The position numbers and the translations under genes are program-made. DNA of 64,000 nt from an uncultured Bacteroidales bacterium. Its GTDB lineage: Bacteria > Bacteroidota > Bacteroidia > Bacteroidales > WCHB1-69. The notes beneath the pieces are model-generated. The model was not told where the DNA came from. It was given only the letters and a program-made list of their open reading frames with translations, and did no database searches. Below, in pieces: positions 1 through 64,000 of the stretch (position 1 is the stretch's first letter; each line of letters opens with the position of its first letter). The stretch lies in contig CAMJXE010000005.1 of the NCBI GenBank assembly GCA_946409645.1, positions 6,631 through 70,630 of the forward strand, in the 5' to 3' direction.

Positions 1-2427
1 TTGTTGGACACCACAGTGTGTCAGAACAAGCTTCCATTTTCATGGAATGGGAGGGTATTCAACGGGGCTGGCACTCAGAGCAAGGCCTTGAAAAACCAGT
101 ACGGTTGCGACAGCATGTTGGTGATGACCGTACATGTCAACAGCATCAGTTTTACTTCATTTGACACTGTTGTGTGCGATCAGTTTGAGTGGTATGGGAA
201 TGTTTACACCACGAGCGGATACTATTCGAAAACTTTGGAAAACGCGCAGGGCTGCGACAGCATGCTTTTCGTGCATGCGACCGTGCTGCCGCCGCCGCAG
301 GTCTGCTATGACACTACGGTCTGTTCGGGGGACCTGCCCGTCAGTTGGCATGGGATAGCGTTCGATCATGCTGACACGCTGGTGTTTACATACACGTCGT
401 CGTTGGGCTGCGATAGTACGGTGACGTTTACCATGCAAGTGGTCGATCCCGACACCGTGGAGCTGGATGTGACCGCATGCGATGAGTATGTGTGGGGAGG
501 GGAGGTGTTTGACGAAAGCGACACGCTCACGAAGTATTTCACGAACCGCTACGGCTGCGACAGCACGGTGACCATCCGTCTGACGGTGAACCATTCCACC
601 GTTGGCGACACTGCGGCTATTGCCTGCGACAGCTATCTATGGCACGGCGTAACCTACACGCAATCGGGGGATTACACCACCTATTTGGCCAATGCAGCGG
701 GTTGCGACAGTGTGGCGACGCTGCACCTGACCATAAACGCCGAGGATCACACGGATTTGTACGAGACGGCGTGTGAGGAATACGAGTGGAAGGGCGTAAC
801 TTATATGGAAACTGGAAATTACAGTGACACGCTGACGAATGCTGTGGGCTGCGATTCGATAGTGACGTTGCACTTGACGATTGATACCGCGAATCACACG
901 GATCTGCACGTATTTGCGTGTGAGGAGTACGAGTGGAAGGGTGTAACCTATATAGAATCAGGTGATTATGTTGATTCGTTGACGAATGTTCATGGCTGTG
1001 ATTCGATTGTGACGTTGTATCTGACGATTGATACCGCGAATCATACGGATCTGCACGTATCTGTGTGTGAGGAATATGAGTGGAAGGGTGTAACTTATGT
1101 AGAATCAGGTGATTATATTGATTCGTTGACGAATGTTCATGGCTGTGATTCAGTGGTAACGTTGCATCTGACGATTGATACCGCGAATCACACGGATTTG
1201 TACGAGACGGCGTGTGGGGAATATGAGTGGAAGGGTGTAATTTATATGGAATCAGGTGATTATGTTGATTCGTTGACGAATGTTCATGGTTGTGATTCAA
1301 TTGTGACGTTGCACTTGACGATAAATGCCGCGGATCACACGGATCTGCACGTATTGGCGTGTGGGGAATATGAGTGGAAGGGTGTAATTTATATGGAATC
1401 AGGTGCTTATGTTGATTTGTTGACGAATGTTCATGGTTGTGACAGTGTGGTGACGTTGCGTCTGACGATTGATACCGCGGATCACACGGATCTGCACGTA
1501 TTGGCGTGTGAGGAGTACGAGTGGAAGGGTGTAATATATACTGAATCAGGTGATTATGTTGATTCGTTGACGAATGTTCATGGTTGTGACAGTGTGGTGA
1601 CGTTGCACTTGACGATAAATGCATCGGACCACTCGGATTTGCACGTGTCGGCGTGTGATGAATACGAGTGGGGCGGCGTAACCTATACGGAATCAGGGGA
1701 TTACAATGACACGTTGAGCAATGCCGATGGCTGTGATTCGACAATCACGTTGCATCTTACGATAAATCATTCCGCCGAAACCGAGGAGCATCTGACGCTT
1801 TGCGAGAACGAATTGCCTTACACATACCAAGATACGGTTTTCCTTCCCGGTATCCCGGAATTATCCCTTATCCATTATCAATTGTCCACTTCGCATGGTT
1901 GCGACAGTGTCGTCACCCTGCATCTCACCGTTATTGACACTTCCCTGCGCATCGTTTCCCTGACGGAGGATTTCTGCGAGGGCATGTCGGCGGAGCTTGT
2001 GGCGGAGACGCAGATGACGGATTATGTGTGGAGTACGGGCGAAGAGATGCCGAACATCACGGTGACGCAGCCGGGTTTGTACAGTGTGACGGCCATGCAG
2101 GGCGACTGCCGTTCCACGGCCCATTACACCGTGGAGGCATGCGATTTCCGAATCGTGCTGCCCAACGCCATCACGCCCTCCAGAGGTGACGGGGTCAACG
2201 ATGTGTTCTCCCTTCCGGAACGGGTGCAGAGCATGCTCGGCACCTTCGAGATCAGCATTTTCGACCGATGGGGCGAGTTGGTTTTCTACTCCACCGACAA
2301 GGGCTTTCAATGGCGCGGCGAAATCAACGGTCGTTTGGCCGTCAGCGTGGTCTATAACTACGTCATCCGCTGCACCGACCTGAACGGGAAATCTTATCGG
2401 TTTACGGGAAGCATCACCGTGTTGTAG
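1..2427 (+). CDS. Surface protein with T9SS type-B (gliding-motility/CHU_C-like) C-terminal sorting domain; 5' end lies outside the window
   Basis: Open from base 1. At least 13 units of a ~49-aa repeat (C..Y.W.G..Y..SG.Y...L.N..GCDS.VTL.LTI). The last ~95 aa (IVLPNAITPS..GVNDVF..IFDRWGELVF..GSITVL) look like the gliding-motility-associated C-terminal domain. Confidence 0.8.
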   Translation: MLDTTVCQNKLPFSWNGRVFNGAGTQSKALKNQYGCDSMLVMTVHVNSISFTSFDTVVCDQFEWYGNVYTTSGYYSKTLENAQGCDSMLFVHATVLPPPQVCYDTTVCSGDLPVSWHGIAFDHADTLVFTYTSSLGCDSTVTFTMQVVDPDTVELDVTACDEYVWGGEVFDESDTLTKYFTNRYGCDSTVTIRLTVNHSTVGDTAAIACDSYLWHGVTYTQSGDYTTYLANAAGCDSVATLHLTINAEDHTDLYETACEEYEWKGVTYMETGNYSDTLTNAVGCDSIVTLHLTIDTANHTDLHVFACEEYEWKGVTYIESGDYVDSLTNVHGCDSIVTLYLTIDTANHTDLHVSVCEEYEWKGVTYVESGDYIDSLTNVHGCDSVVTLHLTIDTANHTDLYETACGEYEWKGVIYMESGDYVDSLTNVHGCDSIVTLHLTINAADHTDLHVLACGEYEWKGVIYMESGAYVDLLTNVHGCDSVVTLRLTIDTADHTDLHVLACEEYEWKGVIYTESGDYVDSLTNVHGCDSVVTLHLTINASDHSDLHVSACDEYEWGGVTYTESGDYNDTLSNADGCDSTITLHLTINHSAETEEHLTLCENELPYTYQDTVFLPGIPELSLIHYQLSTSHGCDSVVTLHLTVIDTSLRIVSLTEDFCEGMSAELVAETQMTDYVWSTGEEMPNITVTQPGLYSVTAMQGDCRSTAHYTVEACDFRIVLPNAITPSRGDGVNDVFSLPERVQSMLGTFEISIFDRWGELVFYSTDKGFQWRGEINGRLAVSVVYNYVIRCTDLNGKSYRFTGSITVL
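748..1776 (+). repeat. Seven consecutive 147-bp (49-codon) tandem repeats, the high-identity core of the repeat protein
   Basis: The unit-initial His codon recurs at 748, 895, 1042, 1189, 1336, 1483 and 1630, exactly 147 bp apart. Units read HTDL(H/Y)..AC.EYEWKGV.Y.ESGDY.DSLTNVHGCDS.VTLHLTI. Confidence 0.9.
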
Positions 2428-2450
2428 AGACGCGATGAATCGCGTCTTTT
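2423..2450. repeat. REP-A copy 1 (variant loop); overlaps the stop codon of the repeat protein and is followed by a T-run, so it probably also acts as a terminator
   Basis: tgtAGAGACGCGatgaatCGCGTCTtttt; the stop TAG is at 2425-2427. Confidence 0.7.
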
Positions 2451-2489
2451 ATCCGCAAATCCGCGCAGATCCGTGTGATCCCGCGGAGA

Positions 2490-3929
2490 TTAAACCATCG
2501 GGTTCGTATGTTTCAATTCCACGACAATTTTCGGGTATTTGGCGCGGAGATGCGCGGCGGTGCGCTCGGCGAAATAGACCGATCGGTGTTGTCCGCCGGT
2601 GCAGCCGAAATTCACAGTCAGGTGTGTGAAGTTGCGCTCTAAGTAGTTATCGACAGACATATCCACAAGCGCACATACGTGATTCACAAACAGTTCCACC
2701 TCTTTATACTGTTCTAAGTATTCCTTCACACAAGCGTCTTTTCCGGTGAAGGTGGCGTACTTTTTCTCACGTCCCGGATTCGGTAGCGCGCGACAGTCGA
2801 AGACAAAACCGCCGCCATTGCCGGACGGGTCTTCAGGAACGCCCTTCTTGAACGAAAAACTCTGCACCGTAACCGTCAGTACATCAGTGTTTTGCGTTTT
2901 GGTTTCCACGTAGCTATCGACCACAGTCTGCAAAACGTGGCGCAGTTCGGGCAGATTGTCTGGTAATGCGTTCTGACTTAGCAGATAACGCAAATTGCGA
3001 ATGGCGTAGGGCACGCTCTGAAGGAAGTGCGTCTTCCGTTCGAAATAGCCGCGATATCCGTACGCGCCCATTGCTTGCATGATACGTATGAGTGAAAAAG
3101 CGTTAAAATAGGCTTTGAATTGCGCACGATCGATGGAAATCAGCTTCGATAGATTGTCCAAATAGCAGTCTAACAGCTCTTCGCGGATTTCAGGCGAGAG
3201 GTCGGCTTTGGCATCGTAGAGCAGCGAGGCAATGTCATATTGCAAAGCGCCTTTTCGACCGCCTTGATAGTCGATGAACCAAACGTCATCTTCGAAAACC
3301 ATAATGTTCCGCGATTGGAAATCACGATAGAGAAAGAAGTCATCTTCGACACTAAGCAAGTAGTCCATAAACCGCTGATAATCATTCTCTAACAGCTGTT
3401 CATTGAACGGGATGTAGGCCATCTTGAGGTAGTAATATTTGAAGTAGTTGAGGTCCCACTGCATGGATTGTCGGTCGAAAGCGGCGCGAGGGTAGGCCAC
3501 CGACATGTCAAGTCCTTGTTTTGCGGTCATCTGGAACCGGGGCAACGCTGCCACCACCTTTCGGTAATAACTCATAATCTCCTGAAAATCACCATTTTCC
3601 TTTCGCACTTTGCAGAGTATGTCGTAGAGTGTCTGTGTGCCAAGGTCGTTCAGCAGATAGTGTTTCTCGTCCTCGTGAATGGTCAGCAGGGCAGGGACAT
3701 TCAGCTTTTGTGCGGCGAAGAAGCGAGAATATTCAAAAAAGGCCTTGTTTTCCGTCACATCTTCGTTATAAGCGCCGATCAGCGTGCTGTTATCCGCGAA
3801 GGTGAAGCGGTAATAGCGTCTGTGGGAGCCGGACTGCGCCAGCGGGACGCAGGCAGTCGGTTGGTTTCCAGTATGTTCCGTGACCATTTGGGTTAACACG
3901 GAGATGGAGGTTTCGGTGGTTTCTTCCAT
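2490..3929 (-). CDS. Fusion protein: APH-fold (AmgK/MurNAc-GlcNAc-kinase-like) phosphotransferase domain plus RapZ (YhbJ) C-terminal domain
   Basis: The N-terminal ~340 aa carry the kinase catalytic-loop-like YRDFQSRNIMV and IDYQGG. The C-terminal ~135 aa (SFSFKKGVP..FVFDCRALPNPG..NFGCTGGQHRSVYFAE) align by eye to the RapZ C-terminal domain. No P-loop is present. Confidence 0.75.
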   Translation of the reverse strand: MEETTETSISVLTQMVTEHTGNQPTACVPLAQSGSHRRYYRFTFADNSTLIGAYNEDVTENKAFFEYSRFFAAQKLNVPALLTIHEDEKHYLLNDLGTQTLYDILCKVRKENGDFQEIMSYYRKVVAALPRFQMTAKQGLDMSVAYPRAAFDRQSMQWDLNYFKYYYLKMAYIPFNEQLLENDYQRFMDYLLSVEDDFFLYRDFQSRNIMVFEDDVWFIDYQGGRKGALQYDIASLLYDAKADLSPEIREELLDCYLDNLSKLISIDRAQFKAYFNAFSLIRIMQAMGAYGYRGYFERKTHFLQSVPYAIRNLRYLLSQNALPDNLPELRHVLQTVVDSYVETKTQNTDVLTVTVQSFSFKKGVPEDPSGNGGGFVFDCRALPNPGREKKYATFTGKDACVKEYLEQYKEVELFVNHVCALVDMSVDNYLERNFTHLTVNFGCTGGQHRSVYFAERTAAHLRAKYPKIVVELKHTNPMV

Positions 3930-3949
3930 AGTTTTTCTGTTTTGGTGAG

Positions 3950-4020
3950 TCCCACACTGCGCTTTGCTTGCATGGGGTTATTTGCGCTTTGCGTGTCTTG
4001 CCTCTCCGAGGCGCTCAAGA
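3950..4020 (-). repeat. REP-B copy 1 (one hairpin plus tail)
   Basis: cccacactgcgctttgcttgcatgggg ... ttgcctctccgaggcgctcaaga. It ends 21 nt from the ATG at 3929. Confidence 0.75.
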
Positions 4021-4048
4021 AAATATTTTCAAAAATTAACTTTTCCTA

Positions 4049-5305
4049 TTAGTTATCATTGAGTTTAATAAAGCAGAACAGCATCATTGTAAACGCCCAA
4101 AGGGAGGAGCCGCCATAGCTGATAAAGGGTAGTGGGATGCCGATGATGGGAATCAGTCCGATGGTCATACCGATGTTAATGAAGAAGTGGACCGCGAAGA
4201 TGCCGGCAATGCCGTACCCGTAGTATCGGACAAACGGATTTCGCTGTTTTTCAGATAGTTTCAAGATGCGGAAAATAAGTGCCCCAAAAAGACCGAAAAC
4301 GACCATTGTCCCGACGAAGCCCCATTCTTCCCCGATGGCACAGAAGATGAAGTCGGTGCTCTGTTCAGGTACGAATTTCAGTTTCGTTTGCGTCCCTTTG
4401 AGGTATCCTTTTCCAAAGAAACCTCCAGATCCAATTGCGATTTTCGATTGATTGAGATTGAAATCGGCGCCTAACGGGTCGGAAGTTTTGCCCAAAATGG
4501 TGTCGATACGCTGTTTTTGGTGCGGTTCGAAGCCGTGTTCATAGAGAAAGTCGATGGAGAAAACGAAAAGGATACTGGCTACGTAGATGATGATATTGCG
4601 ACGGATTTTCTTTTTTTGAGTACGATTGTATATCATAAAGCCAATGAAAACAGCGGTAATCATGGCGATGGCGTAGGTTTCGTTAAAGGCCAGTGTGACA
4701 ATAGTGATAATGGCGGCGATGATGCATAATACAAGGAATTGGGTGCTCAAACCTTCGCGGTAGAAAAGGATGATGAAGGAGGCGAACACGAGTGCGGAGC
4801 CTGCATCGTGCTGGAGCATCACCACAATCACAGGAATGGCGATGAGTGCGAATTGCACAATCCAGACGTAACGGCGTTGGTTGGCCGTTTTGCCCTCCTG
4901 CATGAACTTCGCCATAGCCAAAGCAGTGGCTACTTTCATGAACTCGGTGGGTTGTAAGCTGAATCCACCGATCTTGATCCACGATTTCGCACCGTTGATT
5001 TCCGCACCGATAAACAGCACTAATACCATCAAAAAGAGGCAGAATAGATAGAAAAAGTAAGCATAGTGCTGTATTATTCCGCTGTCTATCAATAAGATAA
5101 TAGTCGCCAAGACGATTGATGTTCCAATCCAAAGCATCTGCTTGCTATAGGGTTGTCCGAAGTCAAAAATCGGGGTGGAACCGTCAGGAATGTAGCAGGT
5201 GGAGTAAATGGTGATCCAACCGATAAAAACCAATGCAAGATAATAACAAATCAACCTCACATCAAAGCCTTTGGACATCTTATTATATGGATCTAATTTC
5301 GGCAT
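4049..5305 (-). CDS. rodA: Rod shape-determining SEDS protein RodA (FtsW/RodA/SpoVE family)
   Basis: Polytopic membrane protein with GGFSLQPTEFMKV and PLPFISYGGSS regions. It lies 2 nt downstream of the PBP2 gene. Confidence 0.9.
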   Translation of the reverse strand: MPKLDPYNKMSKGFDVRLICYYLALVFIGWITIYSTCYIPDGSTPIFDFGQPYSKQMLWIGTSIVLATIILLIDSGIIQHYAYFFYLFCLFLMVLVLFIGAEINGAKSWIKIGGFSLQPTEFMKVATALAMAKFMQEGKTANQRRYVWIVQFALIAIPVIVVMLQHDAGSALVFASFIILFYREGLSTQFLVLCIIAAIITIVTLAFNETYAIAMITAVFIGFMIYNRTQKKKIRRNIIIYVASILFVFSIDFLYEHGFEPHQKQRIDTILGKTSDPLGADFNLNQSKIAIGSGGFFGKGYLKGTQTKLKFVPEQSTDFIFCAIGEEWGFVGTMVVFGLFGALIFRILKLSEKQRNPFVRYYGYGIAGIFAVHFFINIGMTIGLIPIIGIPLPFISYGGSSLWAFTMMLFCFIKLNDN

Positions 5306-5307
5306 AA

Positions 5308-7116
5308 CTATTTGATGTTGAGTTCTTTCATTCGTTGTTCGAGGTCGGTGCGCGCCACCTTTCTATTGATGTAGTATTCAGCCAGTAAGCTGGCGATAGG
5401 GCAGGCCACAGTAGCCCCGAAGCCACCGTTTTCCACCAGGCAGAAGATGACGATTTTTGGGTCGTTGGCCGGAGCGATGAGAGCGAATACTGAGTGGTCG
5501 CGACCATGTGGGTTCTGCGCGGTACCGGTCTTGCCAGCTACCTCAATACCAGGAATTTGCGCTCCACGACCGGTACCGCCGGTCACCACCATTTTCATGC
5601 CTTGGAGAACCGTTTCGAAATGACGCGGCTCAATCTTTGAATAGACCTTCTCATTGAATTGTGTGTTCAAACTGTCGCGATTGCCGATGGCTCGCACCAC
5701 ATGTGGACGGATGTAGTAGCCTTTGTTAGCGATAACAGCCAGCATATTGGCCATTTGCAACGGAGTGACCGCTGCTTCGCCTTGACCGATACCCATGGAA
5801 ACCACAGTGTTACCGTTCCAGCTGTTGTTGTATTTTTTGTCGAAATATTCCGCTGTCGGGATTCGTCCCTTCAACTCATAAGGCAGGTCGGTGTTGAATT
5901 GCTGTAGAAAACCCATGGAGCTCATGTAGTCCAGCCAAGCGGAGTATGATTCGTCAATGTTCTTGTATTTCTTTCGGTTAGAAAGAATATTGTAATAAGC
6001 ACGGCAGAAGAAGGTGTTGCAGGAACGTTGAATGGCGCTGTATATATTCAGTCCGCCGCAATTATGGCAGTGTACCACGTGATTGCCAAGGTGATAACCA
6101 CCGCCGGAGCAGGAGTATATGGTGGAGGAAGTGATGATATTGTCTTGTAATGCAATAAGTCCGTTGGCCAGTTTGAAGGTGGAACCGGGTGGGTAGGCAG
6201 CTTGTAATGCTCTGTTAAACAGTGGTTTTTCGGGATCCATCACTAATTTGCCGTAGTTTTTCGGGCGGGCGGTACCTACCAGCAGGTTCGGGTCGTAGTT
6301 GGGACTGGAGACCAGACAGAGAATCTCTCCTGTTTTTGGTTCTATCGCGACTATCGCGCCACGTTTTCCCGCCATCAGCTCTTCGCCGTAGCGTTGCAAT
6401 TGCATGTCGAGGGTGCTCCAAATGGAGACCCCTGGTACAGCCACTACATCGTCATCGCCGTTGTTAAACGGTCCGACCTCACGGTTGTGCACATCCACCA
6501 GCACCTTCTGTTTGCCCTTCACACCGCGCAAAATCGATTCGTAAGCCTTTTCGATACCGCTTTTACCGATATAATCGCCCATTCTGTAATAGCCATCGTT
6601 CTCCACATCTTGTTCATCCACCTCACTGACATAGCCAAGGATGTGGGCAGCAATTGGTTGCGGATAGGTACGAAGAGTACGCTCTTGTACGAAAAAGCCT
6701 GGAAATTCAGACATTTTCTCCTGCAAATAGCCATAATCCTCTTTAGAGATCTGTTGTTTGAAAAGGGAAGGAACACTACCGGAATATTTCGCGGCCTTCT
6801 CGATTTTTTTTCGCACCTCCTCCATTTCCATATCTAACACGCGGCATAGTTCCATGGTGTCGAAATCGCGTAACTCCTTGGGTACCACCATTAAATCGTA
6901 TGCGGCATCATTATACACCAACAGCGAGTCGTTGCGATCGTAAATGAATCCACGCGCAGGATGAATAGTCTTCTCACGGATAGCGTTTTCATTGGCTTTA
7001 CGTTGGTAGGACTTGTCCAGCACTTGTAAATCGAACAGCCGTATGGTGTAAACGATAATAAGAATACCCAATACGGTGAGGATGATATAATAGCGGTTGC
7101 TGTTGTCCTGTGCCAT
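5308..7116 (-). CDS. mrdA: Penicillin-binding protein 2 (transpeptidase)
   Basis: N-terminal TM helix, transpeptidase motifs STFK and KTGTAQ, and the conserved pairing with rodA. Confidence 0.9.
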   Translation of the reverse strand: MAQDNSNRYYIILTVLGILIIVYTIRLFDLQVLDKSYQRKANENAIREKTIHPARGFIYDRNDSLLVYNDAAYDLMVVPKELRDFDTMELCRVLDMEMEEVRKKIEKAAKYSGSVPSLFKQQISKEDYGYLQEKMSEFPGFFVQERTLRTYPQPIAAHILGYVSEVDEQDVENDGYYRMGDYIGKSGIEKAYESILRGVKGKQKVLVDVHNREVGPFNNGDDDVVAVPGVSIWSTLDMQLQRYGEELMAGKRGAIVAIEPKTGEILCLVSSPNYDPNLLVGTARPKNYGKLVMDPEKPLFNRALQAAYPPGSTFKLANGLIALQDNIITSSTIYSCSGGGYHLGNHVVHCHNCGGLNIYSAIQRSCNTFFCRAYYNILSNRKKYKNIDESYSAWLDYMSSMGFLQQFNTDLPYELKGRIPTAEYFDKKYNNSWNGNTVVSMGIGQGEAAVTPLQMANMLAVIANKGYYIRPHVVRAIGNRDSLNTQFNEKVYSKIEPRHFETVLQGMKMVVTGGTGRGAQIPGIEVAGKTGTAQNPHGRDHSVFALIAPANDPKIVIFCLVENGGFGATVACPIASLLAEYYINRKVARTDLEQRMKELNIK

Positions 7117-8076
7117 CTATTTTTTGCGGCTTTGCAGATGTTGAACTAACGTGATGATGGGTTGCTTTTTAGCGTCATCGGTATGGATTTTATTGATATC
7201 TTCCATGCAAAGTTGCGTATATTTGCCGATTTCGTTTTCGGTAGCTTCTTTAACATTGACGGCATCGAAAATGGCTTTCACCTGCTCAAATTTTGTCTGT
7301 TCGTCCGCCGGAACTGTGGAAAATAGAGTTTTCAGTTCTTGGTGTTGGGATTCGTTGGCCAATTCGAGGGCTTTCAGATATACGAACGATTTTTTGTTGT
7401 CTTTAATATCTCCTCCCACTGCCTTGCCAAACGTTTCTGCGGTACCATATACATCAAGCAGGTCATCGGCGAGTTGGAAAGCGAGTCCGAGATGGATACC
7501 AAGGTCGTAGAGAGCTTGTAAGCTTTCGGCATCGGCGCCGGCCACCAGACCGCCCGACTTCAAACATCCGGCAAACATGACGGCGGTCTTCAAACGGATC
7601 ATCTCCACATATTGTTCGATGGGCACTGTCTCCATCGTTTCAAAATCGAGATCAAATTGCTGTCCTTCACATATTTCCAGTCCGATGCGAGCGAAAATTT
7701 CCGTGATGGTCTTGATAGTTTCAGGTGGGCAATTGGTCTTGAGAAGCTCCAATAAGGCTAGGGCAACGAGAGCGTCGCCCGACAGAATGGCGATGTTGCT
7801 GTTCCACTTTTTGTAAACGGTGGGTTGTCCGCGACGCACATCAGCCTTGTCCATGATGTCATCGTGAATCAGGGTGAAGTTGTGTAGCATTTCAAAGGCA
7901 GCGGCGACATGTTTCGCCTTTTCGGGGTCGCCATCGAAGAGTTCAGCAGCTATATGCACCATTGTCGGCCGCAGTCTCTTGCCAGATTGCATCAATATGT
8001 ATTCGATGGGGTCATAAAGATTATGAGGCTCCCTGTTTTGAAGAATTTCCTGAAATTGTTGTTCGATTGTATTCAC
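7117..8076 (-). CDS. trans-Polyprenyl diphosphate synthase (IspA/IspB/GGPPS family)
   Basis: Two DDxxD motifs (LIHDDIMDKAD, QLADDLLD). The start is set at GTG 8076 because a -7 box (8102-8109) lies inside the longer ORF (to 8121). The start remains uncertain. Confidence 0.75.
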   Translation of the reverse strand: MNTIEQQFQEILQNREPHNLYDPIEYILMQSGKRLRPTMVHIAAELFDGDPEKAKHVAAAFEMLHNFTLIHDDIMDKADVRRGQPTVYKKWNSNIAILSGDALVALALLELLKTNCPPETIKTITEIFARIGLEICEGQQFDLDFETMETVPIEQYVEMIRLKTAVMFAGCLKSGGLVAGADAESLQALYDLGIHLGLAFQLADDLLDVYGTAETFGKAVGGDIKDNKKSFVYLKALELANESQHQELKTLFSTVPADEQTKFEQVKAIFDAVNVKEATENEIGKYTQLCMEDINKIHTDDAKKQPIITLVQHLQSRKK

Positions 8077-8101
8077 GACTTTACAGTTAATAAAAAACCT
8101 G

Positions 8102-8109
8102 CAAAAATA
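8102..8109 (-). promoter_or_regulatory. Bacteroidota -7 box TAnnTTTG (TATTTTTG) for the polyprenyl synthase-mrdA-rodA operon
   Basis: The plus strand reads caaaaata, 26 nt upstream of GTG 8076. Confidence 0.5.
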
Positions 8110-8146
8110 ACAATTCCTCACATATAGCGAGTAGAAAAAATGTCGA

Positions 8147-9376
8147 TTATTCGAACCGTACCGCGCTCACGGGTGAGATTTTCTTGCTGATAATCCATGC
8201 TGGGATGAGCAAAACGAGCATACAAGCGATGAAAACGCCCGCATTGAGCACCAAAACTTCCAAAGCATTGAACTTAATGGGCACAAAATTGACGTAATAA
8301 GTATCAGGATCCAGTTTTACGAGATGGTGTTTCTGCTGAATCCACCCAAAACCAAGTCCAATAATATTGCCGATGAGTAATCCTTGCAATAAGGTGCGAC
8401 CCGCCAATATCATAAAGGTTTGTAATACATGTTTCGTCTTCATTCCCAGTGTTTTGAGAATTCCTATCAAGCGGGTTTTCTCTAAGATGATGATGAAGAA
8501 AATCGACATCATCGTAATCATGCAGACGCAGGTGGTGATGATGAGCAGCACGGAGACATTGGTGTCAAACAGCGCAATCCAATCAAAGATTTCGGGGTAT
8601 ATTTGTTTCACAGTTTCAGCTTTTAGGTTGATATCTATCAAATGATGAAGTTCTATGCCCACTTTATCCATTTTTTTGTAATCGCGGGTAAGCACTTCAA
8701 CACCACTTACTTGCAAAGAATCCCAATCGTTGAGTTTCTGTACATGGCGTAAATCGACTAATGCGAATTTAGTGTCGTATTCGGGCAGACCAGTTTCGTA
8801 AATCCCTGATAATGTGAAGCTTCTCTGTCTCGGTGGATTTTGCACGAAATAGGTGCGCACTTTATCGCCCACTTTAAGTTGTAGTTTGTCTGCCAATCGT
8901 TTGGAGAGGATGATATGATTGTCGGCAGTGGTGTTGCCGAGTTGTAACGTATCACCTTCCAACAGGTTGTGGGAAAACAGCTTTCCGTCGAAGGACTTGT
9001 CCACCCCTTTAAGTACAATGCCTTCCACTTGGTCGGAAGTTTTGATGACACCCACTTTTGTGGCAAAAGGTTGTAAGGAAACGACGTCAGGATGGTTTTG
9101 TATGTTTTCTAACAACGTGTCGTTCAATGTGATAGGGATTTGTTCGTAGGAGTAGTTGTGATCATAGTGCGAAATGCGGATGTGTTGACCCATGGTTACC
9201 ACTTTGTCTTCAATCACTTGTTTGTAGCCAGAAGTAACCCCAATGGCGAGCAACATGATAACCACGCCAAGTGCCACCCCACATATTGATAACCGGATGA
9301 TGGGTTTGGCAAAACGGTTGCCTTTCTCGCGCAAGATGCGGTGGGCAAGATGCCAGTGATATGTAAACTGTGACAT
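8147..9376 (-). CDS. LolC/LolE-like FtsX-family ABC transporter permease
   Basis: Four-TM FtsX architecture with a large periplasmic loop. The start is set at ATG 9376 (MSQFTYHW) because the 10 codons upstream are REP-A sequence. Confidence 0.8.
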   Translation of the reverse strand: MSQFTYHWHLAHRILREKGNRFAKPIIRLSICGVALGVVIMLLAIGVTSGYKQVIEDKVVTMGQHIRISHYDHNYSYEQIPITLNDTLLENIQNHPDVVSLQPFATKVGVIKTSDQVEGIVLKGVDKSFDGKLFSHNLLEGDTLQLGNTTADNHIILSKRLADKLQLKVGDKVRTYFVQNPPRQRSFTLSGIYETGLPEYDTKFALVDLRHVQKLNDWDSLQVSGVEVLTRDYKKMDKVGIELHHLIDINLKAETVKQIYPEIFDWIALFDTNVSVLLIITTCVCMITMMSIFFIIILEKTRLIGILKTLGMKTKHVLQTFMILAGRTLLQGLLIGNIIGLGFGWIQQKHHLVKLDPDTYYVNFVPIKFNALEVLVLNAGVFIACMLVLLIPAWIISKKISPVSAVRFE

Positions 9377-9385
9377 AGAAACAAA

Positions 9386-9415
9386 TGTAGAGACGCGCCA
9401 TGGCACGTCTCTACA
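9386..9415. repeat. REP-A copy 2 (canonical)
   Basis: tgtagagacgcgccatggcacgtctctaca, between the pta stop and the lolE-like start. Confidence 0.9.
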
Positions 9416-9433
9416 ATATTGAGGATTAGTTTG

Positions 9434-10441
9434 TTAGTACGTATTACCTGCGGCTTGGCAAGCGGTGATAGCCACGAGGCTGACGATATCATCGACGGAG
9501 CAGCCGCGGGAGAGGTCGTTGATAGGAGCGGCCATGCCCTGCATGATGGGACCAACGGCATCGGCACCAGCAAACCGCTGTACCAGTTTGTAAGCGATGT
9601 TACCGGTCTCCAATGAGGGGAACACCAACACGTTAGCCTTGCCGGCAACGGGGCTGCCAGGAGCTTTTTGAGCGCCCACAGACGGGATGATGGCGGCATC
9701 GGCCTGCAATTCACCGTCAATCACGAGGTTGGGATCCATCTCCTTGGCGATGCGGGTGGCGTTGACCACCTTATCGACCAGTTCGTGTTTTGCGGAGCCC
9801 TTGGTGGAGAAGCTCAGCATAGCCACGCGCGGCTCGATGCCGGCGATAGTACGGGCGGTTTGTGCTGTAACAACAGCAATCTGGGCGAGTTTGTTCTCGT
9901 CTGTGTTCGGGTCGGCAGCGCAGTCGGCGAACACCATCACGCCATCGTCACCCCACTTTTTGTCCTGGAAGCACATGATGAATGCGCCGGAGACCACAGA
10001 GATGCCGGGTAAGGTCTTCACAATCTGGAAGGCGGGACGAAGCACGTCGCCCGTAGCGTGTTGTGCACCAGTCACTTCACCGTCAACATCTTTGTTCTTG
10101 ATGAGCAGAGTGGCCAGATAGAGAGGATCTTCCACTTTCTTGAGGGCCTCTTCCATCGTCATGCCTTTGTTCTTGCGGATTTCATAGAGCATGTTGGCAT
10201 AGAAATCCTTTTTGGGGTTGTTCAGCGGGTCGATGATGTCGGCCTTCGCGATGTTTTTCAGACCCCATTCGGCTGCTTTGGCCTCGATGTTGGCCTTGTT
10301 GCCGAGCAGTGTGATGGCGGCGTAACCGTTCTCAATGATGATGTCCGCAGCTCTTAAGTTTCTTTCCTCTTCGCCTTCTGCCAAAACGATGCGTTTGTTG
10401 GCTTTTTTGGCATTTTCCTTGATTTTGTCGATAATGTTCAT
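9434..10441 (-). CDS. pta: Phosphate acetyltransferase (short form)
   Basis: Full-length resemblance to Pta (MNIIDKIKENAKK..RIVLAEGEE..SRGCSVDDIV). ATG 10441 was chosen because the -7 box at 10493-10500 lies inside the longer ORF. Confidence 0.9.
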   Translation of the reverse strand: MNIIDKIKENAKKANKRIVLAEGEEERNLRAADIIIENGYAAITLLGNKANIEAKAAEWGLKNIAKADIIDPLNNPKKDFYANMLYEIRKNKGMTMEEALKKVEDPLYLATLLIKNKDVDGEVTGAQHATGDVLRPAFQIVKTLPGISVVSGAFIMCFQDKKWGDDGVMVFADCAADPNTDENKLAQIAVVTAQTARTIAGIEPRVAMLSFSTKGSAKHELVDKVVNATRIAKEMDPNLVIDGELQADAAIIPSVGAQKAPGSPVAGKANVLVFPSLETGNIAYKLVQRFAGADAVGPIMQGMAAPINDLSRGCSVDDIVSLVAITACQAAGNTY

Positions 10442-10492
10442 TGTTCGATTATTTGTTTGTTGTTTGTTAGATGTATTCTTACAATGAGGCGG

Positions 10493-10500
10493 CAAAGGTA
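10493..10500 (-). promoter_or_regulatory. -7 box TACCTTTG for pta
   Basis: The plus strand reads caaaggta, 52 nt upstream of ATG 10441. Confidence 0.45.
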
Positions 10501-10573
10501 CATAATATTTCCCAATATCGCGTCGCCAAAATTGTTTTTCCACCGAACAATGACTTTTTTGGTTTTCAGGAGG

Positions 10574-11494
10574 TTATTCTCGCACAATTTTCCCACCGCC
10601 ATGAACGGTGACCTTCCCGAGTTCGGACTTGTCGGTAAGATAAGCGGTACCTGTTACAGTGGCGATGATGTAGCCGACACTGGCGTGCGTGATGTGTGCA
10701 GTTGTGACTTTCAGAAGTTGCGTGTTAACCGTGCCGGCACCTGTGTTTTCCAGCGTCATCTCTTCCGCCTTGCCGTTCATTAGCATCATATCACCCGGGC
10801 CTTGGTTCCGCAGCTCTATCCTTTTTGCCGTGATATTTTGCATTTTAATGTCCCCCGCGCCTCTATTCTGAAGAATCAGTTCTTCGGTAGGGATGCTCAT
10901 CAGGTTCACCGAAACATCACCTGGCCCTATATTGTTGACAACCAGTGAACCACTGGCGGAACTGGCCATGACTTTCACATCGCCAGCGCCCGAGTTGTTG
11001 ATGAGCAAAGTCTCTTGTCTGATGGCATCGGAGGCGGGGACGATGATGTCGCCTGGACCTTTGCTGTGTAATTCCAACGTTTTTTCAATCTTCAGACATT
11101 GGAGGGTGCAGTCGCCCGCGCCCTTGTTGATGACCGTCAGGTGCGGTTCGTTCCGCTTTTCCATCGTCACGTCACCGGGACCAGACAGGGACAACTCTTC
11201 CAAATGAGGCAAACGTATTTCTATTCGGATATCTGTTTTCCTTTGGGGCGCCTTTTTGTCCATATAAATGGATAGTTTCCCGTCTTTTACATCCGCATGG
11301 GTGTGCTCTATGAAGCTGTAATCGCTTGCCTTGATGATAACCTCATGGTTCGTGGTGCTTTGCTTTATGACCACGTCACCTATAAAGTGTATGTACACCG
11401 TGGTGAAGGGTTCCATATCTGAAATGATACGGGACTGTGCGAACAACCCGCTGATTGATAATAAGATTGCAATGGTTAATGTTGACTTTTTCAT
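10574..11494 (-). CDS. Secreted DUF2807/LiaG-like putative adhesin-head (beta-helix) protein
   Basis: Signal peptide MKKSTLTIAILLSISGLFAQ and a periodic G(P/A)GD(V/I) motif repeated about 8 times. Confidence 0.7.
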   Translation of the reverse strand: MKKSTLTIAILLSISGLFAQSRIISDMEPFTTVYIHFIGDVVIKQSTTNHEVIIKASDYSFIEHTHADVKDGKLSIYMDKKAPQRKTDIRIEIRLPHLEELSLSGPGDVTMEKRNEPHLTVINKGAGDCTLQCLKIEKTLELHSKGPGDIIVPASDAIRQETLLINNSGAGDVKVMASSASGSLVVNNIGPGDVSVNLMSIPTEELILQNRGAGDIKMQNITAKRIELRNQGPGDMMLMNGKAEEMTLENTGAGTVNTQLLKVTTAHITHASVGYIIATVTGTAYLTDKSELGKVTVHGGGKIVRE

Positions 11495-11530
11495 TGTATT
11501 TGGATTATTTTATGACGTGAGACGTAAGAC

Positions 11531-12913
11531 TTAAGACTTTGGGATGAGGTCGGACTTTTTCTGGGTCACCGGCACCACCTCCTTGCCGGCAGTGTCGATG
11601 AAGCCGTAGAAGTTTCCTTTACGCACGAGGGCACAGCCGTCGAGGTAGATTCCGAACTTGCCGATGTCGTCGTATTGCGGATGTACGACCTCCTTGCCGG
11701 CGCTATCCACAAACCCCTTGAACCCGAATATCTCCACCATTGCCCAACCGGTCCGGTATTCGTCAAACGGCCGTATGTCCGTGTATTTCGGATATACCAC
11801 GATGTTTCCGTTTTCGTCTTGGAAACCGTAGTAGCCGTTGCGCTCGAACTTCCTCAGGCTATGGTGAGGAGGTAGAGACGCGCCGTGGCACGTCTCTACT
11901 ACGTCGGATGCGGACGTTTCGGGCAATGGTGAAACAGATGATTCGGTTCCTTTTACTTGCTGTTCAGGATATGGGGGTTCCTGTAGAGACGTGCCATGGC
12001 GCGTCTCTACAACGGCGGTATCGGCATTAACGATCGTGGAATCGGTTGCAACACACGTGGTTACCACTGTCTCCAGCGGGGTCTGGCCTGTGGGTGTGGG
12101 TGCGGGTTGCGCCTGCCATGCAATGACGGAGCCGGTCACGACCGTGGCGACCACACCCGTGGCGATGGCGGGGGCTTTCGCAGCGGTGACGGCCATCCAG
12201 ACGCTAGGCTTGGGCGCGGCGGTCCAATTGACGGCGGAAAAGGGCGACGGCGTGGCAGGCGACAACGCCAGATGTTTCAGCTTCGCACGGCAAAGACGGT
12301 CGATGGCGTGCGTTTTCCAGGGGAGAAAGGGAAGCAGTATCATAAGTCCAGATTTTTTGTGGCGGACAAGGTTGTTCAAGGCGATTTGCAGCTGCATCCG
12401 CGCTTCCGCCAGATAGCGTTTTGAGCTGCGCACCCCGATTTGCAACACCTCCGCGATTTTCGCATGAGATTGGTTTTCAAAAACATGCAGGTTGAAAACG
12501 GTCCGTTGTTTGTCGGGCAGGGCGCAGATGGCATCGAGGATTTCGGATTCGGTGAGGTCGGATTCGGAGATACAAGTTTCATCAGGTTCGTCCTGTAGAG
12601 ACGTGCCATGGCACGTCTCTACAACGTCGGATGCGGACGCGATAAATCGCGTCCCCACGGTATCGTCATCCATCGACAGAAATTGCGGTTGTCGCCGCAG
12701 GTAATCCATCGTGGTGTTGAGGTTGATGCGCATCAGCCAGCCGTCGAAACTGCCGAGGCGGCGGTAGCTTCCGGACTTCTCGATGGCCTTGAGGAACGCC
12801 TCGTGCGCGAGGTCTTCGGCCACCGCGCGGTCGCCCACATAGCGGCAGCACATCCCGACCATCTTCGCGATGTTCCGCTGGTACGCCTTCGTCCAAAACT
12901 GCTTCGCCTGCAT
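11531..12913 (-). CDS. ECF-type sigma-70 factor fused to a TM segment and C-terminal WG repeats; contains three in-frame REP-A insertions
   Basis: Sigma region 2 (AEDLAHEAFLKAIE..FDGWLMRINLNTTMDYLRR), region 4 (LPDKQRTVFNLHVFENQSHAKIAEVLQIGVRSSKRYL), a hydrophobic helix (APAIATGVVATVVTGSVIAW), and WG repeats (YGFQDENGNIVV.., YGFIDTAGKEVVP). Confidence 0.7.
   Translation of the reverse strand: MQAKQFWTKAYQRNIAKMVGMCCRYVGDRAVAEDLAHEAFLKAIEKSGSYRRLGSFDGWLMRINLNTTMDYLRRQPQFLSMDDDTVGTRFIASASDVVETCHGTSLQDEPDETCISESDLTESEILDAICALPDKQRTVFNLHVFENQSHAKIAEVLQIGVRSSKRYLAEARMQLQIALNNLVRHKKSGLMILLPFLPWKTHAIDRLCRAKLKHLALSPATPSPFSAVNWTAAPKPSVWMAVTAAKAPAIATGVVATVVTGSVIAWQAQPAPTPTGQTPLETVVTTCVATDSTIVNADTAVVETRHGTSLQEPPYPEQQVKGTESSVSPLPETSASDVVETCHGASLPPHHSLRKFERNGYYGFQDENGNIVVYPKYTDIRPFDEYRTGWAMVEIFGFKGFVDSAGKEVVHPQYDDIGKFGIYLDGCALVRKGNFYGFIDTAGKEVVPVTQKKSDLIPKS
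11872..11899. repeat. REP-A copy 3, inside the sigma-fusion CDS
   Basis: gtagagacgcgccgtggcacgtctctac; translated as VVETCHGASLP. Confidence 0.9.
11982..12011. repeat. REP-A copy 4, inside the sigma-fusion CDS
   Basis: tgtagagacgtgccatggcgcgtctctaca; translated as VVETRHGTSLQ. Confidence 0.9.
12594..12623. repeat. REP-A copy 5, inside the sigma-fusion CDS (region 2/region 4 linker)
   Basis: tgtagagacgtgccatggcacgtctctaca; translated as VVETCHGTSLQ. Confidence 0.9.
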
Positions 12914-12938
12914 TTTTCGCTATTTTACAATGATGACG

Positions 12939-12946
12939 CAAAAGTA
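12939..12946 (-). promoter_or_regulatory. -7 box TACTTTTG for the sigma-fusion gene
   Basis: The plus strand reads caaaagta, 26 nt upstream of ATG 12913. Confidence 0.55.
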
Positions 12947-12974
12947 CGAAAAAGGGCCAATATCAGCTGTTAGC

Positions 12975-13003
12975 TGTAGAGACGTGCCATGGCGCGTCTC
13001 TGT
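12975..13003. repeat. REP-A copy 6, in the divergent promoter region, with its stem extended by a flanking 11-bp inverted repeat
   Basis: tgtagagacgtgccatggcgcgtctctgtca, flanked by agctgttagct / agctaacagct. Confidence 0.85.
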
Positions 13004-13031
13004 CAATAGCTAACAGCTAATAGCCAATAGC
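13004..13031. repeat. Imperfect heptanucleotide array (4 units)
   Basis: caatagc taacagc taatagc caatagc. Confidence 0.7.
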
Positions 13032-13042
13032 CGTTTTTTTTG

Positions 13043-13050
13043 TACTTTTG
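13043..13050 (+). promoter_or_regulatory. -7 box TACTTTTG for polA
   Basis: tgTACTTTTGcc, 25 nt upstream of ATG 13075. It overlaps the TTG at which the ORF track starts. Confidence 0.6.
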
Positions 13051-13074
13051 CCCTCCCTAAAAAACCCAAAGGCA

Positions 13075-15753
13075 ATGACGAAAAAAATCCTCCTGATAGA
13101 TGCTATGGGCTTGATTTTCAGAGCGTACTACGCGATGATCAAGAGTCCGCGATTCACCACCAAGGGGTTGAACACCTCCGCGATGCTCGGCTTTACCAAC
13201 TCGCTGTACGAGGTGCTCAAGAACGAGAAACCCACCCACGTGGCGGTGGCCTTCGACACCGGCGCGCCCACCTTCCGGCACGTCGAATACGAACACTACA
13301 AGGAGAATCGCGAGGCCACGCCCGACGACATCGTAATATCCATCCCTTACATCAAACGCATCCTCGACGCCTTCCAGATCACGATGGTCGGCATCGACGG
13401 CTACGAAGCGGATGACCTGGTCGGTTCGTTGGCAAAACACGCTGAAATCGAAGGATTTGAGGTGCTGATGCTCACCTCCGACAAGGACTACGGTCAGCTC
13501 GTCTCCGAGCACATCAAGATGTATAAACCCGGAAAGTTCGGTCAGCCGGCGGAAATCCTCGGCGTGGCAGAGATTTGCGAGAAGTACAAAATAGAACGTC
13601 CTGAGCAACTGATTGATATGCTCGGGCTTTGGGGTGACTCGTCCGATAACATCCCAGGCGTGCCCGGCATCGGACAGGTGCGCGCCCAAAAGTTGCTTGC
13701 CAACTACGGTAGCATAGAGGAGATGTATGCGCGCAACTTCGATAAGGATAACGACAAAACCCGCGCCCTGATGAATGAGTATAAAGAACAGGCTTTTCTC
13801 TCTAAAGAGTTGGCTACCATCATGATAGATATCCAGATGGAGTACGACTTCGACCAGATGGCCTACAACGGTCCTGACCCCACGAAACTCAAAGCCATCT
13901 TCGACGAACTGGAGTTCAAAGCCCTCACCAAACGCATCTTCACCGATTTGTCGCTGCAAGTACCTCAGCCACAGGCCGCCCCCGACCTCTTTTCCCCTAT
14001 CGAAGAGACGGAATCACAGGCACCGATGGAAGTCGAAGCACCAAAAACCGTCTTCGTGCTTCCACAAACTGTTGAGGTACAATCCATTAAAGATATTCCA
14101 GAAAAAAAGAATGACACAGTCTTCTTTACATGGATTTTCCAACAAGAACGTATCGCTGGTTTCGCCTTTGCTATGGACGAAACGAAAACTTTTTATCATT
14201 GGGTAGAAAGTGAACATCGTCACTATCAAGAGTTTATAAAGCTGATTTTCGGGGAGCCGCGCACTGTGGTGATGCACGACTGCAAAAATACGTACAAGTA
14301 TCTGAAGTCGTTCCGGGTGGAGCCGAAATGCACCTTCTGGGACGTGCAAATCGCCCATTACCTGCTGCAACCCGAGCGCAAGCATCAGTTAGTCGACCTC
14401 TGTCTAAGTTATTTCGATAGCGAGCTAACCGAAGCGAACAAACCGTCGCCCGCGCCCGAAAACGAGCAGTTGCTATTGTTGCAAAAGCTTTATCCGATTT
14501 TAGATAAAGAATTGAAAGATAATAATTTAACGGATTTGTTTTCCCAAATGGAGATGCCTTTGGTACCAGTGCTCGCTGACATGGAATATACTGGCGTGAA
14601 AGTCGATGTAGGAACTTTGCAGCAAAATTCTGATACTATGAACGCGGAAATTGCCGCTATCGAACAACAAATCTACGAATATGCAGGTGAAACGTTCAAT
14701 ATCGGGTCGCCGAAGCAGTTAGGGGAGATTCTTTTCGAGAAAATGGCATTGGTCAAAAACGCCCGTCTGACCAAAAGCAAGCAGTATCAAACGGGCGAGG
14801 AGGTGCTCAAGAAGATGGCCTACAAGCATCCCATCGTGTCGCTGATTTTAGAGTGGCGCAAGCTCTCGAAGCTGAAATCCACCTACATCGACGCATTGCC
14901 GCAGTTGATCAACCCGAAGACGGGTCGCATCCATTCCACTTTCACTCAGACGATTACGGCCACGGGTCGTCTCAGTTCCCTGAATCCGAATCTGCAGAAT
15001 ATCCCTGTGCGTACCGAGCGCGGGCGCGACATCCGCAAGGCGTTCGTGCCTTCTGAAGGCAATGTGTTGATGGCCGCCGACTACTCCCAGATCGAGTTGC
15101 GCATCGTGGCACATGTCTGTCAGGATGAGCGCATGATTGAAACATTCCGGCAAAACGAAGACATCCACGCTACAATGGCCGCGCACATCTACGGTGTTGA
15201 AAAAGAGGAAGTTACTGCAGATATGCGCCGTGCTGCCAAAACCGTCAACTTCGGCATTTTGTACGGCATTTCCGCCTTCGGACTCGCCGATAGGCTGCAG
15301 ATTCCGCAATCGGAGGCCAAACAGCTCATCATGGACTACTTCAAAAGTTTCCCGAAAATATCCGATTATCTGAACGACACGTTGGAATTCGCCCGCGAGC
15401 ACGGATATGTGGAGACGCTGATGGGCCGCCGCCGCAACATCCGCGACATCAACGCCAAGAACGGCATTCTCCGCGCCGCTGCCGAACGCAACGCCATCAA
15501 CGCACCCATTCAGGGCACTGCTGCCGATCTCATCAAAATCGCCATGATTCGCATCCACGAGGAGATGACGAAACGGAATATGCGCAGCAAAATGATTCTG
15601 CAAGTACACGATGAATTGGTGTTCGACACTTGTCCCGACGAGTTGGAAGTGCTGACGGAGCTCGTGCGCGAGCGCATGTCGGGTGCTATGCAACTCTCTG
15701 TGCCTTTGGATGTTAACATCAACAGTGGCCAAAACTGGTTCGAGGCGCACTAA
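13075..15753 (+). CDS. polA: DNA polymerase I
   Basis: 5' nuclease N-terminus, then family-A polymerase motifs A (DYSQIELR), B (RRAAKTVNFGILYG) and C (QVHDEL). Confidence 0.95.
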   Translation: MTKKILLIDAMGLIFRAYYAMIKSPRFTTKGLNTSAMLGFTNSLYEVLKNEKPTHVAVAFDTGAPTFRHVEYEHYKENREATPDDIVISIPYIKRILDAFQITMVGIDGYEADDLVGSLAKHAEIEGFEVLMLTSDKDYGQLVSEHIKMYKPGKFGQPAEILGVAEICEKYKIERPEQLIDMLGLWGDSSDNIPGVPGIGQVRAQKLLANYGSIEEMYARNFDKDNDKTRALMNEYKEQAFLSKELATIMIDIQMEYDFDQMAYNGPDPTKLKAIFDELEFKALTKRIFTDLSLQVPQPQAAPDLFSPIEETESQAPMEVEAPKTVFVLPQTVEVQSIKDIPEKKNDTVFFTWIFQQERIAGFAFAMDETKTFYHWVESEHRHYQEFIKLIFGEPRTVVMHDCKNTYKYLKSFRVEPKCTFWDVQIAHYLLQPERKHQLVDLCLSYFDSELTEANKPSPAPENEQLLLLQKLYPILDKELKDNNLTDLFSQMEMPLVPVLADMEYTGVKVDVGTLQQNSDTMNAEIAAIEQQIYEYAGETFNIGSPKQLGEILFEKMALVKNARLTKSKQYQTGEEVLKKMAYKHPIVSLILEWRKLSKLKSTYIDALPQLINPKTGRIHSTFTQTITATGRLSSLNPNLQNIPVRTERGRDIRKAFVPSEGNVLMAADYSQIELRIVAHVCQDERMIETFRQNEDIHATMAAHIYGVEKEEVTADMRRAAKTVNFGILYGISAFGLADRLQIPQSEAKQLIMDYFKSFPKISDYLNDTLEFAREHGYVETLMGRRRNIRDINAKNGILRAAAERNAINAPIQGTAADLIKIAMIRIHEEMTKRNMRSKMILQVHDELVFDTCPDELEVLTELVRERMSGAMQLSVPLDVNINSGQNWFEAH

Positions 15754-16718
15754 CCCTTTTTGACTTTCAGTTGCTCCGCCAAAGAGTTTCGTTCCCAAAA
15801 CACGCCGTCCGAGTAGCCTTGGATGGCGGTGTCGTGTTCGGCCAGCCGGAGCCGTTTTTCCGCCCACAGACAGTACTGTTCATTGAGTTCCACACCGCAA
15901 TAGTGGCGGCCTAACTTTTTGGCTGTCACGCTGGTAGTGCCGCTACCGAGGAAGGGGTCGAAGACGATTTGCCCGGGTTGCGACGAGGCGAGAATCAGCT
16001 TTGCGATGAGCTTTTCGGGCTTCTGCGTGGGATGGTCGGTGTTTTCGGGCATCGACCAGAAAGGCACGCTGATGTCGTCCCAGAAGTTGGAAGGGTGGGT
16101 GAGACGGTAGTTGCCGTCAGATTCCGAAGTCCAGTCCTTGGGCTTCCCGTTCTCTTTGTAGGGAGCGAGCACGCGGCGTTTCATCATCACCGCATCCACG
16201 TTAAAGCAGTAGTTGTCAGGATTTTTCACCGCAAACCAGATGTCCTCCATGCTGTTTTTCCAATTGGCTTTCGCGCCTCGTCCCTTTTCGCGTTGCCAGG
16301 TGATGCGGTTGAGGATGGTCAGCTCTTTTTCCACTGCCCGTTGTAGTGCCGCTGTGCATTTCCAATCACCGCAAATGTAGAGGGAACCGCTCTTTTTCAG
16401 CTTTTTACAGACTTCTGGAAACCAAGAAGCCAAGAAGGTGTCGTAATCGTTTTCCGATCTTGCGCTGAATTTCGTGCCGTGGAAATTTTTGGTGAGATTG
16501 TAGGGCGGGTCGATGATGATGAGGTCGGCGAATTGGTCGGGAAGGAGCGGTAGAATCCGCAACAAATCCCCATGGATGGTCGTGTCCAGGAGATCGGGGC
16601 GCGATTCGAGCTTCTTTTCCGTCAACAATCGCGGCTGCAGCAGGTCAGCCTCCTCTTGCGAGAGGGTCAGAGTCCGGTTGCGGGGTGCTTTCGACCGTGC
16701 TGCGGTGGGTTTTGCCAT
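15750..16718 (-). CDS. Orphan beta-class DNA methyltransferase (N6-adenine or N4-cytosine)
   Basis: The catalytic IIIDPPYNL motif precedes the AdoMet motif FDPFLGSGTT. No neighbouring endonuclease. Its stop overlaps the polA stop (cTAa). Confidence 0.85.
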   Translation of the reverse strand: MAKPTAARSKAPRNRTLTLSQEEADLLQPRLLTEKKLESRPDLLDTTIHGDLLRILPLLPDQFADLIIIDPPYNLTKNFHGTKFSARSENDYDTFLASWFPEVCKKLKKSGSLYICGDWKCTAALQRAVEKELTILNRITWQREKGRGAKANWKNSMEDIWFAVKNPDNYCFNVDAVMMKRRVLAPYKENGKPKDWTSESDGNYRLTHPSNFWDDISVPFWSMPENTDHPTQKPEKLIAKLILASSQPGQIVFDPFLGSGTTSVTAKKLGRHYCGVELNEQYCLWAEKRLRLAEHDTAIQGYSDGVFWERNSLAEQLKVKKG

Positions 16719-16758
16719 AACAGTTTGGGAAATGTTCTCGAATATTGATAATCAGAAA

Positions 16759-17463
16759 TTATTTGGACAGATGCCGTTCTAATGAGATGGTGTCCTCGGG
16801 ATAGGTGAGTTTCTGGTTGGCAGTGTCGCCTGCGACGATGAAAATGGGCACTTCGGGACAATACTTGAGGAGTACACCGCAGTCGTCGGTGCTGGTGAAG
16901 TCAGGGTCTTGCAGCGCTTTTCGGTAGGCCACGCGGATGATGTCGATGCGGAAGGCTTGCGGGGTCTGGGCGCAGCGCAGACGCTTGCGTGACGGTATCG
17001 CCGTGATGAAGCTGCCGTCTTCGGTCACTTCGAAAACGGTGTCTGTGGCAGAAATGGCCACGGCCACGGCAGGATGATTCTGTAACGCCGTAACGGTCTC
17101 TTCTATAATGCGTTGGCTTACGGCAGGACGGGCAGCATCGTGGAAGATGAGGTTGATATCGGAACAGCCCCCGTAGGCGTTGATGGCGGAGAGTGTGGAG
17201 AAGTGGCGTTCCGCACCGCCGGGCAGGAGCTTGCGCACCTTTTTCCAGCTGTTGCGGTCGATAATCGATTGCATCTGAGGCAGATAGTCGGTGTTCATCA
17301 CCACCGCGATTTCGTCGATGGCGGCACACTTCTCGAAGGCATCAACGCTATGTTCGATGACCGTTTTGCCCGCCAACGGCAGGAATTGCTTCGGCAGGGC
17401 GGTTCCGAATCGCTGTCCGCTGCCGCCGGCGAGGATGACTGCTATGTTCGTGGTTTTATTCAT
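16759..17463 (-). CDS. ispD: 2-C-methyl-D-erythritol 4-phosphate cytidylyltransferase
   Basis: AVILAGGSGQRFG..PKQFLPLAGK; 234 aa, a typical IspD length. Confidence 0.9.
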   Translation of the reverse strand: MNKTTNIAVILAGGSGQRFGTALPKQFLPLAGKTVIEHSVDAFEKCAAIDEIAVVMNTDYLPQMQSIIDRNSWKKVRKLLPGGAERHFSTLSAINAYGGCSDINLIFHDAARPAVSQRIIEETVTALQNHPAVAVAISATDTVFEVTEDGSFITAIPSRKRLRCAQTPQAFRIDIIRVAYRKALQDPDFTSTDDCGVLLKYCPEVPIFIVAGDTANQKLTYPEDTISLERHLSK

Positions 17464-17480
17464 TGCTTGTTCTTGGGTTT

Positions 17481-17650
17481 CTATACTGCGCTGCGCTTGT
17501 GTGTCTGGCTCCCCACACTGCGCTGCGCTTGTGTCAGGTTCCCCACACTGCGCTGCGCTTGTGTGGCTTCTTTAACCCCCACACTGCGCTGCGCTTGTGT
17601 GGGGTTAATTGCGCTTCGCGCGTGTTGCCTCTCCGAGGCTGCTCAAGGAA
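17481..17650 (-). repeat. REP-B copy 2 (hairpin module amplified 4 times, plus tail)
   Basis: actgcgctgcgcttgtgtg recurs at about 17485, 17517, 17547 and 17583, followed by ttaattgcgcttcgcgcgtgttgcctctccgaggctgctcaaggaa. It is 18 nt from the ispD ATG. Confidence 0.85.
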
Positions 17651-17683
17651 GTTTTTTAGTATGTTTGGGGTTGTTCGTTTCTG

Positions 17684-17704
17684 TTTGCTGTTGCCTGTTG
17701 CCTT
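17684..17704. repeat. Heptanucleotide array (3 units), overlapping the yitT-like stop codon
   Basis: tttgctg ttgcctg ttgcctt. Confidence 0.55.
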
Positions 17705-18644
17705 ATTCTTTCGGGATCGCTTTGAAGCCTTCTCCCATGATTTCGGAGCTGTCGATGATGTTGACGAAGGCGGTCGGGTCGATGTCGTGGAGGTGGTTTT
17801 TGAGCTTGATCATGTCGGAGCGGTCGAGGGAGACGTAGATCATGTTGCGCTCGGCGCCGCCGTAGAGGCCCTTGCCCACGAAAAGGGTGCCGCCGCGATG
17901 GAGGTCGTTGAGGATGTAGTTTCGCACGACTTCCACGTTGTTGGTCACGATATAGACGGTCTTGTAGCTCTTCAAACCGTCCACAATCAGGTCGATGATC
18001 TTGCCTTCGATGTAGATCAGGATAATGGAGTAGATAGGCAGACGGATCTGCTTGAAAGCAATGAGAGTGGTGAGGGTGATGACGGAATCGACGACCATCA
18101 CGAGGGTGCCAAGGGAGATTTTCGTGTACTTGTGGATAATCATAGAGATGATATCGCTGCCGCCGGAAGTGGCTCCCGATCTGAAAATCAGACCGATAGC
18201 GATACCATAGATGAGGCCGGCCACGACGGTATTCAGGAAGTAGTCGGGCACGAAAAAGAGTTCGCTGTGCGGAATCTGCACCATGTTGGGCATACTGGCG
18301 GTCTCCATGATCCCTTCATGAATCACGGGGTTATAGCCCCAGAAAGTCTCTATCAACCAGGTGAATGCGAATATCAGGATGGTGGAAAGGACGGTCTTGA
18401 AGCCGAACTTCGGACCGAGAATCCAGGTGCCGATGAGCAGCAACGGGATGTCCATACAGATGGCGTAGTAACTGATTTTCCAGGGCCAGACGGTGTTCAG
18501 CACGTTGGAAAGGCCGTACGTGCCGCCGGGTGCGAGGAGGTAAGGGTTGACAAACATCACGTCGCCGACGGCAAAAAGGAAGCTGCCGGCAATCAGCATT
18601 AAGTATGCGATAATCTGCTCGTTAACTCTGTTTTTCTGCTCCAT
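17703..18644 (-). CDS. YitT-family membrane protein
   Basis: N-terminal polytopic region (LIAGSFLFAVGDVMFVNPYLLAPGGTYGLS) plus a soluble C-terminal domain typical of YitT/DUF2179 proteins. Confidence 0.75.
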   Translation of the reverse strand: MEQKNRVNEQIIAYLMLIAGSFLFAVGDVMFVNPYLLAPGGTYGLSNVLNTVWPWKISYYAICMDIPLLLIGTWILGPKFGFKTVLSTILIFAFTWLIETFWGYNPVIHEGIMETASMPNMVQIPHSELFFVPDYFLNTVVAGLIYGIAIGLIFRSGATSGGSDIISMIIHKYTKISLGTLVMVVDSVITLTTLIAFKQIRLPIYSIILIYIEGKIIDLIVDGLKSYKTVYIVTNNVEVVRNYILNDLHRGGTLFVGKGLYGGAERNMIYVSLDRSDMIKLKNHLHDIDPTAFVNIIDSSEIMGEGFKAIPKE

Positions 18645-18667
18645 TTTTCTCTAATTTTTTGCGGCGG

Positions 18668-18675
18668 CAAAGATA
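18668..18675 (-). promoter_or_regulatory. -7 box TATCTTTG for the yitT-like gene
   Basis: The plus strand reads caaagata, 24 nt upstream of ATG 18644. Confidence 0.55.
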
Positions 18676-18686
18676 CGATTTTTGAG

Positions 18687-19907
18687 TTACTCGTACCGCA
18701 GCGCGGAAATTGGGTCCATATTCGCGGCTTTTTTTGCGGGATACCAGCCGAAGAAGATGCCAGTGAGGGCGCAGACGACGAACGAGGCGAAAATAGACAT
18801 TTCGCTTACGACAAATGGCATGTTCATTAGCTTGGAGGCTGCGAAGGCGATAATCAGTCCCAAAATGATGCCAATGATACCGCCAATCAGACTTAAAATC
18901 ACACTTTCGCACAGGAATTGCAACTTGATGTCGCGATTGTGTGCTCCGATAGCCATGCGCAGACCGATTTCTTTCGTCCGCTCGGTCACCGTGACGTACA
19001 TGATGTTCATGATGCCTATACCGCCCACAATCAACGAGATGGAGGCGATAGCGGCTAACAATGTGGTCATCAGGCCGGTAATGGAGCTCATTGTGGAAAC
19101 CAGCTCCTCTTGTGTTCGAATGTCGAAGTCGTCTTTTTCGCCGCTTTTGATGCCATGGTTACTACGCAAAATGTAGGTGATTTCGGTGGCAGCCAACTCA
19201 GACTCCTCCTCCGAAGTGGCCGAAGCATACATCATATTAAAGTAAGTGATGCCCAAAAAACGCTTTTGAATGGTGGTGTAAGGTGCGAAAACGATGTCGT
19301 CTTGATCGTTACCCATGCCATTCTGCCCTTTTTCTGCCAAAACGCCAATGATTTTCATCGGAATAGAGCCGAAACGAACAGTTTTTCCTATGGGATTTTC
19401 ACCGTTGGTGAACAGCTTTTTCACCACCGTTTGCCCGATGACACACACTTTGTTGTAGCGTTTCACATCCTCCTCGGTGAACATCACGCCCTCTTTGATC
19501 TCGTATTTTCGAATATCTAAGTAGGCTGCGGAAACTCCGTTGATGGAGCTACTATGGTTGTTGTTACCGTAAATCAGCTGCGCGTTGCTGCTAACCATCG
19601 GAGATACAGCGGCAACATAGCGCGTGTTCTTGGAAAGGGATTCTAAATCTTTGTTGTCCAATGTTTTAGATAATGACATGCCCATATCCACGCCCCCCCT
19701 TTGTTGACGGGCAGGCATAATCATGATCATGTTGGAACCCATGGAGGAGAGTTCTGATTTCACGCTTTGGGTGGAGGCCTGTCCAATGCTGACCATAGCT
19801 ATGACAGACGCGATGCCAATCACGATGCCGAGCATGGTGAGGGCTGTGCGCATCTTGTTGCGGAACAGCGAGCTGATGGCTATTTTGATGAGATTTCCGA
19901 TATTCAT
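18687..19907 (-). CDS. MacB-like ABC efflux permease (FtsX domain)
   Basis: N-terminal TM, a periplasmic MacB-type domain and a C-terminal FtsX 3-TM bundle. It follows the ABC ATPase gene by 3 nt. Confidence 0.85.
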   Translation of the reverse strand: MNIGNLIKIAISSLFRNKMRTALTMLGIVIGIASVIAMVSIGQASTQSVKSELSSMGSNMIMIMPARQQRGGVDMGMSLSKTLDNKDLESLSKNTRYVAAVSPMVSSNAQLIYGNNNHSSSINGVSAAYLDIRKYEIKEGVMFTEEDVKRYNKVCVIGQTVVKKLFTNGENPIGKTVRFGSIPMKIIGVLAEKGQNGMGNDQDDIVFAPYTTIQKRFLGITYFNMMYASATSEEESELAATEITYILRSNHGIKSGEKDDFDIRTQEELVSTMSSITGLMTTLLAAIASISLIVGGIGIMNIMYVTVTERTKEIGLRMAIGAHNRDIKLQFLCESVILSLIGGIIGIILGLIIAFAASKLMNMPFVVSEMSIFASFVVCALTGIFFGWYPAKKAANMDPISALRYE

Positions 19908-19910
19908 AGC

Positions 19911-20654
19911 TTACTCTTCTTTTTGGAAGTTGAGAGCCGCCAATGCTTCGGCAGCCGATAGGGTGTTAATGGGTGCATCTTCGATGATTTGCCCGTCGCG
20001 GAGTTTGATTTTGCGGGTGGTGAAGGTGGCGATGTCGGGTTCGTGCGTCACGAAAGCAATGGTTTTTCCCTGATTGTGAAGGTCTTGGAAAAGACTCATT
20101 ATTTCGTAAGAGGTGCGGGTGTCGAGGTTGCCAGTGGCCTCGTCCGCCAAGAGGATGACAGGGTCGTTGACTAATGCGCGGGCTATGGCGACTCGCTGCT
20201 GCTGACCGCCGGAGAGTTGGTTGGGCATGTGTTCCATACGGCTTTCAAGTCCCACTAATTTCAGTGCGGCCACGGCGCGGTCGCGGCGTTCCTTGGCAGG
20301 TACTTCATTGTTGTAGAACAATGGCAACTCTACGTTTTCCACGGCCGTGGTGCGCGCCAGCAGGTTGTAGTTCTGAAACACAAACCCGATTTTGCGGTTG
20401 CGTAAAGTTGACAATTCATTCTTGCTCAGACTTTTGATAGAAACGCCATCGATGATGTAGTCTCCGGCAGAAGGGGTGTCCAAACAGCCCAAAATGTTCA
20501 GCAATGTAGATTTTCCAGATCCGCTGGTGCCCATAATGCTGACGAACTCGCCTTCCGTGATAGAGAAAGTGATGCCACGAAGGGCGTGCACATCCTCACT
20601 ACCCACGCGGAAAATGCGTTCTAGTTTTTCAACTCTTAAAATGTCTTTTGCCAT
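19911..20654 (-). CDS. ABC transporter ATP-binding protein (MacB/LolD type)
   Basis: Walker A GTSGSGKST, signature LSGGQQQR, Walker B ILLADE. Confidence 0.9.
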   Translation of the reverse strand: MAKDILRVEKLERIFRVGSEDVHALRGITFSITEGEFVSIMGTSGSGKSTLLNILGCLDTPSAGDYIIDGVSIKSLSKNELSTLRNRKIGFVFQNYNLLARTTAVENVELPLFYNNEVPAKERRDRAVAALKLVGLESRMEHMPNQLSGGQQQRVAIARALVNDPVILLADEATGNLDTRTSYEIMSLFQDLHNQGKTIAFVTHEPDIATFTTRKIKLRDGQIIEDAPINTLSAAEALAALNFQKEE

Positions 20655-20693
20655 AACGTTTTTTTTGCGTAAGTAGGCGTATGATTATACGCC

Positions 20694-21932
20694 CTACCGG
20701 GTTTTTCGTTGTGGCGGTCCCATTTTGAAGGGATTGGAACTGCCATTGTCGGGCCCCTTGCTGGTCATTCCCTCTATTGTCTCGCTGACACTGACGACCA
20801 CCTCTTCACCTTCGCGCAAACTTTCGGGTATCAGCACCTTAACGCCATTATTCAAACCCACAGTTACGCTAATTTGTTCGTAAGCGTTTTCTCCTCTCTT
20901 CACCCAAATGGTCTTTTTCGTCACATCCTTCAATCCTTGGGTCAGCTCTTCCTGGTTTTTATACAGCGATTTGAAGGTGTAGCCTTTTTTTTCCAGCTGT
21001 TTCATCATTTCTGGTTCAAAAGAGATATAAAGTGCAGGCATAGGAATACAGACACCATTCTCCTTTTTGGTGGTGATGGTCACGCTGGCGGTCATACCCG
21101 GAAAGAGCTTGGTTTCGGGATTCGGCGCATTGATGATGACGGTGTAGGTCACCACGTTGGAGGTCACGGTCGGATTTATGCGTACCTCCTTGACTGTGCC
21201 GGTGAAGACATCATCCGGAAAAGCATCTACTGTGAAAGTCACGGGTTGCCCAGCCTTCACTTCTCCGATGTCAGCCTCATCCACTTTTGCCTCTACTTGC
21301 ATCTGTGTCAAGTCGTTAGCGATGGTGAATAGAGTGGGTGTATTGAAAGATGAAGCCACGGTCTGTCCCTCTTCCACGGCCTTGTTCATGATGATACCGT
21401 CGATAGGAGAGTAGATAGTGGCGTAGGAGAGGTTAGTCTGAGCGCGCGACAGGTCTGACTGCGCGGTTTTAAGCTGGTTCTTCGCCAACGTCAGGGAGTT
21501 GACAGCCGATTCGTAGGTCTCTAATGTGGCGGCCTTGTTGTCGTACAAAGCTTTGATCCTGTCGAACTGTTTCTGCGCCAATGTCAGATTGCTTTGCGCA
21601 TTCGACACGCTTGCCTGCGCCGTTTTCAGCTGTTCGTTGAGGTTAGAGCGGTCGAGTTCGGCCAGCAATTGTCCCTTTTTTACCACGGTGTTGAAATCGA
21701 CGTAGATATGCTCTACGATACCGGACACCTGCGTGCCTACATCCACTTTATAGACGGGTTGCAGTTCGCCGGTGGCGGTCACCGTTACCTCAATGCTGTC
21801 GATGCTACTGCGCTCAGTCATTACCCGCAATTCAGCTTTCTTGCCTTTCTTCAAAACAGAAATCAGGATTAACGCGAAGATTACCACTGCAATCATCCCT
21901 AAAATCCACCATATTTTTTTCGATTTCTTCAT
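20694..21932 (-). CDS. Efflux periplasmic adaptor (HlyD/MacA membrane-fusion family)
   Basis: N-terminal TM, a coiled-coil hairpin region and beta-barrel domains. It sits between the TolC and ABC genes. Confidence 0.85.
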   Translation of the reverse strand: MKKSKKIWWILGMIAVVIFALILISVLKKGKKAELRVMTERSSIDSIEVTVTATGELQPVYKVDVGTQVSGIVEHIYVDFNTVVKKGQLLAELDRSNLNEQLKTAQASVSNAQSNLTLAQKQFDRIKALYDNKAATLETYESAVNSLTLAKNQLKTAQSDLSRAQTNLSYATIYSPIDGIIMNKAVEEGQTVASSFNTPTLFTIANDLTQMQVEAKVDEADIGEVKAGQPVTFTVDAFPDDVFTGTVKEVRINPTVTSNVVTYTVIINAPNPETKLFPGMTASVTITTKKENGVCIPMPALYISFEPEMMKQLEKKGYTFKSLYKNQEELTQGLKDVTKKTIWVKRGENAYEQISVTVGLNNGVKVLIPESLREGEEVVVSVSETIEGMTSKGPDNGSSNPFKMGPPQRKTR

Positions 21933-21949
21933 ATTTTTAGTTTTTGATT

Positions 21950-22012
21950 CCCCACATTGCGTTTCACTTGTATGGGGTTATTAAAAATTCATTTCTTCGA
22001 GACTGCTTAAGG
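21950..22012 (-). repeat. REP-B copy 3
   Basis: ccccacattgcgtttcacttgtatgggg ... cttcgagactgcttaagg; 18 nt from ATG 21932. Confidence 0.7.
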
Positions 22013-22051
22013 ATTGAAATTTAAGTTTATAAAATCAATAACCTATAACCA

Positions 22052-23374
22052 TTATAATGTTACAGGTATTCCCATATAGACATCCAAAATCTTGCGTTTC
22101 AGCACATAAGTGTATTTCGCCTCCATGAAATCATTGAGTTCATCGAGAAAGTTCGTCTGTTGTTGGATAAGATCGACAGCGGTGACGGAGCCGTATTTGA
22201 ACCTGATGCTGTAGGATTTGTAGTTTTCGAGGTAGGCGTTCATCTTGGCTTCCGCCGCAATGAAGTCGTTTTGGGCACTCAACACCTCCAGATAGCCCTC
22301 TTGCAGTTGCTGGGCGAGACTGTATTTGGTGTTTATGTAATCCAATTCACATTGCTCTTTTCGATATTCCGCTTGTTTGACATTGTTACGCACCGCACTG
22401 CGCTGGTAAATCGGGATGTTGAGCGAAAGTCCTATGTTCTCACCGAGACCGTGCCACAGTTGCGTGCCCCAGGCCGTATTCGGAGCATTTAAGTTGGAAC
22501 TGTTATAACCCGTACTGATGCCTGCATTGGCAGTGAGCGAAGGATAATAGGCTGATTTCTGAAGTTTTATGTCATAATCTGCCATGGAAATTTCATTCTG
22601 GCTTCTTTTCAGTTCCGGCAAATATTCCAATCCCCTTTCTATCAATTCTTGGAAAGCCGGCATCTCAAGATTTTTGAATAGTGTTGCACTGTCGGGGCGA
22701 ACGATGCTGATCTCCTGAAACGGGTCAATAGATAGTAAACTTTTGAGTTTCAAGTAACTGGCTTTGATATTATTCTTATAGTTCTCCAGTGCATAAAGAT
22801 CTTCCGTATATTGGGCATGAAGGATTTTGGAATCGCTTTCGAGAATTTGGCCAACATTGAATTTTTGGTCGCCTTGTTCCACCTGCTCCTTGCTTTTGGC
22901 AATCACCTGTTCTTGGTATTTGAGCATATCTTCGTTCATCATGATGGCCAAAAAAGCCCTGATTACAGAAACGCGGAGTTCGTTCTTGCTACTCTCCAGC
23001 ATGAATTGAGACTGTTGTACATCCAATTGGCTCTGTTTTATTTTGTTGGCATTGTACAATCCATTGAAAAGGGTCATGCTGGCGTTGATGCCATAGTTGC
23101 CGCCCCAGCCGACCGACTTCTCGTAGTTGCCAAAATTGACATTCTGCGACATCGATGCCGATACTGACGGAGCGATATTCAGCTTGGCTTGTTTCAAGTT
23201 CAACTCCGCAGATGAGACGTTGATGTTGGAGGATTGAAGAGAAAAATTGTGAGTCTCCGCATATTGAATGCATTCCTCGAGGGTGAAAGACTTTTTGTCA
23301 CTGGGATTCTCCTGGGCGAAGATAGAGAATAAACCCAGCAAAAGCAAGCTTGATAATATCAGGTGTTTTTTCAT
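22052..23374 (-). CDS. TolC-family outer membrane efflux protein
   Basis: Signal peptide, two tandem OEP-type repeats, and position as first gene of the efflux operon. Confidence 0.85.
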   Translation of the reverse strand: MKKHLILSSLLLLGLFSIFAQENPSDKKSFTLEECIQYAETHNFSLQSSNINVSSAELNLKQAKLNIAPSVSASMSQNVNFGNYEKSVGWGGNYGINASMTLFNGLYNANKIKQSQLDVQQSQFMLESSKNELRVSVIRAFLAIMMNEDMLKYQEQVIAKSKEQVEQGDQKFNVGQILESDSKILHAQYTEDLYALENYKNNIKASYLKLKSLLSIDPFQEISIVRPDSATLFKNLEMPAFQELIERGLEYLPELKRSQNEISMADYDIKLQKSAYYPSLTANAGISTGYNSSNLNAPNTAWGTQLWHGLGENIGLSLNIPIYQRSAVRNNVKQAEYRKEQCELDYINTKYSLAQQLQEGYLEVLSAQNDFIAAEAKMNAYLENYKSYSIRFKYGSVTAVDLIQQQTNFLDELNDFMEAKYTYVLKRKILDVYMGIPVTL

Positions 23375-23416
23375 AAATCAGTTAATATAAAGGGGAACAG
23401 AGTTTTAGTGAAAAGT

Positions 23417-26029
23417 TTAACCCTTTTTTTTGCCTGTCAACAACTGTTGGATTTCGTTCAGCTTCATGAGTGCTTCGACAGGCGTGAGGCTGTTGATATC
23501 GAGACCAATGATGATGTCTTTGATGTCGAGTAATAGCGGATCGTCCAGGTTAATGAAACTCAGTTGATAACCATCTGTTTGCGACTTTTCAATGCGAACC
23601 TCGTCCTTGCCTTTTTGTGCGCGGGATTTTTCAAGCTGTTGGAGGATATCTTCTGCGCGGCGCAATACGGCGGTGGGCATTCCGGCCATACGTGCCACGT
23701 GAATACCGAAACTGTGTTCGCTGCCGCCTTTCTCGAGTTTTCGCAAGAAATAGACTTTATTGTCTAACTCTTTGACTGTCACGTGATAATTCTTGATACG
23801 GGGGAACTGCGCAGCCATATCGTTGAGCTCATGATAGTGGGTGGCAAAGAGCACTTTTGCTCGGTGGTAAGGATTTTCGTGCAGATATTCAGCGATGGAC
23901 CACGCAATGGAAATGCCGTCATAAGTGCTTGTGCCTCTGCCGATCTCGTCGAGCAGAACCAAACTGCGATTGGTGACATTGTTGAGAATGTTGGCGGTTT
24001 CGTTCATCTCCACCATGAAAGTGGATTCACCCGTGGAGATGTTGTCGGACGCGCCAACGCGAGTGAAAATCTTATCAACAAGACCTATAGAACACTGTTT
24101 AGCAGGCACATAGCAGCCCATCTGAGCCATCAACGTGATAAGTGCAGTCTGTCGTAACAATGCTGATTTACCTGACATGTTGGGACCGGTGATAATGATG
24201 ATCTGCTGTTTTTCATTATCCAAGTGGATGTCGTTGGCAATGTAAGGTTCATCAGGGGGGAGTTGCCTTTCAATCACAGGGTGTCTTCCTGCTTTGATGC
24301 TAATACTCTGTCCCTCATTGATTTGTGGTTTTGTATAATGATAGTTAACCGTACAATAGGCAAAAGCGTAAAACACGTCCAGTCGGGCAGCCAAACGAGC
24401 ATTGTTCTGAATGAGAGGGATGTAGTCCGTGATGCTGACCACCAATTCGTTAAAGAGTCGGGCTTCAATTTCCAAAATTTTCTCTTGAGCGCCTAATATT
24501 TTGGTTTCGAGAGTTTTAAGTTCCTCGGTAATGTAACGTTCACTGCCTGTGAGAGTTTGTTTGCGAATCCATTCCGTCGGCACTTTCGATTTATAAGTGT
24601 TGGTCACTTCCAAGTAATAGCCAAAAACATTGTTAAATCCGATTTTTAAGGAGCTGATGCCCGTTCTTTCCGCTTCACGGCGTTGAATGTCGGCCAGTAT
24701 GCTGCGGCTGTTGGTGGCTAAATCGGTTAGTTCGTCCAATTCCGCATTGACGTTGCGACGGAACACCCCACCTTTGCTCACCATCACCGGCGGTTCTTCG
24801 TTAATCTCCTTCTCGATGCGTTGCACCACATTCGCACAGGGATTCAATTTATCAGCAAATACTTGTAAAACAGGAGATTGTGAGGATTCACAAAGTGTTT
24901 TCAACTGTTCAATAGCGCGTAACGAAGCGGACAACTGCAATATTTCGCGAGGATTAATTTTTCCAGTAGCAATTTTGGAAACCATTCTCTCCATGTCGCC
25001 AATGGGTTTGAGGATGGCTTCCAATTGTTGTGTAAAATCTTGATTGTTAACAAGATATTCAACTGCAGAGAGTCTTTCCTCAATAAGTACTTTTTCTTTA
25101 AGGGGCATGAGAAGCCATTTTCGCAACATTCGGGAACCCATCGGGGTGCGAGTCTCGTCTAAGACATTGAGGAGGGTGACAGCGTTTTCATTGGGTGAAT
25201 GAATAAGTTCGAGGTTGCGGATGGTAAACTTGTCAAGCCACACGTACAAGTCTTCCTCTATTCGGCTTATCTTAGTGATATGCTGTATTTTATGGTTTTG
25301 AGTTTCGTAGATGTAATGGAGAGCGGCACCTGCGGCAATCAATCCGGACTTGAGCTCTTCAACGCCGAAACCTTTCAGTGATTTGGTCTGGAAGTGTTTG
25401 GTTAACAGGTCGAAAGTGTAGTCGGATTTGAACACCCAATCGTCAAGTTGAGTCAGTAGCATCTTTTCGCCGAATAGCTGTCGGAAGGTTTGGGTTTTGC
25501 CCTTCTGAATCACTAACTCCATGGGTTTGAAGTTCTGGAAGAGTTTGTCAATGTATTCGTTGTTGCCTTCAGCCACGTAAAATTCGCCAGTGGAAATATC
25601 CAAAAAAGAGATACCACTTTGTTTATCAGTAAGATGAATGGCTGCGAGGAAGTTGTTTTCACGTTGTTCCAGCACTTTGTCGTTGATCGAAACGCCAGGC
25701 GTGACCAGTTCGGTGATGCCGCGCTTGACGAGTGTTTTAGTCTGTTTCGGGTCTTCCAATTGCTCGCAAATAGCCACGCGGTATCCCGCTCGAACCAATT
25801 TCGGGAGATAGGTGTCAAGGGCATGGTGGGGGAAACCCGCCAATTCGGTCTGAGATGCGCCTTTCCCATGCCGTGTCAGCGTAATGCCTAATATTTTGGA
25901 AGATTTGATAGCATCTTCGCCGTATGTTTCGTAAAAGTCGCCCACTCTGAATAGTAAAATGGCATCGGGATGTTGTGCCTTAAAGTGGTTGTACTGTCTC
26001 ATCAAAGGAGTTTCGGAACTCTTTTCCAT
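23417..26029 (-). CDS. mutS: DNA mismatch repair protein MutS
   Basis: TPLMRQYNHFKAQHPDAILLFRVGDFYE at the N-terminus and Walker A GPNMSGKS. ATG 26029 was chosen because the -7 box at 26048-26055 lies inside the longer ORF. Confidence 0.95.
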   Translation of the reverse strand: MEKSSETPLMRQYNHFKAQHPDAILLFRVGDFYETYGEDAIKSSKILGITLTRHGKGASQTELAGFPHHALDTYLPKLVRAGYRVAICEQLEDPKQTKTLVKRGITELVTPGVSINDKVLEQRENNFLAAIHLTDKQSGISFLDISTGEFYVAEGNNEYIDKLFQNFKPMELVIQKGKTQTFRQLFGEKMLLTQLDDWVFKSDYTFDLLTKHFQTKSLKGFGVEELKSGLIAAGAALHYIYETQNHKIQHITKISRIEEDLYVWLDKFTIRNLELIHSPNENAVTLLNVLDETRTPMGSRMLRKWLLMPLKEKVLIEERLSAVEYLVNNQDFTQQLEAILKPIGDMERMVSKIATGKINPREILQLSASLRAIEQLKTLCESSQSPVLQVFADKLNPCANVVQRIEKEINEEPPVMVSKGGVFRRNVNAELDELTDLATNSRSILADIQRREAERTGISSLKIGFNNVFGYYLEVTNTYKSKVPTEWIRKQTLTGSERYITEELKTLETKILGAQEKILEIEARLFNELVVSITDYIPLIQNNARLAARLDVFYAFAYCTVNYHYTKPQINEGQSISIKAGRHPVIERQLPPDEPYIANDIHLDNEKQQIIIITGPNMSGKSALLRQTALITLMAQMGCYVPAKQCSIGLVDKIFTRVGASDNISTGESTFMVEMNETANILNNVTNRSLVLLDEIGRGTSTYDGISIAWSIAEYLHENPYHRAKVLFATHYHELNDMAAQFPRIKNYHVTVKELDNKVYFLRKLEKGGSEHSFGIHVARMAGMPTAVLRRAEDILQQLEKSRAQKGKDEVRIEKSQTDGYQLSFINLDDPLLLDIKDIIIGLDINSLTPVEALMKLNEIQQLLTGKKKG

Positions 26030-26047
26030 CTTGCAATTTTTAATGCG

Positions 26048-26055
26048 CAAAAGTA
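26048..26055 (-). promoter_or_regulatory. -7 box TACTTTTG for mutS
   Basis: The plus strand reads caaaagta, 19 nt upstream of ATG 26029. Confidence 0.6.
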
Positions 26056-26079
26056 CGATTTTTCTTTGGAATTTTTTAG

Positions 26080-26087
26080 TACTTTTG
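26080..26087 (+). promoter_or_regulatory. -7 box TACTTTTG for trmO (back-to-back with the mutS promoter)
   Basis: agTACTTTTGcag, 18 nt upstream of ATG 26105. Confidence 0.6.
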
Positions 26088-26104
26088 CAGATATGATTAA
26101 TAAT

Positions 26105-26791
26105 ATGAAAATCGTCGCACGTGCGCATAGTGAGTTCCCTTCCAAGTTTGGGATTCCGAGGCAGAGCGGTTTGGCATCTGCTTTGCGTACGCGCATTGTC
26201 TTTGAGCCAGAATTCCGCAATGTCGAAGCGTTGCGCGGCATTGAGGAGTTTTCGCATTTATGGCTGATTTGGGACTTTTCGGAGGCGCATCAAGAGCAGT
26301 GGTCGCCCACGGTTCGGCCGCCGCGACTTGGCGGCAACCGGCGCATGGGAGTTTTCGCCACGCGCTCGCCCTTCCGCCCCAATCCCATTGGGCTTTCCTG
26401 CGTGGAACTTGTCGAGGTCGATCTCAATCCCAAGAGTCCCACGCTGTTGGTGGGCGGTGCGGATCTGATGGACGGCACCCCAATTTACGACATCAAACCC
26501 TATTTGCTCACCACCGACTGTCACCCGGATGCTTCAAAGGGGTTCACGCAAGAGCACGAAAACTACCAACTCGAAGTGGAAATCCCCGACACCATCGTCA
26601 AAAAGATGCCGACTGAAAAGTTGACGAAACTGCGCGAAGTGCTGGCGCAAGACCCTCGCCCCGCTTACCACCACGACGAATCCCGCATTTATGGTTTCCC
26701 GTTCGACGGATATGAGGTGAAATTCTCTGTGAATGGAAACAAAGCCATCCTCCAAAGCGTAAAACGCTTACTCCCCCCAAAAAACGTGTAA
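26105..26791 (+). CDS. trmO: tRNA (m6t6A37) methyltransferase TrmO/TsaA family
   Basis: MKIVARAHSEFPSKFGIPRQSGL..FSHLWLIWDFS..RSPFRPNPIGLS. The start could also be ATG 26093. Confidence 0.85.
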   Translation: MKIVARAHSEFPSKFGIPRQSGLASALRTRIVFEPEFRNVEALRGIEEFSHLWLIWDFSEAHQEQWSPTVRPPRLGGNRRMGVFATRSPFRPNPIGLSCVELVEVDLNPKSPTLLVGGADLMDGTPIYDIKPYLLTTDCHPDASKGFTQEHENYQLEVEIPDTIVKKMPTEKLTKLREVLAQDPRPAYHHDESRIYGFPFDGYEVKFSVNGNKAILQSVKRLLPPKNV

Positions 26792-26811
26792 ATGTGTGAG
26801 CGAGTAAGCCC

Positions 26812-27822
26812 CTAAAACCGGTTCACCCATTCCGCCACTTCCGTCGCGGAGATGTTGTTCATGCACTTGAAATGTTTCCGTTTGCACTTGGTACTGCCAA
26901 ATTTGGAGCAAGGGCGGCAACGGAGCGGGCATACTTCGAAGTTGCGGAAATTATGGCGTTCACCAGGCATATAGGGATAGTAACCGTATTCGGGGATGGT
27001 GGAACCGAAGATGGCGGCTGTAGGTTTGTGCAACGCTGCTGAGATGTGCATCAGACCTGTGTCGCCAGTGATCACACAATCAGCATGTTGCAGAATCGCC
27101 GCCGACTGATATAGCGAATATTTGCCGCAGCCGTTTGTGGCGCGCTCGCCTAGTTGGGAAACCACGCGCTCGCCCTCCTCATACACATCTTTACCGCCCA
27201 AAAGCATAATGGGTTTATGCAAAATGCTGCCGATTTCCACCACTTTGGAAACGGGGATGCGCTTGGTAAAATGTTGCGCTGCCAACACGATAGCCACAAA
27301 GCCATCGTCAAACATCATTGGCAAATCATCTTCGTCAAAACCTTGATTCTCAGGAATATAAAACTCCAATCCCTTGTGGTCGTTGTGGATATCCAACATC
27401 TTCACTGCCTCGAAATAGCGTTCCACAATGTGGGTTTCCGGCAAACCGTTCATCTTGAGTCGATAGCAGATCCATTTCGAGAAATTGTGCTTGTTGAAGG
27501 TGTAGGAAGGTACTCCCAATCGACGCACCACTTTGCGTGAACGTATCGTTTTCTGCAAATCAATGACGACCGAGAATTGCTCTTTCTTCAGTTCCTCGAT
27601 GGTTTGGCTTACGTTGTCGGGATCGTAGGCATGTACCTTGTGGATGTGTGGATTGTTCTCAATGACAGAGAGAAAGTCTTTCCTCACCAAATAATGAACC
27701 TCAACATCTGGAAGTTGTTCATTCACAGCTCTCACGACAGGAGTGGTGAGCACGATATCGCCGATGGAGCTCAGTCTGATAATTAAAACTTTCGGTTGCG
27801 ACGGGGGTTGTAGTTCGTCCAT
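26812..27822 (-). CDS. Glycosyltransferase family 9 (heptosyltransferase-like)
   Basis: KVLIIRLSSIGDIVLTTPVVRAV at the N-terminus and GDTGLMHISAAL in the C-terminal half. Confidence 0.8.
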   Translation of the reverse strand: MDELQPPSQPKVLIIRLSSIGDIVLTTPVVRAVNEQLPDVEVHYLVRKDFLSVIENNPHIHKVHAYDPDNVSQTIEELKKEQFSVVIDLQKTIRSRKVVRRLGVPSYTFNKHNFSKWICYRLKMNGLPETHIVERYFEAVKMLDIHNDHKGLEFYIPENQGFDEDDLPMMFDDGFVAIVLAAQHFTKRIPVSKVVEIGSILHKPIMLLGGKDVYEEGERVVSQLGERATNGCGKYSLYQSAAILQHADCVITGDTGLMHISAALHKPTAAIFGSTIPEYGYYPYMPGERHNFRNFEVCPLRCRPCSKFGSTKCKRKHFKCMNNISATEVAEWVNRF

Positions 27823-27837
27823 ATTGAGTTAAAAAAA

Positions 27838-28974
27838 TTAATTTTCTTCAGATATTGTTTTATAATGATTGTCAACAGGTGTGGCATAAATTTTCAGCAG
27901 ATTCTCGCGCATTTTTTCTTCGGAAACGTCCTCAATGCGGGATTTCATCTGCAAATATTGTTCAAAAGCTGTTTTTTCATCTTCAGTATAGTGCTCGTGG
28001 TATTCATCATTTTGATGGAGCAAGTCGTGGGCAATATAGTTGTTGGGGAAGAGTACATAGTTCATATATATCTGTTTGTCAATAAATTGACAGACAGATT
28101 GTAATTTATCATTGTTGGAGAGATTTTCGGGAATCGTATCCAATTCTTGGTCTATCGGTACGCCGATGGTGAGAGCGATACGACCTTTCGATCCAAAAAT
28201 ACCTTGCTTAATGCTTTCGAAGTCTTCGCCAGGTTTCTTCTGATAAACAGTGTGTTCGCTGATGGCCGACTCCCTTGCTTTCAGTTTGTCACAGGGTTCA
28301 ATTTCGTAAGAGACGGTCACAGGGGTGATTTTCATTCGACGTAAGAAATCGATGAGGTTGTCGTGGTTGCCGAGCGTGAGCATTTTCACAAGTCCATGTT
28401 TGGTGTAGTCGTTGCCGTCTTTGGTGCGACCGTCCCGCTGGGCAATCCACACTGATTCGTTTTCCACTAAGATGGATTGTTGTATGTAGGCGGCCAGTTT
28501 TTGCGAGTTTTCAAGCTTCTCGCGCATGGTGCCGTTCCTTTTCACCTTGATCATCTTGTTCACTCTTGCGATTTCGCCAAGAAGAGGAGTTGTAAAAAGA
28601 TTATCTCCAACGGCAATGCGAGAAGTTTTGCGGTGTTCGATGAAAAAATAGTATTCCAATAACGCGGGATCGAAAGTGATGTCACGATGGTTGGCGATGA
28701 ATAGGTACGCGTCGTCATCGCTGATGTTTTCTATGCCCTTTAGCATAACGCCTTTGGAAGATTGTGCAATGAACGAATCAACAAAACGTTTGTCAAAATC
28801 GCGTTGTACTTCTTCAATAGTGTTAAAATTCGTGAAATCTTTGCGGAATTGGTCAATGGAATAGTTGGGAATGCACAAAGCAATGGCCTCTTGAAAACGC
28901 CGGTCATCCATCAATCGATAGTATGCTTCCTTGAATTCAAGATTCGTATAAGGTCGTATATCTTCAAAATCCAT
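27838..28974 (-). CDS. Putative lysophospholipid/glycerolipid acyltransferase-like protein
   Basis: FIANHRDITFDPALL resembles the acyltransferase H-box region. The rest is unrecognised, so the functional call is weak. Confidence 0.5.
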   Translation of the reverse strand: MDFEDIRPYTNLEFKEAYYRLMDDRRFQEAIALCIPNYSIDQFRKDFTNFNTIEEVQRDFDKRFVDSFIAQSSKGVMLKGIENISDDDAYLFIANHRDITFDPALLEYYFFIEHRKTSRIAVGDNLFTTPLLGEIARVNKMIKVKRNGTMREKLENSQKLAAYIQQSILVENESVWIAQRDGRTKDGNDYTKHGLVKMLTLGNHDNLIDFLRRMKITPVTVSYEIEPCDKLKARESAISEHTVYQKKPGEDFESIKQGIFGSKGRIALTIGVPIDQELDTIPENLSNNDKLQSVCQFIDKQIYMNYVLFPNNYIAHDLLHQNDEYHEHYTEDEKTAFEQYLQMKSRIEDVSEEKMRENLLKIYATPVDNHYKTISEEN

Positions 28975-28997
28975 TATTAGTCTTTCAAAACCGGCGG

Positions 28998-29005
28998 CAA
29001 AGATA
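28998..29005 (-). promoter_or_regulatory. -7 box TATCTTTG for the acyltransferase-like gene
   Basis: The plus strand reads caaagata, 24 nt upstream of ATG 28974. Confidence 0.55.
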
Positions 29006-29057
29006 GCATTTTTTTTGTTGTGAGCCGAGTAAGTATCGTGATGTGTTGGAATCTCCT

Positions 29058-32000
29058 CTATTGTTCCTTTACGTTGGCTTTTAAAGCATTGTTAATAAGT
29101 GATTTAAGTTCCAACACATTCGATTCCACTACATTTTTCTTCTCGGGATTGAAGAGAGTGGCGTATTTCGCTTTTCCGACTTTGAAGTTCCGTTTATTCT
29201 CTAAACCTATGATATCCAGACCAATACGTATGGGTTTGAGCAAGGAAATGTTATAATCGTAGGTCAAGTCGAGATTATGTCGCCCAGAGATAATGGCTTG
29301 GTATTTGTCAATGGAGAGCAAGAACGGATAGACATCCACTTCGTTGCGGAAGATGGTGATTTCTGTTGATAAGCTATCGATTTTGTTCTGCGTTTTCTTG
29401 TTGAACATCAATTTCTTAGCGATGGTTTTGTAAGTTTCGTTGTCCAAAACCACCAAGTCGTGACCATTGATGGCGGCGGCGCCGCGTAGGGTAGAGAATT
29501 TGATGTCGTAATTCGATTTCAGGTAGGTTTCCGCAGCGAAGTGGAACTCAGCGTTGCCACTGAAGGCCTTCAACATAGGGATAATTGTATCGACTTCAGG
29601 AATCATAGTAATGAGTTTATCTATCTTGATATCAAGTAGATGAAAGTCAAAACCTAAGAAGAGGTGATTCATGCGCGGAGTGCGGTACATGGCCGTAAGT
29701 TGCATCCGTGCGGCATCGTTCGTGAGACCCATTTCCTCCAATACTAATACGCCATCCTTCACGTACACGCGACCGGCGATGTTGCGGAATTCTGATTTCT
29801 CATACAAGGCTTTCTTGATGGTGGTGTTCATATTGACATCCACGCCAAACGGCACGATGAAAGGTGTTGACTCGTTGTTCTCGGTCAATTGTTCAGCCTG
29901 TTCCAACAGTGTATCAGGTGCTCCGAAACCATCTACAAATGCCATCAATTCATTCAAATTCAAATAGTTGGCTATTAATTCTAAGTCGCCTTTAAGTAAT
30001 CCTTTGTTTTGGAGGTAGGGTTCTATACCCGTAACGGTGCCCGTGAGATTAATATCTGACTGTCCAAACTTCAAATTAGCTTTTTTTAACACACATTTCT
30101 GTGGGTTGAAGTCAATATTCAGTGTCGGAAATTCTATGGCGTGCGCCACATCTCGGATTTCTGTTTTGGCATTCGTGGTATGCAATTTCACCACCGGCGA
30201 CCACTGCAATAGAGGGTGCCCTGCATGTTCCTTGTAATCAATTTCAGTTTGCAGATTAATTTTGTCTGTGGTGAAGTCAATGAGATTACCCATACCGGAA
30301 CTCGTGGATTGCCCTGAGTTGCTCACATGAACTTTAACATTGTTTCCGTTATAGTCTAAACGTATTTGATTCATGTTTTTCAACACTACAACACCTTGAG
30401 GATGTGAGAGTTCTGCAGAGATCGTGTCTGCCCTCATGCTGAGATGATTCAGTTTAAAGGAAGTGGCAAGTTTGAGATCTACCGTGCTGTCTAACAGATT
30501 GTTGGAATAAGCGTCCAATTGAATGGAAGAGCCCAAGATTTCCTTCTTCGCAGTAGAGCGTATGTTTCGGATTAATAGTTCGCTCGTTTTCACCTTAGCA
30601 TTGAGCCATTCGTCGATTTTGTACGGATTATCAGTGGTAGGGAATGTCAAATCAACCTGTAAATCAGGTGAATAGACAGACATGGTGTCGTCATACAGCA
30701 GTTTCAAGTCCTTAAACTGTCCGTTGACGATGGCCTTGGAGATATTGTCAACAGAAAACTCGGCTTCGGGGTCGTATGCAAGTTGTGTTGTCACCTTGAC
30801 ATCCGCCGTTCCTTCGTATGAAGTGAAAATTTCGGGCAGGAAATCTTTGAAGTCTTTAATGTGCAGGTTTCCGTTGGCGACAATGTCGCATAACATCTTG
30901 CCAAACAGATTCTTAACAGTACCCGTAGCGGTCAATTTATTCTGTTTTCTCGTGGTCGCGGACAACGTTTTGACGGTTAAATCGCTTTGATTGTTGAGAT
31001 CCAGATGGAGGTCGAAACGACCGTTCACTTTCTCAAAATCAAGCGGCAGGCTTTTCATCGCAAAAGAACCGTTTTTCCAAACAATGTCGGAAGTGACGAC
31101 GGGTAAATGAGAAGGATAATACATTCCTTTCACCGTTCCCTGGATTTGCATTTTTCCATCTATCGTTATGTTATCCAGAGCGTTACCGATTACTGCATCG
31201 GGAATAATGGGAAGGATATCCAGGATGTTCCACTCGTCGGTTTCGTATTGCAGGTCGGTGTATAGACCGTGACGGGTTGTATCTTGTTGTACCATACCGT
31301 TCACCAAAAGGGAATGGCCATCGACCTTGAATACCGTTTCTTTCAAGTCATACCGTTGTGCGTCAAAGTCAGCGCGCAATATTGAATAGAAAGAAGCGTC
31401 TAAATTATTGACATATAGAGCTGTATCGACGAGAAGTTGCGTGTTTTGCAGCTGTACATCTACTTCTCCGTCTATAAGGTTAAAATTTGTGAAGGAGCCG
31501 TTGTAGGAAGCTTCCAAATTTTGTCCAAACAGGTTGATTTTAGTGCTGTCAGTCAAGACAAAAAGCATAGATTTAGCATTTGCCTCCAACTTTCCAACAA
31601 TGTTTTTTTTGGCAAAAGCCCCTTTTACTGCCAAGTTCACCTGTTGAAGTTCTGCTTTAAATTTGGATTGTTCATTTTGATAGAGGATATCAACATTTTT
31701 CGTTTTAACTTTTTGTAAATCAATTGTATAATCGAAAGAAGATGTATCTTCAGGATTCGTACGAAAAACATTATAGTTTCCGTTCCCTTCTTCATCCACA
31801 CAAAGATTCACTTGTCCGTCAGAAAGTGAAAAATCGTTAATTTCAACGTGTCGATTCTTGATTAATTCACGGATGTTGAGAGCCGCCACACAATCTTTAA
31901 CATAGAGCAAGGTGTCCGATACGACAGCATTTTGAGGGTTATTTAGCACTACATTTTCCAAATCGAGACCGATTTTTGGAAAAGTTTTGAAAAAAGTGAG

Positions 32001-32174
32001 TCCAACTTTATCTATATGGAATTCGCAAGAAAGGAAACGGTCGGCTTGGTTATTGACGATTTGCGCCAGTTTGGAGGGTGAAAAAATGTAAAAACAGAGA
32101 ACAGAAAATGCCAAAGCAATCGCTAAGATTAGCGAGCTTATTGAAAGTAATACTATTTTCAGTCCTTTTTTCAT
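29058..32174 (-). CDS. AsmA-family / TamB-like large envelope protein
   Basis: 1038 aa with a single N-terminal TM anchor (IVLLSISSLILAIALAFSVLCFYIF), then a long beta-rich, repeat-poor body. The call rests on architecture only. Confidence 0.55.
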   Translation of the reverse strand: MKKGLKIVLLSISSLILAIALAFSVLCFYIFSPSKLAQIVNNQADRFLSCEFHIDKVGLTFFKTFPKIGLDLENVVLNNPQNAVVSDTLLYVKDCVAALNIRELIKNRHVEINDFSLSDGQVNLCVDEEGNGNYNVFRTNPEDTSSFDYTIDLQKVKTKNVDILYQNEQSKFKAELQQVNLAVKGAFAKKNIVGKLEANAKSMLFVLTDSTKINLFGQNLEASYNGSFTNFNLIDGEVDVQLQNTQLLVDTALYVNNLDASFYSILRADFDAQRYDLKETVFKVDGHSLLVNGMVQQDTTRHGLYTDLQYETDEWNILDILPIIPDAVIGNALDNITIDGKMQIQGTVKGMYYPSHLPVVTSDIVWKNGSFAMKSLPLDFEKVNGRFDLHLDLNNQSDLTVKTLSATTRKQNKLTATGTVKNLFGKMLCDIVANGNLHIKDFKDFLPEIFTSYEGTADVKVTTQLAYDPEAEFSVDNISKAIVNGQFKDLKLLYDDTMSVYSPDLQVDLTFPTTDNPYKIDEWLNAKVKTSELLIRNIRSTAKKEILGSSIQLDAYSNNLLDSTVDLKLATSFKLNHLSMRADTISAELSHPQGVVVLKNMNQIRLDYNGNNVKVHVSNSGQSTSSGMGNLIDFTTDKINLQTEIDYKEHAGHPLLQWSPVVKLHTTNAKTEIRDVAHAIEFPTLNIDFNPQKCVLKKANLKFGQSDINLTGTVTGIEPYLQNKGLLKGDLELIANYLNLNELMAFVDGFGAPDTLLEQAEQLTENNESTPFIVPFGVDVNMNTTIKKALYEKSEFRNIAGRVYVKDGVLVLEEMGLTNDAARMQLTAMYRTPRMNHLFLGFDFHLLDIKIDKLITMIPEVDTIIPMLKAFSGNAEFHFAAETYLKSNYDIKFSTLRGAAAINGHDLVVLDNETYKTIAKKLMFNKKTQNKIDSLSTEITIFRNEVDVYPFLLSIDKYQAIISGRHNLDLTYDYNISLLKPIRIGLDIIGLENKRNFKVGKAKYATLFNPEKKNVVESNVLELKSLINNALKANVKEQ

Positions 32175-32546
32175 TTATTGTTTAGTAAATGTGTAGGTTT
32201 TTCCGTAATTGTCGTGATAGGCAAGGGTGGTGGCGTTTAGTTTTGTAACCGTATATGTTTTCGGGATGTTACCGCCCATTTCCATTCTGTGAATTTGGGT
32301 CAGCGTGGAACCTTCCAACGTCCAGGTAAAGGGTTGTGCTTCCTCTTCGGATACATCGTCAGCGGTGTCCCAAGTATAACCAGTTCCCGTTGCGTTGTAA
32401 TGTTCGTGCAATGTTCCTGACACCCAAGAGCCCGGAAGCAAGGTTTTGTCGAACTTCTCGCCACCATTGATGGGGTCACAACTGGTCATCCAAAATGCAA
32501 CCAGGCAGAAACATAATATTTGAAGTTTTTTTTTCATTATATGCAA
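32175..32546 (-). CDS. Small lipoprotein (lipocalin-like), function unknown
   Basis: Signal peptide ending in the lipobox-like WMTSC. Its stop abuts the AsmA-like start, and its start overlaps the murB stop by 10 nt. Confidence 0.6.
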   Translation of the reverse strand: MHIMKKKLQILCFCLVAFWMTSCDPINGGEKFDKTLLPGSWVSGTLHEHYNATGTGYTWDTADDVSEEEAQPFTWTLEGSTLTQIHRMEMGGNIPKTYTVTKLNATTLAYHDNYGKTYTFTKQ

Positions 32547-33547
32547 TTGATTTCCATCTCTAACGTTATGTCAAACAGAGTGTTAACATCTTTGACGATG
32601 GTTTCAGCAGTATCTAATACTTCTTTAGGAGTGGCTTCGCCATAGTTAACAAGTACTAAAGCCTGATTTTTCCACGTACCGGCTTTGCCCAGTCGCTTGC
32701 CTTTCCATCCAGCTTTTTCAATTAGCTGTCCGGCAGAGAGTTTCTTACATCCATCGGGAGCATCGTAAGCCACTAAATCGGGATAATGTGCTTTCAGTTT
32801 TTGGAATTGTTCAATGGAAACGACTGGATTTTGGAAAAAACTTCCGCCATTTCCGATGGTTTTTGGATCGGGCAGTTTTTCGTCGCGAATTTTGCGCACA
32901 CATTCGGAGATATAGCGCAATTTCAGCGGTAATTCGCGCTCCGCCAGAGCGTTGGCCAGTCCTTGGTAGGATAACGTAAAATGCTCTTTGGTAGATAGTT
33001 GGAACCATACGTAGGTGATGATGCAATCGTTTTTCAATGCCTGTTTAAAAATGGAATTGCGGTAAGTAAACTGGCAATCGATATTCATCAGTTCGAACGG
33101 TTTGCCAGTGGAGATGCGATAACCCTCAACTTTGTAGATTGTGTCCTTCACTTCCACGCCGTATGCGCCGATGTTTTGCACTGGGGAGCTACCCACCAAT
33201 CCAGGAATGGCCGTAAGATTCTCAATACCAAAGTATTCGTGCTTGATGCAATATTGTATCAGGTTGTCCCACGGCTCGCCCGCCGCAACACGTAGCAGCA
33301 CATTTTCACCGAATATTTCCATCACCTCAATACCTTCGAAAACGGGGTGGGCTATGACACCATCAAAATCTTTGGTAAACAGCGTGTTACTACCTCCTCC
33401 GAGAATATAATAGGGCTGTTTTGACAAAAAATCTTGGATAATAGCGGGAACCTCATCGGCGGATTCCATTTGGAGAAATTGCCGAGCGTACACCTCCATC
33501 CCAAAGGTGTTGTATGTTTTAAGATTTTGATTTTCAGATAATTTCAT
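32537..33547 (-). CDS. murB: UDP-N-acetylenolpyruvoylglucosamine reductase
   Basis: FAD-binding N-terminal region (YYILGGGSNTLF) and a MurB C-terminal domain (GSFFQNPV..SAGQLIE.AG.KG). Confidence 0.9.
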   Translation of the reverse strand: MKLSENQNLKTYNTFGMEVYARQFLQMESADEVPAIIQDFLSKQPYYILGGGSNTLFTKDFDGVIAHPVFEGIEVMEIFGENVLLRVAAGEPWDNLIQYCIKHEYFGIENLTAIPGLVGSSPVQNIGAYGVEVKDTIYKVEGYRISTGKPFELMNIDCQFTYRNSIFKQALKNDCIITYVWFQLSTKEHFTLSYQGLANALAERELPLKLRYISECVRKIRDEKLPDPKTIGNGGSFFQNPVVSIEQFQKLKAHYPDLVAYDAPDGCKKLSAGQLIEKAGWKGKRLGKAGTWKNQALVLVNYGEATPKEVLDTAETIVKDVNTLFDITLEMEINCI

Positions 33548-33550
33548 GAA

Positions 33551-34978
33551 TTAGAACATGTATCCCATTTTGACATAAATATTGGCCATACCGTCGTTGT
33601 CGCGCTTGTCGAATGGTACCGCCCAATCGACGGAAAGCACGAAATTGTCGTTCATCATCAGCTTCAGACCCAAACCGCCGGAAAAGTGTGGACGATAGAC
33701 ATTCCTAGTGTCATCAAAAACGATGTATTCGGAGAGATCGTCAAGATTGAATTCGGGGTCGTTTTGCTGAATATTGGCGATGATGGCATTTTGGTCCAAA
33801 CGGTAGGGTTGAAGAACGAGTCCCATATCCACAAATGGGTTCAAACCGATGAAGAAGTGCTCCTTTCCGATGTCGAATTTGCAGATTTGGAATCTGAACT
33901 CCACATTGGCAAAAGCGTAACTTTTAGCGGTAATGCGGTGGCGCAGAATGCCACGACAGGTGTTACCGCCGCCAAGTCCTTCGTATAAAACCCTTTGGAT
34001 AAACAGGTTGTTGTAATAGTTGTTGAGATAGAAAGGAGCATCACCAGCCACATTCATCTGAGCAGCCAAGCGGTAAGCAAAAGTAATGATGTCTTTATAA
34101 ACAGGCACAAAATGGCGAAAATTAGCGTTGAAAATCAAACTGTTAGCATTCTTATCTTCGCCAAAACCGGCGTAATAGGTCAGAAAAACATCCGCATTCA
34201 TGCCCCTTTTGGTGTTTTGCTGACGGTCGCGGCTGTCAAAGGTGATGCCACCACGCAGGTAAGGGTGCCATCCGCCATTGGCCTCCGCCGGCGAGATAAT
34301 CCCCCATTTCACGTATTTGTCGTACATTCCATCCACGTAAGGCAGCATGTTTTCCGGTTTCTTTCCCTTATTAATCATGTCGATATTTACGGGTGCTATG
34401 TTATACCACAACAATCCCAGTCCCGCGTTCCAGAACCAGTTTCCTCCGATTTTGCCGTCAATGTCGGCAGCGATACGAAGAAGGTCGCGTTGCGATTTGT
34501 AGAAGGCGCGAGAAATGTATTCCTCACTTTTCTTCTTCGCCCAACCACCATTATAAACGCTCTGATAACCATTGTAGCCGTAGAAATCGCACAATGCATC
34601 AGGCAGATAGGAAAGATCTATCTTCAGATGGTGCTCTGGAATAAGGTATTTGGAGTCGTAGGCGAAACGGAACAGTCCGGAACGCTTGGTTGTATAAGCC
34701 GCCTCAAAATAGAGCGAATGGAAGTAGTCGGGGTAAATGGATCCGTCGCCGAAATTGTAAACGTTAGACAACACACCGAACTGGAAGCCTTTGTCGGCAT
34801 CGTATGCAATGCTGGGCAATATGCCAAACGTCCATCCCGTACGGACCTCGCTTTTCTCTTTTTTGGGTTTTGGTTTTTTATCCCGTTGAACTGCTGTGGT
34901 GTCGCCGTCGTTGGCGTATGTGGTGAGAGTGCCCATCAGAAGGGCAATAGTTAGGGTGAGAGTGATTCTTTTTGTCAT
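33551..34978 (-). CDS. Omp85/BamA-TamA-family-like outer membrane beta-barrel without recognisable POTRA domains
   Basis: Signal peptide, alternating aromatic beta-strand pattern, and a C-terminal ..YVKMGYMF with terminal Phe. Confidence 0.6.
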   Translation of the reverse strand: MTKRITLTLTIALLMGTLTTYANDGDTTAVQRDKKPKPKKEKSEVRTGWTFGILPSIAYDADKGFQFGVLSNVYNFGDGSIYPDYFHSLYFEAAYTTKRSGLFRFAYDSKYLIPEHHLKIDLSYLPDALCDFYGYNGYQSVYNGGWAKKKSEEYISRAFYKSQRDLLRIAADIDGKIGGNWFWNAGLGLLWYNIAPVNIDMINKGKKPENMLPYVDGMYDKYVKWGIISPAEANGGWHPYLRGGITFDSRDRQQNTKRGMNADVFLTYYAGFGEDKNANSLIFNANFRHFVPVYKDIITFAYRLAAQMNVAGDAPFYLNNYYNNLFIQRVLYEGLGGGNTCRGILRHRITAKSYAFANVEFRFQICKFDIGKEHFFIGLNPFVDMGLVLQPYRLDQNAIIANIQQNDPEFNLDDLSEYIVFDDTRNVYRPHFSGGLGLKLMMNDNFVLSVDWAVPFDKRDNDGMANIYVKMGYMF

Positions 34979-34990
34979 ATTTGTAGTATA

Positions 34991-35131
34991 GGGTTTTAAG
35001 GTTTAAAGGTGATGGTTTTTAGTTTTTAGTTTATAGTTTATGGTTTATAGTTTATGGTTTATAGTTTATGGGTTATAGTTTATGGGTTATCGTGACGTTA
35101 TTTATAAAACCTTAAACCCTAAACCTTAAAC
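34991..35131. repeat. Composite intergenic repeat: 11 heptamers (RGTTTAT) flanked by inverted GGTTTAA-type arms
   Basis: 35014-35090 reads ggttttt agttttt agtttat agtttat ggtttat agtttat ggtttat agtttat gggttat agtttat gggttat. The arms are gggttttaaggtttaaaggt (34991-35010) and aaaccttaaaccctaaaccttaaac (35107-35131); the latter overlaps the yggS stop. Confidence 0.85.
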
Positions 35132-35797
35132 GGAATAGTTTCTCGGACCGAAAATCGCGCTGCCAATACGGATCAACGTGCTGCCTTCGGAAATGGCGAT
35201 TGGGTAATCATCCGTCATTCCCATAGAAAGTTCCTTGAAATCAGGATTTTGTGAAAAATAGCGGGTTTTGAGATCTTCGAAAATCCGGCGGAGGTGGTGG
35301 AACTCGCGGCGCACTTGTGCTTGGTCGTCGGTGAAGGTGGCCATCCCCATCACACCGTGTATTACCACATTTTTAAGTTCCTGGAACTCTGCACTTAGCA
35401 ACATATCCTCGCACTCCTCCAGTGTGAAACCGAACTTGGTCTCCTCATCGGCGATATGGAACTGCAGCAGACAAGGGATGATGCGCCCGTTTTTCACGGC
35501 GTACTTGTTAACCTCTTTCAGCAGGGGAAAACTGTCAATGCTGTGAATCAGAGCCACATACGGAGCGATATACTTGATTTTGTTGGTTTGCAGATGACCG
35601 ATAAAATGCCACTCAATGTCTTGAGGAAGAACTTCGTGCTTGGCTTTCATCTCTTGGGCGTGGTTCTCACCGAAAACGCGCTGACCGTGTTGGTACAGCG
35701 CGGCGATGTCTTCCGCCGGTTTGAACTTGGAAACGGCGACCAGGCGCACACCTCCGGGCAGGGAAGCCCGGATTTCGTCGTATTTTTCGATATTCAT
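35126..35797 (-). CDS. yggS: YggS-family pyridoxal-phosphate homeostasis protein
   Basis: 223 aa; VAVSKFKP..FGENHAQE..WHFIGHLQTNK..MGMT.D signature regions. Confidence 0.9.
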   Translation of the reverse strand: MNIEKYDEIRASLPGGVRLVAVSKFKPAEDIAALYQHGQRVFGENHAQEMKAKHEVLPQDIEWHFIGHLQTNKIKYIAPYVALIHSIDSFPLLKEVNKYAVKNGRIIPCLLQFHIADEETKFGFTLEECEDMLLSAEFQELKNVVIHGVMGMATFTDDQAQVRREFHHLRRIFEDLKTRYFSQNPDFKELSMGMTDDYPIAISEGSTLIRIGSAIFGPRNYSV

Positions 35798-35812
35798 ACG
35801 GACTCTATTTAG

Positions 35813-35886
35813 TGACCCCGGCGGGATTCAAACCCACGACTTTCAGAACCGGAATCTGACGTTCTATTCAGCTGAACTACGGGGCC
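35813..35886 (-). tRNA. tRNA-Arg (anticodon CCG)
   Basis: The reverse complement GGCCCCGTAGTTCAGCTGAATAGAACGTCAGATTCCGGTTCTGAAAGTCGTGGGTTTGAATCCCGCCGGGGTCA folds as a cloverleaf. The anticodon loop is TTCCGGT. CCA is not encoded. Confidence 0.9.
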
Positions 35887-35897
35887 GATTCGAGGCG

Positions 35898-35905
35898 CAA
35901 AAGTA
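35898..35905 (-). promoter_or_regulatory. -7 box TACTTTTG for tRNA-Arg
   Basis: The plus strand reads caaaagta, 12 nt upstream of the tRNA 5' end. Confidence 0.55.
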
Positions 35906-35956
35906 CAATTTTTTTTTATAACTTTGGCTTTTGGTTTTTGGCTTTGGCAGAGGGAG

Positions 35957-36958
35957 TTAGATCACTATGGAGCAGACGATGAAGATGATGCTGGCGAATT
36001 GCAGGATATTGCGGGCGAGAAACCAGCGGATGGCAAACCATTCGAGGTGGTTTTCCGAAATCGCGTCCCAGTGCTCGATAGGACCATACCACCATTGCCG
36101 TTTGAATTCACGGTCGGGGTGGTAGCAGAACTGGCAGAGGAGATAAAACAGCGTGACGGAGAGTGGCAGCAACAGGAAGATGGCGGAAAAAGCCGGATGC
36201 AAATATTTGAAAATCAGCGAAATGAGAAGGATAATATAAGGTGTGAAATTGAAAATGGCAGAAGCGGTCAGTTGCAACGGTTTGGTTTTCAGGACCTCGG
36301 CCAACGTTTTTTTCCCCACTTTTTTGTCAGTGGAAATCTCCATGACGGAGTGCGTGTACAGGATGTTGACCACCCAGAGTCCCACAGCCACTGAAACGAC
36401 CCACACCCCCGTGTTGAGCGAACCGCATGCCGCATAATGCACACCGGCCATCAACAGCGGTCCGAAGATGAGACCTGTGACCAATTCCCCGAGACCGTGA
36501 TAACAGAAACGGATGGGTTTCCCGGAGTAGAAAAAGCCGAGGAACCCGGCTCCCAGAGCAATGTAGAGCGGTATGAAACCGCGTTTTGCGAAAACGATGC
36601 AGCCCAATAGCAGAGCGGTGAGTCCGAAGAGGGAAGCCACGAAAAAGAGTTTTTTCGGAGTGACTTCGCCGGAGGTGAGATAAGGGCTCTTGGCGATACG
36701 CGCACGCTCGCCTTCGGCAGCCACCTGCTCGCGAACCTCTTCGCTCTTGAACTGGTAGTCGAAATAATCGTCGAAAAGGTTGACAGACAAGTGGGCCAGC
36801 GCCACCCCGATGACGGCCACTATACCCAACCAAACGGAAAACGATTCATTGCCCGAGGCCATGAACACCGCGACCAACGCGGGCAACATGCTTTGCGGCA
36901 GCGCGAAGGCACGTGCGTTTTGGATCCAATAGAGAAGCTTTTTCATCATCTTGACCAT
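35957..36958 (-). CDS. UbiA-family prenyltransferase (MenA-like)
   Basis: Polytopic membrane protein with the Asp-rich motif NLFDDYFDYQ. The start is set at ATG 36958 (36949 or 36946 are also possible) because the longer ORF runs through tRNA-Glu. Confidence 0.7.
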   Translation of the reverse strand: MVKMMKKLLYWIQNARAFALPQSMLPALVAVFMASGNESFSVWLGIVAVIGVALAHLSVNLFDDYFDYQFKSEEVREQVAAEGERARIAKSPYLTSGEVTPKKLFFVASLFGLTALLLGCIVFAKRGFIPLYIALGAGFLGFFYSGKPIRFCYHGLGELVTGLIFGPLLMAGVHYAACGSLNTGVWVVSVAVGLWVVNILYTHSVMEISTDKKVGKKTLAEVLKTKPLQLTASAIFNFTPYIILLISLIFKYLHPAFSAIFLLLPLSVTLFYLLCQFCYHPDREFKRQWWYGPIEHWDAISENHLEWFAIRWFLARNILQFASIIFIVCSIVI

Positions 36959-36971
36959 TTCACATACACTA

Positions 36972-37008
36972 TAAAAAAAAACCACCCGTCCGTAAGAAAG
37001 GTGGCTTT
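36972..37008 (-). terminator. Intrinsic terminator downstream of tRNA-Glu
   Basis: The minus strand reads agccacc-tttcttacggacg-ggtggtt followed by a T-run of 7 or more. Confidence 0.5.
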
Positions 37009-37011
37009 TAG

Positions 37012-37083
37012 TACCGCGTACGAGAATCGAACTCGTATTGCAAGATTGAGAATCTTGATTCCTAACCGTTAGAAGAACGCGGC
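37012..37083 (-). tRNA. tRNA-Glu (anticodon CUC)
   Basis: The reverse complement GCCGCGTTCTTCTAACGGTTAGGAATCAAGATTCTCAATCTTGCAATACGAGTTCGATTCTCGTACGCGGTA folds as a cloverleaf. The anticodon loop is TTCTCAA and the T-loop is TTCGATT. Confidence 0.85.
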
Positions 37084-37098
37084 AGTTGAAATCGGCGG

Positions 37099-37106
37099 CA
37101 AAAATA
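37099..37106 (-). promoter_or_regulatory. -7 box TATTTTTG for tRNA-Glu
   Basis: The plus strand reads caaaaata, 16 nt upstream of the tRNA 5' end. Confidence 0.5.
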
Positions 37107-37176
37107 CATTTTTTTTTGATATAACGGCTTGTTTTCAAATTATTTTTTATCCAAAGCATAAGTTTAATAATCCCAT

Positions 37177-37213
37177 CGTAAAATTCCCTTACACCTTGTA
37201 AGATTTTCTTACA
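37177..37213 (+). promoter_or_regulatory. Tandem dyad sites (TGTAAR-N5-YTTACA, two copies), a candidate enhancer (UAS) for a sigma-54 activator
   Basis: cGTAAAattccCTTACA (37177-37193) and TGTAAGattttCTTACA (37197-37213), centres 20 bp apart. The same architecture recurs at 41729-41767. Confidence 0.55.
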
Positions 37214-37266
37214 CTTTTTCGTCGCTGCTTTCCGCTGAGCGTTTCACAATCAGCATATTACAGTTT

Positions 37267-37283
37267 TGGTATCCTTTTGGCAT
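37267..37283 (+). promoter_or_regulatory. Candidate sigma-54 -24/-12 promoter for tolC-hlyD
   Basis: tTGGtatccttttgGCat, with GG (37268-37269) and GC (37280-37281) 12 nt apart as in the TGGCAC-N5-TTGC consensus. The half-sites are imperfect, and the alternative register TGGCATattctTTTCG also exists. Confidence 0.4.
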
Positions 37284-37297
37284 ATTCTTTTCGAAAT

Positions 37298-37327
37298 TGT
37301 AGAGACGCGCCATGGCACGTCTCTACA
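37298..37327. repeat. REP-A copy 7 (canonical), in the predicted 5' UTR of tolC
   Basis: tgtagagacgcgccatggcacgtctctaca. Confidence 0.9.
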
Positions 37328-37344
37328 ACGTCAAAAATGATAAT

Positions 37345-38688
37345 ATGGCAAAAAGAACGACTATAACCTTTTTGATGACACTCTTGTTCGGGGCGGCTTA
37401 TGCGCAGGACACGGCAGTGATGACCCTGCGCGACTGCGTGCGTTACGCGCTGTCGCATTCAGCGGAGGTGCGCGTGCTGCAGGCCGATCTTGGGGACGCG
37501 CAGTTAGCCCGCCGAAACGCCATCCTCAACGCTTTCACCCCGGAGATTGACGCCAATACATACGCCTATTCCAACTTCGGGCGCTCCATTGACCCTGAGA
37601 CCAATATCTACAGCAACACCACCTCCTTCCACAATGGCTACAGTCTATCCGCAGGTATCACCCTCTTTAACGGCTTTCGCGCAATCAACAACATGAAAAT
37701 CACGAAGATTGCGGAGGCGACGGGTGTGACGAGAATTCAGCAGACGGAGGACAAAATCACGCTTGCCACGATGGAGGCCTACTGCAATGTGCTCTATTAC
37801 ACGGAGTTGTTGAAAACGCTACAGTCGCAGACGGAGACTGCGGAGACGGCCTTGCGGCTCGCGCAACGGCAGAGGGAGTTGGGGCAGAAGTCGCCGGCGG
37901 AGGTACTGCAGATGGAGGCAGACCTCTCCGACCGCAGGTACAGGTTCATCGTCTGTGAGAACCAACTTCAGAACTCCTATATCACGTTGAAAGACATTAT
38001 GTTATATCCGACAGAACAGCCATTTTCCGTCACGAATGTGGAGACGGACACGATGCTGTCGGATGTGGTACGTACGATGAAAGTGAGTCAAGCGGCGGAG
38101 CGTCTGCCGGCCGTAATCATAGCCGAAAATGAGTGGCAGACCGCCCGCCTCGCCCTCAAAACCGCGAAGTGGCAGCTGTTGCCGTCGCTGTCGTTGTATG
38201 GCGGCTGGTCCTCGACCTACTTCACCTACCCGGGACGGGCTGACTACGTGCCCGTTCCCTATTGGAGGCAACTCTCCGACAACGGCGGCGAGTACGTGCA
38301 GTTGTCGCTGAGCATCCCGATTTACGACCGTCTGTCGCGGCAGACGGAAATCGCACGGCGACGCAATGACTGCGACCGTGCGGAAGCCCGATACGCGCAG
38401 GCACGGCAGACCGTGGAAGCCGAAATCCACCGCGCCCTTGCCGACCGCGACGGAGCTGCCGCTGCCCTTCAGCAGGCCGAGCAGCACTCCGCTTTACAAC
38501 AGCAGTTGTACGCCATGAGCGTCCGCCAGTTCGAGCAGGGCCTCATCTCCGCCCTCGACTACCAGACCGTTGCCGACAACCACCTCACCGCCGTTGCCGA
38601 CCTCCTCAACGCGCGGTTGCAGCTGTTTCTGAAGACGTGGGTGGTGCGATACTATTTTCAATTAAGAATGCAGAATTCAGATTTATAG
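37345..38688 (+). CDS. TolC-family outer membrane efflux protein
   Basis: Signal peptide MAKRTTITFLMTLLFGAAYAQ and two OEP repeats. The ORF-track start at 37312 is the ATG inside REP-A. Confidence 0.85.
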   Translation: MAKRTTITFLMTLLFGAAYAQDTAVMTLRDCVRYALSHSAEVRVLQADLGDAQLARRNAILNAFTPEIDANTYAYSNFGRSIDPETNIYSNTTSFHNGYSLSAGITLFNGFRAINNMKITKIAEATGVTRIQQTEDKITLATMEAYCNVLYYTELLKTLQSQTETAETALRLAQRQRELGQKSPAEVLQMEADLSDRRYRFIVCENQLQNSYITLKDIMLYPTEQPFSVTNVETDTMLSDVVRTMKVSQAAERLPAVIIAENEWQTARLALKTAKWQLLPSLSLYGGWSSTYFTYPGRADYVPVPYWRQLSDNGGEYVQLSLSIPIYDRLSRQTEIARRRNDCDRAEARYAQARQTVEAEIHRALADRDGAAAALQQAEQHSALQQQLYAMSVRQFEQGLISALDYQTVADNHLTAVADLLNARLQLFLKTWVVRYYFQLRMQNSDL

Positions 38689-39975
38689 ATGCTGAGTTTA
38701 AATACAAATGCTATGGATAGAGCGATAAAGCAAAAAAAAGGATTCCGGAAACTCTTCACCCGCAAGGCGTTGCCCTACTGGGGCGGGGCGCTGCTGCTCG
38801 TCTTCATCGGGTGGTTAGTGCTGCGCGACGATGCTCGGAAACTGCGCGTGGGCGGTGAGGCAATCACCGTTAGCGAGGTGCGGCGGGGCGAGTTCAACGA
38901 CTACATCCGCGTGAGCGGGCGCGTGGTACCGATGACCACCGTGCAGCTTAGCCCGTTGGAGGGTGGGGTAGTGCGCGAGATTGTTGCGGAAGAGGGTGCG
39001 CACGTCCGCGAAGGCGACGTCATCCTGATCCTCAGCAACGAAAGTCTCGACATGCAGATTCTCAATGCGGAGGCAGACCTAGCCGAGAAGGAGAATATCC
39101 TCCGCAACACGATGATCCAGATGGAGCAGCAGAAGCTGACCCTGCAACAGGAAAAGTTGCAGCTACAGATGGAGGTGCGCCGCAAGAAACGCACCTACGA
39201 GGCGCAGAAATCGCTGTACGACGACAACCTCATCGCCCGAGAGGCTTTTCTGCAGGCCGAGGAGGACTACCAGTTGGCCAAAGACCGCCTCACGCTGGTG
39301 GAGAACCGCGCCAAGCAGGACAGCCTCTACCGGTCGGTGGAGATCCGGCAAATGCGTGAGAGCCTGGAGAACATGCGGCTTAACATGCAGATGATACGGC
39401 ACAGGAAGGAGAATCTCACCATCAAAGCCCCGATTGACGGCGAGCTGGGCCTCGTCGATGTGGTGCTCGGACAGTCTGTCGCGATGGGCAGCAAGGTCGG
39501 ACAGATTAACAATCAGGACAACTACAAGATCGAGGCCCTGATTGACGAGCACTACATCGACCGGGTGACGGCAGGGTTGGAGGCCGATTTCGAGCGGCAG
39601 GGCGACAAGTGCAACGTGCTGATACGCAAGGTCTATCCTGAGGTTCGCGACGGCAAGTTTAAGGCTGACTTTAAATTTGCGGACGGTCAGCCGGAAAATA
39701 TCCGCAACGGTCAGACGTTCTACCTGAACCTGCAGCTCGGTCAGCCGGTGGAGGCCCTCCTCATCCCGCGCGGCGCCTTCTACCAGAAGACCGGTGGCAA
39801 GTGGATCTACGTGGTCTCCCCCGATGGCAGGCGTGCCGTGAAGCGCGACATCCGCATCGGCCGCCAGAACCCGCAGTACTACGAGGTTTTGGAAGGGTTG
39901 GAGCCTGGCGAGAGGGTGATTACTTCCTCATATGACGGGTATGGAGAGGCGGAGGTGCTGGAAATTAAGAATTAA
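38689..39975 (+). CDS. Efflux periplasmic adaptor (HlyD family)
   Basis: N-terminal TM, a coiled coil and beta-barrel domains. The ATG directly abuts the TolC stop (TAGATG). Confidence 0.85.
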   Translation: MLSLNTNAMDRAIKQKKGFRKLFTRKALPYWGGALLLVFIGWLVLRDDARKLRVGGEAITVSEVRRGEFNDYIRVSGRVVPMTTVQLSPLEGGVVREIVAEEGAHVREGDVILILSNESLDMQILNAEADLAEKENILRNTMIQMEQQKLTLQQEKLQLQMEVRRKKRTYEAQKSLYDDNLIAREAFLQAEEDYQLAKDRLTLVENRAKQDSLYRSVEIRQMRESLENMRLNMQMIRHRKENLTIKAPIDGELGLVDVVLGQSVAMGSKVGQINNQDNYKIEALIDEHYIDRVTAGLEADFERQGDKCNVLIRKVYPEVRDGKFKADFKFADGQPENIRNGQTFYLNLQLGQPVEALLIPRGAFYQKTGGKWIYVVSPDGRRAVKRDIRIGRQNPQYYEVLEGLEPGERVITSSYDGYGEAEVLEIKN

Positions 39976-40012
39976 GAATTAAGAATTATGAATGATGAAT
40001 TATGAATGATGG
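39964..40012. repeat. Imperfect heptanucleotide array (7 units) starting in the last codons of hlyD
   Basis: aattaag aattaag aattaag aattatg aatgatg aattatg aatgatg. Confidence 0.85.
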
Positions 40013-40047
40013 GGATAGTATATGCTTTTTTAGGATAGAATTCGAAA

Positions 40048-40087
40048 ATACACAAAAGTGTTGTCTATAGGCAACATTTTTGTGTAT
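40048..40087. repeat. 16-bp-arm palindrome downstream of ATPase cassette A
   Basis: ATACACAAAAGTGTTG-tctatagg-CAACATTTTTGTGTAT (one mismatch). Confidence 0.8.
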
Positions 40088-40128
40088 AAACTGTTGGTTA
40101 TGGACAACGCTTTGGTTTTCGTAAATAT

Positions 40129-40178
40129 GAGATTGCGCCAACCTTGTGATAGAATTCTGGCGTAATCTCGATTTTTTT
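40129..40178 (+). terminator. Strong intrinsic terminator (plus-strand sense) between hlyD and cassette A
   Basis: GAGATTGCGCCA-17 nt-TGGCGTAATCTC, then gaTTTTTTT. A direct repeat of gattgcgccaa lies at about 40184. Confidence 0.6.
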
Positions 40179-40218
40179 ATGGGATTGCGCCAAGGAACTT
40201 GTTTTGCGAAAGAGCGAA

Positions 40219-41568
40219 TTACAGCAGAACTTCCGTCGGTGGGGTTGACGGAATGAAAAACATGACGTAGTATATCGGAAGATAAGTCACCTTCCCGTTT
40301 TGCTTGATTTCGCGCTCGTTCGACATTACAAAAGCCTGCTCGATGTGGTAGTCGGGAGTGGCGACAAAGGCATCCAACGAAGCGTGCTCATTGTAGTTTT
40401 TCCCCGATTTCACTTCGATGGGAAGAACCGAAAGCAGATCATAATCGTTCACAAGAAACTCGATCTCGCCTTTCTTCTTGTTGTCGTAATAGAACAACGG
40501 GAAGCCGTGCGCAACAAGTTCGCTGCAGACCACCGATTCATACACGGAACCCAGGTTTACGCTTTTCACATCATCCATAATGGCTGCTATGCTGTATTGA
40601 TAAAGCAGTCGGGTTAACAGTCCCACATCATTCAGATACAGTTTCAGCAAATTCTTGCTCTCTGATTCCACAAGAGGGAACCTTGGATTGGAAATCGCTT
40701 TTACTTCGTGACAGATACCGCTCTTTACAAGATACTCGAATTCAGCCTGATATTGCCAAGCCCTTGCCTGTTTCTTGTTCTCTATTTGGTTGAAATGAAC
40801 CCGTTTCTTCTTGTTTTCAAGATACGAAGGCACCAATTCGTACACCCGCTCAATAACCAGTTTGCGTTCTTTGTCATATTGACTTGCATCGCCCTTATAC
40901 AGATCATACACCTCCTTTTGAGCCGCCCTCACCTCAACGATGTTGTGTGTTTCAACGAACTTGTTCACGGCATCGGGTAGTCCTCCCACCAACAAATATT
41001 TCTTGAACAAATCCATCATTCGGTTGTGGAGTGGTTCGTCCAAGGCTACTTTTTTCAAAAAACACTGGCGTGTATGTTCGACAAACTCTTCTCCTACGTT
41101 GTTGGCCCACAAAAACTCCTCGAAATCAAGCTGGAACATGTTCACAACCTTGATTTTCCCGCCAGGCTTGGAGAGCGTTTCGTTAAGGGCAATTCCTAAT
41201 TGAGAACCGCTGACGATATAGGTGAATCTGTCTTCTTGGCGCAGGAACTTCAAGAGGGTGAGCATATCGGGATAGGCCTGTATCTCGTCCAAAAACACCA
41301 ACGTGTTCTCTTTTTGCCCCATACGGTCACCGGCAACAGTGCTGAGTCGAAGGTAAAAATCTTCTTTGTTTCTCGTACCTTCAAAGATCTTTTCACCATT
41401 TTTGTCTTCATACAAATCAATTTCAATATAGTTCTTGAAGCGTTTTTGCCCTTCATACCGAATGATAAAAGACTTCCCTATCTGACGAGCTCCATCAAGA
41501 ACCAGTATCTTATCAGACCCATTATCAAGATAATCAGCGATTTCCTTTTGAATCTTTCTTTTTAACAT
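40219..41568 (-). CDS. AAA+ ATPase (AAA_14-type) with DUF4143 / PD-(D/E)xK nuclease-like C-terminus: cassette A
   Basis: Walker A GARQIGKS, Walker B LVFLDEIQ, and C-terminal GEIEFLV..PIEVKSGKN (D/E..ExK). The start ATG 41568 gives MLKRKIQKEI. Confidence 0.85.
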   Translation of the reverse strand: MLKRKIQKEIADYLDNGSDKILVLDGARQIGKSFIIRYEGQKRFKNYIEIDLYEDKNGEKIFEGTRNKEDFYLRLSTVAGDRMGQKENTLVFLDEIQAYPDMLTLLKFLRQEDRFTYIVSGSQLGIALNETLSKPGGKIKVVNMFQLDFEEFLWANNVGEEFVEHTRQCFLKKVALDEPLHNRMMDLFKKYLLVGGLPDAVNKFVETHNIVEVRAAQKEVYDLYKGDASQYDKERKLVIERVYELVPSYLENKKKRVHFNQIENKKQARAWQYQAEFEYLVKSGICHEVKAISNPRFPLVESESKNLLKLYLNDVGLLTRLLYQYSIAAIMDDVKSVNLGSVYESVVCSELVAHGFPLFYYDNKKKGEIEFLVNDYDLLSVLPIEVKSGKNYNEHASLDAFVATPDYHIEQAFVMSNEREIKQNGKVTYLPIYYVMFFIPSTPPTEVLL

Positions 41569-41644
41569 ACACTTTTCCTTTAAATTCAAGTCTGCAAAAA
41601 TACACTTTTCCGAAAAACAATCGCATGAAATAATACACTTTTCC
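41567..41644 (-). repeat. Three direct copies of GGAAAAGTGTAT at 33-nt phasing in the leader of cassette A
   Basis: The plus strand reads atacacttttcc at 41567-41578 (overlapping the ATG), 41600-41611 (overlapping the -7 box) and 41633-41644. Confidence 0.85.
41595..41602 (-). promoter_or_regulatory. -7 box TATTTTTG for cassette A
   Basis: The plus strand reads caaaaata, 27 nt upstream of ATG 41568. Confidence 0.55.
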
Positions 41645-41674
41645 GTCAATCATACTTATTTCTACCAAAAATAA

Positions 41675-41682
41675 TATCTTTG
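41675..41682 (+). promoter_or_regulatory. Candidate -7 box TATCTTTG reading toward permease 1
   Basis: aaTATCTTTGcc, divergent from the cassette A promoter and upstream of the dyad sites. Confidence 0.3.
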
Positions 41683-41728
41683 CCATTATGAAAGTTTCAA
41701 TGATGACTTTTAATAAAATGATGATACC

Positions 41729-41767
41729 TGTAAAGAAACCTTACACCTGCTGTAAGAAATCTTTACA
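41729..41767 (+). promoter_or_regulatory. Tandem dyad sites (TGTAAR-N5-YTTACA, two copies), the second candidate UAS
   Basis: TGTAAAgaaacCTTACA (41729-41745) and TGTAAGaaatcTTTACA (41751-41767), centres 22 bp apart. Confidence 0.55.
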
Positions 41768-41818
41768 GCGGCCCTTTTGTTAGATATTTATAGAATTGAC
41801 AACCAATGGTTTATGTTT

Positions 41819-41835
41819 TTGGCACGGAAAATGAT
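41819..41835 (+). promoter_or_regulatory. Candidate sigma-54 promoter for permease 1-ATPase-permease 2
   Basis: ttTGGCACGgaaaaTGAt. The -24 half is canonical and the -12 half is weak. The GG lies 62 nt from the proximal dyad centre, against 63 nt at the tolC locus. Confidence 0.35.
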
Positions 41836-41885
41836 GTATGAGAATGATGAAGAACGATGTATGGATGTTTATAAAAAAAATAAAT

Positions 41886-41957
41886 CCTTAAGCAGCCTCG
41901 GAGAGGCAAGACGCGCGAAGCGCTAATAACCCCATACAAGCGAAGCGCAGTGTGGGG
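41886..41957 (+). repeat. REP-B copy 4
   Basis: ccttaagcagcctcggagaggcaagacgcgcgaagcgctaataaccccatacaagcgaagcgcagtgtgggg; 17 nt from ATG 41974. Confidence 0.85.
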
Positions 41958-41973
41958 CTTAAAACAAAAAAAT

Positions 41974-44322
41974 ATGAAAAGTTACCTCAAATTCCTCAGT
42001 CGCAACAAACTCTACACCGCCGTCGAGGCGGTGGGCCTGGTCGTGAGCCTCGCCTTCGTCATCCTAATCGGCAGTTACGTGACGCAAAATCTGGCCGTCG
42101 TGTATCAGCAACCCGGCCATGACCGCATTTACGGCCTCGGCACCACCTCCAACTTGGGGCTTTCGGTGTGGGACAAAGCCTCCATCGAAGCACAGGTGCC
42201 CGGAATTGAGGCTATCGCTCGCTTTGGCTATGCCACCGACGAGATTTCTTACCACAAAAAAAACTATGAAGCGGAAGTTCGTCAGGTGGATGCGGAGTTC
42301 TTCGAGATCTTTCCCCAGTTTAGCCTTGTGGAGGGCACAGCCATCCCGTTCGACGGCACCCATAACGCCATTGTCAGCTGGAGTTTCGCGAACAGTCTGG
42401 AGAAAAAGGGCGACCTTATAGGACAACGTTTCATCATAGAAGGAGAGGAGGAGGAATACATCATTTGCGGCATTATGGATGGTCCGGAAAACACCTTGGT
42501 TGCCCACATTGATGTATTGATTCCGGTGAATGAGAAATGGTGGGCTGGGCGCGAACCTTTCCATAGCGTGGATGGCACGAAAACCTTTATCCGCAGGATG
42601 GAAAACACCAACGAAGAAGATTTCCTGGCCCAGATACTTGAAGTTAGCCGTCAGAACTATGGATCGTGGCTCAACAAAGAACTTAAAGTATTCGGTTTCA
42701 AGGAGATGTTCTTCCGCACTGAGAACGATTATGTATTACGCAGCGGCAACCTCAGCAGCATACGGATATTGTCGGCGGTGGTGTTCCTTCTCCTTCTGTC
42801 GGCGCTCGTCAACTACGTCAACCTCAACATGGCGTTGGTGGGGAAACGCGCCAAGGAGATGGCCACCCGCAGGCTTTTGGGTGCGCAGAAACTTTCCGTC
42901 ATGGGCAAGTTTATCGTCGAATCCGTCTTGTTCACGGCGGTGTGTTTTGTTTTCGCCCTTTTGATGGCTCACGCCCTTGTTCCCGTGATGAACTGGCTGT
43001 TGGCCAGTGCAACACCGGAAAGCGACATTCAATTGCAGTTGTTGATGAAACCGGCTTACATAGTCGCGTATCTGAGTGGCATCCTGCTGTTAGGGACGCT
43101 CTCGGGTTGGTTGCCGGCACTGTATGCATCGCACTACGAACCCATCGATGTGGTGCGGGGCACCTTCCGCTATCACAGTAAGATGTGGCTCAACAAAATC
43201 TTCATCGTCTTCCAGAACGTCTTGTCTGTTATACTGATAGCCATTGCCATCGTGATGGAAGTGCAAATGTGGCACATGATCAAGCGGCCCGTCCATGCGA
43301 ACACGAAAGACTTGTTCTACATCAGCGGGATCTGGTATCCTGTGCCTCATTTGGCTACTTTAGCCGATGAAATAGCGCAACTGCCTTGTGTCAAAGAGGT
43401 TGGCATAGGGCGAGGATTTCCCGGAAGCGCGGCTTATTCTGTCGGCATACGTTTGGACGAGGAAGATTTTATCTTGAAGTTGCTCATCGGTGACAGCGCT
43501 TATTTTCGCATGTTAGGTTTCGAAGTGGTGGAAGATTTCGGCCATCCACTCGCCAACTCGCTCTGGCTTGGTGAACACGCCTTTGCCAAAAGCGGAGCTT
43601 CTGACACATCGGTTACCATGCCGAAAAAACTTGCAATCATGATGAATCAGGATGCCGACTACATCGGCGGAATGCTTAAAGATTTCCCGGGGGAGAGCGC
43701 GGCCTCTCCGGATGGCTTAAGCAACCAGAACGTGGGTGTACTGGTACAGGAAACCCGGAAGTTGGCATGGGCAAGCGATCTATTTGTCAGAACCATCGGC
43801 GACCATTTGGAGGCCCGGAAGATTATCCTGAAACAGTGCCAGCAGTGGGCGGAAAAGGATGGGGAACCCTTTGCGGGACAGGACGATTGCGGTTATGTGG
43901 ACGACCTGAATCTTAAGTCGTTGGAGCCAGCCAAGCGCACCGTCCGACTGTTGGAGATTTTCATGGGCTTGTCGGTGCTGCTGTCGCTGCTCGGTCTCGT
44001 CGCCATGAGCACCTACTATTGCGATGAAGGAAGCCACAGTATTGCCGTCCGCAAAGTCTTCGGCAGCGATGTCAACCGCGAGTTGCTGCGCACGGTGAAG
44101 AGTTATATGATGCTCGTCGGAATCGCCGCCATCATCGGAGCTCCCATTGCGGTTTGGCTTAGCGGCAAATACTTGGAACGTTTCGCCTACCGAATCGAAC
44201 ATTACGGCTGGATCATTGTCGTGGCGGTTGTGGTCACCCTGTTGCTGGCCTTCCTCTCGGTGTTATGGCAGACGTTACGCGCCGCGAGGACGAACCCTGC
44301 GGAGGCGTTGAAGAAAGAATGA
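41974..44322 (+). CDS. MacB-like ABC efflux permease with two FtsX modules (permease 1)
   Basis: MKSYLKFLSRNKLYTAVEAVGLVVSLAFVILIG.. at the N-terminus, two FtsX TM bundles each preceded by a periplasmic domain, and the ending ..LRAARTNPAEALKKE. Confidence 0.85.
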   Translation: MKSYLKFLSRNKLYTAVEAVGLVVSLAFVILIGSYVTQNLAVVYQQPGHDRIYGLGTTSNLGLSVWDKASIEAQVPGIEAIARFGYATDEISYHKKNYEAEVRQVDAEFFEIFPQFSLVEGTAIPFDGTHNAIVSWSFANSLEKKGDLIGQRFIIEGEEEEYIICGIMDGPENTLVAHIDVLIPVNEKWWAGREPFHSVDGTKTFIRRMENTNEEDFLAQILEVSRQNYGSWLNKELKVFGFKEMFFRTENDYVLRSGNLSSIRILSAVVFLLLLSALVNYVNLNMALVGKRAKEMATRRLLGAQKLSVMGKFIVESVLFTAVCFVFALLMAHALVPVMNWLLASATPESDIQLQLLMKPAYIVAYLSGILLLGTLSGWLPALYASHYEPIDVVRGTFRYHSKMWLNKIFIVFQNVLSVILIAIAIVMEVQMWHMIKRPVHANTKDLFYISGIWYPVPHLATLADEIAQLPCVKEVGIGRGFPGSAAYSVGIRLDEEDFILKLLIGDSAYFRMLGFEVVEDFGHPLANSLWLGEHAFAKSGASDTSVTMPKKLAIMMNQDADYIGGMLKDFPGESAASPDGLSNQNVGVLVQETRKLAWASDLFVRTIGDHLEARKIILKQCQQWAEKDGEPFAGQDDCGYVDDLNLKSLEPAKRTVRLLEIFMGLSVLLSLLGLVAMSTYYCDEGSHSIAVRKVFGSDVNRELLRTVKSYMMLVGIAAIIGAPIAVWLSGKYLERFAYRIEHYGWIIVVAVVVTLLLAFLSVLWQTLRAARTNPAEALKKE

Positions 44323-44379
44323 ACGGCGAACAATTGTCGGCGAATTGAACGAATTATGCGAATTATATAAAGACATATT

Positions 44380-44446
44380 CCTTGAGCAGCCCCGGCAGGG
44401 GCAAGAGCTTGGTAGCCCCATACAAGGCGAAGCCGCAGTGTGGGGG
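44380..44446 (+). repeat. REP-B copy 5
   Basis: ccttgagcagccccggcaggggcaagagcttggtagccccatacaaggcgaagccgcagtgtggggg; 33 nt from ATG 44479. Confidence 0.75.
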
Positions 44447-44478
44447 ACATCAGAACGAACAATTTAATACCCATTATT

Positions 44479-45159
44479 ATGATACAAGTACAAAACCTCA
44501 CCAAAATCTTCCGCACGGAAGACATCGAGACCCTCGCGTTAGATGGGGTGTCATTCACCATCAACGATGGCGAGTTCGTTGCCGTCATGGGGCCGTCGGG
44601 CTGCGGCAAATCCACGCTGCTCAACATCCTCGGCCTCCTGGATAATCCCACCGAGGGCACCTATGAGCTGCTCGGACAGCAGGTCGGCAGCCTGAAGGAG
44701 AAGGAGCGCACCAAGTTCCGCAAGGGCAACATCGGCTTCGTGTTCCAGAGCTTCAACCTCATCGACGAGCTGAACGTCTATGAGAACATCGAGCTGCCGC
44801 TGCGCTACCTGAATATCAGCGCGACGGAGCGCAAGGAGCGGGTCACGGCGATGATGAAACGGATGGCCATCACCCACCGGGCCAAGCATTTCCCGCAGCA
44901 GCTCTCGGGCGGACAGCAGCAGCGCGTGGCCATCGCCCGCGCCGTGGTCGCGAACCCCAAGCTCATCCTCGCCGACGAGCCCACCGGCAACCTCGACTCC
45001 AAGAACGGCAAGGAGGTGATGGACCTGCTCACCGAGCTGCACAACGAGGGCACCACCATCGTGATGGTCACCCACTCGCAGCGCGACGCGGGCTACGCCG
45101 ACCGCATCATCAACCTCTTCGACGGCAGGATCGTGGAGGATGTGTTGCCGGAACTGTGA
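44479..45159 (+). CDS. ABC transporter ATP-binding protein (MacB type)
   Basis: Walker [10 protein letters not shown], signature LSGGQQQR, Walker B LILADE. Confidence 0.9.
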
Positions 45160-45183
45160 TGCCATAACATATTGAAGGGATTT

Positions 45184-45212
45184 TATAGAGACGCACCATG
45201 CGCGTCTCTACA
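45184..45212. repeat. REP-A copy 8 (variant loop)
   Basis: tatagagacgcaccatgcgcgtctctaca. Confidence 0.85.
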
Positions 45213-45249
45213 GACCCACCTTAAATTGCAGAAACCAAACATCAATTAT

Positions 45250-47592
45250 ATGTTTCGAAAAAGTAATCTCCTAATCCAGATACTCTCCCTCGGGGTGGGT
45301 CTTGCAATCGGCATCGTGCTGATTGCCAAAGTGTGCTTCGAGTTGTCGTACGACAGTTTCTATAAAGACGTGGACCGTATATATTGTATCCGTTCTGGTT
45401 ACGAACTACAGGGCGAATCCAGAGATTTCCCTCAGGTGAGTGGTGCGGTAGCATTTGGCTTCAAGGCAGAGGTGCCGGGAGTGGAAGAAGCCACTCGAAT
45501 GACTTTCTATTTCAATAGTGACCGTTATTTGGACGAGGATGGCAATGTCATCACCGGAAATCTCCGTTTAGCCGATTCATGCTTCTTCCGCGTTTTTGAC
45601 CGTCCCATTCTGGCTGGCAATCCGGAGAAAGTGCTGTCAGAGCCGCTATGTTTGATGGTGTCGGAGTCGTTTGCCCAAAAAATGGGTGGCGTGGAGGAAT
45701 GTATTGGCAAAATCATCTACAACGAGGATGTCCCTTTGTTGAAAATGACTATTGAGGGCGTATTCAAGGATTTCCCTAAAAATGGTTCTATAGACGCCGA
45801 CATTTTGCTGTCGATGGAGAGTTATTCAAAAAGCAGCACGGAGAACTGGGTCGGTAACGACCGCTATGTGGGATTTGTGAAATTGCAACAAGGTGTTGAT
45901 CCGCAATCGCTTAACGATGCCATCCGTAGGATGCAGGAGGCTCATCAGCCTTTGCAGGAGTTTGAGAAGAACGGCATGAAGCTGTGGTATTATCTTGCAC
46001 CATTTGGTAAAACCCACCTCAAAGAGTCTTCGGTGCATTCAATGGTAATACTGCTTTCCGTTATTGCAACAATGCTGATTGTCATCAGCTTACTCAACTA
46101 TATCCTGATCACAATTTCGTCTATGGTACATCGAGCCAAAGAAATTGGGGTACGAAAGTGCTATGGTGCGAACGCTTTCAGTATTTATGGATTATTGGCT
46201 CGGGAGTCGATAATACATCTATTATTGGCACTCGTTTTTGCAGCTGCCATTATTTTTGCCACAAAAGGATTGATACAGAACTTGTTGGGTGTGCCATTTG
46301 GGACATTACTTGTTCCCCAAAGCATTTGGACTATTGTGGCTGTGCTGTTGCTTGTGCTGTTCGTTTCCGTTTTCGTTCCTGCGCAGCTTTACATGCGCAT
46401 TCCCGTTTCGGTGGCCTTCCGCAATTATACGGAAAATTCGCGGCGATGGAAAATAGGACTGCTTGGCGTTCAGGTGTTTGTCAATGTATTTGTCATTTCG
46501 ATGCTGATGGTCATCGCTTCGCAATATCATAAAATGATGAACGACGACCCGGGCTACAATTATGAGAATGTGTTGTTTGTGGACATGTACGACGGAAATC
46601 AAGAGGCTCAACAACGTGTGGTGAATGCTCTTGGCCAACTTTCTGAAGTGACACACATTGCAGCAAGTTATGGTCTTCCTTACATTTGGTCGAATGGCGA
46701 CAACATATATCTTCCCGGTGATGATCGTGAATTGTTCAACGTGGCCGACCAATACGAGGCCACAGAGCAATTCTATGCTCTTTTCGGGATGGAGTTTGTT
46801 GACGGTCGCGCACCGGCCGATTCCAATGAAGTGGTGGTGAGCGAGAGTTTCGTGAAACGAATGAATGACTTCACGGACTGGAGCGATGGAGCGGTGGGGA
46901 AACAGATTATGATTACCGGACACGAAAACTCTTTGACAAATCTTAAATCATTCACGATCACAGGTGTTTACCGCGACTATCGTCTGGGTAGCCTCTTGGA
47001 TATGGATACCCGACCGAGCGTGCGTTTCTACGGCAGTTTGGAGGACGGAGAGTCTTATATGCCGCATCTGGTTTTCAAAGTGAATAAAATGGATGAAACC
47101 ACGATGGGGAAGCTGAAGGAAACCATTTCTAAGGCCCTTGATGGAAAAGATGTACAGTTGAAAGTATATGCGGACGAAATGCATTCAGCATACGAAGATA
47201 GTCGCAAGATGCGCAACACCGTTTTCATCGGTTCCATTTTTGCATTGATGATTGCCATGTTGGGCCTCATCGGTTTCATACGCGATGAGTCGAGTCGTCG
47301 GAGCAAAGAAATGGCCATCCGCAAAATTAACGGTGCTACAGAGAGAGATGTACTAAGTATTTTTGCTTGGGGTGTGTTGAAGTTATCTCTTATTATGTCG
47401 ATTTTTGCGTGTGTTTTCGCCTATTTCGTTGCCGACAAATGGCTTGAACAGTTCGCCGAGCGCATCGGCCTCTCGCCGTTGTATTTCATTTTTGGCGCAA
47501 CTGTGGTTCTTCTCATCGTAGCAGTCGTAGTCGTTATGAGTAGTGTCAGAATTGCGAAGACTAACCCTGCTGAGGCGTTGAAGAAGGAGTAG
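45250..47592 (+). CDS. MacB-like ABC efflux permease with two FtsX modules (permease 2)
   Basis: MFRKSNLLIQILSLGVGLAIGIVLIAKV.. at the N-terminus, ending ..AKTNPAEALKKE. The ORF-track start at 45172 (TTG) reads through REP-A. Confidence 0.85.
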   Translation: MFRKSNLLIQILSLGVGLAIGIVLIAKVCFELSYDSFYKDVDRIYCIRSGYELQGESRDFPQVSGAVAFGFKAEVPGVEEATRMTFYFNSDRYLDEDGNVITGNLRLADSCFFRVFDRPILAGNPEKVLSEPLCLMVSESFAQKMGGVEECIGKIIYNEDVPLLKMTIEGVFKDFPKNGSIDADILLSMESYSKSSTENWVGNDRYVGFVKLQQGVDPQSLNDAIRRMQEAHQPLQEFEKNGMKLWYYLAPFGKTHLKESSVHSMVILLSVIATMLIVISLLNYILITISSMVHRAKEIGVRKCYGANAFSIYGLLARESIIHLLLALVFAAAIIFATKGLIQNLLGVPFGTLLVPQSIWTIVAVLLLVLFVSVFVPAQLYMRIPVSVAFRNYTENSRRWKIGLLGVQVFVNVFVISMLMVIASQYHKMMNDDPGYNYENVLFVDMYDGNQEAQQRVVNALGQLSEVTHIAASYGLPYIWSNGDNIYLPGDDRELFNVADQYEATEQFYALFGMEFVDGRAPADSNEVVVSESFVKRMNDFTDWSDGAVGKQIMITGHENSLTNLKSFTITGVYRDYRLGSLLDMDTRPSVRFYGSLEDGESYMPHLVFKVNKMDETTMGKLKETISKALDGKDVQLKVYADEMHSAYEDSRKMRNTVFIGSIFALMIAMLGLIGFIRDESSRRSKEMAIRKINGATERDVLSIFAWGVLKLSLIMSIFACVFAYFVADKWLEQFAERIGLSPLYFIFGATVVLLIVAVVVVMSSVRIAKTNPAEALKKE

Positions 47593-47605
47593 TTACTTGA
47601 AAAGG

Positions 47606-47929
47606 TCAATTGATATGTGCAAAATGGTCCAAATAACGGTTGAGCGCGGCAAGGGTGTCCAAATCCCCATCAAGGAAAGCCCCGCAGTAAAGTTCCCTGA
47701 ATCGGCAGAGCTCTTTCAGGAGGGCTTTGCGGTTGGGTTGCCCAAGCCTGCCGTATGCGATGGTCAGGTCGATGAGCTCCTGCATCCGCTCAAAAGCCTT
47801 TTCGGCGTTGTCGCAACGGCCTTTAGCGAGCCATTTCGTGGCACGATAAGTTTCGCTCCCAATATTGGCCATCTGTTTTGCAAAGGGCATCTCGGCCCAT
47901 GCTCCGTTACTGAGTGTCACGTGCTGCAT
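47606..47929 (-). CDS. Hypothetical 107-aa protein, predicted helical, unrecognised
   Basis: Intact ORF. Its ATG overlaps the stop of the upstream remnant frame (TAATG). Confidence 0.45.
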   Translation of the reverse strand: MQHVTLSNGAWAEMPFAKQMANIGSETYRATKWLAKGRCDNAEKAFERMQELIDLTIAYGRLGQPNRKALLKELCRFRELYCGAFLDGDLDTLAALNRYLDHFAHIN

Positions 47930-48098
47930 TATTCAACGAATTTTGAAACGATGGATTTTATTTGTTCCCTGACTTCCGGATTCTCAACATCACGGCTGCG
48001 GTTGCCTTATCGGCCACACACTTAATCATATCAATGAAAGTATTGGATGCCAATTCTTTAAGTTGTTCTCTTGATATTTTTTCAGTAAGTACCTGCAT
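47929..48098 (-). pseudogene. Internally deleted, frame-shifted small gene (resembles my recollection of the DUF5674 family)
   Basis: ATG 48098 opens MQVLTEKISREQLKELASNTFIDMIKCVADKATAAV.. and stops after 46 codons. A second frame reads GNRSRDVENPEVREQIKSIVSKFVE-stop, ending at 47929. Confidence 0.35.
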
Positions 48099-48136
48099 AA
48101 ATCATTTTTTCGGCAAAAATAATAAAATATCAACTT

Positions 48137-48240
48137 CCTTAGAGCAGCCCCGGAGGGGCAAAACGCGCGCAGCGCAATTAACCCCACACAAGCGCAGCGC
48201 AGTGTGGGGCCCATCCCCAAGCGTCGCAGCGCAGTGTGGA
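48137..48240 (+). repeat. REP-B copy 6 (tail plus two hairpin modules)
   Basis: ccttagagcagccccggaggggcaaaacgcgcgcagcgcaattaaccccacacaagcgcagcgcagtgtggggcccatccccaagcgtcgcagcgcagtgtgga; 18 nt from ATG 48258. Confidence 0.85.
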
Positions 48241-48257
48241 ACCTAAAACCAAATGAT

Positions 48258-50648
48258 ATGAAAAGCTACCTCAAATTCCTCAGCAGAAACAAACTCTACA
48301 CCGCCGTTGAGGCGGTGGGACTAGTGGTGAGCCTCGCGTTCGTCATCCTGATTGGCAATTATGTGTATCAACAGTATTCCGTGGCCTACGGCAATCCTTA
48401 TCGAGATAGGATTTATGCCGTAGGATGCCAGGATTATATGTCGCTGTCGTGGTGGGACAAGGCCGTCTTTGAGGACAAGCTTCCCGAAGCCGAGGCAGTG
48501 TGCCGCATCAGCAATGCCGACGGGGACGGTAACATCACTGTTGGCGACGAACAGCCTGTCAGTGCCGTAGTCGCCGAGGCCGACCCGGAGCTTTTTGAAC
48601 TCTTTCCAAGTCTCATTTTGATTGACGGAAATCTCGACGAGTTCCGTCTCAAAGGGCATTGTCTCGTGTCTGAGTCACTTGCTAAAGGAGCTTTCCATGG
48701 GGATGCTATCGGTAAACCGGTCAAGGTCACTTATTTCGATGAAAAAAAAGAAGCCGTGGTTTGTGGCGTGTTTAAGGATGCCGCCAACTCGATGGTGCCT
48801 CACACCGATGTGCTTTTCAACCCCGAGTTCAACGAATGGTATGTATCGGGGGAAAAGGAGCCATTCACTTCCATTGGTTCGTATGTGACCTTGATAAAAG
48901 TCCACGAAGTCACCGACCGTGAGCAGCTTGCGAAGAAAGTTGAAGCCGTGGGGTTGCCCAATTATTCCGATGGTTTCGTGAGTGCCATGCCGATTTACAC
49001 GCTTCCGGAAGTCTTTTTCTCTGAAAACCAGTGGATGTTCAAGAAAGGCAACAAACAGGTGCTGCAAATGCTGACCGTGGTGGTGGTGCTGCTCTTGCTC
49101 TCGGCCATTTTCAACTATGTCAACCTCAACATGGCCCTTTCGGGGAAACGCGCCAAGGAGATGGCCACGAGGCGGCTTCATGGGGCCACGAAAGGACTAA
49201 TCGTAATAAAGTATATCCTTGAGTCCGTGGCGTTTACGGCAATATCTTTTGTTTTGGCATTCTTGGTGGCTTACGCTTTCCTCCCGATGATGAACAGTTT
49301 GCTGCATAGTGTTTCGGGCGGCGAATTTGGCATCGATGCACCGTTTGAGCAGTTTGTTCCTGTTCGATTTGAGTGGTCTGTGGGCATTGTGGCAGCTTAT
49401 CTTGTGGCGGTTGTGCTGTTGGGCACTTTGGCGGGCATCGCGCCTGCCGCCATTGCTTCGCGTTGCGATCCGATTGATGTGGTGCGTGGCACCTATCGGC
49501 TTCAAACAAAAAGGGTGTTCAGCAAGGTGTTCATTGTGTTCCAAAACACCATCACCATCGTCCTGATTGCCATGGCAATCCTGATGGAAGTGCAAATGCG
49601 CCACATGATGAACCGTCCCACTAACATGCGCTCGGAGGGCTTGTATTCGTTGCAATGCTGGGTGGCGGACTATTCCGATATAGCACCGCTCATCGACCGT
49701 TTGGAGAAGATCCCGAACGTGAAAGCAGTGAGCTACGGTCGTGGTTTTGCCGGGCAGATGAACATGGGCACCACTGTGATCACGCCCGAAGGCGAAAAGG
49801 TGAACTTGCAACTCATTCTATGCGATGAAACGTATTTCGATATGCTTGGTTTGCAGATTGTAGAGGATTTCGGCGTGCCAAAAACCAATTCAGTCTGGAT
49901 GTCGAAGACTTTGGCTGAAAAACTCGCTTTGAACGACTCAACGATGCATTATTACCCCCGACACATGCGCATCAATGGCTCCCGACCCGAGACCGTGGGC
50001 GGCATCTATGAAGACTTCCCGACACGGTCGGCAGCGGCCTCCGAACCCAACCAGTTTTCGGCAGTCATCATCGCCAAGGCGGAAGATCTGATTTGGGGCA
50101 ATGGCGTAATGGTGGATGTTTCTGGTGATTACAAAGAGACCGAAAAAGCCATTCTGCAAGCCTATGCCGACTATTCCGAGGAAAAGAACGGCACCTACGT
50201 GGAACCGGCGCAAAACGGCTATGTGCAAAACCTTAACAACTTGTTGCTTCGACCTGTAAAAATGGCCATGCGCCTGCTCGAACTGTTCATGCTGCTATCC
50301 GTCTTGATTTCGCTGCTCGGTCTCGTCGCCATGAGCACCTACTACAGCGGCGAGAACACCAAGAGCATCGCCGTGCGGAAAACCTTCGGCAGCGATGTGC
50401 GGCGCGAGCTGTGGCGCACCGTCAGAAGCTACATGCTGCTCGTGGGAATCGCGGCAATGATCGGTGTGCCTGTCGCTGTCTGGCTAAGCGGGAAGTACTT
50501 GGAACGTTTCGCCTACCGCATCGAGCATTACGGCTGGGTCTTCGCCGTGGCCGTCCTACTCACCGCGCTGATGGCCTTCCTCTCGGTGCTTTGGCAGACC
50601 CTCCGCGCCGCGCGGACGAACCCGGCGGAGGCGTTGAAGAAGGAATAG
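48258..50648 (+). CDS. MacB-like ABC efflux permease with two FtsX modules (permease 3)
   Basis: The N-terminal 33 aa are identical to permease 1. The TM bundles and C-terminal ~110 aa are closely similar, the periplasmic domains are divergent, and it ends ..WQTLRAARTNPAEALKKE. Confidence 0.85.
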   Translation: MKSYLKFLSRNKLYTAVEAVGLVVSLAFVILIGNYVYQQYSVAYGNPYRDRIYAVGCQDYMSLSWWDKAVFEDKLPEAEAVCRISNADGDGNITVGDEQPVSAVVAEADPELFELFPSLILIDGNLDEFRLKGHCLVSESLAKGAFHGDAIGKPVKVTYFDEKKEAVVCGVFKDAANSMVPHTDVLFNPEFNEWYVSGEKEPFTSIGSYVTLIKVHEVTDREQLAKKVEAVGLPNYSDGFVSAMPIYTLPEVFFSENQWMFKKGNKQVLQMLTVVVVLLLLSAIFNYVNLNMALSGKRAKEMATRRLHGATKGLIVIKYILESVAFTAISFVLAFLVAYAFLPMMNSLLHSVSGGEFGIDAPFEQFVPVRFEWSVGIVAAYLVAVVLLGTLAGIAPAAIASRCDPIDVVRGTYRLQTKRVFSKVFIVFQNTITIVLIAMAILMEVQMRHMMNRPTNMRSEGLYSLQCWVADYSDIAPLIDRLEKIPNVKAVSYGRGFAGQMNMGTTVITPEGEKVNLQLILCDETYFDMLGLQIVEDFGVPKTNSVWMSKTLAEKLALNDSTMHYYPRHMRINGSRPETVGGIYEDFPTRSAAASEPNQFSAVIIAKAEDLIWGNGVMVDVSGDYKETEKAILQAYADYSEEKNGTYVEPAQNGYVQNLNNLLLRPVKMAMRLLELFMLLSVLISLLGLVAMSTYYSGENTKSIAVRKTFGSDVRRELWRTVRSYMLLVGIAAMIGVPVAVWLSGKYLERFAYRIEHYGWVFAVAVLLTALMAFLSVLWQTLRAARTNPAEALKKE

Positions 50649-50690
50649 AAACCTTGGATCACCTTGCGAAAGGTATGACTTTTTGGGCAT

Positions 50691-50718
50691 TGTGAGATGC
50701 AAAATTTTGCGTCTCTAC
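50691..50718. repeat. REP-A copy 9 (variant: stem retained, A/T loop)
   Basis: tgtGAGATGCaaaattttGCGTCTCtac. Confidence 0.7.
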
Positions 50719-50755
50719 CGGCTGTATCCGTCGCCAAAACTAATCAAGAACTTTG

Positions 50756-50792
50756 AAAATGGCGATTTATATATCTTATATTTCGCCATTTT
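50756..50792 (+). promoter_or_regulatory. 10-bp-arm inverted repeat upstream of the cassette B promoter (possible operator)
   Basis: AAAATGGCGA-17 nt-TCGCCATTTT. A third partial copy, attttggcgg, is at 50808-50817. The word resembles the GAAAATGTGAT of cassette C. Confidence 0.45.
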
Positions 50793-50835
50793 AGGTTATT
50801 TTTATTTATTTTGGCGGACTATCTGAATAAAATTG

Positions 50836-50843
50836 TATCTTTG
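50836..50843 (+). promoter_or_regulatory. -7 box TATCTTTG for cassette B
   Basis: tgTATCTTTGca, 25 nt upstream of ATG 50868. Confidence 0.55.
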
Positions 50844-50867
50844 CACCTGTCATAAAACGGTATTGTT

Positions 50868-52289
50868 ATGGATAAAAATTTTATCGGCAGAAAACAGGAA
50901 ATCAAAATGTTACAAGACATTAAAGATTCTGGAAAAGCTGAATTTGTGGCCGTTTACGGGCGTCGGCGCGTGGGCAAGACTTATCTGATACAGCAATTCT
51001 TCAATTACAGCTTCGCCTTCTCTGCCACGGGCATCATAGAAGGCACCCGCGAAGAGGAACTCTTTGCCTTTACGAGTGCCATGATTGCTGTCGGTTATAC
51101 AGGACCCCAGCCCAAGACTTGGCTCGAAGCATTTGAAGCACTCAAATCTGTTTTAGAGAAACAGTCGCACAAAGGTCGTCTGGTCATCTATATTGACGAA
51201 CTCCCTTGCTTTGATACGCCCAAGTCAGGCTTTGTACGTGCTTTAGGGCATTTTTGGAACACCTGGGCCGCATTACGTAAAGATGTCATACTTGTTGTTT
51301 GCGGTTCCGCTACCTCTTGGATGATTGAGAACATTGTCAATGACCACGGTGGGCTCCATGATCGAACCACCCATACTATCTATTTGAGGCAGTTTACGTT
51401 AGCAGAAACGGAATCCTATCTGAAGACTAAGAAAATCCATTGGTCGCGTCAGATGATTGTTGAGACATACATGATGCTCGGGGGCATACCCTATTACCTC
51501 AGTTTGCTCAACCCTCAAGAGAGCCTTGCCCAAAACATCGACAGACTCTATTTTCATAAAAACGCTGAACTCGGACAGGAATACAAACGTCTTTATGCCT
51601 CTCTGTTCAAGTCGCCAGAATCTTACATTCGCATTGTGGAGCTGTTAGGCAAGAACAAGCAGGGGCTCACAAGAGGAGAAATTGCAGAAAATCTGAAAAT
51701 ATCATCCAGCGGCACACTGAGTAAACAGCTTGAAAATCTGGAATATTGCGACATTATTCGCCGTTATGTGACCAAGATGGGTGGCAAACCTAAAACCAAC
51801 GAGGCCTATTTCCAATTGGTGGACCTCTTCACGCTTTTCCATCTCACTTTCTCCAAGAAACTTACTACCGAAGACTATTGGGTGCAGCATCTCAACACTC
51901 CAGTCCTTAACACTTGGCAAGGACTTGCTTTCGAGCATGTCTGCATGGTACATATAAACCAGATTCGTCATGCCCTTGGCCTTGACAGAATTGCGGTGGA
52001 ATACTACTCTTGGCGAAACTCTAAAGTTCCTCGGGCACAAGTGGATATGATTATCGAGCGTGCTGACCGTCTCATTAACCTTTGCGAAATCAAATACACC
52101 CAATCGGAATACACCATTACTTCCGATGAGGATCTGAAAATCCGTAACCGTACGGCGGTATTCGTCCGAGAGACTAAGACCCGAAGCGGTATTCTTCCCA
52201 CTTGGATTACTCCTTACGGTCTTTCCCCGAATGAGTTTTCCTCAAATGTCCAATATCAGGTAACGATGGACGACCTGTTTGCAGGCTGA
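50868..52289 (+). CDS. Archaeal-type ATPase (ATPase_2) with DUF234 / PD-(D/E)xK-like C-terminus: cassette B
   Basis: FIGRKQEIKML.., Walker A GRRRVGKT, Walker B LVIYIDEL, and C-terminal AQVDMIIE..NLCEIKYT. Confidence 0.85.
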   Translation: MDKNFIGRKQEIKMLQDIKDSGKAEFVAVYGRRRVGKTYLIQQFFNYSFAFSATGIIEGTREEELFAFTSAMIAVGYTGPQPKTWLEAFEALKSVLEKQSHKGRLVIYIDELPCFDTPKSGFVRALGHFWNTWAALRKDVILVVCGSATSWMIENIVNDHGGLHDRTTHTIYLRQFTLAETESYLKTKKIHWSRQMIVETYMMLGGIPYYLSLLNPQESLAQNIDRLYFHKNAELGQEYKRLYASLFKSPESYIRIVELLGKNKQGLTRGEIAENLKISSSGTLSKQLENLEYCDIIRRYVTKMGGKPKTNEAYFQLVDLFTLFHLTFSKKLTTEDYWVQHLNTPVLNTWQGLAFEHVCMVHINQIRHALGLDRIAVEYYSWRNSKVPRAQVDMIIERADRLINLCEIKYTQSEYTITSDEDLKIRNRTAVFVRETKTRSGILPTWITPYGLSPNEFSSNVQYQVTMDDLFAG

Positions 52290-52299
52290 ATTGTCCGCT

Positions 52300-52350
52300 A
52301 CGTTGCGCGCCGCGAAGACGAATCCTGCGGAGGCGTTGAAGAAGGAGTAG
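52300..52350 (+). pseudogene. Orphan 3' end of a MacB-like permease gene (16 codons plus stop)
   Basis: acg ttg cgc gcc gcg aag acg aat cct gcg gag gcg ttg aag aag gag tag = TLRAAKTNPAEALKKE-stop. No permease body lies upstream. Confidence 0.7.
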
Positions 52351-52353
52351 GGA

Positions 52354-52385
52354 TGTATAGAGACGCAATGCATTGCGTTTCTACA
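52354..52385. repeat. REP-A copy 10 (variant loop); overlaps the stop codon of cassette C
   Basis: tgtatagagacgcaatgcattgcgtttctaca. Confidence 0.8.
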
Positions 52386-53721
52386 TCTTCTCCTTTAGGA
52401 AACGTTTCAGCAGGAAGGCGAGAAAATAGGGGAATGTGTAGAAGCTTCCGTTCCAACCGATGTTCTTGTATCCGAATTTGATGCCGTATTTGACTTCAGG
52501 ATAGGAATCCCATTTGATCAGGTTGTTCAGCGAAGCCGTCGTCCCGTCTTTGGCCTTCACCTCAACGGGAATCAGCGAATCGGCATCCCTTACAAAGAAA
52601 TCCATCTCTACGGCAGGATTGTCATGTTTATAGAAGTACAATTGTTCATAGCCCGACTTGCGCAACATCTCGCCGACCACATTCTCATAGACGGCACCTT
52701 TGTACGTTCCGAAGTTTCGATTGACCCTGAGATCGTCCTGTGCCTCCTCGTCTAACGAAGCAATCAGCAGACCTGTATCGTGGTAATAGATTTTGTAAAA
52801 ATCGGGATCATAATTACCTTTCAGCGGCAACTCCACGTTGTTTAGGCAATAACAGACATTGATCACGCCAGCCTCTTTCAACCACTCCACAGCACCGATA
52901 TACTCCCGGTTACGCGCACCTTTGGCAACCTTCGTGATCTGGAACTTTTTGTTTTCTTTCGCCAAGAATGTCGGGATGTGGCTATACACTGCAAGAACTT
53001 TTGCCTTGTCTGTCTCCTTGGCATATTTCGTGATGTCTTCCTCATAATCTTTCAGAAGCTGGCGTTGCAGTTTCAACGTTCCGCCGAAATGGCCGTTGTC
53101 AATGTACATTTTGACCACCTCCGGCATACCACCGAGTGTCATATAATCGCGGAAAATCCCCATATAGGTGTCCATCTCAAGCTGCGAGAAAGGCTTTAGT
53201 GAAAGCGTATGGGCAAAAAGGTCTTCGACCTGTTCCTTAGAATAGCCTTTGGCCCACAAAAATTCCTCGAAATCCATTGAAAACATGTCGTAATCTTCTT
53301 TGTAACCGACTGCATTCGATTCGATTTCTTCGTAATAGATGCCCATAAGCGAGCCCGAGCAAATCACATCGAAACGCCGGTCCTGACAAAATGACTTGAG
53401 TGAGGTAGCACAGTCGGGACATTTCTGCAACTCATCGAAAAACAGCAGAGTCCTGTTTGGGATAATCTTCCACGACGGTTCCAGAATGCTGATGTTCTTG
53501 ATAATCTGGTCCACCTCGTAGCCATCGTTGAAGATATTGCGGAATTTCTTCTGAAGCATGAAATTCATTTCGAGTACAGAATCGTAGTTTACACGTCCAA
53601 AAGCTCTGATAGATTCAGTTTTACCAATTTGTCTGGCTCCTTTCACTATCAAAGGTTTCCTTTTTGGGTTGCTCTTCCAGTCCGATAGGAATGTATCTAT
53701 TTTTCTTTCAAGTAGTTCCAT
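52381..53721 (-). CDS. AAA+ ATPase (AAA_14-type) with DUF4143 / PD-(D/E)xK nuclease-like C-terminus: cassette C
   Basis: Walker A GARQIGKT, Walker B LLFFDELQ, and C-terminal VEMDFFV..IPVEVKAKDG. Confidence 0.85.
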   Translation of the reverse strand: MELLERKIDTFLSDWKSNPKRKPLIVKGARQIGKTESIRAFGRVNYDSVLEMNFMLQKKFRNIFNDGYEVDQIIKNISILEPSWKIIPNRTLLFFDELQKCPDCATSLKSFCQDRRFDVICSGSLMGIYYEEIESNAVGYKEDYDMFSMDFEEFLWAKGYSKEQVEDLFAHTLSLKPFSQLEMDTYMGIFRDYMTLGGMPEVVKMYIDNGHFGGTLKLQRQLLKDYEEDITKYAKETDKAKVLAVYSHIPTFLAKENKKFQITKVAKGARNREYIGAVEWLKEAGVINVCYCLNNVELPLKGNYDPDFYKIYYHDTGLLIASLDEEAQDDLRVNRNFGTYKGAVYENVVGEMLRKSGYEQLYFYKHDNPAVEMDFFVRDADSLIPVEVKAKDGTTASLNNLIKWDSYPEVKYGIKFGYKNIGWNGSFYTFPYFLAFLLKRFLKEKM

Positions 53722-53729
53722 GTTTTATT

Positions 53730-53806
53730 ATCACATTTTCGGCTGCAAAAATAATAAAAAAATCACATTTTCAGATATTCAACTTGAAAAAAAATCACAT
53801 TTTCAG
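53730..53806 (-). repeat. Three direct copies of YYGAAAATGTGAT at 32-nt phasing in the leader of cassette C
   Basis: The plus strand reads atcacattttc(g/a)g at 53730-53742, 53762-53774 and 53794-53806. Confidence 0.85.
53746..53753 (-). promoter_or_regulatory. -7 box TATTTTTG for cassette C
   Basis: The plus strand reads caaaaata, 25 nt upstream of ATG 53721, between word copies 1 and 2 (counting from the ATG). Confidence 0.55.
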
Positions 53807-53820
53807 ACTTCTCCGTCCTT

Positions 53821-53877
53821 TGGCAAACGCGCCGCGCCGCGAAGACGAATCCGGCGGAGGCGTTGAAGAAAGAGTAG
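53821..53877 (+). pseudogene. Second orphan 3' end of a MacB-like permease gene (18 codons plus stop)
   Basis: tgg caa acg cgc cgc gcc gcg aag acg aat ccg gcg gag gcg ttg aag aaa gag tag = WQTRRAAKTNPAEALKKE-stop. Confidence 0.7.
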
Positions 53878-53945
53878 GAACGTGGTGCCCCGGTTTGTGT
53901 TTCCAAGTAATTTGAAACAACACGCATTGGTGTCATAATATTTTG

Positions 53946-53953
53946 TACTTTTG
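53946..53953 (+). promoter_or_regulatory. -7 box TACTTTTG with no nearby start codon (265 nt upstream of ATG 54218)
   Basis: tgTACTTTTGct. The transcript would begin about 70 nt before the 11-bp repeat array. Confidence 0.4.
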
Positions 53954-54026
53954 CTGAAGTGAATTGAATGTCATTGAAAGCTCGTAGCATCGTCATAGTA
54001 AGCTTGTTGCGTCGATGATGAGAGCA

Positions 54027-54131
54027 AGGATACTCGATTGATATTCGAATGATACACAATTCATATTCGATTGTTTTTCGAAAAAAATCGAATATCAATC
54101 GAAAAAGAATCGAATATCAATCGAATATCAG
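54027..54131. repeat. Divergent array of nine 11-bp units (consensus TCGAATATCAA) around an A-tract centre
   Basis: Plus strand, 54088-54131: tcgaatatcaa tcgaaaaagaa tcgaatatcaa tcgaatatcag. Minus strand, 54081 down to 54027: tcgaaaaacaa tcgaatatgaa ttgtgtatcat tcgaatatcaa tcgagtatcct. Confidence 0.85.
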
Positions 54132-54217
54132 AGGACGCATCTACGAGCCTGCATAGGCGCAAGGAGGTAGGAACAGCGAAAGAACAATATTATATCATCA
54201 ATAAAACCGAACATGTT

Positions 54218-54949
54218 ATGGAAAAAAAAGGAATCACTTTCACTGGGAGTCTCCGCTCGGACGGAATCACCATCTATCAGAAACAGGGCAAGACCATTAT
54301 ACGCTCGTCGAGCAGGAGCACATCGAAAGGCTTTACGATAAAGCAGTTCATACAGCGGCAGCGGATGCGCCATGCCATCGCTTTGTGGCGGGAGCTGGAG
54401 CATTGCTATCCGATGTTCACCGGAGCCAAATCAGCCTACAACGGCTTCGTGTCACTGGCCAACCGTCTGCCCGCCGTCTTCGTCACCAAGGACGAGGCCA
54501 TGCGTCATCCGTCGTTCCTTATGCCCGGCATCCCCGTAAGCGACGGCACCCTTTCGGAATTGAAGCTGCGACTGGGCGAGGTGGACGGCACGGCAGCCTT
54601 GATAACCAACATCGAAAGGTATGAGACACCTTTTACGGAAACGCTAAAACTTTACATTGCCGAACAGACCAACGAATATAATTTCCCAAGAGTGAAATTC
54701 CGTATGCGAAACGTCTTGAAGGAGGAGCTGGTTGAAACGGGAAACGGTCTGGCCTTGGTGGGGGATGAGTTTGCCGACGACAACAAGGGCTGGGCGTTGG
54801 TGCTGGTGATGGGCGACCGTTGCTCTCCGCAGAGCATCGTCACGCGCTGCACACTCTACCGGCAGTTCACCACCGAAGAGGTGATGAACGAAGCCGCCAA
54901 GACCTACGGCCCCATCAAGGAAAGTCCTTTCCCGTCGCCGAGGAGATAG
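54218..54949 (+). CDS. Hypothetical 243-aa protein, no recognised domain
   Basis: Intact ORF from ATG 54218 (MEKKGITFTGSLRSDG..). The N-terminal part of the ORF-track version (from 54071) is the 11-bp array read as protein. Confidence 0.5.
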   Translation: MEKKGITFTGSLRSDGITIYQKQGKTIIRSSSRSTSKGFTIKQFIQRQRMRHAIALWRELEHCYPMFTGAKSAYNGFVSLANRLPAVFVTKDEAMRHPSFLMPGIPVSDGTLSELKLRLGEVDGTAALITNIERYETPFTETLKLYIAEQTNEYNFPRVKFRMRNVLKEELVETGNGLALVGDEFADDNKGWALVLVMGDRCSPQSIVTRCTLYRQFTTEEVMNEAAKTYGPIKESPFPSPRR

Positions 54950-54969
54950 ATGGCGTGTAAAGAATCCTT

Positions 54970-55293
54970 TTGGAAATCAACCCGGAGGCAAACTTGGACG
55001 AGCTTTTTCGCCCGCTTGAAAATAGCCGTGCTACTGAAATGAAATTAGGAAGGGAAAAGGCTCGATTAAAAGACCGCCCAAACCATGCCAGTTGGTTGCG
55101 CATTTATGCCATAAAACTAAACCCGGGCATATATGTTGTTACTGGTGGTGCAATAAAATTGACTCGTACGATGCAGGAACGGGAGCATACGCTCAAAGAA
55201 CTGGTAAAGATGGAGAAGGTGCGCCAATACCTTGTCGCGAACAATGTGATAGATGACGACAGTTTTACAGATTTCATCAAAGAAAAAGGATAA
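54970..55293 (+). CDS. Putative type II toxin (HigB / Gp49-like); start uncertain
   Basis: ..ASWLRIYAIKLNPGIYVVTGGAIKLT.. core, 4 nt upstream of an XRE-HTH gene. It opens with TTG. An ATG at 54950 (abutting the upstream stop, TAGATG) would be in frame only with one extra T in the T4 run at 54968-54971. Confidence 0.45.
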   Translation: MEINPEANLDELFRPLENSRATEMKLGREKARLKDRPNHASWLRIYAIKLNPGIYVVTGGAIKLTRTMQEREHTLKELVKMEKVRQYLVANNVIDDDSFTDFIKEKG

Positions 55294-55297
55294 GAAA

Positions 55298-55609
55298 ATG
55301 AAAACCGCAGCAGAACAAATAGCGTTTTTGGAGGAACATTCTTCGTCTGAACCTTCGAAGTGGCGCGAGAAGGCGGAATGGCGGAGAGCGAACCACGACT
55401 GGCTCCGCTATTCGCGGAAAATCGCCATCGTCGTGGCCTTGTCTTTGGAAGAACTGAACATGTCCCAAAAGCAGTTGGCGGAACTTGTCGGCTGCTCCCC
55501 GCAATATATTTCCCGGCAGCTGAAGGGCGAGGAAAACCTCACTTTGGAGACGTTATGCAAGTTGGAGCGGGCACGGAACCGTCCCATCATGCAGCAGGTT
55601 TTTGCATAA
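55298..55609 (+). CDS. XRE-family helix-turn-helix protein (HigA-like antitoxin / regulator)
   Basis: HTH segment NMSQKQLAELVGCSPQYISRQLKGEENLTLETLCKLE; 103 aa. Confidence 0.7.
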   Translation: MKTAAEQIAFLEEHSSSEPSKWREKAEWRRANHDWLRYSRKIAIVVALSLEELNMSQKQLAELVGCSPQYISRQLKGEENLTLETLCKLERARNRPIMQQVFA

Positions 55610-55626
55610 GAATGCCACAACAACTC

Positions 55627-55815
55627 CTAACTTCTAACTATTTTTCTCACCACGCCCCCCCCTCGAAGTTGATCTTCACGAGGTAAGTGTCGGAGAGATA
55701 GGGCGAGAGGTCGATTTCGCGGTGGTCACCTTGCGCAGTTTGAGAGCCGCCACGGTAAACCCGGTGAAGTCATTGAGGAACGAATAACCCTTACCCCCTT
55801 GGAAATTGTAGCGTT
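55627..55815 (-). pseudogene. Remnant of the C-terminus of a T9SS-sorted protein (frame-shifted)
   Basis: The minus strand reads ..YNFQGGKGYSFLNDFTGFTVAALKLRK / GDHREIDLSPYLSDTYLVKINFEGG.., broken by one frameshift. A C8 tract (55655-55662) would restore ..GGGVVRKIVRS-stop with one more C. Confidence 0.3.
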
Positions 55816-55959
55816 GCGAAGATTGGTTATGCTATAGTATTGAAATACAATCAATTTCGCAATAATAGAGATGAATTATTCATTCAGAAAAATGGGCTTA
55901 AAGCCAAATATTCGTTCAGAAAAACGGTTTAGATGGTTGTTTTTTCGTTGGAAAAAGTG

Positions 55960-55967
55960 TATTTTTG
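55960..55967 (+). promoter_or_regulatory. -7 box TATTTTTG for cassette D
   Basis: Within ggaaaaagtgTATTTTTGcgg, the same word as in the cassette A leader; 22 nt upstream of ATG 55989. Confidence 0.55.
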
Positions 55968-55988
55968 CGGCGTTAATTCGTTTGAAAA

Positions 55989-57422
55989 ATGCTGAGAAGA
56001 AAAATTGAAAATACCCTTCGGGAATGGAAAGACACACCGAATCATTTGCCGCTTGTCATTATGGGAATTCGCCAATGCGGAAAGACCTTTATCGTCAGAA
56101 AATTTGCAGAGGAAAATTACAAGTATGTCTATTACATGAACTTTATTAAGCAACCCAAACGCATTGGTGCATTTTTGGGATCCAAAGAAGTTGATGCGAT
56201 TCTTCTGGAGCTTTCCACCCAAATAAAAGGAGCTAATTTCGTTCCCGGACAAACCTGTTTCATCTTTGATGAAATTCAAGACTGTCCAGATGCCCGTACT
56301 TCTTTGAAGTTTTTCAAAGAGGATGGACGTTTCGATGTTATTGCAACAGGCTCCCTTTTGGGCGTTTTAGGTTATGGCGAGAAGAAAAAGAAGTTGAAAA
56401 GAAAACATAAGGATGATATGCAGTTGGGGAAAAATTCTGTTCCTGTTGGTTTTGAAGACATCGTGCAGATGTATCCGCTTGATTTCGAAGAGTTCCTTTG
56501 GGCAAATGGAATCTCAGAAGATGTGATTGTGTTTCTTAAAGACTGTTTGTCAGACGAAAAACCAGTGCCTGTTGGAATACATCTCACTATGAATAATCTT
56601 CTGAATCGTTATGTCGCTGTTGGCGGTTTGCCCGCAGCTGTAAACAAGTTGCTGGATACCAGTAATATGAGCAAGGTTGATGCCGTCCTCCGTAGGATTT
56701 TGAAAGAATACAAAGATGACATGGTGAAATATGCTAACGATGACGACAAACCCTACATACGAGGGTGCTTTGATTCCATTACCAAACAGCTTGCCAAAGA
56801 CTATAAAAAGTTTCAATACAATCTCATCAAAAAAGATGGTCGTGCGGAAGATTATGCCGGATCACTTCAATGGTTGGAAGATGCTGGAATGATCCGTCGC
56901 TGCTATAATACTGAAGCGACGGGTTTGCCAATGGAAGGAAATGCTATCGAATCAACCTTTAAAGTGTATGTCACTGACATCGGTTTACTTACGACTATGC
57001 TTGGCGGTTCCACACGAAATGACATCATACAAGGAAACTTGGGCGGTTTCAAGGGTGCTATTTACGAGAATTTGATGGCAGATACGCTTCACAAGAAAGA
57101 ACAGGCCTTGTACTATTATCGCAAGGAATCCGGTATGGAACTGGACTTTTTGATTAGCTACAAGGGCGAATGTGTTCCTGTTGAAGTCAAGGCCAAGACC
57201 TCCAAAGCCAAGAGCCTTTCAACTGCACTGAAGCATCCAGATAAGTATCATATATATCACGCCATAAAGTTTGGTGATTTCAACATCGGCCGCGAAGGTC
57301 CTTTGTTGACACTTCCGAACTATATGCAGTTCCTTTTGGAGTTGGAACCCGAAGAAATCATTTTGGAGCATATTGATGCAGAAGAACTTAACCGCATGAC
57401 AAAAGAGCTGTTGGAGAAATAG
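55989..57422 (+). CDS. AAA+ ATPase (AAA_14-type) with DUF4143 / PD-(D/E)xK nuclease-like C-terminus: cassette D
   Basis: Walker A GIRQCGKT, Walker B CFIFDEIQ, and C-terminal MELDFLI..VPVEVKAKTS. Confidence 0.85.
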   Translation: MLRRKIENTLREWKDTPNHLPLVIMGIRQCGKTFIVRKFAEENYKYVYYMNFIKQPKRIGAFLGSKEVDAILLELSTQIKGANFVPGQTCFIFDEIQDCPDARTSLKFFKEDGRFDVIATGSLLGVLGYGEKKKKLKRKHKDDMQLGKNSVPVGFEDIVQMYPLDFEEFLWANGISEDVIVFLKDCLSDEKPVPVGIHLTMNNLLNRYVAVGGLPAAVNKLLDTSNMSKVDAVLRRILKEYKDDMVKYANDDDKPYIRGCFDSITKQLAKDYKKFQYNLIKKDGRAEDYAGSLQWLEDAGMIRRCYNTEATGLPMEGNAIESTFKVYVTDIGLLTTMLGGSTRNDIIQGNLGGFKGAIYENLMADTLHKKEQALYYYRKESGMELDFLISYKGECVPVEVKAKTSKAKSLSTALKHPDKYHIYHAIKFGDFNIGREGPLLTLPNYMQFLLELEPEEIILEHIDAEELNRMTKELLEK

Positions 57423-57443
57423 TTTGTTTAAAGAATAAAGATT

Positions 57444-58787
57444 ATGCCCAAACTCAAATCGAAAATATTGGTCGTGGATGACAATGCGGGGGTGCGCGCC
57501 ACGCTGAACATCCTGCTGCCGCCTCGCTTCGAGGCGGTGGAGACCGTCGGCACGCCCAAAGTGCTGATTTCCACCGTGCGCAGCTTCCGCCCAGACGTGG
57601 TGCTGCTCGACATGAACTTCGAAACCGACATCAACACCGGCAACGAAGGCCTCTACTGGCTCTCCGAACTGCGACGGCAATTCCCCGACATCCAAGTGGT
57701 GCTGATGACGGCCTACGCGGACGTGCCGCTCGCTGTGGAAGGCATGAAACGCGGCGCCTTCGACTTCATCGTGAAACCGTGGGAGAACGAGCATCTCATG
57801 GCCGTGTTGGAGGCCGCCTGCAAACAAGGGAAAGCCGACAGTCAGCCTGTTGCAAAGCACCATCAACCGGCGATGCTTTGGGGCGCGAGTCCCGCCATGA
57901 CCGCCATCCGCTATACGGTGGAGAAGGTGGCCCCGACGGATGCCACGGTGCTGATTATCGGCGAGAACGGAACCGGCAAAGACGTGCTGGCCAACGAGAT
58001 ACACCAGCTGTCGTCGCGAGCAGCCAAACCGATGGTGAGCGTGGATATCGGGGCGCTGTCGGAGAGTCTGTTCGAGAGCGAGCTCTTTGGACACGTGAAA
58101 GGCGCGTTCACCGACGCGCGCACCGACCATACGGGCAAGTTCGAGCAGGCCAATGGCACCACGCTCTTCCTCGACGAAATCGGGAATATCCCGCTGCATC
58201 TGCAGTCCAAGCTCTTGCGGGTGCTGCAAAACCGCTGCGTCACCAAGGTCGGCGACACCAAGTCCGTGCCGATCGACATCCGGCTGATATGCGCCACCAA
58301 CAAGGACCTCCCCGCGATGGTGCGCGACGGCCAATTCCGCGAGGATCTCTACTACCGTATCAACACGGTAATGTTGCAGCTGCCGCCCCTGCGTGAGCGT
58401 ACAGACGAGATTGAACCGTTAGCATCCTTGTTCATAGAATATTACGCCAAGAAGTACCGTCGCAATGTGACGGGAATTTCGGAGGATGCCGTGGATCTGC
58501 TGCGCCGATGCAGCTGGTCTGGGAATGTGCGCGAACTACAGAACCGGATTGAGCAGGCGGTCATCTTGGCCGAGAACGAAGTGTTGCAATCAGACGACTT
58601 CCAAATCAATGATTCTGAGCTGAATACGATGGCCTTTCCCATCCAGGCAGAGTCCTTGGAAGATGCCGAGGAGCAGGTCATCCGCAACGCCGTCAAGAAG
58701 TACAACGGCAACCTGACCTTAGTGGCCAAAGCGTTGAATATCAGTCGCCCGACATTATACAACCGCTTGAAAAAGTACGGAATATGA
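57444..58787 (+). CDS. Sigma-54-dependent response regulator (NtrC family: REC-AAA+-Fis HTH)
   Basis: Receiver domain (ILVVDDN..LLDMNF), Walker A GENGTGKD, sigma-54 contact loop GAFTDA, Walker B TLFLDEIG, and a C-terminal HTH. Confidence 0.9.
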   Translation: MPKLKSKILVVDDNAGVRATLNILLPPRFEAVETVGTPKVLISTVRSFRPDVVLLDMNFETDINTGNEGLYWLSELRRQFPDIQVVLMTAYADVPLAVEGMKRGAFDFIVKPWENEHLMAVLEAACKQGKADSQPVAKHHQPAMLWGASPAMTAIRYTVEKVAPTDATVLIIGENGTGKDVLANEIHQLSSRAAKPMVSVDIGALSESLFESELFGHVKGAFTDARTDHTGKFEQANGTTLFLDEIGNIPLHLQSKLLRVLQNRCVTKVGDTKSVPIDIRLICATNKDLPAMVRDGQFREDLYYRINTVMLQLPPLRERTDEIEPLASLFIEYYAKKYRRNVTGISEDAVDLLRRCSWSGNVRELQNRIEQAVILAENEVLQSDDFQINDSELNTMAFPIQAESLEDAEEQVIRNAVKKYNGNLTLVAKALNISRPTLYNRLKKYGI

Positions 58788-59641
58788 GCACGTGGACATG
58801 GATAGGGATTCTGGCGGGCAGTTGCTTCATCGTGGCTTTGTTGACGACCTTGTGGGTTTCCAAGCGGAATCGCGACAAGGTGGCCTATATGATGGATGCT
58901 TTGGAGGACGGAGAGACCAATTTCCGTTTCCGTGACAACACCGCCATGAACCGCGAACTCAACCGCATCCGAACCATCATGGACCGGCAAAGTGCTCAGA
59001 ATGAGGATGTCTCGTGGAGTAAGCTCTTTCGGGTCATTACGCATGAGATGATGAACACGGTAACTCCGATTGCGGCCTTGAGCGACGCGCTTGTCAAGGA
59101 CGACACGTTGGATGTGAAGGCTGGTTTGGAGACCATTTCGACCTCTTCCCGCGAACTGATTCGTTTTGTGGAATCCTACCGCTCGTTCACCAAGGCCGCG
59201 CCTCCCGTGTGCAAAACCTTGTTGGTCAGTGAATTGTTGGATAGGGTAGTGCGCTTGAACGAAGTGAAGGCGGCGGCGAACAATGCCACGGTAACCTACA
59301 CGGTCAATCCCCCTGATTTGCTGCTCTACGCTGATGAGTCGCAGCTGATGCAGGTTTTCAACAATTTGATTAAAAACGCTTTGGAGGCCAATGCCACGGA
59401 AATCAGCATCGAAGCTGGATTGGGTAGCGAAGACCGCACGGTGATTCAGGTGCGCAACAACGGTCAGCCAGTACCGCTTCGTCAGCACGAGGAGATTTTC
59501 GTGCCCTTCTATTCCACCAAAACAAGTGGCAGCGGCATCGGGTTGAGCCTCTCGCGCCGCATCATGCAGCGTCACAACGGGTCGTTGGTGCTGCGCCAGA
59601 GCGACCGTCATCAGACGGTTTTCGCGCTGATTTTCCCGTGA
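58784..59641 (+). CDS. Sensor histidine kinase (single TM, HisKA plus HATPase_c)
   Basis: H-box ITHEMMNTVTPI, N-box NLIKNALEA, and G-boxes. The start overlaps the regulator stop (ATGA). Confidence 0.85.
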   Translation: MSTWTWIGILAGSCFIVALLTTLWVSKRNRDKVAYMMDALEDGETNFRFRDNTAMNRELNRIRTIMDRQSAQNEDVSWSKLFRVITHEMMNTVTPIAALSDALVKDDTLDVKAGLETISTSSRELIRFVESYRSFTKAAPPVCKTLLVSELLDRVVRLNEVKAAANNATVTYTVNPPDLLLYADESQLMQVFNNLIKNALEANATEISIEAGLGSEDRTVIQVRNNGQPVPLRQHEEIFVPFYSTKTSGSGIGLSLSRRIMQRHNGSLVLRQSDRHQTVFALIFP

Positions 59642-59656
59642 GAACAGGCAATTAAT

Positions 59657-60499
59657 TTACTTCACCATCCCTTGCAACAATCGGATTTCCCCCGCCCACA
59701 ACGTTTCGACCGGGGTTTCGAGAATGAGCGGCATGTCGTCAAAGCGCGGGTCGTTCATGAAACGCTCGAAAAATTCTATGCCGAGGAGGCCTTTTCCGAT
59801 GCTGTCGTGGCGATCGACGCGGCTGGCGAACTCTTTTTTGGTGTCGTTGAGGTGCACTGCCCGCAGGTAGTGCGCGCCCACGGTGTCGTCGAATTCCTGC
59901 CAGGTTTTGCTGTATCCGTTTTCGGTCTTCAGATCGTAACCCGCGGAATAGGTGTGGCACGTGTCAATGCAGATGCCCACGCGGCTTTTGTCTTCCACTT
60001 TGTCAATGATATACGCCAAATGTTGGAAGCTGAATCCCACGTTGGAGCCTTGTCCGGCGGTGTTTTCGATTACAGCCGTCACGCCCTGTGTTTTGTCCAA
60101 AGCGAAGTTGATGCTTTCGGCCACGCGAGTGAGACATTCCTCCAAGGTTATCTGTTTCAGATGGCTGCCTGGGTGGAAATTAAGCATTTTTAACCCTAAT
60201 TGTTCACAGCGTTGCATCTCTTCGAGGAAGGAGTTGCGTGACTTTTCCAATCCTTCCGGATCTGGACTACCGAGGTTGATGAGGTAGCTGTCGTGGGGGA
60301 GTACATAATCGGCGGAAACACCTGATTTGGCAAGGTTTTCCTTGAAGGCGACGATGGATTTCTCGCTCAAGGGTGCCGAAAACCACTGCCGCTGGTTTTT
60401 GGTGAATAGGGCGAATGCGGTCGCACCCACCTGCATCGCATTCAACGGGGCGTTCTCCACCCCGCCGCTGGCGCTGACATGTGGTCCGATGTATTTCAT
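59657..60499 (-). CDS. nfo: Endonuclease IV (deoxyribonuclease IV)
   Basis: [13 protein letters not shown]..; 280 aa TIM-barrel AP endonuclease with conserved His/Asp/Glu metal ligands ([26 protein letters not shown]). Confidence 0.9.
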
Positions 60500-60520
60500 A
60501 ATGCTTTTTTTTCGTTTTGA

Positions 60521-60650
60521 TTCCAGGGGTTGCGCTTTGCTTATCCCTCTATTCCAGGGGTTGCGCTTCGCTTACCCCTTTATTCCAGGGGCTTCGCTTC
60601 GCTTGCCCCTGGCTACCGAGCTTTTGCCCCTACGGGGCTGCTTAAGGAAG
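60521..60650 (-). repeat. REP-B copy 7 (divergent hairpin module 3 times, plus tail)
   Basis: ttccagggg(t/c)t(g)cgctt(t/c)gctt.cccct three times, then gcttttgcccctacggggctgcttaaggaag; 22 nt from the nfo ATG at 60499. Confidence 0.75.
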
Positions 60651-60676
60651 TATTTTTATTATATTGGGGTTGTCCG

Positions 60677-60717
60677 TTGCTATTGCCTGTTGCCTGTTGC
60701 CTATTGCCTATTGCCTT
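60677..60717. repeat. Heptanucleotide array (about 6 units) overlapping the purM stop codon
   Basis: ttgcta ttgcctg ttgcctg ttgccta ttgccta ttgcctt. Confidence 0.8.
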
Positions 60718-61745
60718 AACTTAATGTCCACAACACCCTCTTTATCGGTGACGTTGCCAATGACAAACGCTTTCTCTCCCAACTCGTTGAACATCTTGAC
60801 GGTGCGGTCAGCATCTTTCGGATCGACCATCAGCACCATGCCGATGCCCATGTTGAAGACGTTGAACATTTCGCGGTGGTTGACCTTGCCGTACTTTTCG
60901 AGGAACGGGAAGATGGCGGGCATTTCCCAGTTGTGCTCATCGACAAAGATACCTTGTCCGGGACGCAACGCGCGCGGGATGTTCTCGTCGAAGCCGCCGC
61001 CGGTGATGTGACAAATGGCGTGGATGTCAACATTTTTTAACACTTCCAAAACGGGTTTCACATAGATGCGCGTCGGGGTGAGCAGCATGTTGCCCAACGT
61101 GTCAGGGAGCGTCTCGTATTGCTTGTCGAGGTCCAGTTGGTTGTCTTTGAAGACAATCTTGCGCACCAGCGAGAAACCGTTGGAGTGCACGCCGCTGGAG
61201 GCCAGACCGATGAGCACGTCACCTACATTGACTTTGGAGCCGTCGATGAGTTTGGATTTTTCGACCGCGCCCACGGTGAAGCCGGCGATGTCGTATTCAT
61301 CTTCGTCGTACATGTCGGGCATCTCCGCAGTTTCACCGCCGATGAGCGCGCAGTTGGAGAGGACGCAGCCGTCGGCCACGCCTTTCACAATCGCCTCGAT
61401 CTTGGTGGGTTCGTTCTTGCCTACGGCGATGTAATCCAAGAAGAAGAGGGGAGCTGCACCCTGCGCGAGCACGTCGTTCACGCACATGGCCACCGCGTCC
61501 TGACCGATTGTGTCGTGGCGGTCCATCATGAACGCCAGTTTCAGTTTGGTGCCCACGCCGTCGGTGCCGCTGACCAGCACAGGTTCCTTGTAGCCAAGGG
61601 AGGCGAGGTCGAACATGCCACCGAAGCTGCCGATGTTGCCCATCATGCCAGGACGGTTGGTGCGGGAAATATGTTTCTTGATGAGGCGCACCGACTCATA
61701 GCCAGCTTCCAATTGAACGCCTGCTTCTTGATATGCTTTTGACAT
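60708..61745 (-). CDS. purM: Phosphoribosylformylglycinamidine cyclo-ligase (AIR synthetase)
   Basis: SKAYQEAGV.., [11 protein letters not shown], and typical length (345 aa). Confidence 0.95.
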
Positions 61746-61767
61746 AGTTTTGTCGTATTAAAAAACG

Positions 61768-62841
61768 TTAAATAATCAACATGGCATCACCGTAAGTGAG
61801 GAAGCGGTATTTCTCTGCCACCGCCTCTTTGTAGGCCTTCATCACGAAGTCGTAGCCACCGAACGCTGACACCATCATCAGCATAGAACTTTGTGGGGCA
61901 TGGAAGTTGGTAATCATAGCGTTGGCCACTTTGAAACGATACGGAGGATAGATGAACTTGTTGGTCCACATGTCCTCTTTGCCGTTCATTTCGGTAGTTT
62001 TCACCATGCCGCTGTCATAGACAGACGATTCCAAAGCCTTCATTGTGGTGGTGCCGACCACGGCAACTTTGTGACCGGCTTTTTTTGTTTCGTTGATTTT
62101 GTCGGCCACTTCCGCGCGAATAATCATACGCTCGGAGTCGGGTTTATGTTTCGACAAGTCTTCAACGTCAATATCGTTAAAATTACTTAATCCGGCGTGC
62201 AAAGTGATGTAGGTACGCTCAATACCCTTGATCTCCATCTTGGAGAGCAGGAAGCGACTGAAGTGGAAACCAGCGGCAGGAGCCACCACTGCACCTTCTT
62301 CAGTAGCATAAATGGTTTGATAATCAAACTCATCGTTTGGTTCTATGTCACGCAGACGCTGGATGTCGTTGGGCAGAGGAGTAGTGCCGATTTCCATCAA
62401 TTTCTTCTTGAACGCATCGTGATCACCGTCGAAGAGGAAGCGCAAGGTACGGCCACGGGAGGTCGTGTTGTCGATGACCTCCGCTACTAAACTGTCGTCT
62501 TCTGTAAAGGAAAGTTTATTTCCGATACGAATTTTGCGTGCGGGATCTACCAGCACGTCCCACAAACGACTCTCTTCGTCTAACTCTCTTAGAAGAAAAA
62601 CGCGAATTTGGGCGCGCGTTTGTTCTTTCTCACCGAACATCAAAGCCGGGAAGACGCGGGTGTTGTTCATCACAAACAAATCCCCTTCGTCAAAGTAATC
62701 AATAATATCTTTAAATAACTTATGCTCAATAGTTTTAGTCTTTCTATTGAGCACCATCATACGCGCCTCATCACGCTCTTCTGTAGGGTGAAGAGCTATC
62801 AATTCCTGAGGCAAATAATACTTAAATTCTGATAATTTCAT
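61768..62841 (-). CDS. queA: S-adenosylmethionine:tRNA ribosyltransferase-isomerase
   Basis: [31 protein letters not shown]. The start ATG 62841 lies 20 nt downstream of the -7 box. Confidence 0.9.
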
Positions 62842-62860
62842 CAAATAAAATTTGGACGCG

Positions 62861-62868
62861 CAAAGATA
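62861..62868 (-). promoter_or_regulatory. -7 box TATCTTTG for queA
   Basis: The plus strand reads caaagata. It lies inside the longer ORF-track version of queA. Confidence 0.55.
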
Positions 62869-62887
62869 CAATATTTTTTGGCGTTTG

Positions 62888-63715
62888 TCAAGGTTTTTTT
62901 TTAGAAAAATTACTTAAAATTTTCTTAACTTCAATCGCTTCTTTGACATCGTGGACGCGCAAAATATCCGCTCCCTTCATCAATGCTACGGTATTGAGAG
63001 TCGTTGTCCCGTTCAACGCACCTTCAGGAGTAGTGCCCAATATTTTGTAAATCATTGATTTTCTAGAAATTCCAACCAAAACCGGCAGCCCAAGTTGTTG
63101 AAATACTTCGAGGTTGTCCATCAGAAAATAGTTCTGTTCCAAGGTTTTCCCGAATCCGAAACCTAGGTCGATGATAATATCGTGGACGTGATATGCGTGA
63201 AGTTTCTCCAACTGTCGCCCGAAGAACTGCAGCATATCGGCAAGGATGTCGTCGTATTCCGTATGTTGCTGCATATCAGACGGTTTTGATGTGGTATGCA
63301 TCAGGCAATAGGGCACTTGCAGCTCACCGACAATGGGAATCATGTCAGGGTCGAAAGTGCCGCCCGAGATGTCGTTGATCATATCAGCACCCGCCTCCAC
63401 CGCAGCTTTGGCCACTGCCGCACGATAGGTATCGATGGAGAGCACTGCCTCCGGATAGCGGACACGGATGGTGCGCACCGTCTTCACAATTCGCGAAATC
63501 TCCTCTTCTTCAGGAATTTCCATTGCATTCGGACGGGTGGACATGGCCCCGACATCGATGATGTCGCCACCTTCTGAAAGAATCTGCGCGGCACGTTTGA
63601 GTATGTTTTCCTCGTTCACGTATCGGCCCCCGTCATAGAACGAATCTTCTGTGACATTGAGGATGCCCATGATGATAGGCTCAGTAGCGTTAAGCTTTCC
63701 GTTGAAGTTGTACAT
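62888..63715 (-). CDS. folP: Dihydropteroate synthase
   Basis: [16 protein letters not shown].., [22 protein letters not shown]. Confidence 0.9.
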
Positions 63716-63740
63716 TTCTTTGGTATTAGTGTTTGGTGAT

Positions 63741-63803
63741 TAGTTAGTAGATAGTAGTTAGGGGTTGTCATGGTTAAAGTCATGGTTATAGTTATTGTTA
63801 TAG
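63741..63803. repeat. Short-period intergenic repeats upstream of folP (three 7-nt units, then three 12-nt units)
   Basis: tagttag tagatag tagttag; then catggttaaagt catggttatagt tattgttatagt. Confidence 0.6.
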
Positions 63804-63870
63804 TTATTTGCCGAGAAGCGACTGTGTTTAAATAACCATAAAGAATTCTATCACTACTATAATGTCAATG

Positions 63871-63903
63871 AACAAAAGAGGGACAGTCTTTCGACCATCC
63901 CTC
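63871..63903 (-). terminator. Intrinsic terminator downstream of the partial T9SS cargo gene
   Basis: The minus strand reads GAGGGA-tggtcgaaagactg-TCCCTC followed by TTTTGTT. Confidence 0.6.
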
Positions 63904-63933
63904 TTTATATCTATATATATGTATTAAGCAAAA

Positions 63934-64000
63934 TTACTTCACAACCACTTTGGTGGTGTAAGATTTGCCGTTTTGGTTGATCTTGAGCATGTAAACGCCG
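63934..64000 (-). CDS. 3' end of a gene encoding a protein with a T9SS (Por-type) C-terminal sorting domain; the rest lies outside the window
   Basis: The minus strand reads ..GVYMLKINQNGKSYTTKVVVK-stop, the typical last beta-strands of a T9SS CTD. Confidence 0.6.
   Translation of the reverse strand, partial: GVYMLKINQNGKSYTTKVVVK

Follow-up and report, generated by a model that had tools for sequence, protein, structure and literature searches.

The window, a stretch of 64,000 nucleotides from an uncultured Bacteroidales bacterium, carries on its forward strand a 1.03-kb cassette (53940..54969, limits set by homology boundaries) that consists of a promoter box, a structured leader, a gene for a 243-aa protein and a 3' tail of 20 nt. 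The gene (54218..54949, plus strand) belongs to an uncharacterised Bacteroidales family, and in its product a beta-sandwich follows a basic N-terminal region. Within the leader stands an array of nine 11-bp units that diverge from a short A-tract. Both the 243-aa gene and its array element are undescribed. To judge from comparison of related genomes, the cassette appears to be a mobile single-gene unit widespread in rumen Bacteroidales.

The right array (54088..54131, plus strand) contains four 11-bp units of the TCGAATATCAA type, namely TCGAATATCAA (54088-54098), TCGAAAAAGAA (54099-54109), a second TCGAATATCAA (54110-54120) and TCGAATATCAG (54121-54131). The left array (54027..54081, minus strand) contains five, which read directly from the sequence as TCGAAAAACAA (54081-54071), TCGAATATGAA (54070-54060), TTGTGTATCAT (54059-54049, degenerate at 5/11), TCGAATATCAA (54048-54038) and TCGAGTATCCT (54037-54027, 8/11). 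Two of the left units are close to the consensus, one matches it at 8/11 and one is degenerate. The polarity of the units switches at the A-tract centre (54081/54082-54087), and the centres of homologous arrays are equally short and AT-rich. The count of nine divergent repeats in the preliminary description, four plus and five minus, is confirmed by direct reading and by Tandem Repeats Finder, which reports period 11 in both halves. Its distance of about 90 nt from the array to the ATG at 54218 is borne out (~87 nt from the array end), and the peptide translated through the array is indeed spurious, since the homologues all begin at the ATG. With up to one mismatch allowed, the 11-bp unit occurs seven times in the window against 1.72 expected, a count that 0 of 100 shuffles reached, so the array is non-random; five of the seven matches fall within 54038-54131. 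Directly 5' of the left array, and at the equivalent place in most homologous leaders across many lineages, there is a conserved box GCAAGG(G)AGTA (in the window GAGCAAGGATAC, 54022-54033); it looks like a Shine-Dalgarno sequence and could be a functional site in its own right.

The two halves of the array form an imperfect inverted repeat whose arms are 81% complementary over 43 nt and 73% over 66 nt. The preliminary description missed a larger nested palindrome of ~190-200 nt, whose core is the array. Its outer left arm (53975..53994, plus strand) pairs with the outer right arm (54134..54153, plus strand) at 75% (inverted repeat I6), and the block that holds both arms is kept in three genomic copies. 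In other copies, the right outer flank is itself a 22-nt tandem repeat, CGCATCTACGAGCCTACAACGA, present one to three times.

The limits of the cassette emerge when the host genome (G000) is compared with G065, which encodes an identical protein, and with G017, whose protein is 78% identical. At the right edge, homology among G000:C5, G065:C33 and G017:C126 stops at the identical base (...GTGTAAAGAATCCTT), 20 nt past the stop codon at window position 54969, and three unrelated sequences follow in the three genomes. At the left edge, homology to G017 starts at about ATTTTGTACTTTTGC, near 53940. A target duplication was looked for at the window cassette and not found, and the two ends share only a weak 7/9 inverted match (ATTTTGTAC / GTAAAGAAT). 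Just inside the left edge is a Bacteroidota-type -7 box, TACTTTTG (53946..53953, plus strand), which matches TAnnTTTG and is kept in five gene-linked copies of the window's array type (type A). This box had been taken for an orphan. Across the gene family, however, 57 of 69 distinct upstream regions contain a perfect TAnnTTTG, placed 73-203 nt before the array centre (mode 116, most 104-145), and a single one of the 69 has such a box between array and ATG. Such conservation corrects the earlier view and marks the window box as the promoter of the cassette. The array would then sit downstream of this putative promoter, inside a leader of ~270 nt, a placement that had gone unnoticed.

The 243-aa protein has 1290 homologues at E<=0.001; clustering at 50% identity gives 155 clusters. 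It matches no family in Pfam, NCBIfam, PHROG or PADLOC, and a PDB sequence search with it returned nothing. An AlphaFold2 model (mean pLDDT 87, with low confidence in the N-terminal 40 residues) runs from basic, low-confidence beta-hairpins at the N terminus through a long helix, which bears the conserved Q43, F44, R47 and W57, to an Ig-like beta-sandwich. Foldseek against the PDB gave no informative fold (best E 0.01, to Ig-like domains), and the one match in BFVD, to an uncharacterised viral protein, is weak (E 1e-5, TM 0.41). In the basic N-terminal region, R29, R47, Q43, T18 and Y20 are conserved across the family. Searches of the protein found no recognisable DNA-binding domain, no transposase, nuclease or recombinase signature and no HUH/H-x-H motif. 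The family's conserved residues do not include the acidic or histidine set expected of an enzyme, a pattern that speaks for a binding protein rather than a transposase or nuclease. Shine-Dalgarno sequences are uncommon in Bacteroidota. Many family members nevertheless have a canonical one (AGGAG/AAGGAG) 6-10 nt before the ATG, for example at L059, L057, L137, L144 and L168, whereas the window copy of the gene lacks one of this kind.

The array accompanies the gene family throughout, so the conservation check proposed at the outset is passed and the description of a phased, iteron-like array upstream of a hypothetical gene is upheld wherever the family occurs. Fourteen homologue loci were read by eye (proteins 45-100% identical, among them the 48% identical paralogue in the host genome), and in all of them a divergent 11-bp array precedes the gene. 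These arrays have roughly 4+4 units with an 11-bp period and a short AT-rich centre, and 81-174 nt separate them from the ATG. Rumen metagenomes, when scanned, yielded 80 further loci, and in 68 of 69 distinct upstream regions the strongest period is 11 or 22. From 103 units the family-wide consensus is TCGAAnAACwA, and individual lineages have their own units, such as TCGAATATCAA, TCGAAGAACTA, CCGAAGAACAA, ACGGAGAACTC and ACGAATAACAA. The two paralogues of the host genome (48% identity) each have their own unit type. At the level of whole genomes within the genus, the family protein is found in 10 of 11 genomes with arrays and in 1 of 44 without (Fisher 4e-9, an upper bound on the significance that is inflated by kinship).

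Within this common plan, the arrays vary in length and sequence. Where orthologous loci share identical flanks, the four right-arm units of the window correspond to five in G009 and six in G059, with a fixed left arm; elsewhere among the homologue arrays the left arm has four or five units. In some lineages one arm is reduced to phased ACG...AA. The outer flanks differ in sequence, yet they remain periodic at 11 or 22 bp and inverted, and one outer-flank repeat, GGTGCAAATAC, is present in two, three or four copies. The persistence of the 11/22-bp period in flanks of different sequence suggests that helical phasing is the constraint. Moreover, identical proteins are found behind arrays that have different units at one position (TCGAAAAAGAA, TCGAATACCAA or TCGAATATCAA), so recognition cannot be strict beyond TCGAA..A. 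Read across the family, conservation falls on a short core, an 11-bp phase over eight or more turns and a switch of polarity, not on the pairing of one arm with the other.

The element also occurs apart from the gene. A block of ~190 nt around the array is present in three copies in the 3.1-Mb host metagenome-assembled genome (at C5, which is the window, and at C11 and C45), with 85-87% identity and with homology limited to the block; of the 55 species of the genus, 8 have it, in many cases at the end of a contig. Arrays of a second type, type B, were located in the host genome at C1, C4, C6, C20/C7, C60 and C101 with a strict two-unit pattern for which the reversed-pattern control gave 0. The array at C20/C7 is the leader of the paralogue, split by the assembly. 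A looser whole-genome scan for units was noisy (132 matches against 46 in the reversed control), and the copy count takes in only loci confirmed by the strict pattern. Together, types A and B occupy eight loci in the host genome, six of them without the gene; one copy of each type adjoins its own paralogue, and both types have gene-less copies. In other species the number ranges from 0 to about 9. For the gene-less copy types in G065 and G061, no matching paralogue was found in these two assemblies, both of which are incomplete. Of eight independent gene-less loci, seven are co-oriented with the next downstream gene and lie 100-375 nt before its ATG (binomial p = 0.035). Type B copies have terminal inverted repeats of 16-17 bp (CCAAGTATTTGGCAAGG) and retain the leader up to ~35 nt before the position of the ATG. 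The end of C20 (~38114-38177) and the start of C101 (1-35) share one 35-nt sequence in opposite orientations, directly after half a palindrome. The palindrome probably gave rise here to a fold-back or assembly artefact, which would explain the split of the paralogue's leader between C20 and C7.

The C4 locus is polymorphic for the presence of the element: a segment of ~430 nt that contains it is missing from no fewer than five other species. The junctions are marked by a direct repeat of 10 bp, TAAAATTGTA, and the cut falls inside the -7 box TATCTTTG of a downstream glycosyltransferase gene. The insert has about twice the palindrome's length, and a sixth species, G065, has only a short part of the segment; this intermediate form makes deletion between the direct repeats an alternative to insertion. 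Empty sites were also sought at C45 and C6. At C45 the flanks are rearranged, with a break 84 nt before the element, and at C6 there is no synteny, so that neither locus shows a clean empty site. No transposase linked to the element was found at the loci examined. Two features of these surroundings may be recorded in passing. At C4, the direct repeats enclose a series of 7-bp repeats, AATAACC/CATAACC (C4 38830-38870), and G065 has such a series as well (C21 ~38146-38168), there without the palindrome. Just downstream of the C45 copy are two dispersed repeats of ~180 nt and ~68 nt (L016, ~6230-6420 and ~6130-6200), each with many copies across the genus.

The genes around the cassette vary from locus to locus and include M48 peptidases with an HTH, RhuM, SNF2 or SLFN helicases, FRG, NYN and PDC-S01 ATPases, a neighbourhood that by its gene content looks typical of accessory or defence islands. 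In the window, a toxin-like 107-aa gene and an XRE gene (54970-55609) follow the cassette, outside its end at 54969, and match components B and C of the PADLOC candidate system PDC-M64. Of the 96 other homologue loci, 95 lack this pair. The sole exception, L065 (G061:C105, 2531-3167), has a pair whose proteins are 95% and 86% identical to those of the window (XRE 86%), downstream of a paralogue only ~45% identical and next to a different unit, ACGGAGAACTC; the pair may have become associated with the gene family on two occasions, or may recombine beside it. Farther out, the window cassette is flanked by DUF4143 AAA ATPases (52381-53721, minus strand, and 55989-57422, plus strand) with strong PDC-S01 matches in PADLOC (E 1e-150 and 1e-142).

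On present evidence from the sequence, we prefer to read the array as a cooperative protein-binding operator. A phased protein-binding DNA site, possibly bound by the cassette's own basic protein, seems to us a plausible though tentative explanation, somewhat short of probable. In this model a mobile single-gene cassette would carry a cis-acting nucleoprotein site, with the array at the site's core. The 11-bp spacing of two opposed sets of about four units would place every core on one face of the helix, and a sequence-specific protein would bind cooperatively, one copy per helical turn, as two head-to-head arrays. The complex, just downstream of the cassette promoter, would throttle the 243-aa gene in a form of autoregulation. 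The most economical candidate for the binder is the cassette's own product, with its strongly basic N-terminal region, although its binding to the array, like the action of the element as DNA and the sign of the effect as repression, is something we infer. Gene-less copies would be derivatives of the leader that persist or insert beside other genes and attract the same protein there. Against an operator stands the location of the array centre ~100 nt downstream of the presumed transcription start; operators in such a position are unusual though known. Also to be counted against the model are the failure to recognise a DNA-binding domain in the protein, the different units behind identical proteins, and the gene-less copy types of G065 and G061 for which these incomplete assemblies show no matching paralogue.

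Because the array lies in the leader, the element is necessarily also RNA, and a turn of A-form RNA likewise takes 11 bp. A long imperfect hairpin that sets stability or translation might form in the first ~200 nt of the transcript, with transcription starting at the foot of the palindrome from the -7 box and with RNase III cleavage, or binding of the RNA by the cassette protein, as the effector step, for example. We judge this account on balance somewhat unlikely. In its favour, the array follows the promoter box and precedes the ATG in 57 of 69 regions, with a box downstream of it in just one, and the window element folds strongly on both strands (z = -5.3 and -7.1). Over +-100 nt the sense strand folds ~4 kcal/mol better than the antisense (42 versus 21 loci, Wilcoxon p = 5e-4), which may hint at selection at the RNA level, and alignments of the type A outer stem show a few sense-strand changes that look compensatory or wobble. 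On the other hand, the strand comparison of fold energies for 13 arrays is mixed, and the wobble signature of an RNA helix, G.U in excess of A.C on the sense strand, was not found in 51 non-redundant arrays. Their inner arms are 70% complementary, with 106 G.U, 95 A.C and 392 non-wobble mismatches, the last making up about two thirds of the total; in their outer arms, 158 G.U stand against 215 A.C, and an earlier set of 12 arrays gave 14 G.U and 30 A.C. Mirror-partner units are barely more similar than non-partners (7.26 of 11 positions shared versus 6.1-7.0), even though the centre was chosen to maximise the partner score. Units are gained and lost independently in the two arms, one arm is too degenerate for pairing in some lineages, and at least the gene-less copies at C4 and C101 lie upstream of the neighbour's own -7 box and hence outside its leader. 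No Rfam family matches at the gathering score; matches to miRNA-precursor models (25-38 bits against gathering scores of 63-95 bits) are below threshold and were set aside as generic hairpin noise. Taken together, these tests are negative for selection on pairing, and a DNA-binding array with phased units is accordingly preferred.

The dispersed copies invite a different account, a selfish repeat akin to REPINs or MITEs, in which a mobile palindrome uses its hairpin or cruciform as substrate and spreads to promoter-proximal sites, the 243-aa gene being either a maintained partner, as a RAYT is, or merely the seat of the founder copy. We consider this unlikely. The eight loci in the host genome, the terminal inverted repeats of type B, the presence/absence polymorphism at C4 with its 10-bp direct repeat and the frequent location of copies at contig ends all speak for it, and each paralogue has its own repeat type, as in RAYTs (PMC3116915). 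Yet copy numbers are low, the partner protein has no enzymatic signature or conserved acidic residues, the C4 insert is about twice as long as the palindrome and may reflect deletion, and neither the window nor C45 and C6 yields a target duplication or a clean empty site, respectively. A purely selfish repeat would also leave unexplained the constant place of the array in the leader of every family member. A combined version, decidedly unlikely in our estimate, would have a nucleic-acid-binding 243-aa protein maintain and spread, in REPIN/RAYT-like manner, palindromes that insert in TA|nnTTTG and duplicate the box. The 243-aa product would then represent a new class of sequence-specific nucleic-acid-binding protein that has no enzymatic signature and regulates itself through its palindromes; if so, genes for T9SS cargo, PorP-like proteins, a glycosyltransferase and a methylase would stand under the same factor and form a mobile regulon in rumen Bacteroidales. 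Highly improbable, finally, are the proposals of the preliminary description that the array is an operator of the nearby XRE protein or a plasmid or phage iteron or partition site. Phased 11-bp arrays do resemble parC, and an XRE gene is close by, but that gene is external to the cassette and missing from nearly all homologue loci, with the lone exception beside a different unit type. Neither the array nor the protein has a DNA or protein match in plasmid or phage collections apart from one weak partial match in IMG/VR, no Rep, ParA, ParM or ParR-like gene was found, and homologue loci lie on contigs of up to 621 kb.

Set against known systems, the element is nearest to autoregulatory iteron operators in mechanism and to REPIN-RAYT in genomic behaviour, and it fails the defining protein feature of both. 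[quoted passage not shown] Common to R1 parC and the array are two clusters of about 4-5 units of 11 bp, each tied to the promoter of the adjacent gene. In R1, however, the clusters consist of direct repeats, one cluster on either side of a 39-bp promoter core, whereas here they are inverted and abut across 3-12 bp, ~100 nt downstream of the -7 box, off any plasmid, with gene-less copies and without a ParM- or ParR-like gene. Examined as a ParR-parC system, the family therefore shows the phased clusters of 10-12-bp repeats (period 11, 4+5 units, family-wide) but no genes for an RHH/HTH centromere-binding protein and motor ATPase and no plasmid or prophage setting. Plasmid replication iterons are direct repeats of 17-22 bp beside a winged-helix Rep gene and an AT-rich origin; the units here are 11 bp and inverted, and the AlphaFold2 model has no Rep-like match. 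Another 11-bp arrangement is that of the Pho and SARP boxes, sites for winged-helix proteins of the OmpR/PhoB family, in which core plus spacer recurs head to tail every 11 bp and one monomer binds per turn. Those boxes comprise 2-6 direct repeats upstream of or overlapping the -35 element, in contrast to the divergent arrays described here, to which no response-regulator gene is linked.

REPINs are palindromic intergenic repeats with a cognate single-copy RAYT gene, a distinct flavour for each paralogue and co-occurrence of repeat and gene across genomes (PMC3116915). The element shares the dispersed palindromes, the copy beside a single gene, the paralogue-specific repeat flavour and the co-occurrence at genome level. 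RAYTs, on the other hand, are tyrosine transposases of the IS200/IS605-like HUH type flanked by REPs, and the 243-aa protein has no such domain or motif; no HUH/Y1 transposase partner was recognised by Pfam match, H-x-H, acidic residues or fold match. The element here is found only 5' of the gene, in the leader, its copies number fewer than 10 as against tens to hundreds of REPINs, and its arms are built from 11-bp tandem units, unlike those of REPINs. As for MITEs, terminal inverted repeats are present in type B (16-17 bp) and type A has outer inverted arms, but no linked transposase was found from whose autonomous insertion sequence the ends could derive. Correia/NEMIS and ERIC elements are 100-200 bp long with inverted ends, lie near genes, are co-transcribed and can alter expression. 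Unlike the element described here, they are not known to have internal arrays of 11-bp units or a tie to one protein family; ERIC and NEMIS are both named in PMC3116915. A ToxIN-like type III toxin-antitoxin was also considered and rejected, given units of 11 nt in inverted order, no match to a ToxN or toxin fold and no PADLOC match. In such systems, direct tandem RNA repeats of ~36-45 nt lie upstream of an endoribonuclease with the ToxN fold.

The family at issue is an unannotated group of more than 1000 members in gut and rumen Bacteroidales, sited in defence or accessory islands. Its array ranks among the most regular cis-elements in bacterial DNA, with eight or more phased turns and a central switch of polarity. 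The leader offers a direct experimental handle on the function of the protein and possibly a new DNA-recognition module, and the arrays explain why metagenome assemblies break at these loci. To our knowledge, little is known of cis-regulatory DNA and mobile repeats in Bacteroidota. Gene-less copies beside genes for surface or secretion functions, together with the one candidate insertion into a -7 box, point to possible promoter rewiring in this phylum.

Arrays of this general kind may be a wider habit of the host genome. A loose genome scan of G000 recovered a second, unrelated family of 11-bp tandem repeats (C47:4118-4161, C44:23710-23753, C31:887-930, C39:3921-3956 and C105:6406-6438), examples of which are four copies of ACGATGAATAA, four of GCGATGAAAGG and three of CGATGAACGAA.
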